Below are positions 1 to 64,000 of a DNA stretch of 64,000 nucleotides, piece by piece. The notes under the pieces are model-generated. The model saw only the letters and a list, made by a program, of their open reading frames with translations, was not told the origin of the DNA and ran no database searches. The stretch is from assembly GCA_001643675.2 (NCBI GenBank), contig LSRY02000017.1, positions 1,302,001 through 1,366,000 of the forward strand, written 5' to 3'. The stretch comes from Monocercomonoides exilis PA203 (lineage: Eukaryota; Protista; Preaxostyla). Within the stretch, counting starts at the first letter, position 1. Every line of letters starts with the position of its first letter. Made by a program: the position numbers and the translations under genes.

Positions 1-3000
1 CATAAGGTGTGTCGATGTAGTGCTCTTCATCAGAGAAGGGGTTGTTCCGCTCAGCCCAGTCGCAGCGGATCTGCTTGTCGAAAGTGGTGAGCAGGATGGA
101 GTGTGGGGCGTAATGGCAGGGGAGAACGAAGAGAGGGAAGAGGGAAAGATTCTGTTTGGAGTGGCTGTCTTTGCTGTCGGAGGAGAGAGAGCTGGAACGA
201 GAGGAAGAAGAAGAGAAGGAAGAAGAAGAAGATGATGATGATGATGATGACGATGATGAAGCAGATGATGAGTTGTATTGTGAGGCTGGGGTGTTCTCGA
301 TGTAGACAGAGGAATTTGGGGCGACTTCGATGAATCTGCGCGTGGGGATGAAGGCAGACGCAGGCGGCGGCCGAAGAAGCGTTGATCGGTTTGTGTGGAA
401 GCGGAGGCTCTGCCCTGGGTTCATTCCTACGTTGTGATGGGAGTAGATGGGATGGATGGAGAATAAAGAAATGAGAAAGAGAGAAAGAGAAAGAGAAAGG
501 AGAGATAACAAAATACAAATAGAAATAGCAAAGATCAAAGATAAATAAATAAAAAAATGATAAATATGAAGATGAATAAATAATAATAATAAAATACTCC
601 AATAATCGTCTCTGGCCTTCTGCAGGAGCGGGAGCCTGTCTTTGCTCTCCACTCTGAAGATGATGACACAGGGTGGCGATATGCACCCAGCTATCACAAA
701 TGACCGCCCACACACAGTGGCTGTGGAAAGAGCAGAGACAGTAGAGGGAAGTCGGAGCGTGGCAATCTGTGTGAGAGAAGGAGGGATGCTTGTGATGTTT
801 CTCTTGGAGGAGGATGAGGAAGAAGAAGAAGAGGAGGAGGAAGGTTTGTCTTTGCCTTTCTCTCTCCTCCTCGATGAAGAAGAAGAAGACGATGATGATA
901 TACTCTTCGATCCATCACCCCCCGTTTTCTCCTCCTTCGTGTAGCCAGGCCTCCACGTGAGCACAAACATCGTCGACAGAAAGGAAGCAGCCACCACATT
1001 GTCTGAGGCAGAGGCCAAGCTCAGCTCGAGTGCCCCGATGCGCCCAGGGGCTGGTGTGTGGCCAGCATTGAGACTGCGCAGCTGAGACTCAGTGAAGACT
1101 AAGGGGGGCTTCCAGGTGATGACAGAGGAGATGTCAGCGCCGATGGCTTCGGGGATGAAAATCTGGGGAGGGAAGAGAGGGGAGAAGGGGGTGGCGGATG
1201 AACGGGTGGAACGAGAAGAAGAGGAAGAAGAAGGAGAGGAAGAAATAGATGATGAGGAAGATAATGATGAGGATGAGGAAGAAGATGAAGGAGTAGGAGA
1301 AGGAGAAGGTGTAGATGAGTCAGAAGAATCAGGAAGTTCGGGAAGATAATCAAGAGGAGTTGTATTGTGTGATGCGAGTGAGGAGACAAAAGATGACACG
1401 AGCGAAGGTGTTGATGTGGCTGAGGCAACAAGAGAGACAGAAAGATGGCGAGAAGAAGAAGACGATGAGGAAGAAGAGGAAGAAGATGCAACTGCACAAG
1501 AAGAGCCCAATGCTCCACCACCACCACCAGGAGAGGAAGAAGCTATTTTCTGCATTCTTGCTGCAAGGTGGATGAGAGCAAGCGACGACGGCGACAGTGA
1601 CGAGAGGAGTGAATATGGTGGGGTTATCCTCGATCGAGTGGATGTCTTTGACTTCTTCGCTATTCTGAGCATCGGATAATCTCCTTCCTCTTCCTGCTCC
1701 TGTTCTTCTTTCTCCATCAGTGCGATCGCATCAAACGACGCCATCCCGTCTCTTATGAGCGACTGCATCGCCTCGTCCTGCAGAGCAGCCTGCAGCGAGA
1801 TCTGTCTGAAGCTCACGGTCGGAATGATCCGGATCTCCCCCACTGTCACCTGCGCCATTGCACCTTGTATTCCAGTCAGCGCCAGCGTCCTTCTTGTGCC
1901 ATCAATGCCGAGTGTAGCTGCATCGACCAAGTCAACTTTCTCTGGGTGCAGTGAAAAGAGCATAGACACACTCTGCCGCACCTCTGCCTGGAACAGGATC
2001 GGCGGGTGCCAGTCCGCACCGTTTCCAGACGAGTCTCCGTTCTTCTTCTGAGAATTGTCTTTGTCTTTTCCATCTCCTCTGCCCATCTGCATCTGCATCT
2101 GCAGCTGTTGTTGTTGTTGTTGCAGTTGTTGTTGCTGCTGTTGTATCTGCTGCTGCAATGTCGGAAACCCTGCTGCCTGTTGTGTGACTAGCAAGAGCGA
2201 ATGGACGGGAGAGTTGGCATACAGCCGCGTCGTGAACATCTCCGGAAAGCGCTCAAAAAACTGCCCTTTCACCAGCGGCTCCAGCTGATGTCCCAATGTG
2301 CAGATGTGGATGGCTCCCACTCTGCCTTTCCCGACTCCCACAGCCACTCTGTCTTCCTGGCTGTGATGAGGCGAGAATGAAGAAGAGGTGTAGCCAGCAA
2401 TAGGCACCACCGACGACACCCAGTTGGCATCCAGTGAGAAGTTGTCGGGGGATGGCAGGTCGAGAAACTTGCCACTGTCCAAATTGACAAGAAGAGGGGC
2501 ATTGTGTGCGGAGGCGACAAACATCAGGGCTGTCCCGCGGATCATTGTGTGTGCAACAGAAGGAGAGAGGGAGGAGACAGAAGAGGAGGCTGAAGAGGAA
2601 AGCGTGCTCGGAAGAGAAGTTCTGTGTCGGTGGTGATGATGGCTCGAGTCGCCGATCGATGCCACGGCAGATGCAACAGAAGAAGATGTGAACGCCTTCT
2701 GCCCATCCACATTCGCATTCACAGATAGCATCCCTCCGCCTCCACCTCCACCTCCTCCTTCATCAGATGCTCCTCCAGAATCTCCCGCTCTTTCACCATG
2801 CTCCTTCCCATTCCCTCCCTCTTTCCCTTCTCCTCCTTTCCCCTCTCCTCCGTCTTCCTCTGCCTTCACCCAGCGTGTCCCTGCAGCACATGCCATCTGC
2901 GTCACCCATCTGTCTGCAAAGTGCATCCGCTGCACTTTCCCATGCATCACACACAGCACATCTTTGCCTCCTCCAATCATCATCTTCGCTATGTGCCCTG

Positions 3001-6000
3001 TGTATTTGTGCTTGTGCTTGTGGTGTCTGAGGAGTGCATCGTCGGGAAGAGAAGGAAGAGACATAGCGGGGGGGATGAAGATGGCACAGAGAGGTGGGTC
3101 TAACAGAGGAGTGGGGAAGACGAATGAGAAGGCTAAAGAGAGAGAGGCACAGAGGAGAACAGAATGAGAGGAGATGACGACGAATGGGACGAATGCAAAG
3201 TGCAGGGGGAGAAGAAGAGAAGGGTCTAAACAGTCACATTTAGAAGAGTTGGGTGAAGGTGGTGAAGGAAATAAAGAGGTGTCAGATGAAGTGTTTGGAG
3301 AAGCAGAAGGCGAAGGAAGAGGAGAAGCAGCAGCAGCAGAAGAAGAAGAAGATGATGATGATGATGATGAGTGAAGTGAATGAGTAGGACAGATAAGACA
3401 GTCAGTGACACGTGAAGGGAGAGAGGCAATGGTGTTTGCAAAAGTGATGATGAACGGCGGAGATGTGAGGGAAGGCGAGGCAACAGATTGTGACAGAGAG
3501 AAAGCGAGTGATTCTTCGCAGCAAAGAGGGGTGAGTCGGAAGGGGGCAGTTGTGGTGGCTGAGAAAGGGTTGGATGAAGGGGTAGGCACACCTGCCCCGC
3601 CCAGCAGCGATCGGTTGAGTGAGCGCTGAGCAGAAGAGAAAGGTGCAATGAAGGCAGAGAACAGTTTTGACAGAGAGACAAACGAAGGGCTGGCAGCAAA
3701 CGTGTTCAGAAGCGCCTGCTGTGCTGGCGTGACTGACGCGTTGTTCCTGTCTTTGAGTGCATCTGCATTGAAGTCGATAGGCCCTGCGGGCACGTCTGTA
3801 ACAGCCTTCTTTGGAGCTGTGTCCCTTACAGCTTTCCTCCCTTTCCCCAGCTCGTTCTCAGCTGCCTCCCAGCGCTGCTGCTTCTCCTTCCACCGCTCTC
3901 TCCGCTTGCTCTCCTGCTGCCTTCTGGCCATCTCCTCGTCTGCCACAAGCGACAGAGACCGCTTCAGAATCTCTTCGCTGAGCCCTTCAACGACGCGGGT
4001 GTGGCTGGGCGCACTTCCCCTGAGGCATTCAAGCAGCCCTTCTAACTGCGGAGCCAGCCCCAGGCGAGAGGTGGAAGGAGGAAGCTTAGAGAGAGCAAAG
4101 GAGATGAGGGTGAGGGTGTGGGAGGTGAAGTCGAAGAGGATGGAGATGACACTCAGCGCAGCGGGGGTGTCGCACAGGGCGAGTGAAGTGCAGAAGTCGG
4201 AGTCAGGAAGAGTGGGGTGTGGACGCAGTGAATGAGAAGAAGAGGAAGAGGAAGAGGAAGATGGAGATATGGAGGAAGAGGAGGAGGAGGAGGAGGAAGA
4301 TGATGAGGAAGGCTGGGCGAGTGAAGTGATGGAAGAAGGCCAGGCGAATTTTGGAGGGAGGAGTGTGTTGTATTTGGAGAGAGAAGGAAGAACAGATGAA
4401 ATGGGCACAGTTGGTGGAGATGAGGAAGAAGATGAAGCAGAGGAAGAGGAAGACGAAGAGGGTGAAGTGGCAGAGGAAGGATAAACAGGGAACGGGGGAA
4501 GGGTAATGGATGAAGTGAAGATCATATGGCGGATGCGGTTGACTGCAGTCAAAAGATGGTAGTGTGTGTGGCCAGACGAGTAGGATGAAGGGATTGAAGT
4601 GATTGGCTTGGTGCTGGTTGAAGAAGTAGACGAGGGAGACGAGGGAGAAGAAGGAGAAGAAGGAGAAAGAGAAGAGGAAGGAGAAGGTGATGGTGAAGAA
4701 GATGCAGAAGCAGAAGTCGAAGAATGCAGAGAAAGAGGGGATGAGGCTGCTGAAGTCAAAGAGATGGATAAAGATGGCTTTGAAGATGAAGTGGATGAAG
4801 ATGAAGCCAAAGCGGTTGTTGGAACATCAGCATCTGCATTGGCATTTGGTGAAGTGTGTTCGTCGTTCTGTTCGGATGATGACGAATCTTCATTCTTGTT
4901 TTGTTTTCCCCTTTTTTTTCTTTCTCTCTCTTCTTTTTCTTGTTCTTTCTCCTCTTCGCTTTCTTCTTCTCTCCTCTTCTTCCTGCGCTTCTTCAACTCT
5001 TCTATGAGATGTCTGTCATTGTTCCCGTCTTCTGCCTCAAACAGCACAAACGTCTCTGCTTTTGCCAGATGCACCGGAACAGTGTCCTTCGCATCCCGCT
5101 GCTCGTTCTCTTCCTCCTCCTTCCAGCGCCTCGCCTCGTTTCCTTCTTCTCCACTCGCCATCTGATCAATCAGATCGACAATCTGCAACATCAGCTGGTC
5201 GCCCTTCGCCATCTCTTGTCCAGCTGCTTTCGTGTCAGTGCTGTCTTTGCTCTCTTCTTTTGCTGGTGAGGGCTCCTTTGTCCAGGAGTTGGCGTAGTGC
5301 CACTTCTTCTCCAGCCCTGTCTCAATGCACCAGCGCCATTTCCTCCCATCTGCGTCTCGCACCTCCGTCCTCCCGCCCCAGGCAAGCCGGGACAGACGAT
5401 CCAAATAATCCTGCCTTTCTTTTCCTTTGCTCTCTGCAACGCAGCGCAGCGTGTCTGCATCTGCTCCGTCGTATGTCAAGCCAACGAATATGCATTCGTC
5501 CACAACGCAAAGGCACCTCATTGACACTCTCTTAATCCATTCGCATTCTTTCTCCTTTTCTTCAGAGTTGGTACTGGAAACTCTAGAAAAAACAGCAGAT
5601 GAGTCATCGCTTACTGGCACAAGTGAGCAAGCCCATTCAAAAGTCTTTTAAAATTTTTGAATATAAATTTGAAATGTTTACAATTCACTAATCTATTAAA
5701 AAATTTCATACAGGATCAAGTCTAAAAAGTCGAGGTTCGTCTATTTCAAGAAGATCTTTCAATCCTTGGAGAAACGTTCCCGTTGCAAGAGGGAAAAATG
5801 AAGTCCCGCTCCATTGAAGGAAAATCCACTCACAGTTTACTGTAATTACAAGAAGGCAATCAAGGCTTTAAAGAAAAATTATGCATAAAAAAGATATTAG
5901 AATGTTTTAAAAATCAATAAAAAGAAATGGCGCGCACCTGTGTGGCTGTGGAGATGCTAATAATTGAAATATGTTCCGATATACGGGAATATGATCCACA

Positions 6001-6270
6001 AATACAAAATTATCTTGAGACGTGTCATAATTAAATATGCTCAGATGATCAGTCTTTGAGAGCAAAGAATAAAATAATGAGTCATTTCGAAAAAGTGATG
6101 TTAAAATTGTAAAAAACTCAAAGTTCCCGTACTTTTGCAAGAATAAGTGTTTCAACATTTTGGTCAAAAAATCGCCCGGTAACCATTGATGTTATTGCTC
6201 CGGGCCTTGATAGGGTTTCAAAGAGAAAAGAATCTTTTCTCAATGGCTCCGTTGGTGCAGCTTGCTTCAT
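1..6270 (-). CDS. DDB1/SF3B3(RSE1)/CPSF1-family beta-propeller protein with very large low-complexity insertions; 3' end lies beyond the window
   Basis: Manual splice model with all GT-AG introns in phase: exons 6270-6133, 6053-5938, 5865-5712, 5644-598, 426-<1. The N-terminus FETLSRPGAITSMVTGRFFDQNVETLILAKTDHLSIF...VYRNIFQL...DCLLVITVNCEWIFLQW resembles the DDB1 N-terminus (TAQKPTAV..VTGHF..LLIAKNTRLEIY..DLLFILT). The ORF track lists no stop-terminated ORF in this minus frame from 5644 to base 1, so the frame appears open to the edge. Confidence 0.75.
2085..2158 (-). repeat. Coding polyQ and (QM)n tract
   Basis: (TGT/TGC)n on the plus strand equals CAA/CAG codons in the minus reading frame. 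Confidence 0.85.
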
Positions 6271-6985
6271 TTTCAAAGAGAAACTCCAATGACTCTCTGA
6301 ACGGAGAAAACTTTGTCTGAAAAGGAAAAATTATCAAATATTAAATAAACAAAAAATGACTTAACACGAAATACTTTAGAAATGCTAGAAAGAGCCTCCA
6401 AAAGCGTTAAATCAACAATTTTTGTATAATTATTGATCGAAACCCGTTGTTCAAGAAAGGATGTCAAATCTTATTCTGTCCAATTGAAGATTAACAATTA
6501 TTAGAAATAATAAATTCGTAAAATTATTTCGTATTTCAATTCAAAATAATATCTTTTTCTCACAAATTCAAGTCGTGTATTATGTTTTCATTCAGAAAAA
6601 AGCAATCATTTGACAGTATCATTTTCAGTGATAAAATGCTTGCATGTTTTATAAATACCACGTAAAAATATTGGAAATGTTATTTGTTAAAATATATTTA
6701 AACTTCCATTTTTTATAAACAATTATTTTGTTGAAATGCAAAAAATTTCTTCAACGTTAACCCCTCAAAATTAAATTAAATTAAAAGAAACAATGGAAAC
6801 TTAAAGAAAAGAACAAATAAAGACAAGTACAGAAGTTATCAAGTTAAAAAGAGTCTTTTGCCCATTTCTTCAAATGTTCTTTCTATTAATATTAATCACA
6901 TAAGCTCAATGAATAACAAAAAATACAGTGATGTGTCAACTAATTCCCTTTTGAATAGAATTTTACAATTAGATGATTTTATTTG

Positions 6986-7910
6986 CTAAGAAGAAGAAAA
7001 GTTTGGAGTGGAAGGAATGGTAGATGATTCAGGATAAAGAGGGGGAAGACTGACATCAAGAGAAGAAATATAAGTTGAAAATGAAGCAGTAGACTGTTTT
7101 ATTTGGGCAACAGCAAGTGAAGTGATTTCTTTGTTCAGAAAGCCAAAAAACTTATGTTTGAATTCAGCATCGACAGTCTTTAAAGCTTCAACGAATGCAC
7201 TTGATTCTGGAGCTGAAGAAGAGCGAAACCATGTCTCATTTAAAAATTTCTTATACACTTGTTCCATGATCGTGCATAAAGAGCAAACAATGCGCTGATA
7301 ATCAAGATAATCAGGAATTGGAGGTGTCTGAAGAAACTCAAAATATATGCCATATGTTGTACGATAAAGTGTTGGCTTGTAAATGTCAATGCCTGTTGTT
7401 GGCACTGTCTCAACTTCTTTTTTCTCTTTTGCCATCAAAGCATGAAGGCCCTGTTTTGCGAAATTTGAAGTATGATATGAGTATTCAAAAACAAATTGCG
7501 ATAAGCTCTTTAAAAACTGTTGTCCAGAAGATATATCGAGTAATGGTGCTAGACTATATCCTAGGTAGAACCAGTCTTTGGATCTTGATAAATATTAATG
7601 TGATTAAAAAAAAAATAAAAAGTTCCAAACAATTGAGTAATTTTTGGAAGCGAAAGTGAAGCCTTTAATTCTTCTGGAGACAGCCGGATGTGATTTTGCC
7701 AAGTTATTCCTTGATTTGAATGAGCTCGGCGAATGTATGAAAGAAGTGCTATTTCAAATAAAGTCAAAATAAATAGTGAATGTTATTCATACCAGTTCTT
7801 TTTGTAACTATATGCTTATTTAATGCATTAACAGAAAAAAAATAAAAATACAAAGTTAAAAATTACTTTACCTCCACCAAGCTGTAATTTTGCTTTGTAA
7901 CTTCATTCAT
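6986..7910 (-). CDS. Conserved hypothetical protein, 4 exons
   Basis: Splice model gives MNEVTKQNYSLVE|HIVTKRT|ALLSYIRRAHSNQGITWQNHIRL...|SKDWFYLGYSLAPLLD...FLQTPPIPDYLDYQRIVCSLCTIMEQVYKKF...VDAEFK. From recall it resembles an uncharacterised eukaryotic family (KR..L.Y.R.AH..W.N; F.LG.SL..LLD; L.TP..P..LDY). Confidence 0.75.
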
Positions 7911-7963
7911 TCGTTTTTGAGAATTATTTGATCTTTTTGATCAAGCAACCCAACAACAAAATA

Positions 7964-9569
7964 ATGAGCAGAAGTCAGAAAGAAGCAAAACGTTTGCAGA
8001 GGATACAAAGCGAGTTTGTTCTTTATAATTTGAAAACGTTGAAACAATTAAAAAATGCATTCTGTTTTGATTAGAGCTGCGAAGGTTGTGCGACCTGCTG
8101 CTTTGGCACTGTTTGAAAAATATTTTTTTGAAAATTTTTTATTCAAAATGAATCGAACATGATGATTATGAACATTGTGTTATTAATTTCATTGTTTTAA
8201 TAAGAACCAAAAAACCTCCCCCAACAATTCACAATGAGCAGGCATTAGCCACTTTAAGCATTCCTCGAGCAGTTTGAGAAGTAATTATGTGTTAAAGTTA
8301 CATGTCAAAAATATATTTGCTCTAATATTGTTATAGCCTCCATCGGCAAATATTGCAACAGATTCAGAGCTTAGAAGTCAGCAGATTGCAGATGCTGTTA
8401 AAGCAGAGCATGAACTTGCTGAAACTATCAAATCGACTTCAGTTGAATTGAAGTGTGATATTAATGTGTTCATTAAATTTTTAATTTAGTTTTTGTTTTT
8501 GTTTTTGTTTTGATTATTAACGTTGAAAGGAATAAACTTACAAATGTTTTATCAAGACATCTTGCACGAGAACAAAGAAGAAAGGAAGCGCATGATAATT
8601 TGAAAGCACAATTGTGGAGCAAAGTCGTTCAAACATACGTTTGGAATTGCATATTTAATTTAAAAGATAATATAATCAAATTTGTTGCGTTAAAAAGATT
8701 TCATTTCAAGAAGAAGAAGAGTTTCCGATGGAAATGCGTATTTTGGAAAGGGTTTGTTAGATAACTATCTTTTTCTGTTTTCAGCAAATTGCTTAATTTT
8801 AGGCATCCCTTCGTCGCCTAATTGCTCAGTACTATGTATAAATACATCATTTGTTTTTGAACTGTTCAGTAATGTATTTTTATTGTAATTTAGGAGTTTT
8901 GGTGTGTCAGATCAACTCATGTGTATACAGAGCACGCCTTACAGTTGTTTTGTGATAATCTCGATGAACACGCTCATGAAATAAATGATCTTCCAGAAGA
9001 TGAAGTGTGCATCATTATGAAATTAATGTGGAATATTTTTTATAATTCTTTTTATAATGTTTAATGATATTTAAAAATGATATATTGGAATTACTTTTTT
9101 GATCCTTCTTTCATATATATAATAATTGCTTTCAGCGTGAAAGGGATATTTCGTCTTTGGTTGAGCTGTATATAAATCAGTCATCAAGTGAAAAAGTGGA
9201 GGATTTGCTTCATGATCATCCATTTTGCGACGAAGAGCCAGAGGATCAACTTAAAAATGATGACGACGAAGACGGAACAAGTATCGGAGAGAACAGGGAG
9301 AATGAAGTGGATGAAAAAACGATTGCTGAAATGGTTCAAATTCTTGACGATGAGGACAAAGGCACTCAATTAGCACAAAAAGTGAAGACAACAGCAATTG
9401 CGAAAGGCTTGGAAAATGCCAGGGTATGAATATGTATCGTTTTTCACAATTTAACGAATTGGAAAAAATTTTTTAACCGATAACGATGATAATTTTTAAA
9501 AACATCTAGGAATCTGCTTTTACTCTTTTTGTTGAACAACTAAAGAACTACACTCCTCAGCTGGAATAA
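7964..9569 (+). CDS. Hypothetical protein, about 10 short exons
   Basis: ATG at 7964. GT-AG introns can be removed in phase to give MSRSQKEAKRLQRIQSEAAKVVRPAALALTKKPPP...RRLIAQYYEFWCVR...VELYINQ...ENARESAFTLFVEQLKNYTPQLE*. Some junctions are ambiguous. Confidence 0.7.
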
Positions 9570-9814
9570 TGTTATTTCTAGCAACAAAAGACATTTCACT
9601 TTATCAACAATTTTTAGAATTATGTTGGATATGTCAACAGAATACATGCTGATTTGATTTCATTCCGAAACTTTTTTTGATGGAAAAGAAAAAATATATT
9701 TGTGGTTAATTAGGTATTTTCGTCTCAGAGTGATAATTCTTATTTTCAAGCATGATACAATATAATCTTTCATCGTTTTTTTAAAGAGGATAATTAGTTA
9801 AATAGATGGTGTTG

Positions 9815-12660
9815 GAATAAGAAAATTTTATTGAAATAAAAATAACAATTCGAATAATCAGAGTTTATTCCAGATAACACCAGTTTATTCGAAAAAAAAA
9901 TTTATTCCAGAAAGACCCAGTTTATTCCAATTAATCCCTCAACAAAAATATTTTTATGATCTCATTTCAATAATCGTATATATACAAATAATGAACACTA
10001 TAGGATTAATGAACATTATTTTTTAAATAATCTTCAATTCTGAAAACTCTCGCCAAGCAGTTATGGTCTCAAATAATTTTTTGAAAAACTGATTTTCTGA
10101 ACGAAAGAATTAAAGATCGATGAAATCACAGATTCACAACAAATCGCAAATACTGTATTTTTGATGATTTAAATATGGCATGTTGACATGCAAAATTGGC
10201 TGAATATTACTCAATGAAACAAGAAGCGTTAATTATGCAAGGAATGGAAATGCAATTAATTAAATTATTTAAAGAATCTATTTGCAGAATTGAGTTGAAA
10301 TCAAACATACAAAGAAAATTTCGAAAAAGCATTTCCTCTGAGAGATTTCAGATTTTGAAATCTGTTCAGGAACAGAAAACTGCAAAGGAGAGAGTTCGAG
10401 TGCTTGAGTTCTCAATTTCTTCGTGGTAACTTTATGGTTCAAGTTATGGATTGTTATGTTGTGTTAATGCACAAATTACATTCAAAATGAGGAACCTCCA
10501 ATTTATTTCGTGTACTGCAATCTCATTTGGTGCGGGTTTGCGTTTTTATCCAAGTAAATTTACAGCTCCAAGAAACATTCATTATTTCCATTTCTCCTTC
10601 TTCCTCCACGATTGCAAATGCTCAGCAACTTCAACTCCAAATGGTAACGATGTGTATTCTGTAGACAATAACAATCTTTTTTCATCGAACAACTCATTCT
10701 ATGAATCGTATTGAATGAAGAGAAATGATAAAAGAATGTGCTATTATTATTATCATTCGGGCTGTTGGATGCATCAGCATTCAGAAAAGAAGAAATGGCA
10801 AAAGGAGGAAATGAAGGATCGGTAAATTGGTATGGACGGAAATTACAAGAGAGATCTGTGTGGGATAAGTGTGGCAAGCATGTAATTGGTGGTGTGTCAT
10901 GAGCATTGACTAAAACGCAACAAGAAACTCATGCCTTGATTATTTATGGAGTTGCTCTGGAAGCAGCATAAAACACACAGCAGAAGAGTGTAGCTTTCAT
11001 GCTATCTTCACGGTCTCGCTCTGGTTGTACGGGCAGCTCATGGCTGTACTAGACAAGACAGATGCTTCCATTTTTGCAGCCAGAGATGGAATATCTGGCT
11101 CTGTTCAGATATTGCTGATTCCTCTGTCTTCAAACAGATCGTCCTGTTCCTCTTCTTCTTCTTCTTCTTCTTCCGATCCTCCTCTTTTTCCGTTTTCTCT
11201 TCTTTGTCATCGCAACCAATGCATTCTGCAGTTTCGATGAATGTGCATTTTGACTTATTTCTTCATCCGCAGTGGGACATCTCACCCTGTTTCAGCCTTT
11301 CATACGGCTTCTGCGTGCGGGTTGTACTGAACGGAGTGAATGAGGTGAATGGACATTGCATGAGAAATGGAAATTGAAGAGGAAGGGGCTGCCAAACACA
11401 TTGTGTTCATTTTCTCATTTTGTAACACTGTCAAGGAGCAAAGAGAATGAAGTGCATGTTCAAATGGAAAAGGCAAAAAATGCGGAGCGTTAAAGAAAGT
11501 GGAGAGCGATACAGAGGAAAGGGAAACAGCAGGAAGACCCAAAGGCGAAGATGAAGACGAAGGAGAAAGACGAGTTTTGCACATCGCAAATTGACGCTTT
11601 CGACACAAGACTTGCACACAAAGCAACAGAAAGGAAGGGGCAGAGGTTGAGAAGTAAACACAGCAAATATTCTGTTTATTCGACAGCACATTCTCATCTG
11701 TCTAGATGCACACTCAAAACATTACATCCTCCTCGACAATTACCATCCCTCCTTTTTCTCCCTTGCACCACATCCAATCATCTGCCTCTTTTTTTCTTGT
11801 TGGAACTCCGTTGAACCCATTCATGCTGTAATCTCCCTCCACCTACTCCTCTTCATTCACACGGAAGTCCCTCTGCACATTCAACTCAAGCTCTTCTTCT
11901 TTATCGTCCATGACTTCATTTTCCTCCTCTAACAATTCGTTCATTGGGTTCTATCGCTCTTGAAGTGCTACAGTCAATAAAAGTGCAAAGAATCTACAAA
12001 AGTTAAGGAAACATTAGATAGCAGACTATCAGGAGAATTCATTTTTTGAGTGCAAATGGAATGACTCAAAAACAACTGGAACATCATCATCTGCAACTGA
12101 TAGAGTTTAAAGTGGATGGGCGAATAACAAACATAATCAGGTGTCTTGAATAATTTCATCGAAATATTTAACCTTTTGCAATTAAATATTGTTTTTGGTT
12201 TCTTTTTTTCCTGTTTGATCATAAATGTGAAATATTGATGGAAAAATAACAAAAAAGAATTAACAAACGTTGTGAAATGATCTATTATATTTTGTTGCTA
12301 ACTACAAGTCTATTTTGATTGCATTTATTATTTGTGAATTGAAGAATATGATTTATCATCGTTCATTTTAAAAGAACAATAAAGAATTTTTTGATCGCAA
12401 TACATTTTGAACAAATCTCATCAATAAAATGGTTTTTTAAAAATCAATAAATAAATATAGTTAAATCACAAGTGTTATTTAAGAAAATGATTCCAGGAAA
12501 TTTTTTTTATAACCACAATAAAATTTCTTTTTAAAAAAGTTATTCGAAAAAGACTGACATTATTCCAATTAATTTTTTGATTCCAGTTAAAGGAGTTTAT
12601 TCCGAATAAACTTTGTTTATTTGAATAAGTTATTTTTATTCGAATAAAACCTTTCTATTC
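9815..12660. mobile_element. Possible decayed TIR element carrying non-transposase cargo
   Basis: 9815-9877 (gaataagaaaattttattgaaataaaaataacaattcgaataatcagagtttattc) is a degenerate inverted copy of 12597-12660. Both ends carry repeated TTTATTC motifs. Confidence 0.45.
10560..11945 (-). pseudogene. Decayed coding-like sequence (acidic/Ser-rich) with many stops
   Basis: More GC-rich than the flanks. One minus frame reads MNELLEEENEVMDDKEEELELNVQRDFRVNEEE*VEGDY...*...* with several in-frame stops. No recognisable domain. Confidence 0.45.
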
Positions 12661-13276
12661 GCATTGTATCTTATATTGATTTTATTAAAATCACAGATCT
12701 TTTCTTTTTCATCGTAATGATCCTTTTTAAAATCATTCATTTGTTTGAATTATGATCCCATTTTCATTCAAAAAGTGAATGAGGTGTATTCAAACTCAAA
12801 ATGCAAGATAATATTTGAAATGAAACTGTATATGAAAAAAGAATAAAAAAATAATTATCATATTGAAGGGATAAAAAAGATTATTTTTCGAATGAAAGTT
12901 TGAATTTGAAATAAAAAATCAGATTTTTTTTTTGAATATTGAAAAAGGAAAAATCAACGATAATTTAATTTATTTCGACAATTCTTTCAACAAATAAAGT
13001 TTTTAACATTTCATGAAGAAGCAAGATTTGAATATAAAGTTATTTCGAATTGTTTTTGTTCAGTTTGTTAAAAATTTTTTACCTTCATTCGAGAAATAAA
13101 AAAGACAAAAACTGATAAACAGGTATGTGTTGAACCAAGTGAAATACTGTTTTATATTTCAACACCCAAATAATTTAATTTGAGAAGTCACTTTTCACAG
13201 AATAATCGGAAGTTGATTCATTTTTTCTCAATAATTGAAAATACTTCAACATATAATTTCTTATTTTATTCATTAA

Positions 13277-13939
13277 TATAGTCAGTGTCAATAATGGTGG
13301 ACACTTTCAACAACTATGGACAGTTGCATTATCTCAACAATTGATGACTTCTGCGTTTCAAAAGATATTCATATGATTCATTCAATAAAAGAAATTTCAT
13401 GTCAGTTATCATTTTTAAATTATTTATGAAATTATATATAAATGTATATATATGGGTAATTATTTTTGATATCATATTTTTTCAAACAAAATTTTCGGAA
13501 AGAAAAATTTCATTGAGCATTAACAAATGAACACTGAAAAATGAAATAGCTTATAAAAGATGTCTTCATCTTTATTTCAATAAAAACATTTATTTGTGAA
13601 ACTATTGGGAAGTATTTTGCATTTAAATTCAAAATTTCTTTCCAAATACAAACAGTATTTGAAAAATAAGCTCCCCGAAAAAAGTTATGATTTCAAAAAT
13701 AATCACCCATATATAAAGATTTCTGAGCAACTTGAAGAATACAAATTCTCAAAGTTTCCGCAACAAATAAAAAAATTTTCCTTACACCTGTGAGAAAAAT
13801 TGTATCATTTCCGTTTATTTAATGAGTCTATTTTCGTTGTTGGAAAAAATGGGAAATTAATTGGCATATAGCATCAATCAATGAGATAATTCCTTGGTTC
13901 AAAGTCATTTAAAGAGTCCGCCATTATTAACACCACTCA
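13277..13939. mobile_element. MITE family A copy interrupted by a nested family B element
   Basis: Left TIR tatagtcagtgtcaataatggtggacactttcaa and degenerate right TIR ...gagtccgccattattaacaccact. Homologous to 60152-60563. Confidence 0.75.
13449..13713. mobile_element. MITE family B (~265 bp; TIR TATGGGTGATTATTTTTGAAA)
   Basis: tatatgggtaattatttttgatatcata ... tatgatttcaaaaataatcacccatata, flanked by TA. The interior matches 59415-59680. Confidence 0.8.
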
Positions 13940-14352
13940 CAGACATTATTGGGACTGATGGAAACAAAATATTGCAAAGCGTATCACACAGTCCAATGAA
14001 ACAAATTTGGAGCTTTTTTTGATTGAACATTTTTCGTATTAATGGGAGATATATGAAAATAATAAGTGATTCTGAAGTTATAAGTGTCATTTTAATTTAA
14101 TTGAACCAAATATTAAATTTCTCAGTACGAATATACATCATTTTAATTTTTGCTATGGATCTCTTTCGATCAGCTTTGTTTTATTCTGTCTTTTTTGTTT
14201 TATATTAACATTTTGTGGAATTAAGATTCCCTTCAAATGAAAGAATTATGCATTATTCGTTCTTTTTGCTTATTGTCAAATTGAATGAATCTTTCTGATT
14301 AAGATCAGATTAGATGGATAAAATTAAATTTTTTTGAATAGAGTTGATTATG

Positions 14353-14353
<1 letters not shown>

Positions 14354-14430
<77 letters not shown>
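14354..14430 (+). repeat. (CAA)n followed by a poly-A run
   Basis: Seen directly. Confidence 0.9.
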
Positions 14431-14432
<2 letters not shown>

Positions 14433-15230
14433 GAAATACTTATTCATTTTTGTCTCGTTTGAGCTTTTTCAACCTTCGTTTTTTGAAAATCACTTCGAGA
14501 AAGCATAATAACAACAATATGGACTTGGAAAAATTTTCATTAATAATTATTTGAAACATCGGGATTATTTCAAAGAATAATGTTGTTTTAAATGAATGAA
14601 TTATTTGTTAGTGATTTGAGTCATGTCAACAAAAAAACAAATGTTTGAAATGAAGAAGATAAAGCGCTGAAAGCAAGATTTAACAAATTCTATTGAAAAC
14701 AAAGAATAGAGAATTGGATTCCCTCTTGAGATGGATTCATAAATGAAGCCAAAGAATTAATAATCAATTTTTTTTTATTAAAAAAGTTCAGTTGAGTTTT
14801 GAATGTTGGTTAAATAAAAGATGTTGTATTCAGTTGATGAATAAATGTTGAAGATATGATGTTGCTGTTGATTGAGAAGAATTGAAATATAAAAATTTTT
14901 CTTTGATGCAATAAGCAGAAGGTTGAAATGTTTCAAACGTCGGAAACGAAGATAATATTGAAATTGACGAATTCATTGAGTTTATTAGTACTGATGATGA
15001 TGATCGTGAAGATAAGATATCAATAAATTCGTCTGATAAAAGATCTGCTGAATCCCATTGCATCGGAAGATGCAAAAAGTGAATCCAATTCACCTTTTGA
15101 TGTTCATCAATAGCTTTTTGTCTTTGTTTTTCGATAATTTCTGCTGTTCTTTCGTTTCTTTCGCTTGTCGCTTTATGTATTTCATTTAGACTTCTTTATT
15201 TCGCAAGGTGCATCTGCTATATTTTTTAAT

Positions 15231-15491
15231 TTATGTGATTATTTCTGTTATCAAATTTCATCAATCAAAAATTTCTGTTCGAAAAATTGGATTTAATATT
15301 CATTTGATTAACGCAAAAAAGTGAAATCACTAAAAAAAGATAATTGTTTCTTGAATTTTTCTCAAATATCTTATTTTCAAAGAAAATCAAATAGCTTTTC
15401 ATTTGAATGGAAAATTTTTGCATTTAGCTAATGACCTTTGAAAAACAAACATCCTGAAAGACATTCCAATTTCAATAATAATCACCCATAT
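15231..15491. mobile_element. Degenerate MITE family B copy
   Basis: atgtgattatttctg ... tttcaataataatcacccatat. Same length and interior traces (aaatttctgttcgaaaaatt) as the other B copies. Confidence 0.55.
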
Positions 15492-15537
15492 TTAACAGAA
15501 TCTTCTTATAAAAATAATTATGGCTAATAGAAATATA

Positions 15538-16854
15538 CAGTTTGTCCAAAAAAAATGTTGATCTGTCCATAAATAATGTCGATCATACCGTAATAAATAA
15601 ATCTTTCTCGGAACCATATTAACACTGTTTAAATCGTGAATAAAAAAATTTTTTTAATTCTTTATTGTGAAGAGTTTTTCCTGTTAAGCAAGAATGAATA
15701 TGAATAAAATGAATTGATGTTTTCTTTTGATCTGCTTATTCATTGAATATATTTATTTTCAACTGTTAAATCTCTTCTTAAAACTTTTATGTTACAAAAC
15801 TTTTTGTTTTCTATCTTTGAAGGTTATTATTCTATTCTTTGTGTCATTTGAATAACGAAACTTCACATTATTTCCAATTTTTTATTCTTGAGTTCCATAT
15901 TTAAAAAACATTAAGCATCTGTTGTTAAAAACATGTTTTGTATGTCAAAGAAAGCATTTTTTTCCTTGTTGTTCATGAGACTCTCTCTTTGATACAGATT
16001 TATCAAATATAACCAAAACATACACCTTTGTATTCTTTTATTTTCATTCATCAAACACTCATATCAAATACAATAATTGCGATACATGAATGAAAGATTT
16101 TATCTTTACAACTTTAATATTACTGATTTTTCTTATTACTCTGTATTTTGCTTCTTAAAAAATAACATAATCAATCATTTCAACAAATACACAATATCCA
16201 CAAAGCATGTTAAACAAGCAAAGAAATGAAAAAATGATCATTAAAAAATGAAAATTCATTGGCACAGTAATTCAATGATCGTAAATTCACTGGATCACAT
16301 GGTACGTTGAAAAATCCTCATTTGTATAGCATGAATCAATAAAAGTTGTAACCTTGTTGTGTAAATCATTCTTAATAATATTTTAAGTGATACATCAACT
16401 AGGAAATAAACAAAACGATTGAAAACATGTTAAATTAATAAAACAATTAACAAATCCATTCGTTTGGACTTAAAAAAATTGATCTTCAACAAATAAACAA
16501 AGTGACACAAATCCAAATTAGACGAGAACAATAACAATTTGCTTTCTTCCAATGTGCTTGTTTTTTCTTTTTTTATATTTTCTCATTGCTCTAAAATTTC
16601 AACATGGTCAATCATGTGAAAAAGATAAATATACAGAGTATACGAAAGCAAAATCATATGCATTCACGAATTAAATATTCGCTAAATGATTTTCTTTAGA
16701 GACTTCAACTAAGCATACTTCATTAACAAATTGATCCTTCAAAAAACATGCAAAGAAAAGTGTTTCATTCAATATTGGGTGAGAAATTTGAATATTATTG
16801 ATGGGATGATCGACATTATTTTTGGACAGATCAACATTTTTTTTGGACAGACTG
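15538..16854. mobile_element. Tc1/mariner-type non-autonomous or decayed DNA transposon (1317 bp)
   Basis: TIRs of ~49 bp (CAGTYTGTCCAAAAAAAATGTTGATCTGTCCAWAAATAATGTCGATCAT) with TA on both sides (15536-37, 16855-56). No intact ORF inside. Confidence 0.85.
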
Positions 16855-17150
16855 TAAAATTAAATCAGCTTTTCATATCCTCAAAATAGTCAAAAATTGG
16901 ACATAATCATGTCTAATTTAATCAAATTCATTTATTGTCACATTTTTGAATGCAAGATTATTATTTATGCTTTTTCATTCAATTTTAATCATTAATAATC
17001 ACATAAAGACACATGCGTTTTCACAATTTGTTTTCATGTCACTGCATTTTTCAAAGATAAGTCTATTTTTTGATCAAAATTTCGAATTTTTTGATTTTTC
17101 AAAAATGTGTTTGATAAAGTTCAGATAATGAGTATTAATAATAAGAATTG

Positions 17151-17414
17151 TTTTTTCAATAGTCAAAAATTTGTTGAAAAGTTCCGTTTGTTTCATTTTC
17201 ACATGAAAATGAAAATTAAGTATTTTTAACAAAACTTCATTCTAACTAACCAAATTTCACATAAATGAAAACAAACGCTTTATCATGTTATTGTTACCAT
17301 TCTGTTAAAATTTGGAATGCTAGGATGAAATTTTGATAAATATATTTAATTCTCATTTTCATATGAGAATTGAACAAAACGAACTTTTCAAAAAATATTT
17401 GACAAATGAAAAAA
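17151..17414. mobile_element. Foldback MITE family C (near-complete palindrome)
   Basis: Arms tgaaaagttccgtttgtttcattttcacatgaaaatgaaaattaa / ttaattctcattttcatatgagaattgaacaaaacgaacttttca. Confidence 0.75.
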
Positions 17415-18048
17415 GTGCACTTTGAAAGAATTTTTCAAAATAAAAAATCGACACAAAAATATTTATTTTAATTAATATTATTTAATATTTTTCCGTGCAA
17501 AGGAACGTCATTTTTTATCAAAATCAGTTATTGTCATAAAATGTTGTACAAAAACAGATGAGGATATATCCAATTTTTATTGTGTTAAAAGGAATACTGG
17601 ATACAATGGAAGTTATGGGATTAATTCTTAAATTTTATTGAGAAAGTTAATTAATAATCAACTCTTTTTTCTTTTTTCCTATTTGCATTATATCTCAAAA
17701 TGTTATCCAGCAACCTTGTATTCGCTTTAGAATCATTTCAAGTTAATGAATTTAATAAGATAAAAAATTTTTTGTGATGACAAGAAACCAATTACTAATC
17801 TGCAACTTTAAGTTTATCAAAACCCATCAACGACGAAAAACACAAAATTAAGCCTTCAGCCTATCAAAAAAAAAAAATCTTTCAACAACAACTGTGAGAA
17901 ATGCTCACTTTGGAGTTCCAAGATGTATTTTTACAACAGCACAAAGTTCTGGCTTTGCACCAATGTTTACTGAATCCACTGGAATTTTTGCTCCTTCAAG
18001 TTGAGTTAGAAAAGTTAGAAAATAATTTTCAAATATTGCAAAGTCATG

Positions 18049-18262
18049 AATTGGCTGATCCTTTATGAAATCACACTTTCATTCGAGTTTTGATCAAAAT
18101 TCTTTATTCCAATGGGATTTTGATAAATAGAGCTTAAACTGAAAACACATATTGTTCATGAATTGTTATTGCAGAAACAAAGTTTTTACTAAAATCCCAT
18201 AGAGATTTAATTATTGATCAAAACTCGAACGAAAGTATGATTTCAAAAAGGATCAGCCAATT
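18049..18262. mobile_element. Foldback MITE (~215 bp)
   Basis: aattggctgatcctttatgaaatcacactttcattcgagttttgatcaa is the inverted match of ttgatcaaaactcgaacgaaagtatgatttcaaaaaggatcagccaatt. Confidence 0.85.
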
Positions 18263-19273
18263 GAACATGTGTATTTGAACGAACAAAACTGACTGTTCCC
18301 AATCTGGTAAAAATTCTTTCCTCCAATTTTTCTCGGGACATATGATGCTTTTCGCTTAATTGTTTTTTCAATGTTCCACGTTTCCTCCTTAACGATAAAA
18401 AAGAAAAACCGTGTAATCAACCACAATTCATTCTTTTTCATATCCTGTTTTTCTTTCTTATCTGAATGAAACAAACAATTGTGAAAGTTGATTTTTCTGT
18501 TTGTCAATTGATGAATAAAGAAGACGAACATTTAATGTTTGAGATGAATGTTTTGGCTTTTCAAAAAGATGCATTAATGTGAAAGATCCATGATGAAGAA
18601 AGTTGAAAAGTTAAAAAAAAATGTTGCTTTTCAAAAGAATTATTTGCTTTTGTTCTTCCTCGTTGTGGGTGTTAACAATCAAAAAGAAGATACAAGAGAA
18701 TGCGGAATACTGAACAAGGGAAGCCTGTCAGTCGAAAAAGTGCAATTGATGGGTCCATTTATAATTTTTTGTCATGTCTTTAATTCTTTGAGGAACTGAA
18801 TCTTCTTCATTATGATATTGATTTGAAATGATGTTTCAGAATTCAAAATGTTCTTAAAATGATAATGAAGAATTTTAACACATTTTTTATTTGCAGAGTG
18901 AAATTTTAATAACCATAATGACCATTATTTCAATTCTTTTGAAATAATCATGATCTCAGAATTTCTGAATTATGAATCGAGTCAATCAAAACTGATTTGA
19001 TTTCAGATAAAAAGAAATATATCGATATATAACGTTTAGAATATATTCAAAATGTATTAATTAAGAAAATTTTATGTATGGCTCCATTCGTTTCTTCAAA
19101 CAATAAAAAGCAACAATGGGTTAAATAATCCCTTAAAAAAGTTTTTTAAATTTGTAATTTCGTTGAAAAAGTACCTTTCTGAATTTCAGAAGAAAAAGCA
19201 AACAAAGGATTCAAAAAAACACAACTCATTCTTCCATTGTTATTATTTCCGTTTATATTGTTTTTCTGTTTTC

Positions 19274-22200
19274 ATGTTTTTGGTTAGCATTTGCTTTTTG
19301 CTATCAGCTCTCAACTCTTCTGGTTTATGCAACATCGAATCAATTGAAGGGAATTACTCTTCAAAGTGTGCGATTGTGAAATCAGCTTGCAATGACCCTT
19401 TCAAAAGGAGAATTCAGTGTTCAAATGGAGAAAATGCAAATCTGAATTTTGTTTGGGAAAATCATCGAAGCTCTCTTTCAACCATATTTTCATGCTGCAA
19501 TTCATCAATCACTTTGAATATGCTGTACTGTGCTTCTTCGAATGTGAAAGGAAAAGATTGTGTGTTTTCCAATTCAATCATCAATATCCGTGATTGCATT
19601 CTCGATAATTCAGTTTTCAATAATCATCCGTTTGCTTTGTCTGGTTGCACTGTAACTGCTTGCAACATAAGCTTGTCATCCACAAAACACATGAACACTT
19701 TTCCAACACAAACTTCTTTTCACCTCCGAAGGATACAATCAACTTCAAATTGCTCCGTTTTTGTTTCCAAATCTTCATTTTCATCTTTCACAGACACTCC
19801 AGCATTCACATCTTTTGGCTGTGATGCATCAATTGCATTATCAATTGATTCATGCAACTTTTATAATGTCACCTCAAGCATACTTTTTGTTCGAAAGCAA
19901 ACACAAAGCGGTTGTGATGCATCTTTTTCAAATTGCGACTTTCTTCGTTCATCACTCCCACATCATGCAGATATTGATAAATATTCTCAAAGATGGAATT
20001 CATATTCCGCATCAAACTGCTCATTCTCAAAGTGGATTCCAGCCTCATATGCACATGAATACAATGAAAGTCAAGATTTATCTTCAATTAGCAATTATCT
20101 TTTTGAAGACTGCCTATTCACCGTTGGTTCCACTTATGCCCTTGCTTTGAAAAATGCTTCCAACATAACAATTCATAATTGCTTATTTTCACAATGCAAC
20201 AAAGGTGCTTCATTAATAGAAAACACTCACCAATTTGTTGTCAATCTATCAACTTTTTTGAATTGCTCAATCGATACATGTGGAGGAGCAATATCTTTCA
20301 ATAACGTCTCAACGCACTTGTATAATTCGAATTTCAAAAATTGTTATGCTCAAAGAAACGGAGGAGCAATTCATGAAAATTATGACAGCGAAGCCACAAT
20401 TGAAAACATCACATTTCAAACATGTTCTGATGGAGCATCTCTTGACAGATATGGTGGAGGAGCTTTGTGGTTTGGTGATTGTGGATTACACATTGTAACT
20501 GACTGTCAATTTCAAAACAATTCAAGTCCCATGAGAGGTGGCGCATTGATGTTCTCTTTTGATAGTGGGTATGCAGGGCCATTCACTTGCATGATCAAAT
20601 TCTGCTATTTCGAGAACAATTCCGCTGGCATAGAAGGTCATGATGTGGCCATACTCAACAACTGGACATCAACTTTGAACAAGAATGCATTTGTTGAGTG
20701 CAGAACAATGACAAACAAATCTCTGAGAATGGTTAACGGAACAAAGAATGTGAGGGGCTGGATGAGCTTCGGATATTACGGTGCGATAAAGGTGAACAAT
20801 AAAGAAGGAATGGATCACTTAGCATGCGGATTCAACCAGAGAAAATGCAAGACAATATCCTTTTCAACAACTGCTCAAGGAAGCCAAGATGGAAGTCTGA
20901 CAACAATTTCTGTCGATCCCTCCACATATCTCAAGACAAGCTGCACCATTGGCTCAAAGAACATCAAATTGACAAAATCTGGGAGTGAAGAAGTCACAGA
21001 AATTTCAGTTGTCACTTCTGACTCTTTGTTCACAATCACAACTGAGTATTGACAATGAAATCCTTCACTGTTGTGCACGACACAACAATGACTTCGCTGA
21101 AAACCTCACTTTTCTTTCTCTCATCTTCAGGATCTTTGCATCTGCAAGAATGCATCATTCATGGAAACTCTTCCAGCGCTCAAGGTGCCCCACTTCAATC
21201 TTCCCTGTTTGTTCTGCAAGGAGGAAGTACAACAATCGAATCCTCCACTCTGGCAGGCTTCTGGTTTGCAACAACACCAGCAATCTCTTTTTCCGATGGA
21301 TGCTCTGTGAATCTGACAAATTCCTCAACCTCGGATATTTCCAGAATAAGTGGCAACGGAGGAGGCATTGAAGGTATTGTTGGAACAAATATGGGGTTTG
21401 ATGTTGAAAATTGCAAACTGAACAGATGCGGCTCCAACGGTGGTGATGGCGGTGGCATTTCACTGACCTTGTCAGATGGATCGTCCTTCAACATGATCTA
21501 ATCATCCCTTGATGCAAATGAACATACATTTGATTCTTGTTGTTCATCTGAGGATGATAATTGTGGTGGTCATGGGGGAGGACTGCATCTTTCCATCACC
21601 CAAAGTGAAGCAAATGGGTTCAAGCTGAGCTCTCTGACTTTTCGCAACTGTGAAGCTCTGAGAGGAGATGACTTGTTTGTGAGAGCATTTGATCTGTCTG
21701 TCATCGCATCAAGCGAGAAGCTCAAATTCAGTATCGACGAAAACAACCTGACTTCTTTGGAAGGATATGAATCCTCAACAACCAACAACACTTATTCCAT
21801 CCCACTGATTTTGTATTTTCGAGTCTTTTCCGCTTCTGCTTGTGTTGCTGGAAAAGAAGGGCATGATTATACTGCCTGTGGCTTCTCGGATTTCCCTTGT
21901 AGCACAGTCGAGTATGCACTTGACTTGCACTATAAAACCACGCCTGGCTTCATTTCCTTTCTTCGTTCATTTGTGCTGAACAGTCAGCTGATTCTCAAAC
22001 AACAAGCAGTACATTTCAGCTCTGAGCCAGCCGGATCTTCAATTGGAATCTCATGCAATCAAGATGAAATTTGCACAAGCACCATCGAAACAAGAACAAA
22101 ATGCCTTTTCGCTCAAATTTGGTTTTCTTTGAATTCATCACTGAATGAGAATAGAGAATGTGTGTTTCATTGCTGCAATGAGTCCTTGTCATTCTCAGAC

Positions 22201-25200
22201 TGCTCCTTCAGCGCTGATTCGGTTGTTGCTGCATCTCTTGTGATTGCATCAAATGGTTCTTTAGATGTTCAAAACATGACAATAAGTGTGACCGAATTTA
22301 GTGCTCGCCCTGCCTTTGTTGTCAGTGGAAACGATTCCAGCTTCACATGCAAAAACTTCAAGTTGGAAAACGAGATAACATCGTTTGAGTCTGCAGTCGT
22401 GTTGCTGACAGACAAATCATCACTTGAAATATCTGACTCTGAGATAAAAAATACAGCTTTGGTGCAAAACAGTGCCATTGAGATTGAAGCTTCAACCAGT
22501 GCCACTGTTAAAAAAACAACTTTCCGCAATGTGAAAAAACAGAGCGGAAGCGGAGGAACGATCTCTGGTGTTGCAGGATTGGAAAAGAGTGTATCAGTTG
22601 AAAACTGTTCGTTCGAAAACTGCAAGTGCCAAGGCGCTGAAAATGCAAGTGGAGGAGCATTGAGCATCGAAGTGAGCGAGGGAGGATTCTTCTCATTCAC
22701 AGAATCCCACATCAACCAATGCAGCGTGAATAAAACGAGCGGATTCGGAGGTGGATTGTTCATTACCCTTGGTACAAACACAAATGCTGATTTCTTGCTG
22801 AAAGATTCTCTGTTTTCGAACAACGAGGCAAAATATGGGAATGATGTGTATCTCATTTGTGACGATCTGAACTCTGCTGTTACACATTCCAGATTTCAAC
22901 TCACATTTCACAATGAAGAAGGAAAGGAAATTGTGGAGTTGACTGGACATGATAGAAACCGTTTTGTGGATGTTAACACAGACTTGCTAATATTCCTCTT
23001 CCAGTTGAAATCAGACGTGGTTCACATATCATCAGACAACGGATTTGAAATGATCGGCTGCGGGACTGCCAAGTATCCTTGTTCATCTTTGTCAAAAGGA
23101 TTTGCAAATATCGACACTGATGCTGAACACAAAAAGTTGATTATTTGTGTTCAGTCTGTTGTTGACAGCTCCTGTAATGTCTCCAATTTCTCGATTGAAT
23201 CAAACGCACAACAACAAGATGAAACTGTCAAATCCTTTCTCATTTTTGAGGGTTCTGAAAACGATATTGCTGATGGCTGTCTCCAGAACTCATTCGATCT
23301 GTCGTTCCAATTCATAAGCCTTCTTCTTGATCGCTCTTTGTTGAATAAACAGGGCGTTATTGTGTCAACCAAATGGGGTGTTCTATCTTTCGTCAGCTGC
23401 TCATTTGGCTCAAATTGCTCCGAACTCTTCTCTCACATGCAGTTGGTTGTTATCAAAAGTGGAACGCTTTCAATTTCAGATATGAGCATAAATCAACTGA
23501 ATTTGGACAAACCTCTGTTCGAGATAAACAGTGGCTGTTTTTGCTCCATGTGCAGGATCGAGGCATCAGATCTTGCAGCAAACAGCGGAGTGTTCGAAAT
23601 CACAAATGGAACTCAGGAGGATGCAAATGGGGTGAGCGAAATAAAAATGAACAGTTCCTCATTTCAGAATGTTTCATGCAGCAAAGATGGTGGTGCGGTT
23701 TTCTCCTGTTCCCCAACGAGCTCATCAGCCTTGTTGATCGATAATTCCAGCTTCGACATTTGCAGAGCGGACATGTTTGAAAGAGGAGGAATGATGCTTC
23801 AATGCCTGAATCAAGATCGCAGATTCGAGATGAACAACAGCCAAATAACAAACTGTGGATGCTCCGTTGTTTCAGGCAAAGGTGGCGGAGTGTATCTGAT
23901 TGTTGAAGGAAAGTTGTCGCCAAACTTTGTATTCAAATCATGTGTTTTCAATGGAAACAGCGCTTGGAAAGGCAGAGACATCTTTGTCGAATGCTGGAGC
24001 ATCTCAGACCAGATCAATGAGTTCCAGTTCCAGATGGATCTTCGACCCGATGCTTTCAACCGCTTCGACGCCATCTTTGGTTCAGATGCTGCACACGACT
24101 CTCCTGTGGATCTGATTGAATATGTGACAATATACCAGCACAGCACAATCGTCATCTCTTCTTTGCCTGCCAGCAATGGTGTGAATGGACGCCAGTGCGG
24201 CAAAGCAACCCTTCCCTGTGAGACTTTTGGTTATGGTCTGAGGCATCTTATTATTGATTATTCTTCACGTTTGGTGGTTGACACATGCACCAAAATCGAA
24301 TGCGAATGCAACATCTCCGATGTGGAGATAAAGTCCAAAATCAAAGAGAAAGCAAATCTCACTTTTGCAGCAGGAATTGCAAAAACTCGTGGTTATCTGC
24401 TTTCTATTGGCAACAATTCCATTTTCAATGATCTTCGATTCATTTGTCTTTCCGAGCACACACTTCCACATCTTTCATTGTTTTTCATAAATTCAGGGTG
24501 CATATATTTTGCATCTTGTGTGGTTTCTGGTGAAAGAGGCGGTGAATCTTCTTGGCCAACTGCGTTTAAACTGACCTCAAGCGAGCTGGTGATCGATGAT
24601 TTTAAGATTGTTAATTTGGAGTGCCTCAGTCTCTTCGAATCCAATGATGGAAAGCTGTCGATAAGAGGAGTGAATGTTGAAGAGACAAAAACTTCAAAAT
24701 GTTCCATTCTCTTGAGAAATACAGTTTGCAAAATCGAAAAATTGAATATTCTTAATTGTGACACTCACGAAGGACTATTCGCAGTTGTTGATTACAGTCC
24801 TTCCAATCAAGAAACGAAGGAAAATGAAGCTCTTTCCTTTTCGCTGTCAAGCTTCTCGAACATCTCTTTGTCAAGTTGTTCTTCATGCATGTGCTTCGAC
24901 TCTATTTCTGAACCCATCGAGCTGCTCAACTGCTCTTTTTCGGAGCCTGATAATTGCGCTCAGAAACTTGGAAGCGTTGCAACTTTCTCAAATTGTTCAA
25001 GCATCATTGCTCAATCATGCAGTGCAGAAGGAAGCGTCATTTCACATTCAAACATCAAGAACAATGAGGAAATCTAGGATTATTGCATATGCCAATGGAA
25101 TTCTTCGATGCTTCATTTCAGAGGCTGTTCTGCAACCATATCAGACACCACGCTGGCAAATTCTTCAATTGGAGGTCTATCAGTTTCTGATGCACACATC

Positions 25201-27108
25201 GCAATAGCTGATTCGAAGTTTGTTGAGAACAATCCAAGACTGAAGAAATATCCATCTCTTCGAAGAAACATGCTTTGCAATGCCAATAGAAGCCTTCACG
25301 TCAGCAGCCTCAAGGGCGGAGATGGCTCACAAAACGATTCTTCTCTTTGGGTTCTCAACTCAGGATGCATCTTGTCTGGCATCCCCTCTGCAAGACTCTC
25401 TCCACTGTTTGTTCCTTCTCTTTTCTCTGTGACTTCCTCCAGCAGTGCCAACCAGACAACCCTCATTTTCACAGGATTTCTCCTTCTTCCGTGCAACTTG
25501 ACTTTCCAGCTCATCTCCAAAGTCGGAAACCTCGAGATGACCCAGAACGAGGAATTCAGCCAGGATGGATATGTGTCGGAAAACGAAGTCCATGCAATGA
25601 TAGATTCCTCCTTTCTGAACAATGCAGGGGATGAAGCAGAAGTCTCGGTGCGCATCCTGTTCGGCAGCACTGATTCTCCATCACAAACAGAGGCATCCAT
25701 CCTGAAGAACAAAACAGATTCGAAGATTGATGATGAAGCGAAGGTTGCAAAAGGAGCAAATGGTTCAACTCCTTCGTTATCACTGATAATTATTGTTCTT
25801 TTCGCTGTTTTGTTTTTGATTGTTCTGGTTGTATCAATTGCTTTTATTGTCCGTTGGAGAAAGCAAAAGAAAAGAACAGAAGAGCTGGAGTTGATTGTTG
25901 AAGACACAGTGAAAAAGGATCCGAAGCTGATTGAGATGGTGACCATGGAGATGTCTCCCGAGGAACAGTGGAGAAAAGCAGAGAGGGAGGTAGAGAAGAA
26001 GAACAATGAGAGAATTGAGAAGAGGGTGTATGCAAAAAGTTTGGGACACTCGGAGTCATCAGAGCATCTTCTGTCTGAGAGTTGCTCCACAGAATACATT
26101 CTGGGAAAAGATTCAGACAAGATTCCAGATTGGGCATTGGAGAAGGTTGAGGAGGAAGAGATAAGAAAGCAGACTCCATCTCCATCCATTTCATCCACTT
26201 CATCCACTTCAACGACTGATTCTGATTCAACACTTGTTCGATCAGAGAGTCTGTGTCCAACCACCTCATCCATGTCGAATCTGGTGGATGCGATGGCCTG
26301 CTCGTCTCCTCATGAGAAGCTGATTGTGGACTTGAGGGATTCGCTGTTCATGCAAGTTCGTGGAAGGAACAAGACAAATGAGATGCCTATTAGCTCTTTG
26401 GAAGAGAGGGAAGTGACAGCTACCCAAATCCTGTTCTGGGTGGCAAACGGAGCTCTTCATTCATTTGATGAAATGGAAAACCCTCTCTCTTCACTTGCCA
26501 ATCTGAGTCAACACATTGTGTTGTTCTCTGAACACATGGTTATCTGCATTGTGATGCACTCTGATTTCCTTTTATCTGATGATTCAGACTCATCGTCGAT
26601 CTCCTCGTCGACTGTTGTGACATCTGCAAGTGATGATGATGATGATGACAGCGACTCTCTTCCTTCATCAGCGTTTGAGGATGAGGATGACTTCAGGAAA
26701 GAGTGTCTGAGATGGAAGGCGCCTGAGCTGCTGACCAACAAGAAGATGGGAGCAACCAAGGAGTCAGTTTCATTCTCGATTGGGATAATGTTGTGGGAGT
26801 GTCTGACGCTCCAGATCCCATTCGGTGAATATGACCCAGAAACAGCTGGACAGAAGATTATCAACGTGGAGAGGATGTGTCTGAACAGCATCCACCAATC
26901 ATCGTTGGCTGCTGTTGCCACAAAGTGCGTGGCATCCCAGTGGCGAGACAGGCCCGGACTTGACCAACTCAAGCGCGAATTCATTCAGCACTTCCCACCT
27001 GGTGCAGCCATCCTCACCATGTCTGATGCCGTTGCCTGCGCTCCCGCAAGCCGATGCGCTTCTGGATATGAAACAAATGGCACTCTCGATGCTTGCTTGG
27101 GCAACTAG
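19274..27108 (+). pseudogene. Disrupted receptor-like gene: signal peptide, pectin-lyase/PMP-like beta-helix ectodomain, single TM, degenerate kinase domain
   Basis: Four track ORFs join into one: a 1-nt frameshift near 21045, then in-frame TAA (21499) and TAG (25075). GGAI/FxxN motifs, four CGxxxx(P)C repeats, TM LSLIIIVLFAVLFLIVLVVSIAFIV-RWRK, and kinase C-lobe LRWKAPELL..FSIGIMLWECLTLQIPF..DRP. Confidence 0.8.
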
Positions 27109-28553
27109 AATTCTCTCCATTTGCTCTCAACGTTCAAACGCAGCAAACACAGAAAGCACCAATTTTCCAATTGGCTTGCCAACGCTTGACTAAATGTATT
27201 GTCTGCAGTGTTTTCAATGATCCTTGCAATTTTATTTTTTGTTTTGTTCTTTTTCTTTGGAAATCAAACTTCTGTTTCAAGATTTGTTGTTCCATCCATT
27301 TCTGTGTTTATTCTTGTGAAACAAAACACTTGTTGAATCAAAAATTGTCAATTCTTGTATCCTTCCACAACTTATCCACTTGAGTTCACATTTACAAACC
27401 AGATGTCAGAGTTTCGCAATGATCAAAATTACATTGAATTTCATCTGTTCCAAAGCTGCAAAGGTCAGTGTGCGAAAATTCAAAAGCAAATCAATGCTTT
27501 ATGATCGCATTTTGTGATTGAAAAATAATACTTGATACTTACATTGCTTGCGCTTCATGGTGCATTGCAGATTTCAAGCTCATTTCAACGCTCTCTGATT
27601 AACTGTTTGAGTTTTGCTTATTCTGCCGATTTTCTTGAATCTCCAAGAAAAACTTAAATACTCAAATGTACATGTTGAATGTGTCCTTTCGAACTTCATT
27701 CTCTGAATGTTCAATTGCTTCATAGCCTTTCATGAGAAGAATGTTCTCAAATAATCGTTCACAAAGTAAAAAAGGAGGTATCTGAATGCATATGATAGGA
27801 TCACTTCAAATATTATGAAACGGATAATTGATGAAATGATTTTTTCTGAAATGGAAGTGCTATTTTTCAGAAATTTGTTGATAATATTTTAAGATAAATG
27901 GCTTTTTTAAATCATTGTTATGTGTCGAATAAAAATTATAAACTTATGGTGGATCGATGCAAAACTAGAAAATCTTTAAAGAAAATTAAAAAGACAATGA
28001 CAAGCAACAAAAGAAAAAGGAGAAATAGATAAAAAATTTTATTTTGCCTCAATGTTTCAATTCAAACAATTTATAATAAATTTTTATGTTATTCTTCTTA
28101 GAATGAACGCTGTGATTGATGAACAAGACTGAGCTAATATTTGCGACAGATATCCTATGAAAACTCATAAATATACTCAGGAAACAATATATGATAGATT
28201 TTTTTCGTTTTCAACAAAATAACGACATTAATAATACCATTTGTTCGATTGCTATTTTTCTTGCGCTTGAATGTGAAATCGACTATGTCTTCAATATTTA
28301 GCGTACTTAGTACTTTTCATTCAAATGTCAATAATCTCTCAAGAATTCTAAAATATTGTGTTATGTTTAGAAAGTGTTTTCTTTGAATCAAATAAAATGA
28401 GTTAATAAATAATCAAAAGAGAATATATGTGAATCATTGATAAAAACTCATCGAGAAATCAAATCAAACATCTGTTTTTTAAATATCAATATCCTAAGGT
28501 GAACAAATATGGAAAAAATCAATTCATGAGATAATCCAAGAAAATAATTATAG

Positions 28554-29747
28554 TTGTCAATTTTTTATGATCAAATGAATAAAGATGATTTGAGTGTTTC
28601 TTGTGTATTTGCAATTTTCCCTGAATGCTTTAAAGAAATTGTTGATATTCCTCCTTGTTCAAAAGAAGAAAGCAAAAAAAAAATATATCTTAAGGAGTAT
28701 CCAGAAGAAGAAATAAGTTTGAATGTTATTTGTTATATCACATTTAAAAAAATTCTATGATGTTTATTGATGATAGACATTAACTTCAACAATGATGGAA
28801 AGCCAGTTTCAATAACTTTATGCAAGAATACTTCGTTTAGAATATTATATTTATCAATTAATACTTCGCACGTTCCATCAAATAAAACTATTCTAGAAGT
28901 TTTTATGTTTCATCATCGAAATGTAAAGTCATTTCTTAATCATAACATCCATGATTCTCTTTATGATTTATGGTTGAAGAAGGGAGAAGCTCAGAGTTTC
29001 TTACATATTCGTGCAAGAGATGTAATAATGGAAATGCAGATTTTTATTTTTCTTAAGAAAATAAAAGCATACGTTCTTTCAGAATGTATTAGAGCAAAAA
29101 GCAAAGATTCTTCATTAACTGAAAGCAGAAATGAGGGAGTGCAACAGCTTTCTTCAGAAAATACACCAATTTTAGATATGAAACAATTATGTTCAGTTTC
29201 CAAAAATGAAGTTAATTCCGTAGAAGATATTAAGCACTTACCTGTGAATATTGAATTGAATATGTTACCTACGCCAGCGAGGAGTTCTTCACAGCCAGTG
29301 ACAAATGTTTCATTAATCTCAGCAACATTGTCTCAAGAACACTCAAATTATGAAAAGTCAATGAAGAAAGAAAAATGCGAGGAGCGTAATTCACATGGAG
29401 TATATTCTCCATTCAAAACCACAAAATCTCCAATCTTTTTTGTTTCGAAAAACAAAGATAAAATGACAAAATCTCCAATTGAAACTTATTCTAGAAATAC
29501 AATGAAAATGCAACATCCAGCTTCTTCGCAAAATATCGAAGCATCGTGTATCACTAACTCTTCTTCATCTATATCATCTTCTTTTTCTTTGTGTGCAATA
29601 AATGAAAGTCGTGAAGAAAGGAAAAGGAAAGCTGATAGAGATCCTGCAATTTCGCCTTCTTCGTTGAATTCTGCAATAACCAGTCAAACAAGTTTTGCAT
29701 TACCTTCGTTATTCAAATTTTATGATCCTTCAAAGAACACTTCCTAA
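28554..29747 (+). CDS. Hypothetical protein; last two exons, 5' end unresolved
   Basis: ORFs 28554 and 28767 join in phase through a GTTTG...TAG intron (~28717-28777). Ser-rich C-terminus. Confidence 0.5.
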
Positions 29748-30332
29748 ATATGTGAGTTGCATCAATACCTCGTTTTCAATGATGAAATCAAATTTTATTT
29801 CTAAATTTGGCAAAATTATATTTTTATCTTTTGAGCTCATTGAGAAATTTGTGTATAAATCAGAATTATTTTTTTACAAATGAAAAATCTATTTTATTTC
29901 GTTTGTTTCATTTATTTGTTTTCACCTTAACAGCATTTTAATGTTGAATTGAACATTGTTTGAATTTAAAGAAAAAAGCTTTTGGTGTATCACAAACCTT
30001 TGAATTCTTTTCACATTAATCTGAATTTTTTTAATGAAAATTGTTTCAATAAGGAACAATCGAGGAGGGGAAATCTATTTGGTGAGTTTTGCATGTACAA
30101 GTTTTTATTCTCTCAATGTGAAGTGCTTTCCGTTTATTTGTCGAATTTATTTTCTATTTTTTTGAAAAATATTTTGGTGAGAAGTGGATAAAAAAAATGA
30201 CCATTGGAACATTTTCTTTGATATTTTTTAACAGAATTATTGCAAGTTATTATAAACAAAAAACAGCACATCGAAAGAGCGATTGGAAATTTTTCAATTT
30301 TGTTTAAAGGTTTGTTGTTCGTTAAAGGCTAT

Positions 30333-30557
30333 TTTTTATTTTTGTTTTTATTTTTAATTTTAATTTTATTTTTATTTTTATTTTTGCTTTAGTTTTTTAT
30401 TTTTTATTTTTATTTTTATTTTATTTTATTTTTTTATTTTTAATTTATTTTTGATAGAAAGTTTCCAGATTAACTTTAAAGGCGGTGTGATTGAAAAAAT
30501 ATTTGTGTTGATATTAACGAAAAACGACGATCAACAAATGTTATCTGAAAAAAAATT

Positions 30558-30618
<61 letters not shown>
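30333..30618 (+). repeat. (TTTTTA)n low-complexity tract and ~60-nt poly-T
   Basis: Seen directly. Confidence 0.9.
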
Positions 30619-31080
30619 CGGAAACAAATGAGATTATTCGATAACATTTCTCTGCTTGTGGACAAAAGAAAACGCAACAAACGTAAGCACTCAAAAATAT
30701 GGAATTTCTTTTTGTTCATTTTTCAACAACAGAACATCTTTATATGTGTGATTATTTTTGATATCATTGTTGTTTTCTGTCAGTTTATTATAAAAACACT
30801 TTTTGTAATTATTCAAATAACATTCACTCAGATTTTCAAAAATTAATTTTTTTCAACATGAAAGCGAATGCTAATGATGAAAATAAGGCAAAATCAACTG
30901 TTTATTGTGTTATCATTTAATATGTTCATTTCATTCATTCTTTGCGTGAATATGCACTCACAAAATATTGAAAGATAAAATATGATTTCGGAAATAATCA
31001 CTCAAATACTTTATTGATTTTTGAATCGAATTAATGTGATATTTTTGATGAAAAATAATAGATTGTGCAAAAAATACCAA

Positions 31081-31404
31081 ACAAGATTGTTTTCTCATTT
31101 AATGTTTGTGAGAAAAAGTTCTGATTATTTTCCTCTTAATATATCTTATCTGTGCAAACTCATTTGGTCTATCAGACTTGCATTTTTCTGTTGAAAGAGC
31201 ATTTTTGATAAAAAATTTTCATCAAAATCGAAAAGAAGCAGGTTCGAGAATTTTTACGAGATTTCGAAAATTATTCAAAGCAACATTCTATCAACAGAAA
31301 TATGCAAGTCTGGAATGCCGAATGAGTTTGCACACATAAGACATATTCAGTGGAAAATAATCAAAATTTATTCTCTCTAACAATTAATGAGAAAACAATC
31401 TTGT
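31081..31404. mobile_element. Foldback MITE family D
   Basis: acaagattgttttctcatt...tgtgcaaactcatt...cagacttgcat / atgcaagtctg...aatgagtttgcaca...aatgagaaaacaatcttgt. Related to 59676-60067. Confidence 0.8.
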
Positions 31405-31689
31405 CAAGTGCTTTTTCATTATCAACATGAATAATTAACGCTTGCATTTCACGTCATTTTTTTGATTAGAAAAATTATCAATAATATTGAATTCAGCATT
31501 TGTTGAATGGAAAAAATATATATTTTCGAAGATTCGCAACACATGTCAAAGAGAGTTATAATCAAAAATTATTTATTAGTGTTGAATAAAAAATATTTTA
31601 TTTAAAAGTTTTATCAATAATAGATTTTTGTTATGGTTAAAGTGATAATAAAACATTTAAAATTTGTAAAAGTTTTTCAAAATATGGGA

Positions 31690-31921
31690 AAATTTTTATG
31701 AAAAGTTCCTTTTGTTTAATTTTCAAATAAAACAAAAATTTCATATTTCAATCAAATTTCTGTTCCCAATCACGAAAATTCACAAAAATGGAAATAATAA
31801 TATTGTCAAGATTTTGTTTTCATAACAGTTAAATTTGGTGAGTGGGAACAGAAATTTGATCGAAATATGAAATTTTTTCTTTATTTGAAATTTAAACAAA
31901 AGGAACTTTTCATAAAAATTT
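31690..31921. mobile_element. Foldback MITE family C
   Basis: aaatttttatgaaaagttccttttgtttaattttcaaataaa / tttatttgaaatttaaacaaaaggaacttttcataaaaattt. Confidence 0.85.
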
Positions 31922-32569
31922 AGACATTTTATTTTTTTTGAAAACACTTAACAAAAAACAACAATGAAAGGAAAATATTCCTATTCTTTTGAAATTTCGT
32001 ATTCAGAAATTGAATAAATATCCGAACATCAGATCTCTATTTTCATCTTTTAATTTTTTCGAAAGTCACTTTTCTTGAAAATTTAGAAACTTAAAATTCA
32101 AACTAATTATTGCTTTCATGACAAAGTTACTCAACAGCAACAATTTTCAGTCATTAATGGAAATAATTTTCATGATAAAAATTTTTTTCTTTTGTATTAT
32201 TGTTTCAAACAATGCGGAATTGCAATAAAAAAAAAAAAAAAAAAAAAAGAAAAGAAAGAAAAAACTTATTAAAAACTTTAACTGAAACAATCTCATAAAA
32301 ATTTGTTTGAATTTATTGGGAAAAATTTAAGAACGAGATTTTTTGTAAATTGAATTTTGTTCCACTCAATTATTATTGTTTATTTTTCATTTTTTTATAT
32401 TTTTAATTTTTTTTTTGAATGAGAATGTTCTTTTTTATGATTCGATGGAGAAAAGTTTGGGACAAATGGTTGCATCTTTTTTATAAATGAGAAAGGTTGT
32501 TTCATTTTTTGTATAAACCTTAATAATATTTATTGAAAATTTGTTTTTTTTATAATAATTGAATAACAA

Positions 32570-35500
32570 ATGGATCCAGAAGAACTTGGACTTTGCGATT
32601 GGATTGCCTCATTTAATCAAAAATTTTCTTCATGTAGTAGTTATAAATCACTTGAGGATGGAATTATTTTTGCGCAAATACTGTCATTTTTGTTTGACTC
32701 AACTTTTTTTTAATAAATTTTGATAATTACAATTTTTATAAAAAATATTTATTAATATTAGAAAAAATGCACCTCAATCTTTTGAGGATGATTTTGGTTT
32801 TGAAGAAGTGGAACAATTTGACATTAAATTATTCATTCAAAATCTACAGATTTTCTTTCAGAATTCTTTGAATCTAAATATACAAAAATCACTTTCAGGC
32901 CATCAGCAAATTGAAAAATTGGAAGTTTAGAAATATATCATTGATTATAAGCAATTAATTTTATTCAATTATTATAAAGCCTCCTTTTTCAACAAATCTT
33001 TGTTCTATTCTTTGTAAACTCTTGCTATTTGCTGCATGTTATTATTCAGTTGTGAAAAATGAATGCGTTAAACGCATCCTTTCACTTCCAGAATCAACAC
33101 AAGAGGAACTTATGCTTATTCTGAGAGATATTGGACCGCAACTTGTTCAAAACAACGAAAGCTTTTGCGAAAATGAACAAACTCTGGAACCTAAATAGTT
33201 TGAACATTATTTTCTTTGCATTTGGAGAAATGAATAATTTATTTAATATTTATTGATTTTTATAATTTCTCATAAAAAATCAACATTCAACAGCAAAGAA
33301 CCTGTTCCGTCAACCCCACCACATGATTCATCTGCTCAGTTAACACTAACGCCTCAAGGTCGTTCGCCAATTGCTGAAGTTGTAGAAGTTCTTCAAAAAT
33401 CACTTGAATCTCACAGAGAAAAAAGTGAAAATGCAATTAATATTGAACGTTTTCCGATGGATGATCACAACAACAAAATAAACACACACGAGTTTGTCAG
33501 GCAAAGAGTAGAGGACGAAGAGAGCATCAAGGAGACACCAGAAAGAACACAGGAGACAGATTGCCTGAAGAAGCGCGATGTGCTTTTATCACCTGAACTT
33601 TCACATGAATTCAAAATAGAATCAAAAGACAGAGAAAACATTCAGCTGAGCGAGGCAGAAAGCGAAAACAGAATGCTGCAGAGGAAAATTAAGACTTTGG
33701 AGAATGAAGTCGAAGACTTGCAGCGAAAGTTGTTTGATATCACAATGATGCACAGTGGAGGAGAGCCACTTCCATCTTCATTCACAGCAACTGCATCATC
33801 TTCTTCATCTTCTTCATCTTCTTCATCAGCATCAGTTTCTTCTTCTTCTTTTTCAACAGAAGCAGGAGAGGATCCCACTCAAAATGCAACAACTGCCCCT
33901 TCATCATCCCTTGCTGGTCCGTCGGGCACGCAGCCTTTTTCCTCTCAGGCTGCATTTTCAGCAGATCCGCAAAACGAGCTGCAACGTGCGCATCTGCGGA
34001 TTGATGCGCTGAGTGCGCTTGTCACAGCGGCAGAGGAGAGAGCAGCGACAGCAGAGGCGAAGCAGAAGAGCGCAGAGTTGGAGGCAGCTGCTGCCCTTCA
34101 GTGGATACAGCGAGGCACGGCGCTGGAGGTGGAGAACAGCGGGCTGAAGGATGAAAAGCGGTTGTTGGAGGAGGAAATACAGAGATGCAAGGACAATCTG
34201 ATGCACGAGCGCGAGCTGACGAGACAGCTGAAAAGCAAAGTGGAGGAAGCAACAGGCGCAGGGATGAATTTTGGAGGAGGAGAAGAAGACGGGGAAGGAG
34301 GAGGAGGAGGTAGTGGAGGAGGAGGAGGAGGCGATACAACAACAGCAATGAAAGCTGCGCTGCACGCAGCAGCCCAAGTGAAAGAACTGCGAAGTACGCT
34401 GCAAAAAGAAGAAGAACTGCGGATTCGACTGGAAGAAGATGTTGAGGAAGAGAAAGTGAAGGCGCAGATCGCTGAGACGCGCCTGGCAACTGCAAATGCG
34501 CACTTTGAAAGTGCAAATGCAGAGTGCATGCGGCTTTTTGCCGAGGCGCAGGAGAACAAGCAGCAGATCGTTGCATTGCGGAAGGCTTTGGAAGACGAGC
34601 GAGCAGCGAAAACGAGTGCGGGCGAAGAGAAGCAGAAGTTGGAAGAAGAAGCAGCAGAACTCAAAGCAGAGCTTGCACAGGCACAGCGCCAGCTTGCAGA
34701 GACAAAGGAATCATTAGGAAAAGCCATGGAAGTTATTGGGCAGTCACCAAAGAAAGTGAACAAGAGGCGTTCTTCACACGCCAGAAAGAAAAGCGATAAC
34801 GAGACTGCAAATGAACTTGATGAAACAAGGAAAGAGGAAGAAAACGAAGAAGATTTGGACGACGATGGGGATGATGTCAGCGATGGGAGTCTTAATTCTG
34901 AGAGTTCTGATGATTTGTCGTTCAACGAGGAGTCCTTCAACGCTTTGCAGCAGAGGCTGAAGAAAGCAAAAGGGATCAACAGACATCTGAAGGAGCTGAT
35001 GGAAGCGAAGGAAAGAGAAGCTGAAGTGAACCTGAAGGCGCTGAAGATTCAGATGGAAGCTGAGCGCCGCAGCCTCGCCGCGTGGAAGACGTCGCCAGCA
35101 GATGTACAGAAGCAGAAGGACGAAGAGATGCAGCTGGTGGTGCAGTCGCTGAAGCAGTCGATTCAGCAGACAGCAGAAGAAGCCAGTCTGATCCGCACGT
35201 CGTTTTACAACCTTGGTTTGGAGCTGCTTTTCAGACATCAGAAAGAAAGTGGGAGCAAAGGATCATCAAAGGACAAACCAGAAAGAGCAGAGAAAGATGC
35301 AGCACTTTTGAAGATGCAAAGTGCAATTTCTCAATCCAGTGAAGCAGAGCACGAAGACAGAGATGAACCACGCAGCAGTTCAGACGAGGCTCTTCGCCAG
35401 TATTCGCCAGGAATAGCGTTTGTGCAGGATCTCAATGCCTCCATCTCGTTTGTCGGGCAAACATTTTCTGGCGGCGACGATTTGTCAGCCACTTTCCGTT

Positions 35501-35988
35501 CGCAGTCGTCGCTCACTCCGTCTGTGTCCTTTGCCCAGTCAGCACCTCAACCTTCTGCCATGCCTCCTTCATTTCCTTCTGAACAGCCACGCTTCTTCAC
35601 ATCACCGTCTGACCCGCCTGCCCCAATGCAACCTCAGCACTCGTATGCACATCCTCAATCGCAGAAGAGACAAACATCCCAATCTTCATCCATACAGCTA
35701 ATTTTTCCTTCATCATCATCGTCTTCTTCCAGTCACCAACCTCCATCATCATCTCTTTCAGCTTCCACTGCACAATTGTCTCGCTTGCCGCACCATAGTC
35801 CTTCTTCTTCATTCCCTTCTTCCATTTCTGCCCCAAGGACAAATCAAACAAAATCCACTCCTTTGTCATCATCACATCGATTTTCACCTTCACCGTTTTC
35901 TCAACTCCCGTCACATCAAACCTCAAAGCCAACCACTTCAACAACGTTTAATCAATCTTTACCATCCAGACACTTCATTTCAAAATAA
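32570..35988 (+). CDS. HOOK-family microtubule/dynein cargo adaptor
   Basis: Three upstream exons missed by the track encode a HOOK-type CH domain (LCDWIASF...SLEDGIIFAQIL...KLLLFAA...KRILSLPESTQEELM). A long coiled coil follows, then EEASLIRTSFYNLGLEL, which resembles the HOOK C-terminal EEK.IVSAWYN.G motif. Confidence 0.75.
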
Positions 35989-36527
35989 ATTAAAATATTA
36001 AAAATTTGAATTATACTCGGGATCTATATTATTTATTTCCAAATTTATCATTATTATCAATTGATCACATATATACAGACAATATTTAATATATATTCTA
36101 TTTATTAACGATTGAAATGGAAACGCTTAATGTATATGCTTTTTTATTCAGATGCATTTGTAATGAATATTCTTTATAATAAATAAGCGAGATCAAGTTG
36201 TTGAATATCTTAAGTCACTTAATGGTGAAAACAAATCTTCTTCATCTAATGTATTGCAATCTTTATCTTTGGCATTGATTGCTGGTTTGTAAAAAGTTTA
36301 TTTTTTTATTCTAAAAATTTTTTTTCTTTTTATTATTTCTTTTATCACTTTCAGATGCTTCCGTATCCAAGTTAATTTTTGAAAATGATGGTGTTGAAAA
36401 AATTTCGCAGATATTTTTATCAACAAAGGATGAAGAAACGAAAGTATAGAACTTTTTTGAAATCTTTCTAAAATAAACTTTATTTTTTTGAACATAAAAT
36501 GACCAAAAGAGAAAAGCAAAGATTCTT

Positions 36528-37485
36528 TTGGGTCTTTTAGAAAATGAAGGATCATCGGCATATTTTGAATCTTCCTCATTTCACGAAGATCATGACGAAG
36601 CTTCTTCATCTTCAACTCCATCTTCATCTTCAGCTCAAAAGCCAACTCTGTTTGCAGAAAATTCTTTCAATGTTATGGCATCCTGGCATGAAATTGAAAA
36701 GACTTTCAAGCCAAAAGATGAATTTATGCATGCAGTGAAACAAGTCAACCAATTTTTACCACCTCTCCTCCTTAAGAAATCACTTCCTTCAATTCTCCAA
36801 AAGAAAGACGTATATTCATTGACAAATGGTGCACCAGGTGCAGAAATGACATCAGTTTTGGCTGTTATCAACAATGTTTCTGTGCCTGCTGTCGGAACAC
36901 AGGCTGTTGTTGTCTGTGATTCAGAACAAAAAGCTCAAGAATTTTTAGCAGTATGCATTGATATTTGACTTTAAACAAGAAGATTAAATAATAAACTATT
37001 TATTTGTACTTTTCAATTTCTCTTGAAACACAATTCATTGACAAACTTCAATGCCACAGTTATTTGATGAAGCAGCTGACCGGCTGAAATCAAAGCAGAA
37101 CAAGGAAATTCCATTTGCTGAGGTTCCTTCAATGAGGAAGGAAGGGCAGTTCAACGCGACTGTGCTGATTGGCTCGACAACAGAGCTGGCGCGGATGATG
37201 GAGAAGAAGTCATACAACCCGCAAAATTTGAATATTGCGATATTTTTGAATGCCGAGCAGGCTGTTCAGAGCGCATCGCCTACTTTCCTGACGACCTTCT
37301 GCGAAACTCTGCCGCCTCTTTGCCAGAGGATCTTATTCACGTATGCTTTGCGTTATTTTGTGTTTATCTTTGAAACGTCACTTTATTTATTATATTTATT
37401 TATTATATTTATTTATTTATTTATTTATTATATTTATTTATTATATTTATTTATTATATTTATTTATTATATTTATTTATTATAT

Positions 37486-37520
<35 letters not shown>

Positions 37521-37539
37521 TTATATTTATTTATTATAT

Positions 37540-37582
<43 letters not shown>

Positions 37583-37708
37583 TTATATTTATTTATTATA
37601 TTTATTTATTATATTTATTTATTATATTTATTTATTATATTTATTTATTTATTATATTTATTTATTTATTTATTTATTATATTTATTTATTATATTTATT
37701 TATTATAT

Positions 37709-37739
<31 letters not shown>

Positions 37740-37758
37740 TTATATTTATTTATTATAT

Positions 37759-37789
<31 letters not shown>

Positions 37790-37821
37790 TTATATTTATT
37801 TATTATATTTATTTATTATAT

Positions 37822-37852
<31 letters not shown>

Positions 37853-38794
37853 TTATATTTATTTATTATATTTATTTATTATATTTATTTATTATATTTA
37901 TTTATTATATTTATTTATTATATTTATTTATTATATTTATTTATTATATTTATTTATTTATTATATTTATTTATTTATTTATTTATTATATTTATTTATT
38001 TATTTATTTATTTTTTCATTATCTTTGATTCACCTTACTGCTAAATCCACTCATTCCCTTCAACGTGCTTCAAATCTTCACACTTTTGCATTGTCTTTTT
38101 CTCTCTCTGTCTGTTTCAACTCAGCCCATCAACCTCTCTCCGCACAAACGACTTTGCCTCCCACTTCCTGCGTCCGAGGATCGCCGTCTCGCGTATTAAG
38201 ATGGAGCCTGCTTTGTCGTTCCCCTCTGCCCCTCGCCATCTGATGCACGTTCTGGGCAAAGAAGAAGACAGCAGCGAACAAATCGCTCACTTCATTGCTG
38301 CTGCCACGTCATGCCCGTCTGCCCAGCCACGCCGCGCCCTCGTCTTCTGCTCGTCGGCCGCAGACATCCAGTCTGTTGGAGAGTGTCTGTCGAAAACAGA
38401 CTCGAAAGTGCTGTTCTTGAAGCAGAATGCGAAGTGGGGCGAGCTCAACAAGATCGAGCCGCTGGTGGCCAGCGGAGAGAAAGAGGTGATCCTCTGTTCG
38501 TCGGCGCTTGTGCCGTCGTTCGGAAACTTCGGTGCTTCTGTTGTTGTCAGCATCGGAGCACCGAGTGATGGAGACAGATACATCGATCTGGTACGCACTG
38601 CTGCTCCGACACCCAGACCAGCCATTATCTCAATTGTTCGCGAGGCACAGAAAGAGGAATTGGAGCATTTCGAGACGGATTATAATGTGATATTTAGAGA
38701 ACTTTCATCTGATCTTAGTGCGTTGGCATCGAGCGAAGATGAAGAGGAATTATGGATTGAGAACGAAAGGAGACGCAGAAGTAGTACTGATTAA
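36528..38794 (+). CDS. Inactive eIF4A-like DEAD-box pseudo-helicase; 5' end uncertain, probably further upstream
   Basis: Introns ~36951-37058 and 37341-38124. Colinear with both RecA domains (TQAVVVCDSEQKAQ; VLIGSTTEL; RALVFCSS; SGEKEVILCS; VVVSIGAPSDGDRYI), but the catalytic motifs are substituted. Confidence 0.7.
37382..38012 (+). repeat. Intronic (TTTA/TTATA)n satellite, ~630 bp of pure A/T
   Basis: Seen directly. Lies inside the GT-AG intron 37341-38124. Confidence 0.95.
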
Positions 38795-38993
38795 ACATTA
38801 TTTATCTTTGTATTGAAATTTTATCGATTTCAAAGTAACTTTGTGTTATTGCAACAATTTCAAAATTAAACATTTATAATTACTTTTATAAAAAACTTAA
38901 TGAAAATGATATTCGAAATGTAATGAAAAACGAAATAAATTTAATCCCATCATTTATTAATTGTTGGCGTAACTAGGCTTCGGAATATTTTGA

Positions 38994-39719
<726 letters not shown>

Positions 39720-40265
39720 ACTTTTTGGTCGTTTAAAATCCTTGACCCTTTTGTATCGTTTTGAATTGATGATTTGATTTTTTATTCTTAGCTTTTTATT
39801 TGTGTCTTTTATTTTTGATGCTGTTTTTTTAAATATATTTGTGCAATATGATTTACATTTAAGTAAAAAAATCTAATATTTGTTTTTTGATGCTAAAGAC
39901 TGAAATGGATAAACTTGTAAAAATTGTAGCAAACTTTTAACAAAAAAGGTTAACATATATTAAATATCAAAGGTCGCAAAGAAAACAATTGTATGAAAAA
40001 TGCAATTAACAACAAACAAAATAGATATATATATATGGATAGGTGAAAATATCAATAAAGACAAGTTTACACTAATAATATAATAAGTGCTAATGGTGAA
40101 AATGAAAATTAAATGAGAGAAAAGGTTTGAAAACTTAGAAAAATGAATATTAATGCATACAAAGTTAAAAATAAAAAGAATGTTCGAAGGTAGATAATAC
40201 AGATTAGAACATTTCCAACAAATCGAAAAAGAAATCTTATTTGATTTCACATCAACAATCCTTTA

Positions 40266-43200
40266 TTAACGTGTTGTTTGAATCAAGAATTTGCACCTCT
40301 TCTTTGCATTTTCCAAGGACGTTTCGAAGAGCAATCTTTCTTTCATTGGTGCTTGGTCGCTTTCGAGCCATGCTTCTATTGAGCCAGGCATCTCGAAGTG
40401 GCTCAAGTCAATCGCTCCGTTCAGATAGCTCTGGTCGCCTTTTTGCTGCAAGAACAAGGACAGCTCCACGTCGAGCGATTGAATGTGGTTGATGATCCAT
40501 GTTGAGCTGAAGAGTATCACATCAGTCAGCGGCAGGCGCTGCGTGCTCATTCGGTCGAGGAAGTTGACCAGCTTTCGAAGCAAATGGATGTGTGCCAATA
40601 GATGCTCGTTTCTGAGCTTCGTCGGGTATTTGTACGACTGCATCATCTTCTCCTCGTCGGAGAAGTGGATGAACGTGGCGATGAGTAGCTGGTCGAGCAG
40701 CGTGCGGATCTTCTCCTGCGGCTCGTTGTTGTTGACCAGCACCACCAGCTGGCTCAGCCCGTCCACCAGAACATAATGTGCATCATCTATACGCGCAACA
40801 GACGTGACAAGGTCTTCACTCCACTTCACACTCCCAATCTCCCTCTTTCCTGCCACATCCACAATCGCCTCTGTGCGCCGCATGATTGCCTGGATGTACA
40901 CAGGAATCGGCAGAATAAATACGCCTACTACGGCAGATGCCAGCACAGCTACAGAAATGAACACAACCAGCAGCACTGTCGAGTATCTTGAAGTAAATTC
41001 ACTCGCTTTCTTTTGCAGCTCGTCTCCGATCAGAATCAATGCGTCTTCAGCGTCGTAGAGTGACACGCCTTTGATGAACAGGTAGTTGATGTTGTTCAGA
41101 TCCAGCGCATCTTCTGGCGTCTTCACGAGGTCTGACACAGCCGTCACTGCCCGCACCACCAGTTCTGACAGCCCGTTGAATTCAGTCGAGACGCCTGGCA
41201 TGCGCTCGTTGGAAGAAATGATGTCACACAAACTGCGGTTGATGAGGAGACACGACGTGGGAGCAGTCATCATCTCGTCAATGAGAGTGTTCTCGCCCTG
41301 TGTCCGCGAGAGGGCAATTGAGTCCAGCCGATCGTCAGCTGTCATCGTCTCCGGCGACGGGCCGAGCAAGAAGCGCTTCGAAAGCGACTGGATGAACTGC
41401 ATCTGCGCACTCAGGGTGCTCTTCACATGCTCCACCGACGTGAGGAAGGAGGAGTTGCGGAAAACAGGTGACGACGAGATGGGGTCTTTGAAGAACACAC
41501 TCTCATCTGCCACAGGAAACGTGATCTTTCCAGCAACCATCGTTGCCAGTGCCGAAAGCTGCTTCAATGCAATGCGGCGGTATCCGCTCATGATGATCTT
41601 TCCTGAATGGTCGACTATGCCTGTGATGGCGACGATGGAGACGGCGTAGAACGAGCACGCCAAGCAGATCAGCAGCAGCGACCCGACAGCCAGCTGCCAC
41701 TTCACAGACGGCGGGACCACTCCTCCCAGCACGCGCAGCTTCTCATCCATGTCGTCTATGCGCTGCTGGGCAATGCGCTCTTTCTCCTCTTTCTCTTCTT
41801 CCAACAGCTCGTTGTCTTCCTCCATCCGCCCTTTGTCCAGCACACCCAGATCGTACTTGAACTGCTTTGGAGTTAGCTGCTTCACTTTCTTCCTCTTCTT
41901 CGGCTGATCTGTTGTCTGAGACCTCGATTGTGATTGATACTGTGGCTGAGATTGCGACTGTGACTGACATCGAGACAATATCTGCATCTGTTGTGGCCCA
42001 GGCGAAGGAGAGTAGAAAGAAGGCTGCCGCGAGAAGGACATCAGAGAGGACTGCTGCATCTGCGGTGTCTGGCCTGAAAACGAGTGCTGCGAAGACAGAG
42101 AGGCCAGCTGGTATGCAGCGGCAAAGTTGCTCGGGGTGCCTGTGCCTGCGCGGCTGGGCGTGGCTGAAATAGCAGGTGTGGGCTTAGCTGACAGTGGAGT
42201 GATGATGTTGTCATTGTCATTATCATTCTCATCGATCGTGCTTGCTTCTGGCAGAGGTGTCGCTGTGTTCTTGGCAGCTGCTGCGTCGTCTGCAGCGCGG
42301 TCAGTCTGCGATGTCTCAGTGACAGCAGAGGACATCGTGTCGTGATGACTCTGCGAAGCCCCCTTTGAAGATCCTTCAAGCCGCTCGACCATTTTGGCAG
42401 CATATTCGGCAGAGATTGTGCAGAGCAAGCGCATCGCCTTCTTTCGCTCTCTGATGACGATGCGGATGAAGATCATGACAGGAATGATGGTAGCACACAG
42501 CAGCACAGCGATGCAGAAGACAAGAAGCACAATCAGCAGAATCAGGTTGTCGTTCGAGATCTTCATCACCCTGTCGTATCCTTCTGTCACAATCACCTCC
42601 AGCTCAGAGGAGATCGACAGAGGCGCATTCAGCACGAAGCTGGCTGCTCCTTTCTGGAAGAACGAGAGCAGAGAAAGGTAGTCGGGAAACTTAGCGCTGT
42701 TGTCCACCAAGTCGAGTGCGATGTCCTGCGACCAGTTGATCAGCGTGATAAGATTCAGGTTCTCAGTCACGAACTCCTTCACCAGGTTGACCTGGGCGCT
42801 GTCCATGTAGCACACCACAAACGAGGCAAGATCGCTTTTCCACGCTGAGCTCTCAGCCGTCTTTGTGAACAGCTCAGGCAGCAGCTGCGACTGGCTGATG
42901 ATTGTCTCTTTCGCCTCCTTCCGCTGCTTGTCGAAGTCGTCCCGGCTGGATGCTTGATTAGCTTTATTCATTTGATTCATTTGGCTCATTTGATTCCTTT
43001 GATTTGCTTGATATGCCATATCAATGGCACAATTGTCATTATCATCACTTTCTCTTTCTCTGTCAGCATCTCCATTTTCTGATGATGGAGTAAGAGGAGT
43101 CGGCGTTGGTGGTGGCATTGGGTTAGAGAAAGAGGCGAGTGACTGCACCATCAGATAGAGCACATGGTTCTGATAGATGCTGAGCTGGATGCACTTGCGG

Positions 43201-46200
43201 GAGGTGTCCATGTATGTGGTGGACTCGTTGAAGCGCGAGTTGATCAGGATATACGTCACCATAATCGTCGCTGCCACCAGCCCCACCCCGCTCAGCACAA
43301 TCGGCAGCAGCGCATTCAGCATCGTCTTCGACTTCTCCTTCTCGTCCTTCGTGAGCGAGTCCAGCTTGTTCTTCTTCGATCTTCTTGTATTTCCTCTTTC
43401 TTTCCTCTTCTGCGCTGCTTTCTTCGCTTTCCGCATGTTCCGCTCACGAGTGTACTGGAGCATCCCTTCTGCGTTGAAGTCTGCCTGCGACTGAACATTC
43501 ATCCCTCTTCCATAAAATGATGAGGGGCTCTTGTTCATCAGTGGGCCATCACTTATGTTCAATGAGATGCCATTCGATCTGCTTGTCACTCGACTCAGCG
43601 CTCTTCCTATTTCCATTCCACTCGCTGCTCCTCCACCACCAGCTGCTCCTCCATTCCCATTGACATTTCCTCCACCACCTCCTCCTCCACTCCCCCAAGC
43701 GCTGTCCCCCCATCCGTCTCCTTCCAACGTCGACTGCACATCGTCCTCGTTGCTGCCCATCGACAGCAGCTCGTCCATCTCACTCGGCTCCTCCAGCTCA
43801 TCTGCCTCGTGCAGCAGCTTGTTCGCTGTCTCGTCGTCTGAATATACATCCCTCAGCACCAAAGCCAGTCTTCGCATGACACTCGGGTTGTCTGGTGACT
43901 GAAGCAGCATTTTGGTGTAAGTGTCCTCCGATTCGTGGGCGTATTTGAGGGCTTCCACAATGTGGTGCATCACTTTCGGCACGTCGATTGAGCGCCGCGA
44001 GAGAAGCGACCACACGCGGAACATGTGCGCCTTGCTGATCTCGTCGTTCTTGGCTGCCTGCTGCAGCTGGAGGCGGGTGTTGTATGTGTTCGACATCGAC
44101 GCTGTCCCACCAAACTCAGACACACTCTTCCCTTTTCCAATGGCGCTGTCGGTGCTGGAGAATGTCTCTCTTCTTCTGATGAACGCTTCCATCTCCTTCG
44201 ACTTCACGTATATCAGCCAGCGGTCGATCCAGCTGGGGAACTGGTCGCAGGCGCGCTGCAGCTGCGTGGCGAGGGCGTTTGGGCGGTGGATCATGCTCAT
44301 GAAGGAGGAGAGGAAGAGAGAATACGACACCATCAGATCAGAACTTGTACTGAACTTCTCTTTTTTCAAGGCAGCGACGAATAAGTTGTCGACGAAGCAG
44401 ACGACTTCCTGCTGCTGGCGGAAGGTTGGATCAGAGAGGAAGGAGATCTTTGTCCAAATGGCTGAGGGGGAGCTGATGGTGCGGAGGATGGCTTTGATGA
44501 TGCTGGGCTGGTTGGTGATGAAGGGGGAGACGGAATCAAAAGTGGGACTGCTCTGAGAAGGGATGATGCCGAAGGAGGAGGAAGAGGAAGAGGAGAAGGG
44601 GAATGGCGAGGTGAAAGGAGAGGAAGACATGGAGGGAGCGATTGATGGTGGTGAGGATGATGATGAGGATGAGGCAGAAGAAGAAGTAGAGGATGAAGAC
44701 ATGTAAGAAGAAAGAACAGATGGAGATTGCTGTGAAATGAATGGAGAAGAAGGCGATGCGAAGAGCAAGCCAGGCGGAGGAGAAGGAGAAGCCTGCGGAA
44801 GCGAGGCGGTGCTTGGAGCTGCACGCGACGGAGCGAAGTGTGACTGTGACTGCATCTTCTCATCAGTGCTGAAGAGATGTGTGACCACAGCGCCGTCCAC
44901 CTCAATCCGCAGACCGATCGGCTTTCTTCCTCCACTGCCTGCTTTCTTCCTGTTTTTGTTCTTTTTGCTCTTCTCGATCTCCTGGGCGTGCTGCAGGAGT
45001 GTGGGTGGGTGTGGCTGAAGTGAAGTGTTTTGTGGGGAGGATGCCTGAGGAGACGGCAGAGAAGGGGAGACGTGCTCAGAGAGCGAGTAGATGGGCTTGA
45101 TCAGCGCGAGTCCCTTGTGGCGGGTGTATGCGAAGAGCCCTGCACAGACGCCGAAGACAGCGCAGATGAGCACCCACGACGCATAGAAGAAGACGACACT
45201 CAGAGAAGCCAGTGTCTGATTGCCGCTGGCGACGCTGCGGGCGGCCAGGGAGTTCCAGACGGGCATCAGCAGCGAGGCGATGCCGGATCCGAAGGCAGCG
45301 CCGTAGATGGTGGAGTAGAGGGAGTTGGAGTACGGTGTTGTCTGGGGAAGGGTGATGATCTCGAAGCACATGAGGATGGCAAAGACCACAGAGTGGATGA
45401 TGGCAGTGGCGGTAGGGTAGAACTCGATGAGGATTGTCACAAGAAAGGAGCTGAGGTAGCCCAAAGATTGGGCAAAGCACGTGGTTGCGCCCCATCGCGT
45501 GCTGTTGAGATTTGCCGTGCGCAAGTTTGCATCGAAGATCAAGCAACGATACAATCCAGAAAAGACGAATAGAGCTACAAGGAAAATTGCCGAAAAGACG
45601 AGAAGTGGAATGCGAGCAGTTGGGTTGCAATACGTAAAATTGTTGTTCTCACTAATTGGTGATACGGTCTCCTGAATTAAGCATGCCCAAGGCTTCGAAA
45701 AAATTATGCAGAATGGAACAAGAAAAGGGACAACAATGAGTATTCCAAGCATATCGCTGATAGAATGGAGAGCAGCAGGGGCTCCTCCTTCTCTTTTTGC
45801 AAGTAAGCAAACAATAACACCAAGGGCGATAGTAAGAATCAAAGTCGCTCCCATGAGAACAAAGAAAATTACAAATGATAAAAAAGTTGGTGAATAAAAC
45901 GAAGGGTCGAAGTACAATCTAATGGAGCAAAGATTTAAAATTAAAGAACAAAAAAGGATTATACCCAATTTTACGGTAAACAGCTGTAAAATACAACAAA
46001 GGAACATCAGTTCTTCGAAGTGGTATAAAGATGTATTGAAAAGCAAGCAAAATTGAAATCCCAATAATCACTGAATCAGATATTTGCCGAGCATGCTATA
46101 AATAAAAAATTATTAACGCATAACTCAAAAATTAAACAAAAATATCAAACCAATTTATAGGGATGAAAAAAAGAAAATAACCTGAAAAAAACGCAAGGTT

Positions 46201-46336
46201 CAAATAAAATGTTTGTTAAATAAAAAATTAACGATAGTCCATACAAATGATCGAAAGCATTAAATCGTGCGTAAGGGACAGCATTTCTTTCTGCGACAAT
46301 GGAGCTCGAAACGGATTGTGTGTCTATTGAAGACAT
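40266..46336 (-). CDS. TmcB-like multipass membrane protein with C-terminal hemerythrin domain
   Basis: Likely ATG at 46336 (MSSIDTQS...), with three short 5' introns joining the 1932-aa ORF. N-terminal TM bundle, helical repeat region (LLQSPDNPSVMRRLALVLRDVYSDDETANKLLHEADELEE), four further TMs flanking two large loops, and a hemerythrin domain at ~40445-40832. Confidence 0.85.
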
Positions 46337-46642
46337 TGACTGTTCCTTAAAAGTAAAATTTGACAATTCGAGAAAGTCAATATATAGTTTTCATACAAAT
46401 AAATGAAGCAAACCGAATATTATCTTATTAAAAAATGTTTGTGCTTTACAATGTACCGCACAACTAATTACACGTTATGAAAATATTTTAATATGGGGGA
46501 ACTCGGAACCTTAACTGTTTTTAAAATTCAGGAAAATGTTTTTCTCAAAGGAAATCAAAACTTAAAAAATAAAAATATATTTTTTTAAAGTTGATTCGTT
46601 CAGAATAATCAAGTAGAAACAGCAGCAATAATCAGTACTGAA

Positions 46643-47272
46643 ATGGAGAAAGCAACATCACGCAAACTTCAATCTTTGGCTGTTGGACCTTCTTCATCAA
46701 TGCTTTCTGGAAAATTTGCACGTTCTACTTTGACCCTAAGTCAAAGGATCAGCCACTTACCTGCGACTTTTGAGAAAAGAACAATTGGAGTACCTTCTTC
46801 CAGTTTTGAAAAAAAGAGCAATATATCATCAATTGAACGGCATAAAGTTAATGATGCAATAAGCGAAAAAAAGAGTGATTTTAATGATATTTCCTCTGAT
46901 TCTCAAGCAGTCAAAATTGAACAAGACGACATACAGACGAATAAAAAAGGAAAAATTTCATCATTTTCGTTGGAGCAAGATATTCTTTCAATTGAAGATT
47001 CAACAACTGCAGATGCGATGCAAGGCAATAAAGATTCACAAAGTTCCAACATAAAATTTGGAGATCAACTTCAAAAATTTGATGAAGTTGAAAAAAAAAT
47101 TACGAATACTTTGATGGAACTGGAAGAACGTTTGGATTCAACAAGTCAAAGGCTTCGAATTATTCTTGAAAAATCTCTTCTGAAACATTGTGAACTTTGT
47201 CTGAAGGATAATCCAAAAACTCAATTAATTTGGAATGATACCAAACGGAAATGGGCAAAAGAACCTCTTTAA
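46643..47272 (+). CDS. Hypothetical protein (209 aa) with C-terminal coiled coil
   Basis: Open ATG-TAA ORF in an AT-rich context. No recognisable motif. Confidence 0.55.
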   Translation: MEKATSRKLQSLAVGPSSSMLSGKFARSTLTLSQRISHLPATFEKRTIGVPSSSFEKKSNISSIERHKVNDAISEKKSDFNDISSDSQAVKIEQDDIQTNKKGKISSFSLEQDILSIEDSTTADAMQGNKDSQSSNIKFGDQLQKFDEVEKKITNTLMELEERLDSTSQRLRIILEKSLLKHCELCLKDNPKTQLIWNDTKRKWAKEPL

Positions 47273-47745
47273 ATTTTTCTTCTTCTTCTTCTTCTTTATT
47301 TGTTTGCTTGCTTGCTGACAAACGCTTTGAATAAAAATTATAAAAAAATATTATATGATCCGTAATAAAAAATTTTTTATAAGAAAATAATTTTTCCAAA
47401 AAAAAGAGAAAAACTACTGTGATATAACTGGCACAACTCGAAATCAAGCATCATAAAAACATTAAGTTCTTCCTTTTTCTAAAAGGAGAATTAACTTGTT
47501 TGATACATTTCAAAAAACGGATTAAAAATTGCTATGCGATTACTGGACAAGATGGAAAAGAAATTTTTATAATTTTTCACGTTTCGTCAACAACACTTAT
47601 ATGGTTTTGCATAGAAAATAGTGCCGATTGTGCAGAACAAACTATTCTTTCTCAAACCGAGTTTTCTTTCACTGAAAAAAATTTGGAAAAAAGCGAACTA
47701 AAAGAATTTAAACCTTTTATATTTCGTTTGAATCGAAACTTTAAA

Positions 47746-50700
47746 ATGGGGGCCTTACATTTGCTTCAACTATCGTTTCGATGTCATTCCATCATATCCA
47801 ATCAAAACGTATTTTTACTTTTTTCAGAAGAAAACTGTTTGTATCAACTAAGTTTCCAGGAAAATAAGCGGCGAAGCATGTCTGACTTTTCTTGTTCTCA
47901 AAATACCAATTCATTAAACCCATCTAATTATCAATTGAACCAAAAGACTTTAACACATGCTCCAGTCTTGAATGAGCTTCTTTCACAAAATACAACAAGA
48001 TCATTTATTGTGCAATCTGAAATTTCATCAAGGTTTGGAGTGCCCAGAAGAAAGCGGTTTGAAATTGCTTCTCCAACATCAATAATTTTCAGTCAGCACC
48101 AGTCATCAGAAAAGAGAGATCCAGAAATGAAGTATCAACAGTACTTTCCCTGCATTGTCGAAGTTGCTATGAAAACACTTGGACAAACAAATCTAGATGG
48201 AAGAGAACATCAAAGGATTACAGTGGTTTCTTGTTTGGACGAAAGCACATTTCTTATTGGATGGGATGACGGAGCAATTTCTTTGGCACGACTTTACAGC
48301 CACTCACCTTTCTCAGTTGAGATCGGCGGAACATTAGAAATGAGCCAACATAAGCAGACATCTTCGTTCACCCCTCTTCTTGTCTTTTCGACAGTTTTAA
48401 ATTTTGGAGAAGAAATTGTTTCGATACAAGAAGTAACTTTGAATGAGGAAGGCTCAACCAATGCTAAAGGAGAACTGAGTTCCTTGCTGTTGGCTATTAT
48501 TGGAAAGAGAGGAAGACTTGGGTTATTTTCAATTGACATTTCGCAATTGGTGATGAAGACAATTGAGCCAAACAAAAAAGAAACAGCCGATTCATCTTCT
48601 GATGCTCATGCGAAAGAAATCACTTCAAAAATTGATGAAGGAGAAAATGTGCTACAAAATGAACAATATAAAAATATACACATCCAAAATGATTTATATT
48701 TGAATACTGAGAATAAAATATCATCTTCATCATCATTGACATCGACATTTCATTCTGCGTCTGCAGCTCCTTCGCTTTCTCGTGGCCGCTTTAAATCGAA
48801 ACTTGCAGCCACTTCGCTTTTCCGTCCTGCTGTGCCAATGTTAGCTGCAGTCTCGAAGACAACAGCTGACGATTCAAACACAGGAAAACTGGGATCATTT
48901 CAAATGGATTTACAAAAGCAGAAGATTTCAATGCAGAGAGGGGAAGAGAAGAAAACTGAAGTACCATCTACCAGAAGTAACTTTTCGGCAATTACTTCTC
49001 TTTTCGAAAACGAAAAAAACGAAAAAAACGAAGAAAAAGAAGAAAAAGAAGCCGAAGAATATGATAAAAATGAGATTTGTGAAGATGGAAAAATATCAAG
49101 TCAGCGCTTGTATCTGAAGTCTGACAGTTCACAAGCGACGCCAGCAGAAACCTCACTCGCTACGAAGCAGTTCACATTTCTCAAAAAGAATCTTGTTAAT
49201 TCGTTGCCTCAATTCCTTATAAAGCAGCCATCTAATCAGTCCGCTCAATCAGAAGTATCAGAAATCAATAAGCAGCGACCCTATAAATTCATTGTTGAAT
49301 ATTCGCTTCCATTCCAAATCTCACAAATAGCTCTGTGTTCGTTTGCTGGACACGCTCGGCAGCTGAAGGCGTTGCTTTTGTTAACTTCAGACAATTCTCT
49401 TTTTGGTCTGCCTCTTTTCGACTGGGAAGTGGAATTGCGCCAACTTCTTTCAAGGTCTGATGGAAAGCAATCTTTTCACCAGCAATTCTTGCAAAGATAC
49501 AAAGTCCCAGTTGCATTTTTTCGCAGAATGGTTCCAATCTGTTTTGCTTCTGGCAAAAGGGAATGGGATGAATCTGATGATGAATGCAGTACTCCTCATA
49601 CTTCATCAACATTGGAATCTTCTTTATCATCATCTTCTTCTTTTTCGATCAGACCAATTTGTTTATTCCCTTTTTCATATTTTGGAAGTAAGTTATTCTG
49701 CATTGACCAAAAAAGAAACAACTGCTCTGTTTTTTCTATTTCTTCGGGAGTTCCCTTTATCTATCGTTCAGATTCTGGAAGTTTGTTTCCTGTTCCATTT
49801 CTCTTTCAATCGCTCACCGAGTTTCTGGACAGAAGTGCACCATTTGCAATTTCAAATGATTCGACCAATTTTTCGGTCAGAAAGAACATGCAAGACTCTT
49901 CTTCGATGATGTTATCGAAAAGCTTATCATCAGCCAGTTCAATAACAAGTCAATCAACAATTGTGAATTCAATGTTTCATCCTCATCACATCATACGCTC
50001 ACATACACAGCTTTATTTGGACATTCTGTCGCCTCGCTCTCCTCTTTCTAAGAGAATGGCCGCAGCTGAAGTGCAATCACGCAAATTGACAACACAACTT
50101 AACTCATTAAACTATGTGATGACATTCATATGCGCGCATCCTTCATTCACGGTGGAACCAGAGCCAACTCTGCTGAGCTTTAAAAGCAACCCAGTTTTTT
50201 CTAGTTTTTTTGCTGAGAATGCAATGCAATCGTCTGCTCATCCTTCTCCTTTGTCGTCAAGCAATGTCCAATCATTAAGGTCAAGTAATTTTCTTCCACA
50301 AACGTTTCTTTCACATCAGAATCAACAGCTTTCCTTTGAAATCCCATTAGTGCTCAAGCTCACCTGTGCAAAGATGTTCTATTTATTTTACAGCTCAACA
50401 TCGTATTCGAAAGGTTCTTTGCAAGCAACGCTGAAAGATGCGCTGAAGGAGTGGTTCAGCTGGTTCGTGACAGTCTCCATCTGGACAGATGCAATTAGCC
50501 TTCCTCCTCCGCTTTTAACTTCAATTTCTGCTCAACAAAAGAAGCAACATCAATCTTTTCCATTTTCCTCTTTTGAGCTGACAGGCTCCTCTTTGCTTCA
50601 GAAAGCAAATGCTCAAAGTTCATTCAACGAGACACATTCATCTAGGCAATCGACTCTTCTTCAATCAGTTACTCTCGATTTGACATCCATGTCAAATCAG

Positions 50701-52116
50701 ATATTCTTTTGTGATCGAGGCGATACAATGATAATTCCCCTTATTGTTCCTGTTACTGTTCCATTGTCGTTTCAATCACTTTCTCAAATTGCAGTCTCAG
50801 CGTCTCTTCGTTGTGTCTGCCTTTTTCAGCCTCAAATCTCTTCAGAAGCTAAATCAAGAAATGAATATGGATCTGCTTCTTCTTTGGTCATCCCGAAAAA
50901 ATCGAATTATCTCACACATTTTTTCATTCCTTTGAAGAAAGACACGAAATCTTCTTTTTCCATTCACGCTCCTCAATGTTGTCTGGACATAATCGAATTG
51001 GCATCAATGATTCCTCGCACTTCTCCCGAAGAGTTAGCTAACGATCTGGCCGAGCCTCCTCTTCATCCTTCATTTATTGCTGCTATTCAGGCGTCATCTC
51101 CTTCATCTCCTTCGCCATCATCGCAGTTATTATCACCATCAACATCAATATCGCCAACAGCTTCTTCCGCTTCTTCCGCTTCTTCCTCTTCCTCGTGCTC
51201 TTCTTTGCCAACATCGTTATTCTTTTCACCAGCGAAGCAGATTTCAGGGCAATATCAGGATCTGCCATTCTCTGTTGATATGATCACAACAGAATCACGC
51301 ATATCATTTCTCTTCAACAACATTTTAACATTTTTGAATGATAAAAAGAAAAGTTATTCACAGTTGCAAACAGCTTTTTCAGCCAATTCAAACTCTTTTT
51401 TGTCTCCATACCAATCAGAACGCACAGCACAAGCCAGCTCTGCCCCTTCTCCTTCTCCTTCTCCTTCGTCTGATCAGAATTTATTTGCAGCCCTTATGTC
51501 TTGGAAAGCCAGTCCTCTGTGGTCGCATTCTGCAGACACGAAAGCCAGCATGTTGATCAGATTGGCTGTGATATTCTCGTCTTTGTGCAGCAACACATCG
51601 TCCAACGCCTCTCAGTTCATTCAGCCGGCTGGATGGAGTTGGGAAAGATCGATGCTAAATTCTGTAATCCCGGACATTCGCTCAACTTCTGCTCCTGTCC
51701 CGTTTTCAAATCTGGTCGATGCTCCAAAGAATACCTTTTCACTCCCGCATCTTCCACTGCTTCCTTCAAATGCCAGTTCCAGCTCGCATTTGCTGACACA
51801 ACGAGAACCTGAAGTATTTTCGATGAGCTTTCAGATGAGCCATCTGGGCTGCAGCCACCAGTTTAAAATTCAGCTGCGGTTTTGTCCTCGGCAGCCATTG
51901 GACAACACTTCTTTCAGCAGCAAAGACGGAAGAGATATGAAAAAGACGACACTTTCGCATTATTTCGGAGTGGCTACCAAGGAAGGAGAGGCAAATCGTA
52001 AAGTTTTGATAACTCTCTCCTCAAATGCAATTTCTGATCTTTCTCTTTTGGCTGCTGCTGTTGCCTCGCGATTGAAAGGCTCTCAAACAACTACGCCTCT
52101 TCAGACTTCAAAATAG
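47746..52116 (+). CDS. Large hypothetical protein, possibly FAAP100-like
   Basis: Long ORF with first in-frame ATG at 47746. Beta-rich N-terminal half, short coiled coil, alpha/beta C-terminus. Motif resemblance to FAAP100 is tentative (see findings). Confidence 0.75.
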   Translation: MGALHLLQLSFRCHSIISNQNVFLLFSEENCLYQLSFQENKRRSMSDFSCSQNTNSLNPSNYQLNQKTLTHAPVLNELLSQNTTRSFIVQSEISSRFGVPRRKRFEIASPTSIIFSQHQSSEKRDPEMKYQQYFPCIVEVAMKTLGQTNLDGREHQRITVVSCLDESTFLIGWDDGAISLARLYSHSPFSVEIGGTLEMSQHKQTSSFTPLLVFSTVLNFGEEIVSIQEVTLNEEGSTNAKGELSSLLLAIIGKRGRLGLFSIDISQLVMKTIEPNKKETADSSSDAHAKEITSKIDEGENVLQNEQYKNIHIQNDLYLNTENKISSSSSLTSTFHSASAAPSLSRGRFKSKLAATSLFRPAVPMLAAVSKTTADDSNTGKLGSFQMDLQKQKISMQRGEEKKTEVPSTRSNFSAITSLFENEKNEKNEEKEEKEAEEYDKNEICEDGKISSQRLYLKSDSSQATPAETSLATKQFTFLKKNLVNSLPQFLIKQPSNQSAQSEVSEINKQRPYKFIVEYSLPFQISQIALCSFAGHARQLKALLLLTSDNSLFGLPLFDWEVELRQLLSRSDGKQSFHQQFLQRYKVPVAFFRRMVPICFASGKREWDESDDECSTPHTSSTLESSLSSSSSFSIRPICLFPFSYFGSKLFCIDQKRNNCSVFSISSGVPFIYRSDSGSLFPVPFLFQSLTEFLDRSAPFAISNDSTNFSVRKNMQDSSSMMLSKSLSSASSITSQSTIVNSMFHPHHIIRSHTQLYLDILSPRSPLSKRMAAAEVQSRKLTTQLNSLNYVMTFICAHPSFTVEPEPTLLSFKSNPVFSSFFAENAMQSSAHPSPLSSSNVQSLRSSNFLPQTFLSHQNQQLSFEIPLVLKLTCAKMFYLFYSSTSYSKGSLQATLKDALKEWFSWFVTVSIWTDAISLPPPLLTSISAQQKKQHQSFPFSSFELTGSSLLQKANAQSSFNETHSSRQSTLLQSVTLDLTSMSNQIFFCDRGDTMIIPLIVPVTVPLSFQSLSQIAVSASLRCVCLFQPQISSEAKSRNEYGSASSLVIPKKSNYLTHFFIPLKKDTKSSFSIHAPQCCLDIIELASMIPRTSPEELANDLAEPPLHPSFIAAIQASSPSSPSPSSQLLSPSTSISPTASSASSASSSSSCSSLPTSLFFSPAKQISGQYQDLPFSVDMITTESRISFLFNNILTFLNDKKKSYSQLQTAFSANSNSFLSPYQSERTAQASSAPSPSPSPSSDQNLFAALMSWKASPLWSHSADTKASMLIRLAVIFSSLCSNTSSNASQFIQPAGWSWERSMLNSVIPDIRSTSAPVPFSNLVDAPKNTFSLPHLPLLPSNASSSSHLLTQREPEVFSMSFQMSHLGCSHQFKIQLRFCPRQPLDNTSFSSKDGRDMKKTTLSHYFGVATKEGEANRKVLITLSSNAISDLSLLAAAVASRLKGSQTTTPLQTSK

Positions 52117-52735
52117 ACGGACTGCTTTCTTTGCGATTGCTTCACAATTTGTAAAGCCAATTCGATTTTTGCGATACTTACAAATTTCAATTTGTTTATT
52201 GATGACTGCTTCACAAATACAGAGCAGACATTTTTTGCAGGAAAAACAGTTGAAGGTGGTTTGTTTCACTAATTACAATTTCGACAATGCTTTTTTTAAG
52301 AAAGCAAGTGAATCTGTGTCGTTGTGCCCCAAAACAAAATAATTATAAAGAAATGCTTCAAGTAATAAAAGCAACTATATCAAGTCAAATAATAATTAAG
52401 TGATTATTCTTTCATTCAATATTGAACCAAGTCTAAACATAGCTTATATTGCGCTTTTGCAATAATAAAGATTTATAACTTATATTTATGAAATTTATTT
52501 TTGTTCTTTTACAAAAAATTATTTTCTATTAAAAATTATTTTTTTGATTGAATCTTTTTTAAATTCTTTTTTGTTCTTCCGAATAACATTTATTTTTAAA
52601 ATTCTTTGATATTTATAAAAATATATTGCACTTTATACAGTTAAATATTTTGAATGCATTATTTATTTTCCAAAAAAAGTGCGTTATACACGTAAGTGAA
52701 ATATGATCGCAACCATACGAAATTATTTTTAAAAT

Positions 52736-54769
52736 ATGTCCAAAGAAATTAAAGCTGAATCACACGATTCAACAAATGAAAGCACCAAAGAGGAACAAGG
52801 TTCTTCAACAGATAAAAAGATAGAAGAAATAGATGTGTGATTGGAAAATTTCATTTATTTTTGCTTTTTGCTGAATAACATTAACAATATTTCACCTGTA
52901 AACACATTCTTTGAAATTCAAAAATAATTAATTATTAACATTTGGAAAAAAATATAGAAAAAAGAAGACAAAGATCAGAAAACAGAAAGTGGATCAAAAT
53001 CAACAACTGAAAATAAAACTGATTCACGTCTGCATAAAATAATCCTTTTTTTGAGAAATTTTTGAATCAATTTCATTGATTTTATAGATAAACAAGGGAC
53101 ACAAGGAAGTGCGGAACTTTCAAGAAAACCAGGTTTTCGATTATGAATTTTTTAGCAGCCATTTGATTCATTTTCTTTCTTTTAGGTACTGATCTTCCAG
53201 ATTTACAATATGCACAGAAAACTGGACAGAAACTCATGCAAACACTTCCTCCAACTGTACCTATAAGTGAAATGTTTCCAAAAAAGAAATATCCATCCGG
53301 GAAGATAGATAAATATGCAGACGAAGGGTTTGGATAGTCACTTTCGATATTAAAAATTAAATTTTTGAAACCCATTTATGTTGCACTTATACAATATAAT
53401 TCTTATTATGTTTAGCACACTTCATCGATCAGCTGATTCTGCGAAAATCAGAATCGAAATTATGAATGATTCGATGACAAACGATTTTCGAAAAGCTGCA
53501 GAAGTGCATCGACAAATGCGAGCGTATGCCCGGAGTCTTCTACATGTTGGAATGAAGTTATATGATTTTGTAACAGAAGTTGAAATGAGAGGAAGACTTT
53601 TGATGGAGGATTCGTTTCTGGCTCCAGTGAGAGAAGATCTGCTTCGTGCGTCATGCGCTTCACTGTCACCTGAGATGCAGGATCTTTTGTCTCACTTGGG
53701 ATTTGTTTCTACAGCTTCTTCGTCTGCAGCTCCTCAGCCAGACGAGAAAAAGTCGAAAAAGAAGGGAAAAGACAAAAGCAAACAGAAAGAGGCATCTGAC
53801 GAAGAGGAGCTTCAATCATTGATATCTTCGCTCTATCCAGATTACACGCATGCTGTTTCAGGCTTAGCGTTCCCAACTGGATTATCAATCGACAACTGCG
53901 CAGCGCATTACACACCCAATCCAGGTGATCCACGAAAGTACAAAGAAGGAGAACTTATGAAGATTGATATTGGAACACATTCACACGGGTTCATCATTGA
54001 CAGCGCATTCTCAGTTTGTCTTGAAGCTCCACGTTCTTCTTCTTCCGACGCTCCTTCCTCTTCGGCCATGCCATCCGATTCGCTTTCTGCTCATTCCTCG
54101 TCTTCGCCGGCGTCGATGACCGGGAAGCAGCAAGTCATCCAGGCGTCGAGAGAGGCAACGTGGACAGGACTGAAAATGGCTGGAATTGATGCGCGATTGT
54201 GTGAAATTGGAGGTGCCATTGAAGAAACCATCCGCTCGTTTGAGGCTGAAATCGGGGGAAGGACGCGTCGTCTGAGGCCTGTTAAGAACCTCTCCGGGCA
54301 CGAGCTGGGGCCGTATCTGGTGCACGACGGAAACTCTGTGCCCATCGTAGCGAATGGATGCGAGCCGCACCTGAAAATGGAAGAGGGGCACGTGTATGCC
54401 ATTGAGACATTCGCATCAACTGGAAAGGGAAGTGTTTCTGACGGAGGCGACTGCTCTCATTACATGATGGATCCTGATGCCCTTGCCAATCTTGGCTCTG
54501 TTCGGAACCCGAAGGGGCGCAAACTGGCACATCACATTTCCCAGCGCTTCAGCACACTTGCGTGGTGCAGGCGCTGGCTGGATGAGACAGGAGAAAAGCA
54601 TCATCTGCTTGCTTTGAAGTCACTTATTGATGCTGGACTTGTCGATCCGTATCCTCCTCTGAGCGATACAGTAGGAAGCTTTGTATCTCAGCATGAGCAT
54701 ACAATCCTTTTGAGGCCAACTGCGAAAGAAGTTGTGTCATTTGGTGATGATGACAATCTTCTTTCTTAA
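52736..54769 (+). CDS. METAP2: Methionine aminopeptidase 2
   Basis: RKAAEVHRQMR, AFPTGLS..NCAAHYTPNPGD, KIDIGTH, IIDSAF, NLSGH, YAIETFASTGKG and SQHEHTILLRPT. Charged N-terminus is spread over several short exons from ATG 52736. Confidence 0.97.
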
Positions 54770-54996
54770 AAAATTTTTTGATAAATATTTAAATCATTTT
54801 TTTCGCAATATGTTTTATTTTTAATTAATAAATAAATCAACAACATTATAAATTAATTAATTTTTGCTTATAGTTGTGTAAATATTTTTGGTTTGAAACA
54901 TGTAAAAATTTTTGTTCAAACCCAAAAAACATAATAGTCGAAATTATATTTTCATTGATCTGTTAAAAATTTAAACAGACTTGTTTATTTCGTTAC

Positions 54997-56804
54997 ATGA
55001 ATCTTTTTAAGTTTGTAATTTTCATTCATTTGCTAGACAAAAGACTTTTCATTAAAATAACCTGGAACTTCATCTTATAAATTGTTCGATCTCTGCAAAA
55101 TCTTTAGAGAAGATACTCGCCATGAAGAGGGAAAGTCTGTCCCAATTAAAAATATTGAAGCTGTTCAAGATTTAACAAACATCATTCGCACAAATCTTGG
55201 ACCAAATGGTATTCATATTAATTGCACTATTCATCCTTATTTATGGTTATATATTTATTTTTTTAGGATTATCAAAACTTGTTGTTACCCATTTGGATAA
55301 AGTGATTGTTACACGACGAACAGAAACTGTACTCTATAATTTGACTGTTGAACACCCAGTTGCAAAATTGGTTGTTATGGCAGCGAAGAATCAAGCTGAT
55401 GAAGTTGGTGATGGAACAACTCAAATTGTTGCGTGGATTGGAGAACTTCTCTCAAAGATCAAACCACTTATTTTGATGCGACTCCCAATTAAAGATATTC
55501 AAACCGGACTTGATCTTTCTCTTGAACATGCTTTAAATCTTCTTCCAAAATTGGCTGTACACGAAATAACAGATCCATTTAACCTTGACCAAGTTACAAA
55601 AGTCCTTAAACCAGTTATTGGCGCAAAAATGTCTGGACAGGAAGACTTTTTGGCTCCGTTAGTGGCAAAAGCATGCATTGATATCTGCCCTAAAAACCCT
55701 GCTAATTTTAATGTCGATAATGTGAGATTTGCAAAGGTTATGGGAGGAATTGTAACTGACAGCTCGGTTGTTCGTGGATTTTGCATTCCTCGTACTACAG
55801 AAGGAGAAATTAAAAAGGTAACTAATGCAAAAATTGCTGTTTTCGGATGCGCAATTGATAGGGATGAAGGTGAAACAAAAGGAACTATTGTCATGAACAC
55901 AGCCGATGAGTTACAGTCATACACAGCAAAGGAAGAAATGAGAATGAAAGCTATTGTTGAAGAGATAATATCATCTGGAGCAAATGTTGTTGTTACAGGC
56001 TCAACTGTTAGCGAAATTGCATTGCATTATCTGGAACAAAACCACATTATGGTTATTAAAATCCTGTCAAAATTCGATTTGCGCCGTTTTTGCCTTGCAA
56101 CGCATGCCACATCACTTGTTCGCCTCGGGAAGCCAACTGCTGAAGAGCTTGGATTCTGCCATTCAATCAGGGTGACAGAAGTTGGTGGAATGGAAGTTTT
56201 AATTATTTCTCAAGAAGAGGATGAAGACGATGAAAGTTCATCATCATCTTCTTCTTCTGAAAAGGCAGCAGTTACTTCACGCGTCTCCACAATCATTCTG
56301 CGTTCATCAACCCAGGCTGCTTTGGATGATGTTGAAAGAGTGATGATTGATGCTGTTAACACATATAAGGATATGGTGAAAAACTCAATGTTTGTTGCAG
56401 GCGGAGGTGCCTTTGAAGCTGAACTTTCTCAGCAGATGCTGGCATTTGGTGCAACTCAAACGAATCTTGCTCAGTATTCAATTGGCGCCTTTGCAGAATC
56501 ACTTCTCTGCGTTCCTCGTATCTTGGCTGAAACAGCTGGAATGAATGCTAATGAGACAATTACTCAATTAACACATGCACATGCACAAGGAAAAGTTAAT
56601 ACAGGCGTTAATGTTGAATCGTTGTCACTTGAAGATATGAAGGAAAAAGGAATTTTCGATTCACTTTATTTGAAAGAATGGGTGCTGCGCTTTGGTGTGG
56701 ATTGTGTCAAGACAGTGCTCTCTGTTGATTCAATCATTATGTCAAAGCCAGCAGGAATTAAACCACCTGGAGAACGTACAATTGGAGGTGCCGATCAGGA
56801 CTAA
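54997..56804 (+). CDS. CCT8: T-complex protein 1 subunit theta
   Basis: Introns 55011-55107 and 55209-55266. Motifs LGPNG, EHPVAKL, EVGDGTT, FNVDNVR, ETKGT, SKFDLRR, LDDVER and VDSIIMSKPAG are typical of CCT8. Confidence 0.95.
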
Positions 56805-57030
56805 GCAAATCACCAAAAAGATGCTGAATCATTTTCACTTCTCATTCACACTCATTATTTCTTTGAAATCTATTAAATTAACCCTTTCACGCTCTTAATC
56901 ATTCAACATCAAAGATTATTTATATCTAATTAAAAAAGAATAAATTTTTTCGTCAAACACACAAATATACCCACAATTATTTTAAAGATCAAATAAATAA
57001 AAGCATCATCTCATTTTCTTTAAAAGCAAA

Positions 57031-58684
57031 ATGACAAGCAAAGAAGATATCATTGATGACACATCAATATATGGGGAAAATGCTTCAAGGAATTTATTTT
57101 GTCATTTTCAAGCTCATGAACAAGAATTGAAGGATTTACAAAAACATCAAAAATCAGAGTTAATATCTTCAACATACCCTGAGGAATTAAATAACCCTGA
57201 GGATAATAAATATCTAGCATTTGCATCAGCATGTAAAAATGTATCTGCATCAATTATTGCATTGAAAGAATCATTGAAACAAAAACAAAGAAAATCTCTA
57301 CGTAATTTTACAAATAAGCAAGATGAATATAAAGCAGCGGAAAGCGTTATTTCTGTGAGTAAAAAATTAAGACAAATGGAAGAATCACTTTCTTTAATGG
57401 CGAATAAAATTCATGAATCTAGAAATCACATGTTGTCAAAAAGTGAAAGTCTGTAAAATATATTAAATTTTTTCTTTCGTCAAAACTCAATTTCATAAAG
57501 ATGATCAGTTATTTAGAATGATGAAAAATCCACTTCAATTCAGCTCAGATATTTCTGATAGAGAAATCGTTTACCCTCATGTTAAACAACCAGAAGATAA
57601 AAACTCACCAAAATTTTCGGAACAATTTATAGACTCTCACAATGATTATAGTTGGGAATGTCTTTCAAGTCGAATGCTGAACCTTGATCGAAAATTGAAA
57701 CTAATTGAAGCGCATTTACCTTGTATTTCATCTCGGCAATATTTAAAGCAATTTCATTCTTCATTCACAACTCCTCCCTTTTATTCTTCATTCGCTGGAG
57801 TTGCCCCACCTGCTACGGATTCAATGGATTATGCAGGCTGTAGTGAAAAAGCTTTGACACTTACACTTGCACAACTGAAGCAACGCATCGAAAGTATTCC
57901 TTCTTCGCTTTTGAATAACTCAAGGAGATCATCTTCTCCTATTTCTTTGACGGCAACATCCCCTCAAATATCAGGAAGCTATGTACAGCCAAGTTTTTCA
58001 TCATCTCCTCTTACAATACATCGCGCAGAACAACAGAAAATGATTGAGAAAAGAGTTAATGAAATGGACGAATTATTAAAGATATTGAAATGGAGATGCA
58101 CAACGAAATCGGACTGTCTAGTGAATGAAAAAGATAATCAATTTAAAGAAGCAAACGAAATCATAAATGACGAACAAGAAAAAAAAACATATCACGAAGG
58201 AGTAAGCATGACAAACTCTATTTCATCTTCTCAATCGTCATCATCATTTAATGCATCTGCTCATCAACCGAATCTCTCAAAAGAAATATCTTTCCGTACT
58301 CATATTTCCGTTTCTGGTGCAGCTCAAATGAAACGGATGTTCGATGAGTGTAGTTCTTTTGGTGAATCTTGGCAAGTTGTTGATGAAAGACTGAAAGAAA
58401 TTGAATTACTTAAGCAATCAGCAATTTTTGTGGAAAATTCGTTGGTTTCAAAGGAAATTTTGGATAAGTTAAATAAGAAAGAAGAGGGTACTGATTTACA
58501 AGCAACAAAGAAGATAAAATCTATATTTTTTGAGAAAGAATTCAAAGAAATAGAAAAGGTTGAGAAAAAAGCAAATGAAGTGAAAGAAGAGCTTATTGAA
58601 ACCATCCAATGTGAAAACGGAATTATGACAAAGATGAATGAATTGGAAAAGGAAATGGAACTTTTGCGGCAAAGCTTGAAGTAG
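57031..58684 (+). CDS. Coiled-coil protein, possibly divergent dynamitin (dynactin p50)
   Basis: Two ORFs joined in phase by intron 57453-57516. The helix order resembles DCTN2 (tentative). Confidence 0.7.
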
Positions 58685-59136
58685 AGATTGATTTGTTTTA
58701 TAATTTTTCTTTTCTTTTTTGATTTTTTATTATTTTAATTTTTGACTTTAAATATGCGCAGAATCTGAACACGTCCTAATTTTTTCACAAGAAATTATTC
58801 ATTCATTTTCTTCTATTATGTCTGTGCGTTTCGCTAAATAGTTAAACGTGGTGAATCCAAAAAAAAAAAAAAAATTCTTCCAAACCTACCGTTTTGCGCC
58901 TAATCCTTTTCGAATTTTGCATCAATGTTCTCAAATAAACATCAAAAAGATGTGTTCAAAATAATAAATCCTCGTTCCAGTTTAATATTTTTTTGGAAGG
59001 TTTAATAGTTTATAAGGTCATTTTATATTGGGAACTGTTATTTCAAAAATGATAAAAATTGAAACAAATCCATGAAAACATGAGAGAATAATAAAGCTAA
59101 TAAATAATCTCTCTTTTGCTATTTTCAGAAAGAATT

Positions 59137-59397
59137 ATATGTGTGATTTTTTTGAAATCATAACTTTTTTCGAAGTGTTGATTTTATTTAAGGTTGTTTG
59201 TCATTGGAAAGATATTTTGTTTTCAAATGCCAAAATTATCTCAACAGTTTAAAAAACGAATGTTTCATCTATAATGAAAATGAAAATGTTTTGAAAAACC
59301 TTTTCATTTTTTAGTGTTTTTTGATTGATAATAATAGTGAATTCTCAAACGAAACTTTTTTATTGAGAAAACATGATATCAAAAATAATTGCCCTAT
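59137..59397. mobile_element. MITE family B copy, opposite orientation to its neighbour
   Basis: atatgtgtgatttttttgaaatcataacttttttcg ... catgatatcaaaaataattgccctat. Confidence 0.7.
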
Positions 59398-59414
59398 TTC
59401 ATTTTTGTTTTACA

Positions 59415-59680
59415 GATATGGGAGATTATTTTTGAAAGCATGTTTCTTCAATAAAAAATTTCGGTTCGAAAATTTTTATTGATAATTAACAAATTCATAA
59501 ACGATAGTAATTGCGCTTATATAAGATATCTTCATCTTTGCTTCAGCAAAAACATATGATTTTGAAAGAGGTGTGATGAATTTGGTATTTGAATACAAAA
59601 TCTCTTCCCTTTAACAAACAACCTTTAAAAAAATTAACTCCCCGAAAAAAGCTATGCTTTCAAAAATAATCACCCATATC
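59415..59680. mobile_element. MITE family B copy
   Basis: gatatgggagattatttttgaaagcat ... atgctttcaaaaataatcacccatatc. Confidence 0.85.
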
Positions 59681-60067
59681 GCATTAAAAACCGGACGTCG
59701 CACAAAATACCGGACATGATCGATTTCACAATAACTGCAAGAAAAATAATTCTGACTATTTTCCTCAAAACATATCTCATTAATGCTGACTCATTTGATA
59801 AACGAGACTTTCAAAACTTCCTCGTTTATGCTCAGAAAAAAATTATTATTTTATTTTCGGTAAAAATAGGATTTTGAGTTTCTTCGAGATTTTAAAAGTA
59901 ATTTTCTCTGAGCACAAATGAAACTACTTTGAAAGTCTCGTTTATCATATGAGTTTCTATTGATGAGATATATTTTGAGGAAAATTAACAGAATTATTCC
60001 TCTTGCAGTTATTGTTAAATTGATCTTGTCCAGTATTTTGTGTGATGTCCAGTTTTTTATGCGATAT
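59676..60067. mobile_element. Foldback MITE family D (~390 bp, ~170-bp arms)
   Basis: atatcgcattaaaaaccggacgtcgcacaaaataccggaca... / ...tgtccagtattttgtgtgatgtccagttttttatgcgatat. Confidence 0.88.
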
Positions 60068-60151
60068 CTGTAATTTTTTTTTAAAATCAAAATGATAGCT
60101 CCAAACACTTGAAAGTTTATCCTCCATATAAATCCTTTATCTTGAAGATGA

Positions 60152-60563
60152 ATATAGTTAGTGTTAATAATGGTGAACACTTTCAATAACTGTGGACAGT
60201 CGCATTATCTCAACAACTGTTGATCGTTGCATTTAAACAATAAACCCAATTATTCCCTCAATGAATATGAACTTATAAGACATACAGAAATGAAAATATT
60301 TGCTCCCAAGAATTAAAAACTTAACGTTTTCAATTTTCGGAGAAACTCTCAGAAAATAGATTCTCCGAGTTTCTCCGAAAATAATAAATTATTATTCCAA
60401 AATTTAATTGTTATGTGTGAATGAAAAAAACAATTCGTATTAATTCACATACAATGAGGGAATAATTGGGCTAATTGTCAAAAAACAATTATCAACAGTT
60501 TTTGAGATAATGCCACTGTCCACAGATATTGAAAGTGTCCACCATTATTAACACTAACTATAT
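60152..60563. mobile_element. MITE family A, intact copy (~410 bp) with internal hairpin
   Basis: atatagttagtgttaataatggtgaacactttcaata / tattgaaagtgtccaccattattaacactaactatat. Inner inverted repeat attttcggagaaactc...gagtttctccgaaaat. Confidence 0.88.
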
Positions 60564-61896
60564 GTCTAATTTAAATGAAATTGTGATATGAAGATTTTTT
60601 TGAAAGTTTCATGAGGATTATGCTTTTTTCGAAAAGGCATACTTCAACTAAAAGTTTATCAGTTATTTTTCCCAATTTGATCATTCCGAGAAAAAATCGA
60701 AGTTATTTAAGTTTATTATAATCCCTTTGTTATGAAAGCATGTAAAAAATCAAAAAATCTTTAAATTGAGTAAGAAAATTAAAAAACAAAAAATATTGAA
60801 CTTATGATCACTTTGATCTAGAATTTCCAAATTAAAATCCCTCTCGAAATAAGACTTTTCCGAATAAAAAATGAGTATTATTGCAAAGACACCTAACGAA
60901 TGAATGCAAATATTACGAAAAAGAGACATAATTTGAGGATAATAAATTGAGTGTGTTTGTAACTCTCTGAGATTCTGCTATTTATTTCACTTTTTAAAAA
61001 CTTCATCGTCAATTTATCCATTTATTTCAGACATATAAACTATCCTCAATTTAAATAAAAACTTAAAGAACAGCATAACAAAAATAAATGAATATTTTTC
61101 GGTTTCACTGATGTCCTTAAAGTTTCTTTATGCCAAATGTGAATAATGAAATGAGAAGTTCACAACATCGTTTTTTTTTTTTTGTAAATTTATCCAAACG
61201 GCTTCATTTGCACGAGAATAATGTTTTTAAATCAAATATTAGAAATGAGTTTTGACTTTTTCAAAAGCTATTTTCACTTCAGATGGGGGAAAATATGAAC
61301 TTCCAAGCATTTTTTGCACAAAGCATGAAAAAATTGTTTCGCTCATAACTTTGTTTCGCTTTCTCGGATTTCAAAATAATTTAGGTTTTCATATCCGCAA
61401 ACAGGCATCGTTGAAATTAAAACATAAAGTTTTCCAACATTTCACGAATGTCAAAAAATAAATCCATTTTTATTATGTTTTTTGATCTCAAAAAGTCAAT
61501 GAAAAGTGCATAATTTTCCAATGAAAATGTTTGAAACAAAATATTATTGCCACATATCAATAACAAATTCAATTTTGGAGGAAGGTTTTTCCCTGACAAC
61601 AGAATTAGGAAATGAAGTGCTCACTCCTAAGTTGCGATTGCACATTTTAGAGAAAAATTTTCAATTTTGAGCAATTCTTCATGAAATGCAAGCTTTCAAT
61701 CCGTGAAAGAACCGTTTTCATCTTCACGTTCGTTTGTTTCATGCAAAGGCCTAATTTCCATAAAAAACAATTTCTCTTTTGATAATGAAATTTTGCAGTT
61801 TCATTAATCGTAGTAATTATTAAGTTCTGCTTTGTTCAAAAAACAAGAAATGTTTACAGAAGAAAAAAAATTTTTGTGCAAAATATTATTGTTATT

Positions 61897-62136
61897 GGGT
61901 GATTCTTTTTGAAAAGTCACAAATGTTTAATTTTCAAATTAATGAAAGATTTAATATTTTGCTCAAAGTTTTGTTTTCACAAACCACACTTCGCTAATAT
62001 AGAATCTATTCATTGATTATGCTATTTCAAACATTCTTGAGGAGATTTGTGAGCTGAAACAGAAATTTGAGCAAAATATGAAATATTTGATTTATTTGGA
62101 AATTAAACATTTGCGACTTTTCAAAAAGAATAACCC
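61897..62136. mobile_element. Foldback MITE family C
   Basis: gggtgattctttttgaaaagtcacaaatgtttaattt / aaattaaacatttgcgacttttcaaaaagaataaccc. Confidence 0.85.
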
Positions 62137-62975
62137 TTATTAAATGTAAAAACAGTTTTCAGTATTTTAACTTGTGATTATCAATATTTTAGCCGGCAAT
62201 TATGAACGATTCAAAAATTATGAAAAAAACAAAATAAAAAATACTATTTAACAAAAAAATAAATATGATAACGAAGATGTTGACTAAAATAGATATGAAT
62301 TTAATGTGCAAATACCGAAATGTGTTTTCGAAAATTTTTATTTTTCAATTAACAATTTCCATCTTGAATTATTTTGAATGCTTGAAAGAAATTCAATATT
62401 ATTACAATATTGGAAAGAAAAAATTTTCCTCACAGAAGGAAAAAGACGAACAATCTGAGAAATTAATAATACTTAAAAAACTTGGAAAAATATTGACTCA
62501 TTTTCAAAAGAATGTTGAATATGAAATAACAATATGTGATTTCATTTGCAAAAAATTCATTTGTTTTTATCACAAAGAATTAGCAACAACTTTTTAAGAC
62601 TTGTTTGCATAAATTTCATGTTTTTAATCGTTGTAAATTATGTAACTTCACTTAAAATAGTGAATAATGTTTTTTATTTTCGAATCATAACAACTCATTT
62701 TATCATTAAAAATATTAATGTGAATATTTTTTTTGATTCATGCAAAAAAAATTAAAAATAAATGATTTCTTTTTTAAAATTTAGATTTTGAATAAAAGAG
62801 ACAATTTTTTGTTTTTATCACATCAAAAAATTGAAATATAAAATCGAACATGTTTGTTTTTTCTTTGTTGCCATATCATCCGAAAAAATTTTTAGAACTC
62901 AACAAATATTTCGGAAATTGAGAGTTTCATTTTTATATTTATGGTTTTGAACAAAGAAAAATTATTATATGTAAA

Positions 62976-63683
62976 ATGATTGAAAGCCAATGTGCAAAGG
63001 TGGAGCAGACTTTTTCAAATGACAACGTCTTTTCTTTTTCCCCTGTTACCTGCGCATCACGATCAATTGAAAACAAATTAGGAACTGGAAAATTGACAAT
63101 AAGTAACTTGGGCTTGGAATTTTTATCGGCACATTGTGATGAACAACAAGATGGTTCAACAAAGGATAACATTCATTTGCAAATTGCATTAACAGATTTT
63201 GGTGTTCATGGAATACAAAAAATCGAAAAAGAAATGAAACTTTCTCTTTTCGTTCAAAAGATTTATGAAGAAGATGAACAATCAACAAATACAACTTCTA
63301 TGGATTCAGATTTACACGATTTAGAAGATAAATGCACGGGAAACACATTAGTTTCAAAGGAGAAATGCTTTTGGTTCATTTTTGATGATATACAAGGTTT
63401 TCTTTCTTTTTGAAGTAACTTTTAACCAAAATTCAAATTCTTTATAGTTCAAAAAAGTTTTAAATTTTTATCTTTTCTTCTTTCTCAAATTCACGAAGAT
63501 AATGATATGACACCTGATCCTGTTTTTTTCGAAGATGATGAAATGGATGAAAAGATGACAATACAACATGAAAGCGATATGATAGATAGCAAAGAGCAGT
63601 CTATATTTGCAAACGCAGAGGGTGATGAAAGCGAAATGGATGAATCAATTCAGGATTTTCAAAAAAATGCTTTTTTAGAATGA
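62976..63683 (+). CDS. pICln (methylosome subunit)-like PH-fold protein
   Basis: Two exons (intron ~63398-63448). KLGTGKLTISN, IALTDFGVHGI, LFVQ plus acidic loop, FWFIFDD and an acidic tail parallel pICln (GLGTGTLYI; YPTISLHAL; LYV; FRFVP). Confidence 0.6.
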
Positions 63684-64000
63684 GAAATTAAATGGCAAGA
63701 AAGACATTTCATAACATTTCACTCTTTTCATTTTATTACTGGGAATAAAACCATTTATTTTTAAAAAATGTTTGTTTTGAATGATGATATTTGAAAAATT
63801 AAACAAACATTTAATGAAAAGTCCACATTTAATTTCGTTGATCACCAAACAAATTTTCGTTTATTTTTTTAAAGCTAGTGAAGATGAAGAACATTAGCGA
63901 TGAAAATTAGAAAGAAAGGAAAATAATAATTCTGAAATCAATATTGCGGAGATCAGTCAATGAAACAGAACAAAAAAGAAGTGATTTTGTGAACCTAAGA

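Follow-up and report, generated by a model that had tools for sequence, protein, structure and literature searches.

A TmcB-type multipass membrane protein with a C-terminal bacteriohemerythrin-type domain belongs to a large gene family in Monocercomonoides exilis

A single spliced gene of Monocercomonoides exilis PA203 fuses a TmcB-type multipass membrane protein to a complete bacteriohemerythrin-type domain. It occupies positions 40266-46336 on the minus strand of the window, i.e., of the 64,000-nucleotide stretch (contig LSRY02000017.1, positions 1,302,001 to 1,366,000) to which all coordinates refer, and encodes about 1968 aa. M. exilis is a mitochondrion-less, anaerobic protist, and the gene, a member of a large family, is a testable candidate for oxygen/redox sensing in such an organism. 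Our preferred reading, which we hold with a probability of roughly one half, is that of a receptor-like membrane protein combining a ligand signal from outside with the internal O2/redox state. What was originally seen in the sequence alone is confirmed; the interpretation put on it is partly supported.

Gene structure and transcript

The minus-strand open frame at 40266-46064 comprises 1932 codons; short exons at the 5' end complete the gene as follows.

46245..46336, minus strand: exon 1, ATG at 46336, 30 codons plus 2 nt, product MSSIDTQSVSSSIVAERNAVPYARFNAFDH
46182..46244, minus strand: intron 1, 63 nt, GT..AG, deduced from a contig that exits the genome at 46181 and re-enters at 46245
46151..46181, minus strand: exon 2, 31 nt, finishes the Leu codon and continues with LFSFFHPYKL (RNA contig pieces)
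46096..46150, minus strand: intron 2, 55 nt, GT..AG, joint 46095/46151 in contigs of all four RNA runs
45965..46095, minus strand: exon 3, 131 nt, product HARQISDSVIIGISILLAFQYIFIPLRRTDVPLLYFTAVYRKI (RNA contig pieces)
45919..45964, minus strand: intron 3, 46 nt, GT..AG, joint 45918/45965 in contigs of all four RNA runs
40266..45918, minus strand: exon 4, 5.65 kb of uninterrupted coding sequence, stop codon 40266-40268

Removal of intron 3 brings exon 3 into frame with the long exon 4, and translation exon by exon joins the frames from the ATG at 46336, in exact agreement with the upper bound originally proposed for the gene. The boundary of exon 1 is marked by the loose end of an RNA contig mapping to 46245-46274. 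Its product, MSSIDTQSVSSSIVAERNAVPYARFNAFDH, is the beginning of a conserved N-terminal motif, ARFxAFDxLLF...(Y/H)P, common to this gene and its full-length relatives, e.g., P0056, while HARQISDSVIIGISILLAFQYIFIPLRRTDVPLLYFTAVYRKI of exon 3 includes the first transmembrane (TM) helix. Placed contigs cover exon 4 at 42441-45918 and are absent over 40200-42400. For the hemerythrin region, continuity of the transcript is therefore deduced from the frame, which runs from the last TM helix into the hemerythrin domain without meeting a stop codon, from the 98% of the gene's sampled words that are present in RNA-seq contigs (four runs, one study), and from the paralogues. A polyubiquitin gene adjoins the locus, almost certainly by coincidence.

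Domain architecture and iron site

From the N- to the C-terminus, the conserved motif, predicted to be cytoplasmic, is followed by these parts (residues in open-frame numbering):

45120..46095, minus strand: N-terminal polytopic membrane domain, about 8 helices, spanning intron 3 (hydropathy and family alignment)
43782..44078, minus strand: TPR_TmcB domain, residues 663-761, predicted cytoplasmic (Pfam PF25474)
42420..43352, minus strand: module 1, TM helix 918-940, helical ectodomain of about 234 aa, TM helix 1175-1197 (hydropathy)
40905..41714, minus strand: module 2, TM helix 1458-1481, helical-bundle ectodomain of about 215 aa, TM helix 1697-1719
40830..40904, minus strand: helical linker, about 25 residues, joining the hemerythrin domain to the final TM helix (model helix 269-289, loop 290-306)
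40455..40829, minus strand: hemerythrin domain, residues 1746-1870, motif H-HxxxE-HxxxH-HxxxxD intact
40269..40454, minus strand: C-terminal tail, 62 aa, (...MPGSIEAWLESDQAPMKERLLFE...), no family match found

Altogether, about 12 membrane passes lead to a tail that is predicted to be cytoplasmic and consists of a complete hemerythrin domain. The topology is a prediction, and a self-consistent one: loops bearing Cys pairs and sequons fall outside, whereas the TPR domain, the hemerythrin domain and the Lys/Arg-rich low-complexity linkers fall inside. The suggested likeness to TmcB is borne out by a PF25474 match (E 2.5e-13; 50.5 bits vs a cut-off of 27), and in the ESM Atlas the complete protein falls into TmcB/TmcC clusters from Preaxostyla and Parabasalia. 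For the N-terminal 8-helix domain, which carries a conserved, Cys-containing outer loop, a convincing match was found neither among solved structures nor in the Atlas; the AlphaFold model of the homologous segment P0056:1-355 has a pLDDT of 84.5 and a pTM of 0.82.

The C-terminal domain is a real domain of the bacteriohemerythrin type. It scores 72.3 bits with NCBIfam TIGR02481 (cut-off 51.75) and 76.7 bits with NF033749 (E 1.7e-21), while the general Pfam Hemerythrin model stays under its cut-off (19.6-22.9 vs 25.3 bits). Its closest solved relative by sequence is DcrH-Hr (2avk, E 6e-9), onto which the AlphaFold model (pLDDT 90) superimposes with Z 15.8 and an rmsd of 1.9 A over 132 residues at 26% identity. 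The domain resembles the sensor type (DcrH) more than the invertebrate carrier type; the bacteriohemerythrin models reach 72-77 bits, the invertebrate one 37 bits. All seven iron ligands that had been read from the sequence are present with the expected spacing:

40776-40778, minus strand: codon of ligand H1763
40665-40667, minus strand: codon of ligand H1800
40653-40655, minus strand: codon of ligand E1804
40602-40604, minus strand: codon of ligand H1821
40590-40592, minus strand: codon of ligand H1825
40485-40487, minus strand: codon of ligand H1860
40470-40472, minus strand: codon of ligand D1865

In our preferred reading, the domain would bind iron and react with O2. The C-terminal tail is conserved in the clade that retains the first His ligand, and it is modelled next to the hemerythrin bundle at a pLDDT above 90.

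Both of the anticipated TM-loop-TM modules are present, and both are modelled with a helical-bundle ectodomain reminiscent of bacterial chemoreceptor sensors. They are homologous to each other (profile-profile probability 93%, E 2.7e-7 over 233 columns); the loop of module 1 carries NxS/T sequons and Cys residues, and the ectodomain of module 2 a conserved Cys pair, C1605 and C1613. The AlphaFold model of module 2 (pLDDT 90) was compared (VIA) with bacterial four-helix-bundle sensor domains and matched those of PilJ (Z 13.1), Vc1313 (12.4), Adeh_2942 (11.3), PcaY (11.2), McpN (11.1), NarQ (10.7) and Tsr (9.5), values of about 13 or less being in the range that the tool calls possibly generic for helical proteins. 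By sequence, the ectodomain matches none of the Pfam sensor families 4HB_MCP, PilJ and TarH. Modules 1 and 2 are predicted to pair with each other: three runs gave ipSAE values of 0.79, 0.80 and 0.79 (best control 0.00), with a contact agreement of at least 92% and a partner pLDDT of at least 80. Of 78 solved complexes, 51 attain the mark for pairing, as do 2 of 108 mismatched pairs; this calibration on separate proteins is applied here to two membrane hairpins of one chain.

As originally noted, Pfam detects no cyclase, kinase, PAS or other signalling domain in the protein. The accompanying idea that hemerythrin takes the place of a cyclase or PAS module in such scaffolds found no support in this genome, whose 4-5 Guanylate_cyc matches all lie in frames other than those of TmcB genes. 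A kinase follows the hemerythrin domain only in Paratrimastix P0069; there the link depends on a predicted 508-nt intron, an in-frame Met stands just ahead of the kinase, and the annotation may have merged two genes.

Paralogues, taxonomic spread and selection

The gene is no one-off. The M. exilis genome yields 57 hemerythrin matches, and 55 of them are preceded, 1.5-9 kb upstream and on the same strand, by a match to TPR_TmcB, so that the TmcB-hemerythrin family comprises at least 55 genes; no free-standing hemerythrin was found in this genome. The order TM-ectodomain-TM-hemerythrin, including module 2, is retained in all 28 paralogue C-termini examined. A search for the same architecture, which had been proposed as a check, extends the family to Blattamonas, Streblomastix and Paratrimastix, and all 30 named family matches with the C-terminal module belong to the Preaxostyla.

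Across about 110 family modules with an identity of about 20%, the E, HxxxH, H and D of the motif hardly vary at all, and the same applies to the Fe1 histidines and the two bridging carboxylates. Of the two histidines at Fe2, the O2 site, one or both are lost in most paralogues, and hence O2 binding cannot be the common function of the family. A full seven-ligand site occurs in a minority (14 rows of about 110), which includes our gene as one of about six intact members in M. exilis and persists in Monocercomonoides, Blattamonas and Paratrimastix. The hemerythrin domain of our gene is under strong purifying selection: dN/dS is 0.06-0.125 against the closest paralogues and 0.06-0.08 for the tail against L003 and L004. 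Two of the three comparisons reach or approach saturation at synonymous sites.

As to the proposal of an undescribed class, we found no paper describing a TmcB-hemerythrin fusion. The proposal has to be qualified in that some relatives carry automatic database names such as "putative hemerythrin" and "Hemerythrin-like domain-containing protein", and in that Karnkowska et al. 2019 (PMC6759080) list hemerythrin as an M. exilis oxygen-stress gene of bacterial origin, the architecture not being described.

Proposed oxygen/redox sensing, its alternatives and known systems

Sensing and signalling by this protein could proceed as follows. Modules 1 and 2 would pack against each other within the molecule, forming a pseudo-dimer whose four membrane helices bundle as in a bacterial chemoreceptor homodimer. 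O2 or another oxidant would oxidise the cytoplasmic di-iron site, and the N-terminal loop of the hemerythrin domain (VKWSEDL, starting at residue 1746) might change between ordered and disordered states with the redox state. Such a change is described for DcrH-Hr in a review of bacterial hemerythrin sensors (PMC9388753). Since the loop physically links the hemerythrin domain to the membrane helix, its change could be passed to the membrane bundle; and because an enzyme domain is absent, the outgoing signal would run via protein contacts of the TPR_TmcB domain, the C-terminal tail and the 8-helix domain.

That the fusion itself is an artefact, the hemerythrin being encoded by a small gene of its own or the long frame yielding no real protein, is hardly credible: the lack of RNA contigs over 40200-42400 is outweighed by the open frame across the junction, by the retention of this junction in 28 paralogues and three other genera, by a dN/dS far below 1 across it and by the 98% of sampled words in the RNA runs. 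Accepting the fusion, one may ask whether the domain senses anything. It might serve as a metal-stabilised four-helix bundle for docking or oligomerisation, iron or another metal being structural and the ectodomains and TmcB part doing the work. The lack of an output domain, the confidently modelled tail beside the bundle, and the majority of paralogues that keep the other five ligands without the O2-site histidines, as fits a single-metal or structural site, suit this role. Yet the two Fe2 histidines would be superfluous for it, the seven-ligand clade persists in at least three genera and is subject to strong purifying selection, and the nearest solved relative is a sensor domain that responds to redox state; we regard a purely structural role as fairly unlikely.

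We think it quite unlikely that the protein is a membrane-tethered scavenger of O2, H2O2 or NO, or that it shields Fe-S enzymes. In favour of such a role, M. exilis lives as an anaerobe or microaerophile, hemerythrin domains of bacteria undergo rapid autoxidation (PMC9388753), and Karnkowska et al. 2019 (PMC6759080) count hemerythrin among expanded oxygen-stress genes, citing work on Campylobacter, for whose hemerythrins a protective or scavenger role was proposed that the genome paper assumes for M. exilis as well. A stoichiometric role, however, needs no receptor-like scaffold of 1968 aa and 12 helices with two ectodomains, catalytic turnover would call for a reductase partner that is not evident, the O2-site histidines are missing from most copies, and the genome yielded no free-standing hemerythrin. 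Animal FBXL5 offers a different eukaryotic precedent, its hemerythrin-like domain controlling protein stability. An analogous iron/oxygen-dependent switch, in which the domain folds only when iron-loaded and receptor abundance follows iron/oxygen status, would suit a terminal domain predicted to be exposed to the cytoplasm, and the adjacent polyubiquitin gene could be added were it not almost certainly coincidental. We consider this very unlikely; a degron or link to an E3 ligase was not seen, and the domain matches the bacteriohemerythrin type and not that of FBXL5. A 2016 survey reported no significant similarity of O2-binding hemerythrins to the structures of human FBXL5.

Returning to the sensor reading, the best match in both sequence and structure is DcrH, a methyl-accepting chemotaxis protein of Desulfovibrio vulgaris (2avk, 2awc, 2awy). 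In both proteins a membrane receptor whose sensor domain is flanked by TM helices carries a C-terminal hemerythrin with all seven ligands, cytoplasmic in DcrH and predicted to be so in M. exilis, and in both the domain opens with the same seven residues, VKWSEDL. In contrast to DcrH, the M. exilis protein is eukaryotic, has no HAMP or MCP signalling domain between membrane and hemerythrin, which begins only about 25 residues past the last TM helix, and carries two sensor modules per chain plus the 8-helix membrane domain and TPR_TmcB. Soluble bacteriohemerythrin-type regulators of a c-di-GMP enzyme (PMC9388753) likewise use the di-iron domain as a redox/O2 switch on another module, but that module is an enzyme domain, which the M. 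exilis protein lacks.

With Dictyostelium TmcB/TmcC (PF25474), the protein shares a TPR_TmcB domain above the Pfam cut-off and the large multipass build. Its ectodomains recall the periplasmic four-helix-bundle sensors of bacterial chemoreceptors and histidine kinases (PilJ 8wdf, Vc1313 8bsa, PcaY 6s18, McpN 6gcv, NarQ 5iji, Tsr 2d4u), with a TM helix, an up-down bundle outside the membrane and a second TM helix (Z 9.5-13.1, within the possibly generic range), but they are larger (215-234 aa) and contain a Cys pair. The predicted pairing of the modules resembles a chemoreceptor dimer, though within one chain. Among eukaryotes, FBXL5 of animals and BTS/HRZ of plants are soluble E3-ligase subunits with divergent hemerythrin-like iron/oxygen sensors. 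They share with the M. exilis protein a hemerythrin-like di-iron domain, which there serves sensing and not oxygen transport; the M. exilis protein differs from them in being an integral membrane protein with the canonical bacteriohemerythrin motif.

Gene structure and membrane scaffold

The TmcB-hemerythrin gene of the window (hereafter the window gene) is a real and well-delimited gene on the minus strand. Residues are numbered by its long open frame.

40266-46064, minus strand: open frame of 1932 codons
45919-45964, minus strand: intron, from a spliced RNA contig joint with GT..AG ends
46096-46150, minus strand: intron, from a spliced RNA contig joint with GT..AG ends
46182-46244, minus strand: third intron, with the RNA contig end resuming at 46245-46274

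Four RNA-seq runs of one study contain 98% of the sampled words of the gene. RNA-seq contigs were mapped to 40200-46199; none was placed over 40200-42400, a kind of gap in contig coverage that proves nothing. Exon-by-exon translation sets the start at the ATG at 46336, from where the frames run cleanly into the long exon and yield a protein of approximately 1968 aa. The small 5' exons code for ARFNAFDHLLFSFFHP, and full-length relatives from Blattamonas and Paratrimastix begin with the same N-terminal motif. Since the exon frames join from this ATG across the spliced joints, and the motif opens the full-length relatives, the bounds 40266-46336 of the original prediction are correct. In GenBank, the models of the two closest paralogues, P0002 and P0003 (MONOS_10743 and MONOS_3906, contig 25), start at the equivalent of open-frame Met71 and lack the conserved N-terminal motif and the first membrane helix; in the window gene, three short 5' exons code for both. 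These two models are probably truncated, the small 5' exons having been missed.

The window as a whole reveals a sharp composition mosaic, with a G+C content of approximately 50% in coding and 23-30% in intergenic regions, which gives rise to long spurious open frames antisense to genes. A polyubiquitin gene whose three ubiquitin repeats are arranged head to tail (39006-39719, plus strand) lies on the other strand, approximately 550 bp past the 3' end of the window gene; an open frame of 1538 aa with many low-complexity Ser runs occupies 47500-52116 (plus strand).

Outside the hemerythrin domain, the only Pfam domain detected in the window protein is TPR_TmcB (PF25474; residues 663-761, 50.5 bits against a gathering score of 27, E 2.5e-13), and an ESM Atlas feature search places the protein among TmcB/TmcC clusters. 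Hydropathy and structure models agree on about 12 membrane helices, eight of them N-terminal and the others in two later pairs, each of which flanks a loop of 215-234 aa. Both the TmcB likeness and the two TM-loop-TM modules proposed from the sequence were thus recovered. The predicted membrane topology is coherent: Cys pairs and N-glycosylation sequons are in the outer loops, and the cytoplasmic side has the low-complexity linkers rich in Lys/Arg together with the TPR and hemerythrin domains.

The N-terminal domain was modelled on P0056, a full-length homologue, with exon 4 of the window gene as one row of the alignment (pLDDT 84.5, pTM 0.82). Searches with this 8-helix fold gave unconvincing best matches in the PDB by Foldseek (E 0.45) and by VIA (Z 8.3 at an rmsd of 9.4 Å); in the ESM Atlas all full-length matches had a TM-score below 0.4, and values of 0.65 and 0.72 were reached only by fragments of 67-74 aa. 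Such an absence of a convincing match does not prove a new fold.

The two later helix pairs form modules, each composed of a membrane helix, a helical ectodomain and a second membrane helix, and module 2 precedes the hemerythrin domain. In the model, the loop of module 2 folds into a helical bundle that runs on into both its membrane helices. Its best structural matches other than hemerythrins are periplasmic four-helix-bundle sensors of bacterial chemoreceptors and histidine kinases, namely PilJ (Z 13.1), Vc1313 (12.4), Adeh_2942 (11.3), PcaY (11.2), McpN (11.1), NarQ (10.7) and Tsr (9.5), where values below about 13 may be generic for helical bundles. The 4HB_MCP, PilJ and TarH profiles matched none of 28 paralogue modules at E up to 10. 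Because the Z scores are possibly generic and no Pfam sequence match accompanies them, we regard module 2 as possibly alike in fold and topology rather than as a member of these sensor families. An Atlas feature search with the C-terminal module returned sub-threshold leads of 0.85-0.86, one of them a PilJ-type cluster.

Module 1 is homologous to module 2 when profile is compared with profile (hhalign probability 93%, E 2.7e-7, 233 columns); a single module 1 sequence found nothing against the module 2 profile. Complex prediction for the two modules gave an ipSAE of 0.79-0.80 in three runs, the best control scoring 0.00; the mark is reached by 51 of 78 solved complexes as against 2 of 108 mismatched pairs. 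At least 92% of contacts were common to the runs, partner pLDDT was at least 80, and the predicted interface follows the membrane helices together with the first helices of the ectodomains. These models support a putative pairing of modules 1 and 2.

The hemerythrin domain and its family in Preaxostyla

By motif, profile and fold, the C-terminus of the window gene is a hemerythrin domain of the O2-binding, bacteriohemerythrin type, for which iron and O2 binding are predicted. The signature H-HxxxE-HxxxH-HxxxxD, as defined in PMC9388753, comprises five His, one Glu and one Asp, and is complete here (H1763, H1800/E1804, H1821/H1825, H1860/D1865; codons checked, alignment to DcrH-Hr, the hemerythrin domain of the Desulfovibrio chemoreceptor DcrH). 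The last 190 residues score 72.3 bits against TIGR02481, above its cut-off of 51.75, and 76.7 bits (E 1.7e-21) against NF033749, under that model's stricter cut-off of 84. The broad Pfam model PF01814 gives 19.6-22.9 bits, just under its cut-off of 25.3, and the invertebrate hemerythrin model only 37 bits. DcrH-Hr is the closest solved relative (E 6e-9). The domain as modelled by AlphaFold from 28 paralogues (pLDDT 90) superimposes on DcrH-Hr structure 2avk over 132 residues (Z 15.8, rmsd 1.9 Å), and Foldseek gives a TM-score by target of 0.86 with 2awc. The hemerythrin of the original prediction is upheld, complete with all seven ligands of a putative di-iron site. Against the two closest paralogues, dN/dS in the domain is 0.06-0.125, with synonymous sites at or near saturation in two of three comparisons.

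The search for the same architecture covered the M. exilis PA203 assembly (82.3 Mb, 101 contigs); the full-length analysis draws on the window gene, on eight loci of 10 kb each and on database proteins. TPR_TmcB has 69 matches in the genome and the hemerythrin model 57. For 55 of the 57 hemerythrin matches, a TPR_TmcB match lies 1.5-9 kb upstream on the same strand. The other two are truncated or stop-containing copies of one contig 47 gene, which belongs to a trio.

Near-identical hemerythrin-coding copies, contig 47:
L006 119103-119474
L005 471049-471420
L008 219026-219397

In this trio one frame is intact (2650 codons), another is truncated to 522 codons and the third is interrupted by a TAG, a pattern that looks like recent segmental duplication and subsequent decay. 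As 55 of the 57 matches are joined to TPR_TmcB and both exceptions are decayed copies, the genome has no free-standing hemerythrin. Among the 14 TmcB loci without a hemerythrin match, a degenerate hemerythrin domain is still visible in two. At one TmcB-family locus (L034, 51-6896, contig 19) the frame stops about 25 residues past the last membrane helix and the hemerythrin model finds no match; either this member naturally lacks the tail or its frame resumes beyond an intron.

A profile of the C-terminal module retrieved 188 cluster representatives at E <1e-30, and all 30 named eukaryotic matches come from Preaxostyla (M. exilis, Blattamonas nauphoetae, Streblomastix strix and Paratrimastix pyriformis). 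Some of these relatives are automatically named 'putative hemerythrin' or 'Hemerythrin-like domain-containing protein'. Protein word-index searches, in which low-complexity words dominate, found nothing beyond the query and two close paralogues, and with the hemerythrin domain alone gave no match; both are uninformative on relatives outside Preaxostyla. A hemerythrin-only tree with the best non-family matches (140 columns) is poorly resolved, and its grouping includes short Preaxostyla fragments. One metagenomic protein from an ENA contig, P0127 (1926 aa), was retrieved solely via its hemerythrin domain; its domains are of bacterial type and comprise a SpoIIE phosphatase, a solute-binding domain, multiple PAS and GAF domains and, at the C-terminus, the hemerythrin.

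Iron-site states across the family

In a census of about 110 aligned modules, the Glu, the HxxxH pair, the sixth-position His and the Asp are nearly invariant, and the first two histidines are variable. Only 14 rows show all seven ligands (HHEHHHD); in the commonest states Arg stands in place of the first His and Val, Gln or Thr in place of the second. By the classical assignment, we take the first two histidines to hold Fe2, the O2-binding iron, so that their loss leaves a half-site. The five histidine ligands are split 3 + 2 between the irons, and O2 binds at Fe2 (PMC9388753).

One half of the module tree (51 rows) has lost the second-position His in 50 rows, the remaining row having Arg at the first position, and only four of the 51 rows retain the first-position His. 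Full sites are found in two places on the tree, the Paratrimastix group and a clade of 24 oxymonad rows to which the window gene belongs; the states require at least three changes. For these reasons the full site is probably ancestral and was kept in a minority of the family.

Proposed signal output and relation to known systems

Anaerobic protists are not known to possess the HIF pathway, and M. exilis lacks mitochondria as well. Karnkowska et al. 2019 (PMC6759080) list hemerythrin among the bacterial-origin oxygen-stress genes of M. exilis and do not give its architecture. So far it has been taken as a simple bacteria-derived detoxification gene, whereas here it is found only as a domain of large proteins: by predicted topology, every hemerythrin domain of the genome terminates a receptor-like membrane protein on its cytoplasmic side. 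When hemerythrin architectures were surveyed in 2016, the O2-binding type turned up in just 4 of 135 eukaryotic genomes, with no metamonad among the four. Our literature searches returned no paper linking TmcB and hemerythrin, and none on hemerythrin in Blattamonas, Paratrimastix or other Preaxostyla beyond Karnkowska et al. 2019.

In the best-supported reading, we infer a receptor in which the di-iron domain, on the cytoplasmic side, would pass the state of O2 or redox on to the membrane bundle. The N-terminal loop of the hemerythrin would relay this state; in DcrH-Hr the corresponding loop is ordered or disordered depending on redox state (PMC9388753). Output would proceed via protein contacts; domain searches revealed no enzyme domain in the window protein or in six very long relatives. 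There are rival explanations: the window protein may be a tethered scavenger, or the hemerythrin may serve as a structural metal domain or as a stability switch like that of FBXL5.

One Paratrimastix pyriformis protein, P0069 (KAJ4460679; L039 3001-10256, JAPMOS010000011.1), is annotated as TM-ectodomain-TM-hemerythrin-protein kinase. Its hemerythrin-kinase junction is a predicted intron of 508 nt, longer than any other in the model, and roughly 20 residues ahead of the kinase domain there is an in-frame Met; the annotation may represent two genes. As proof of a signalling output this fusion was demoted to a lead, since the junction hangs on the predicted intron.

Returning to the receptor reading, we give roughly a three in ten chance to its fullest form. 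The family would be a chemoreceptor-like superfamily of Preaxostyla's own, with 12 helices and two four-helix-bundle ectodomains forming a single-chain pseudo-dimer wired straight to a DcrH-type hemerythrin. The full-site clade, including the window gene, would then contain the first known eukaryotic membrane O2/redox receptors, steering aerotaxis or oxygen avoidance in mitochondrion-less flagellates, and the far larger half-site clades would put the remaining iron site to another signal. If the sensing role is true, eukaryotes would have an equivalent of the bacterial design that couples a chemoreceptor to hemerythrin. The value of the finding lies more at the level of the family than of the single gene: it has grown to at least 55 genes, is common to free-living and gut-dwelling relatives, and is divided into full-site and half-site forms. 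It thereby supplies well-defined candidate sensors, together with naturally occurring variants of the ligand set for comparison.

Among known systems, DcrH-like methyl-accepting chemotaxis proteins carry HAMP and MCP signalling domains, whereas Pfam searches at E up to 1 detected neither in the whole window protein. Class III adenylyl and guanylyl cyclases carry Guanylate_cyc (PF00211), which by Pfam is absent from the window protein, as the first reading of the sequence had it; the 4-5 Guanylate_cyc matches of the genome fall in frames other than TmcB genes. Against TM-flanked four-helix bundles such as those of the 4HB_MCP, PilJ and TarH sensors, the model of module 2 scores Z 9.5-13.1, a level that may be generic for helical bundles, and their profiles gave no sequence match. 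The window gene is a sensor-type hemerythrin joined to a candidate receptor, a variant on a known theme.
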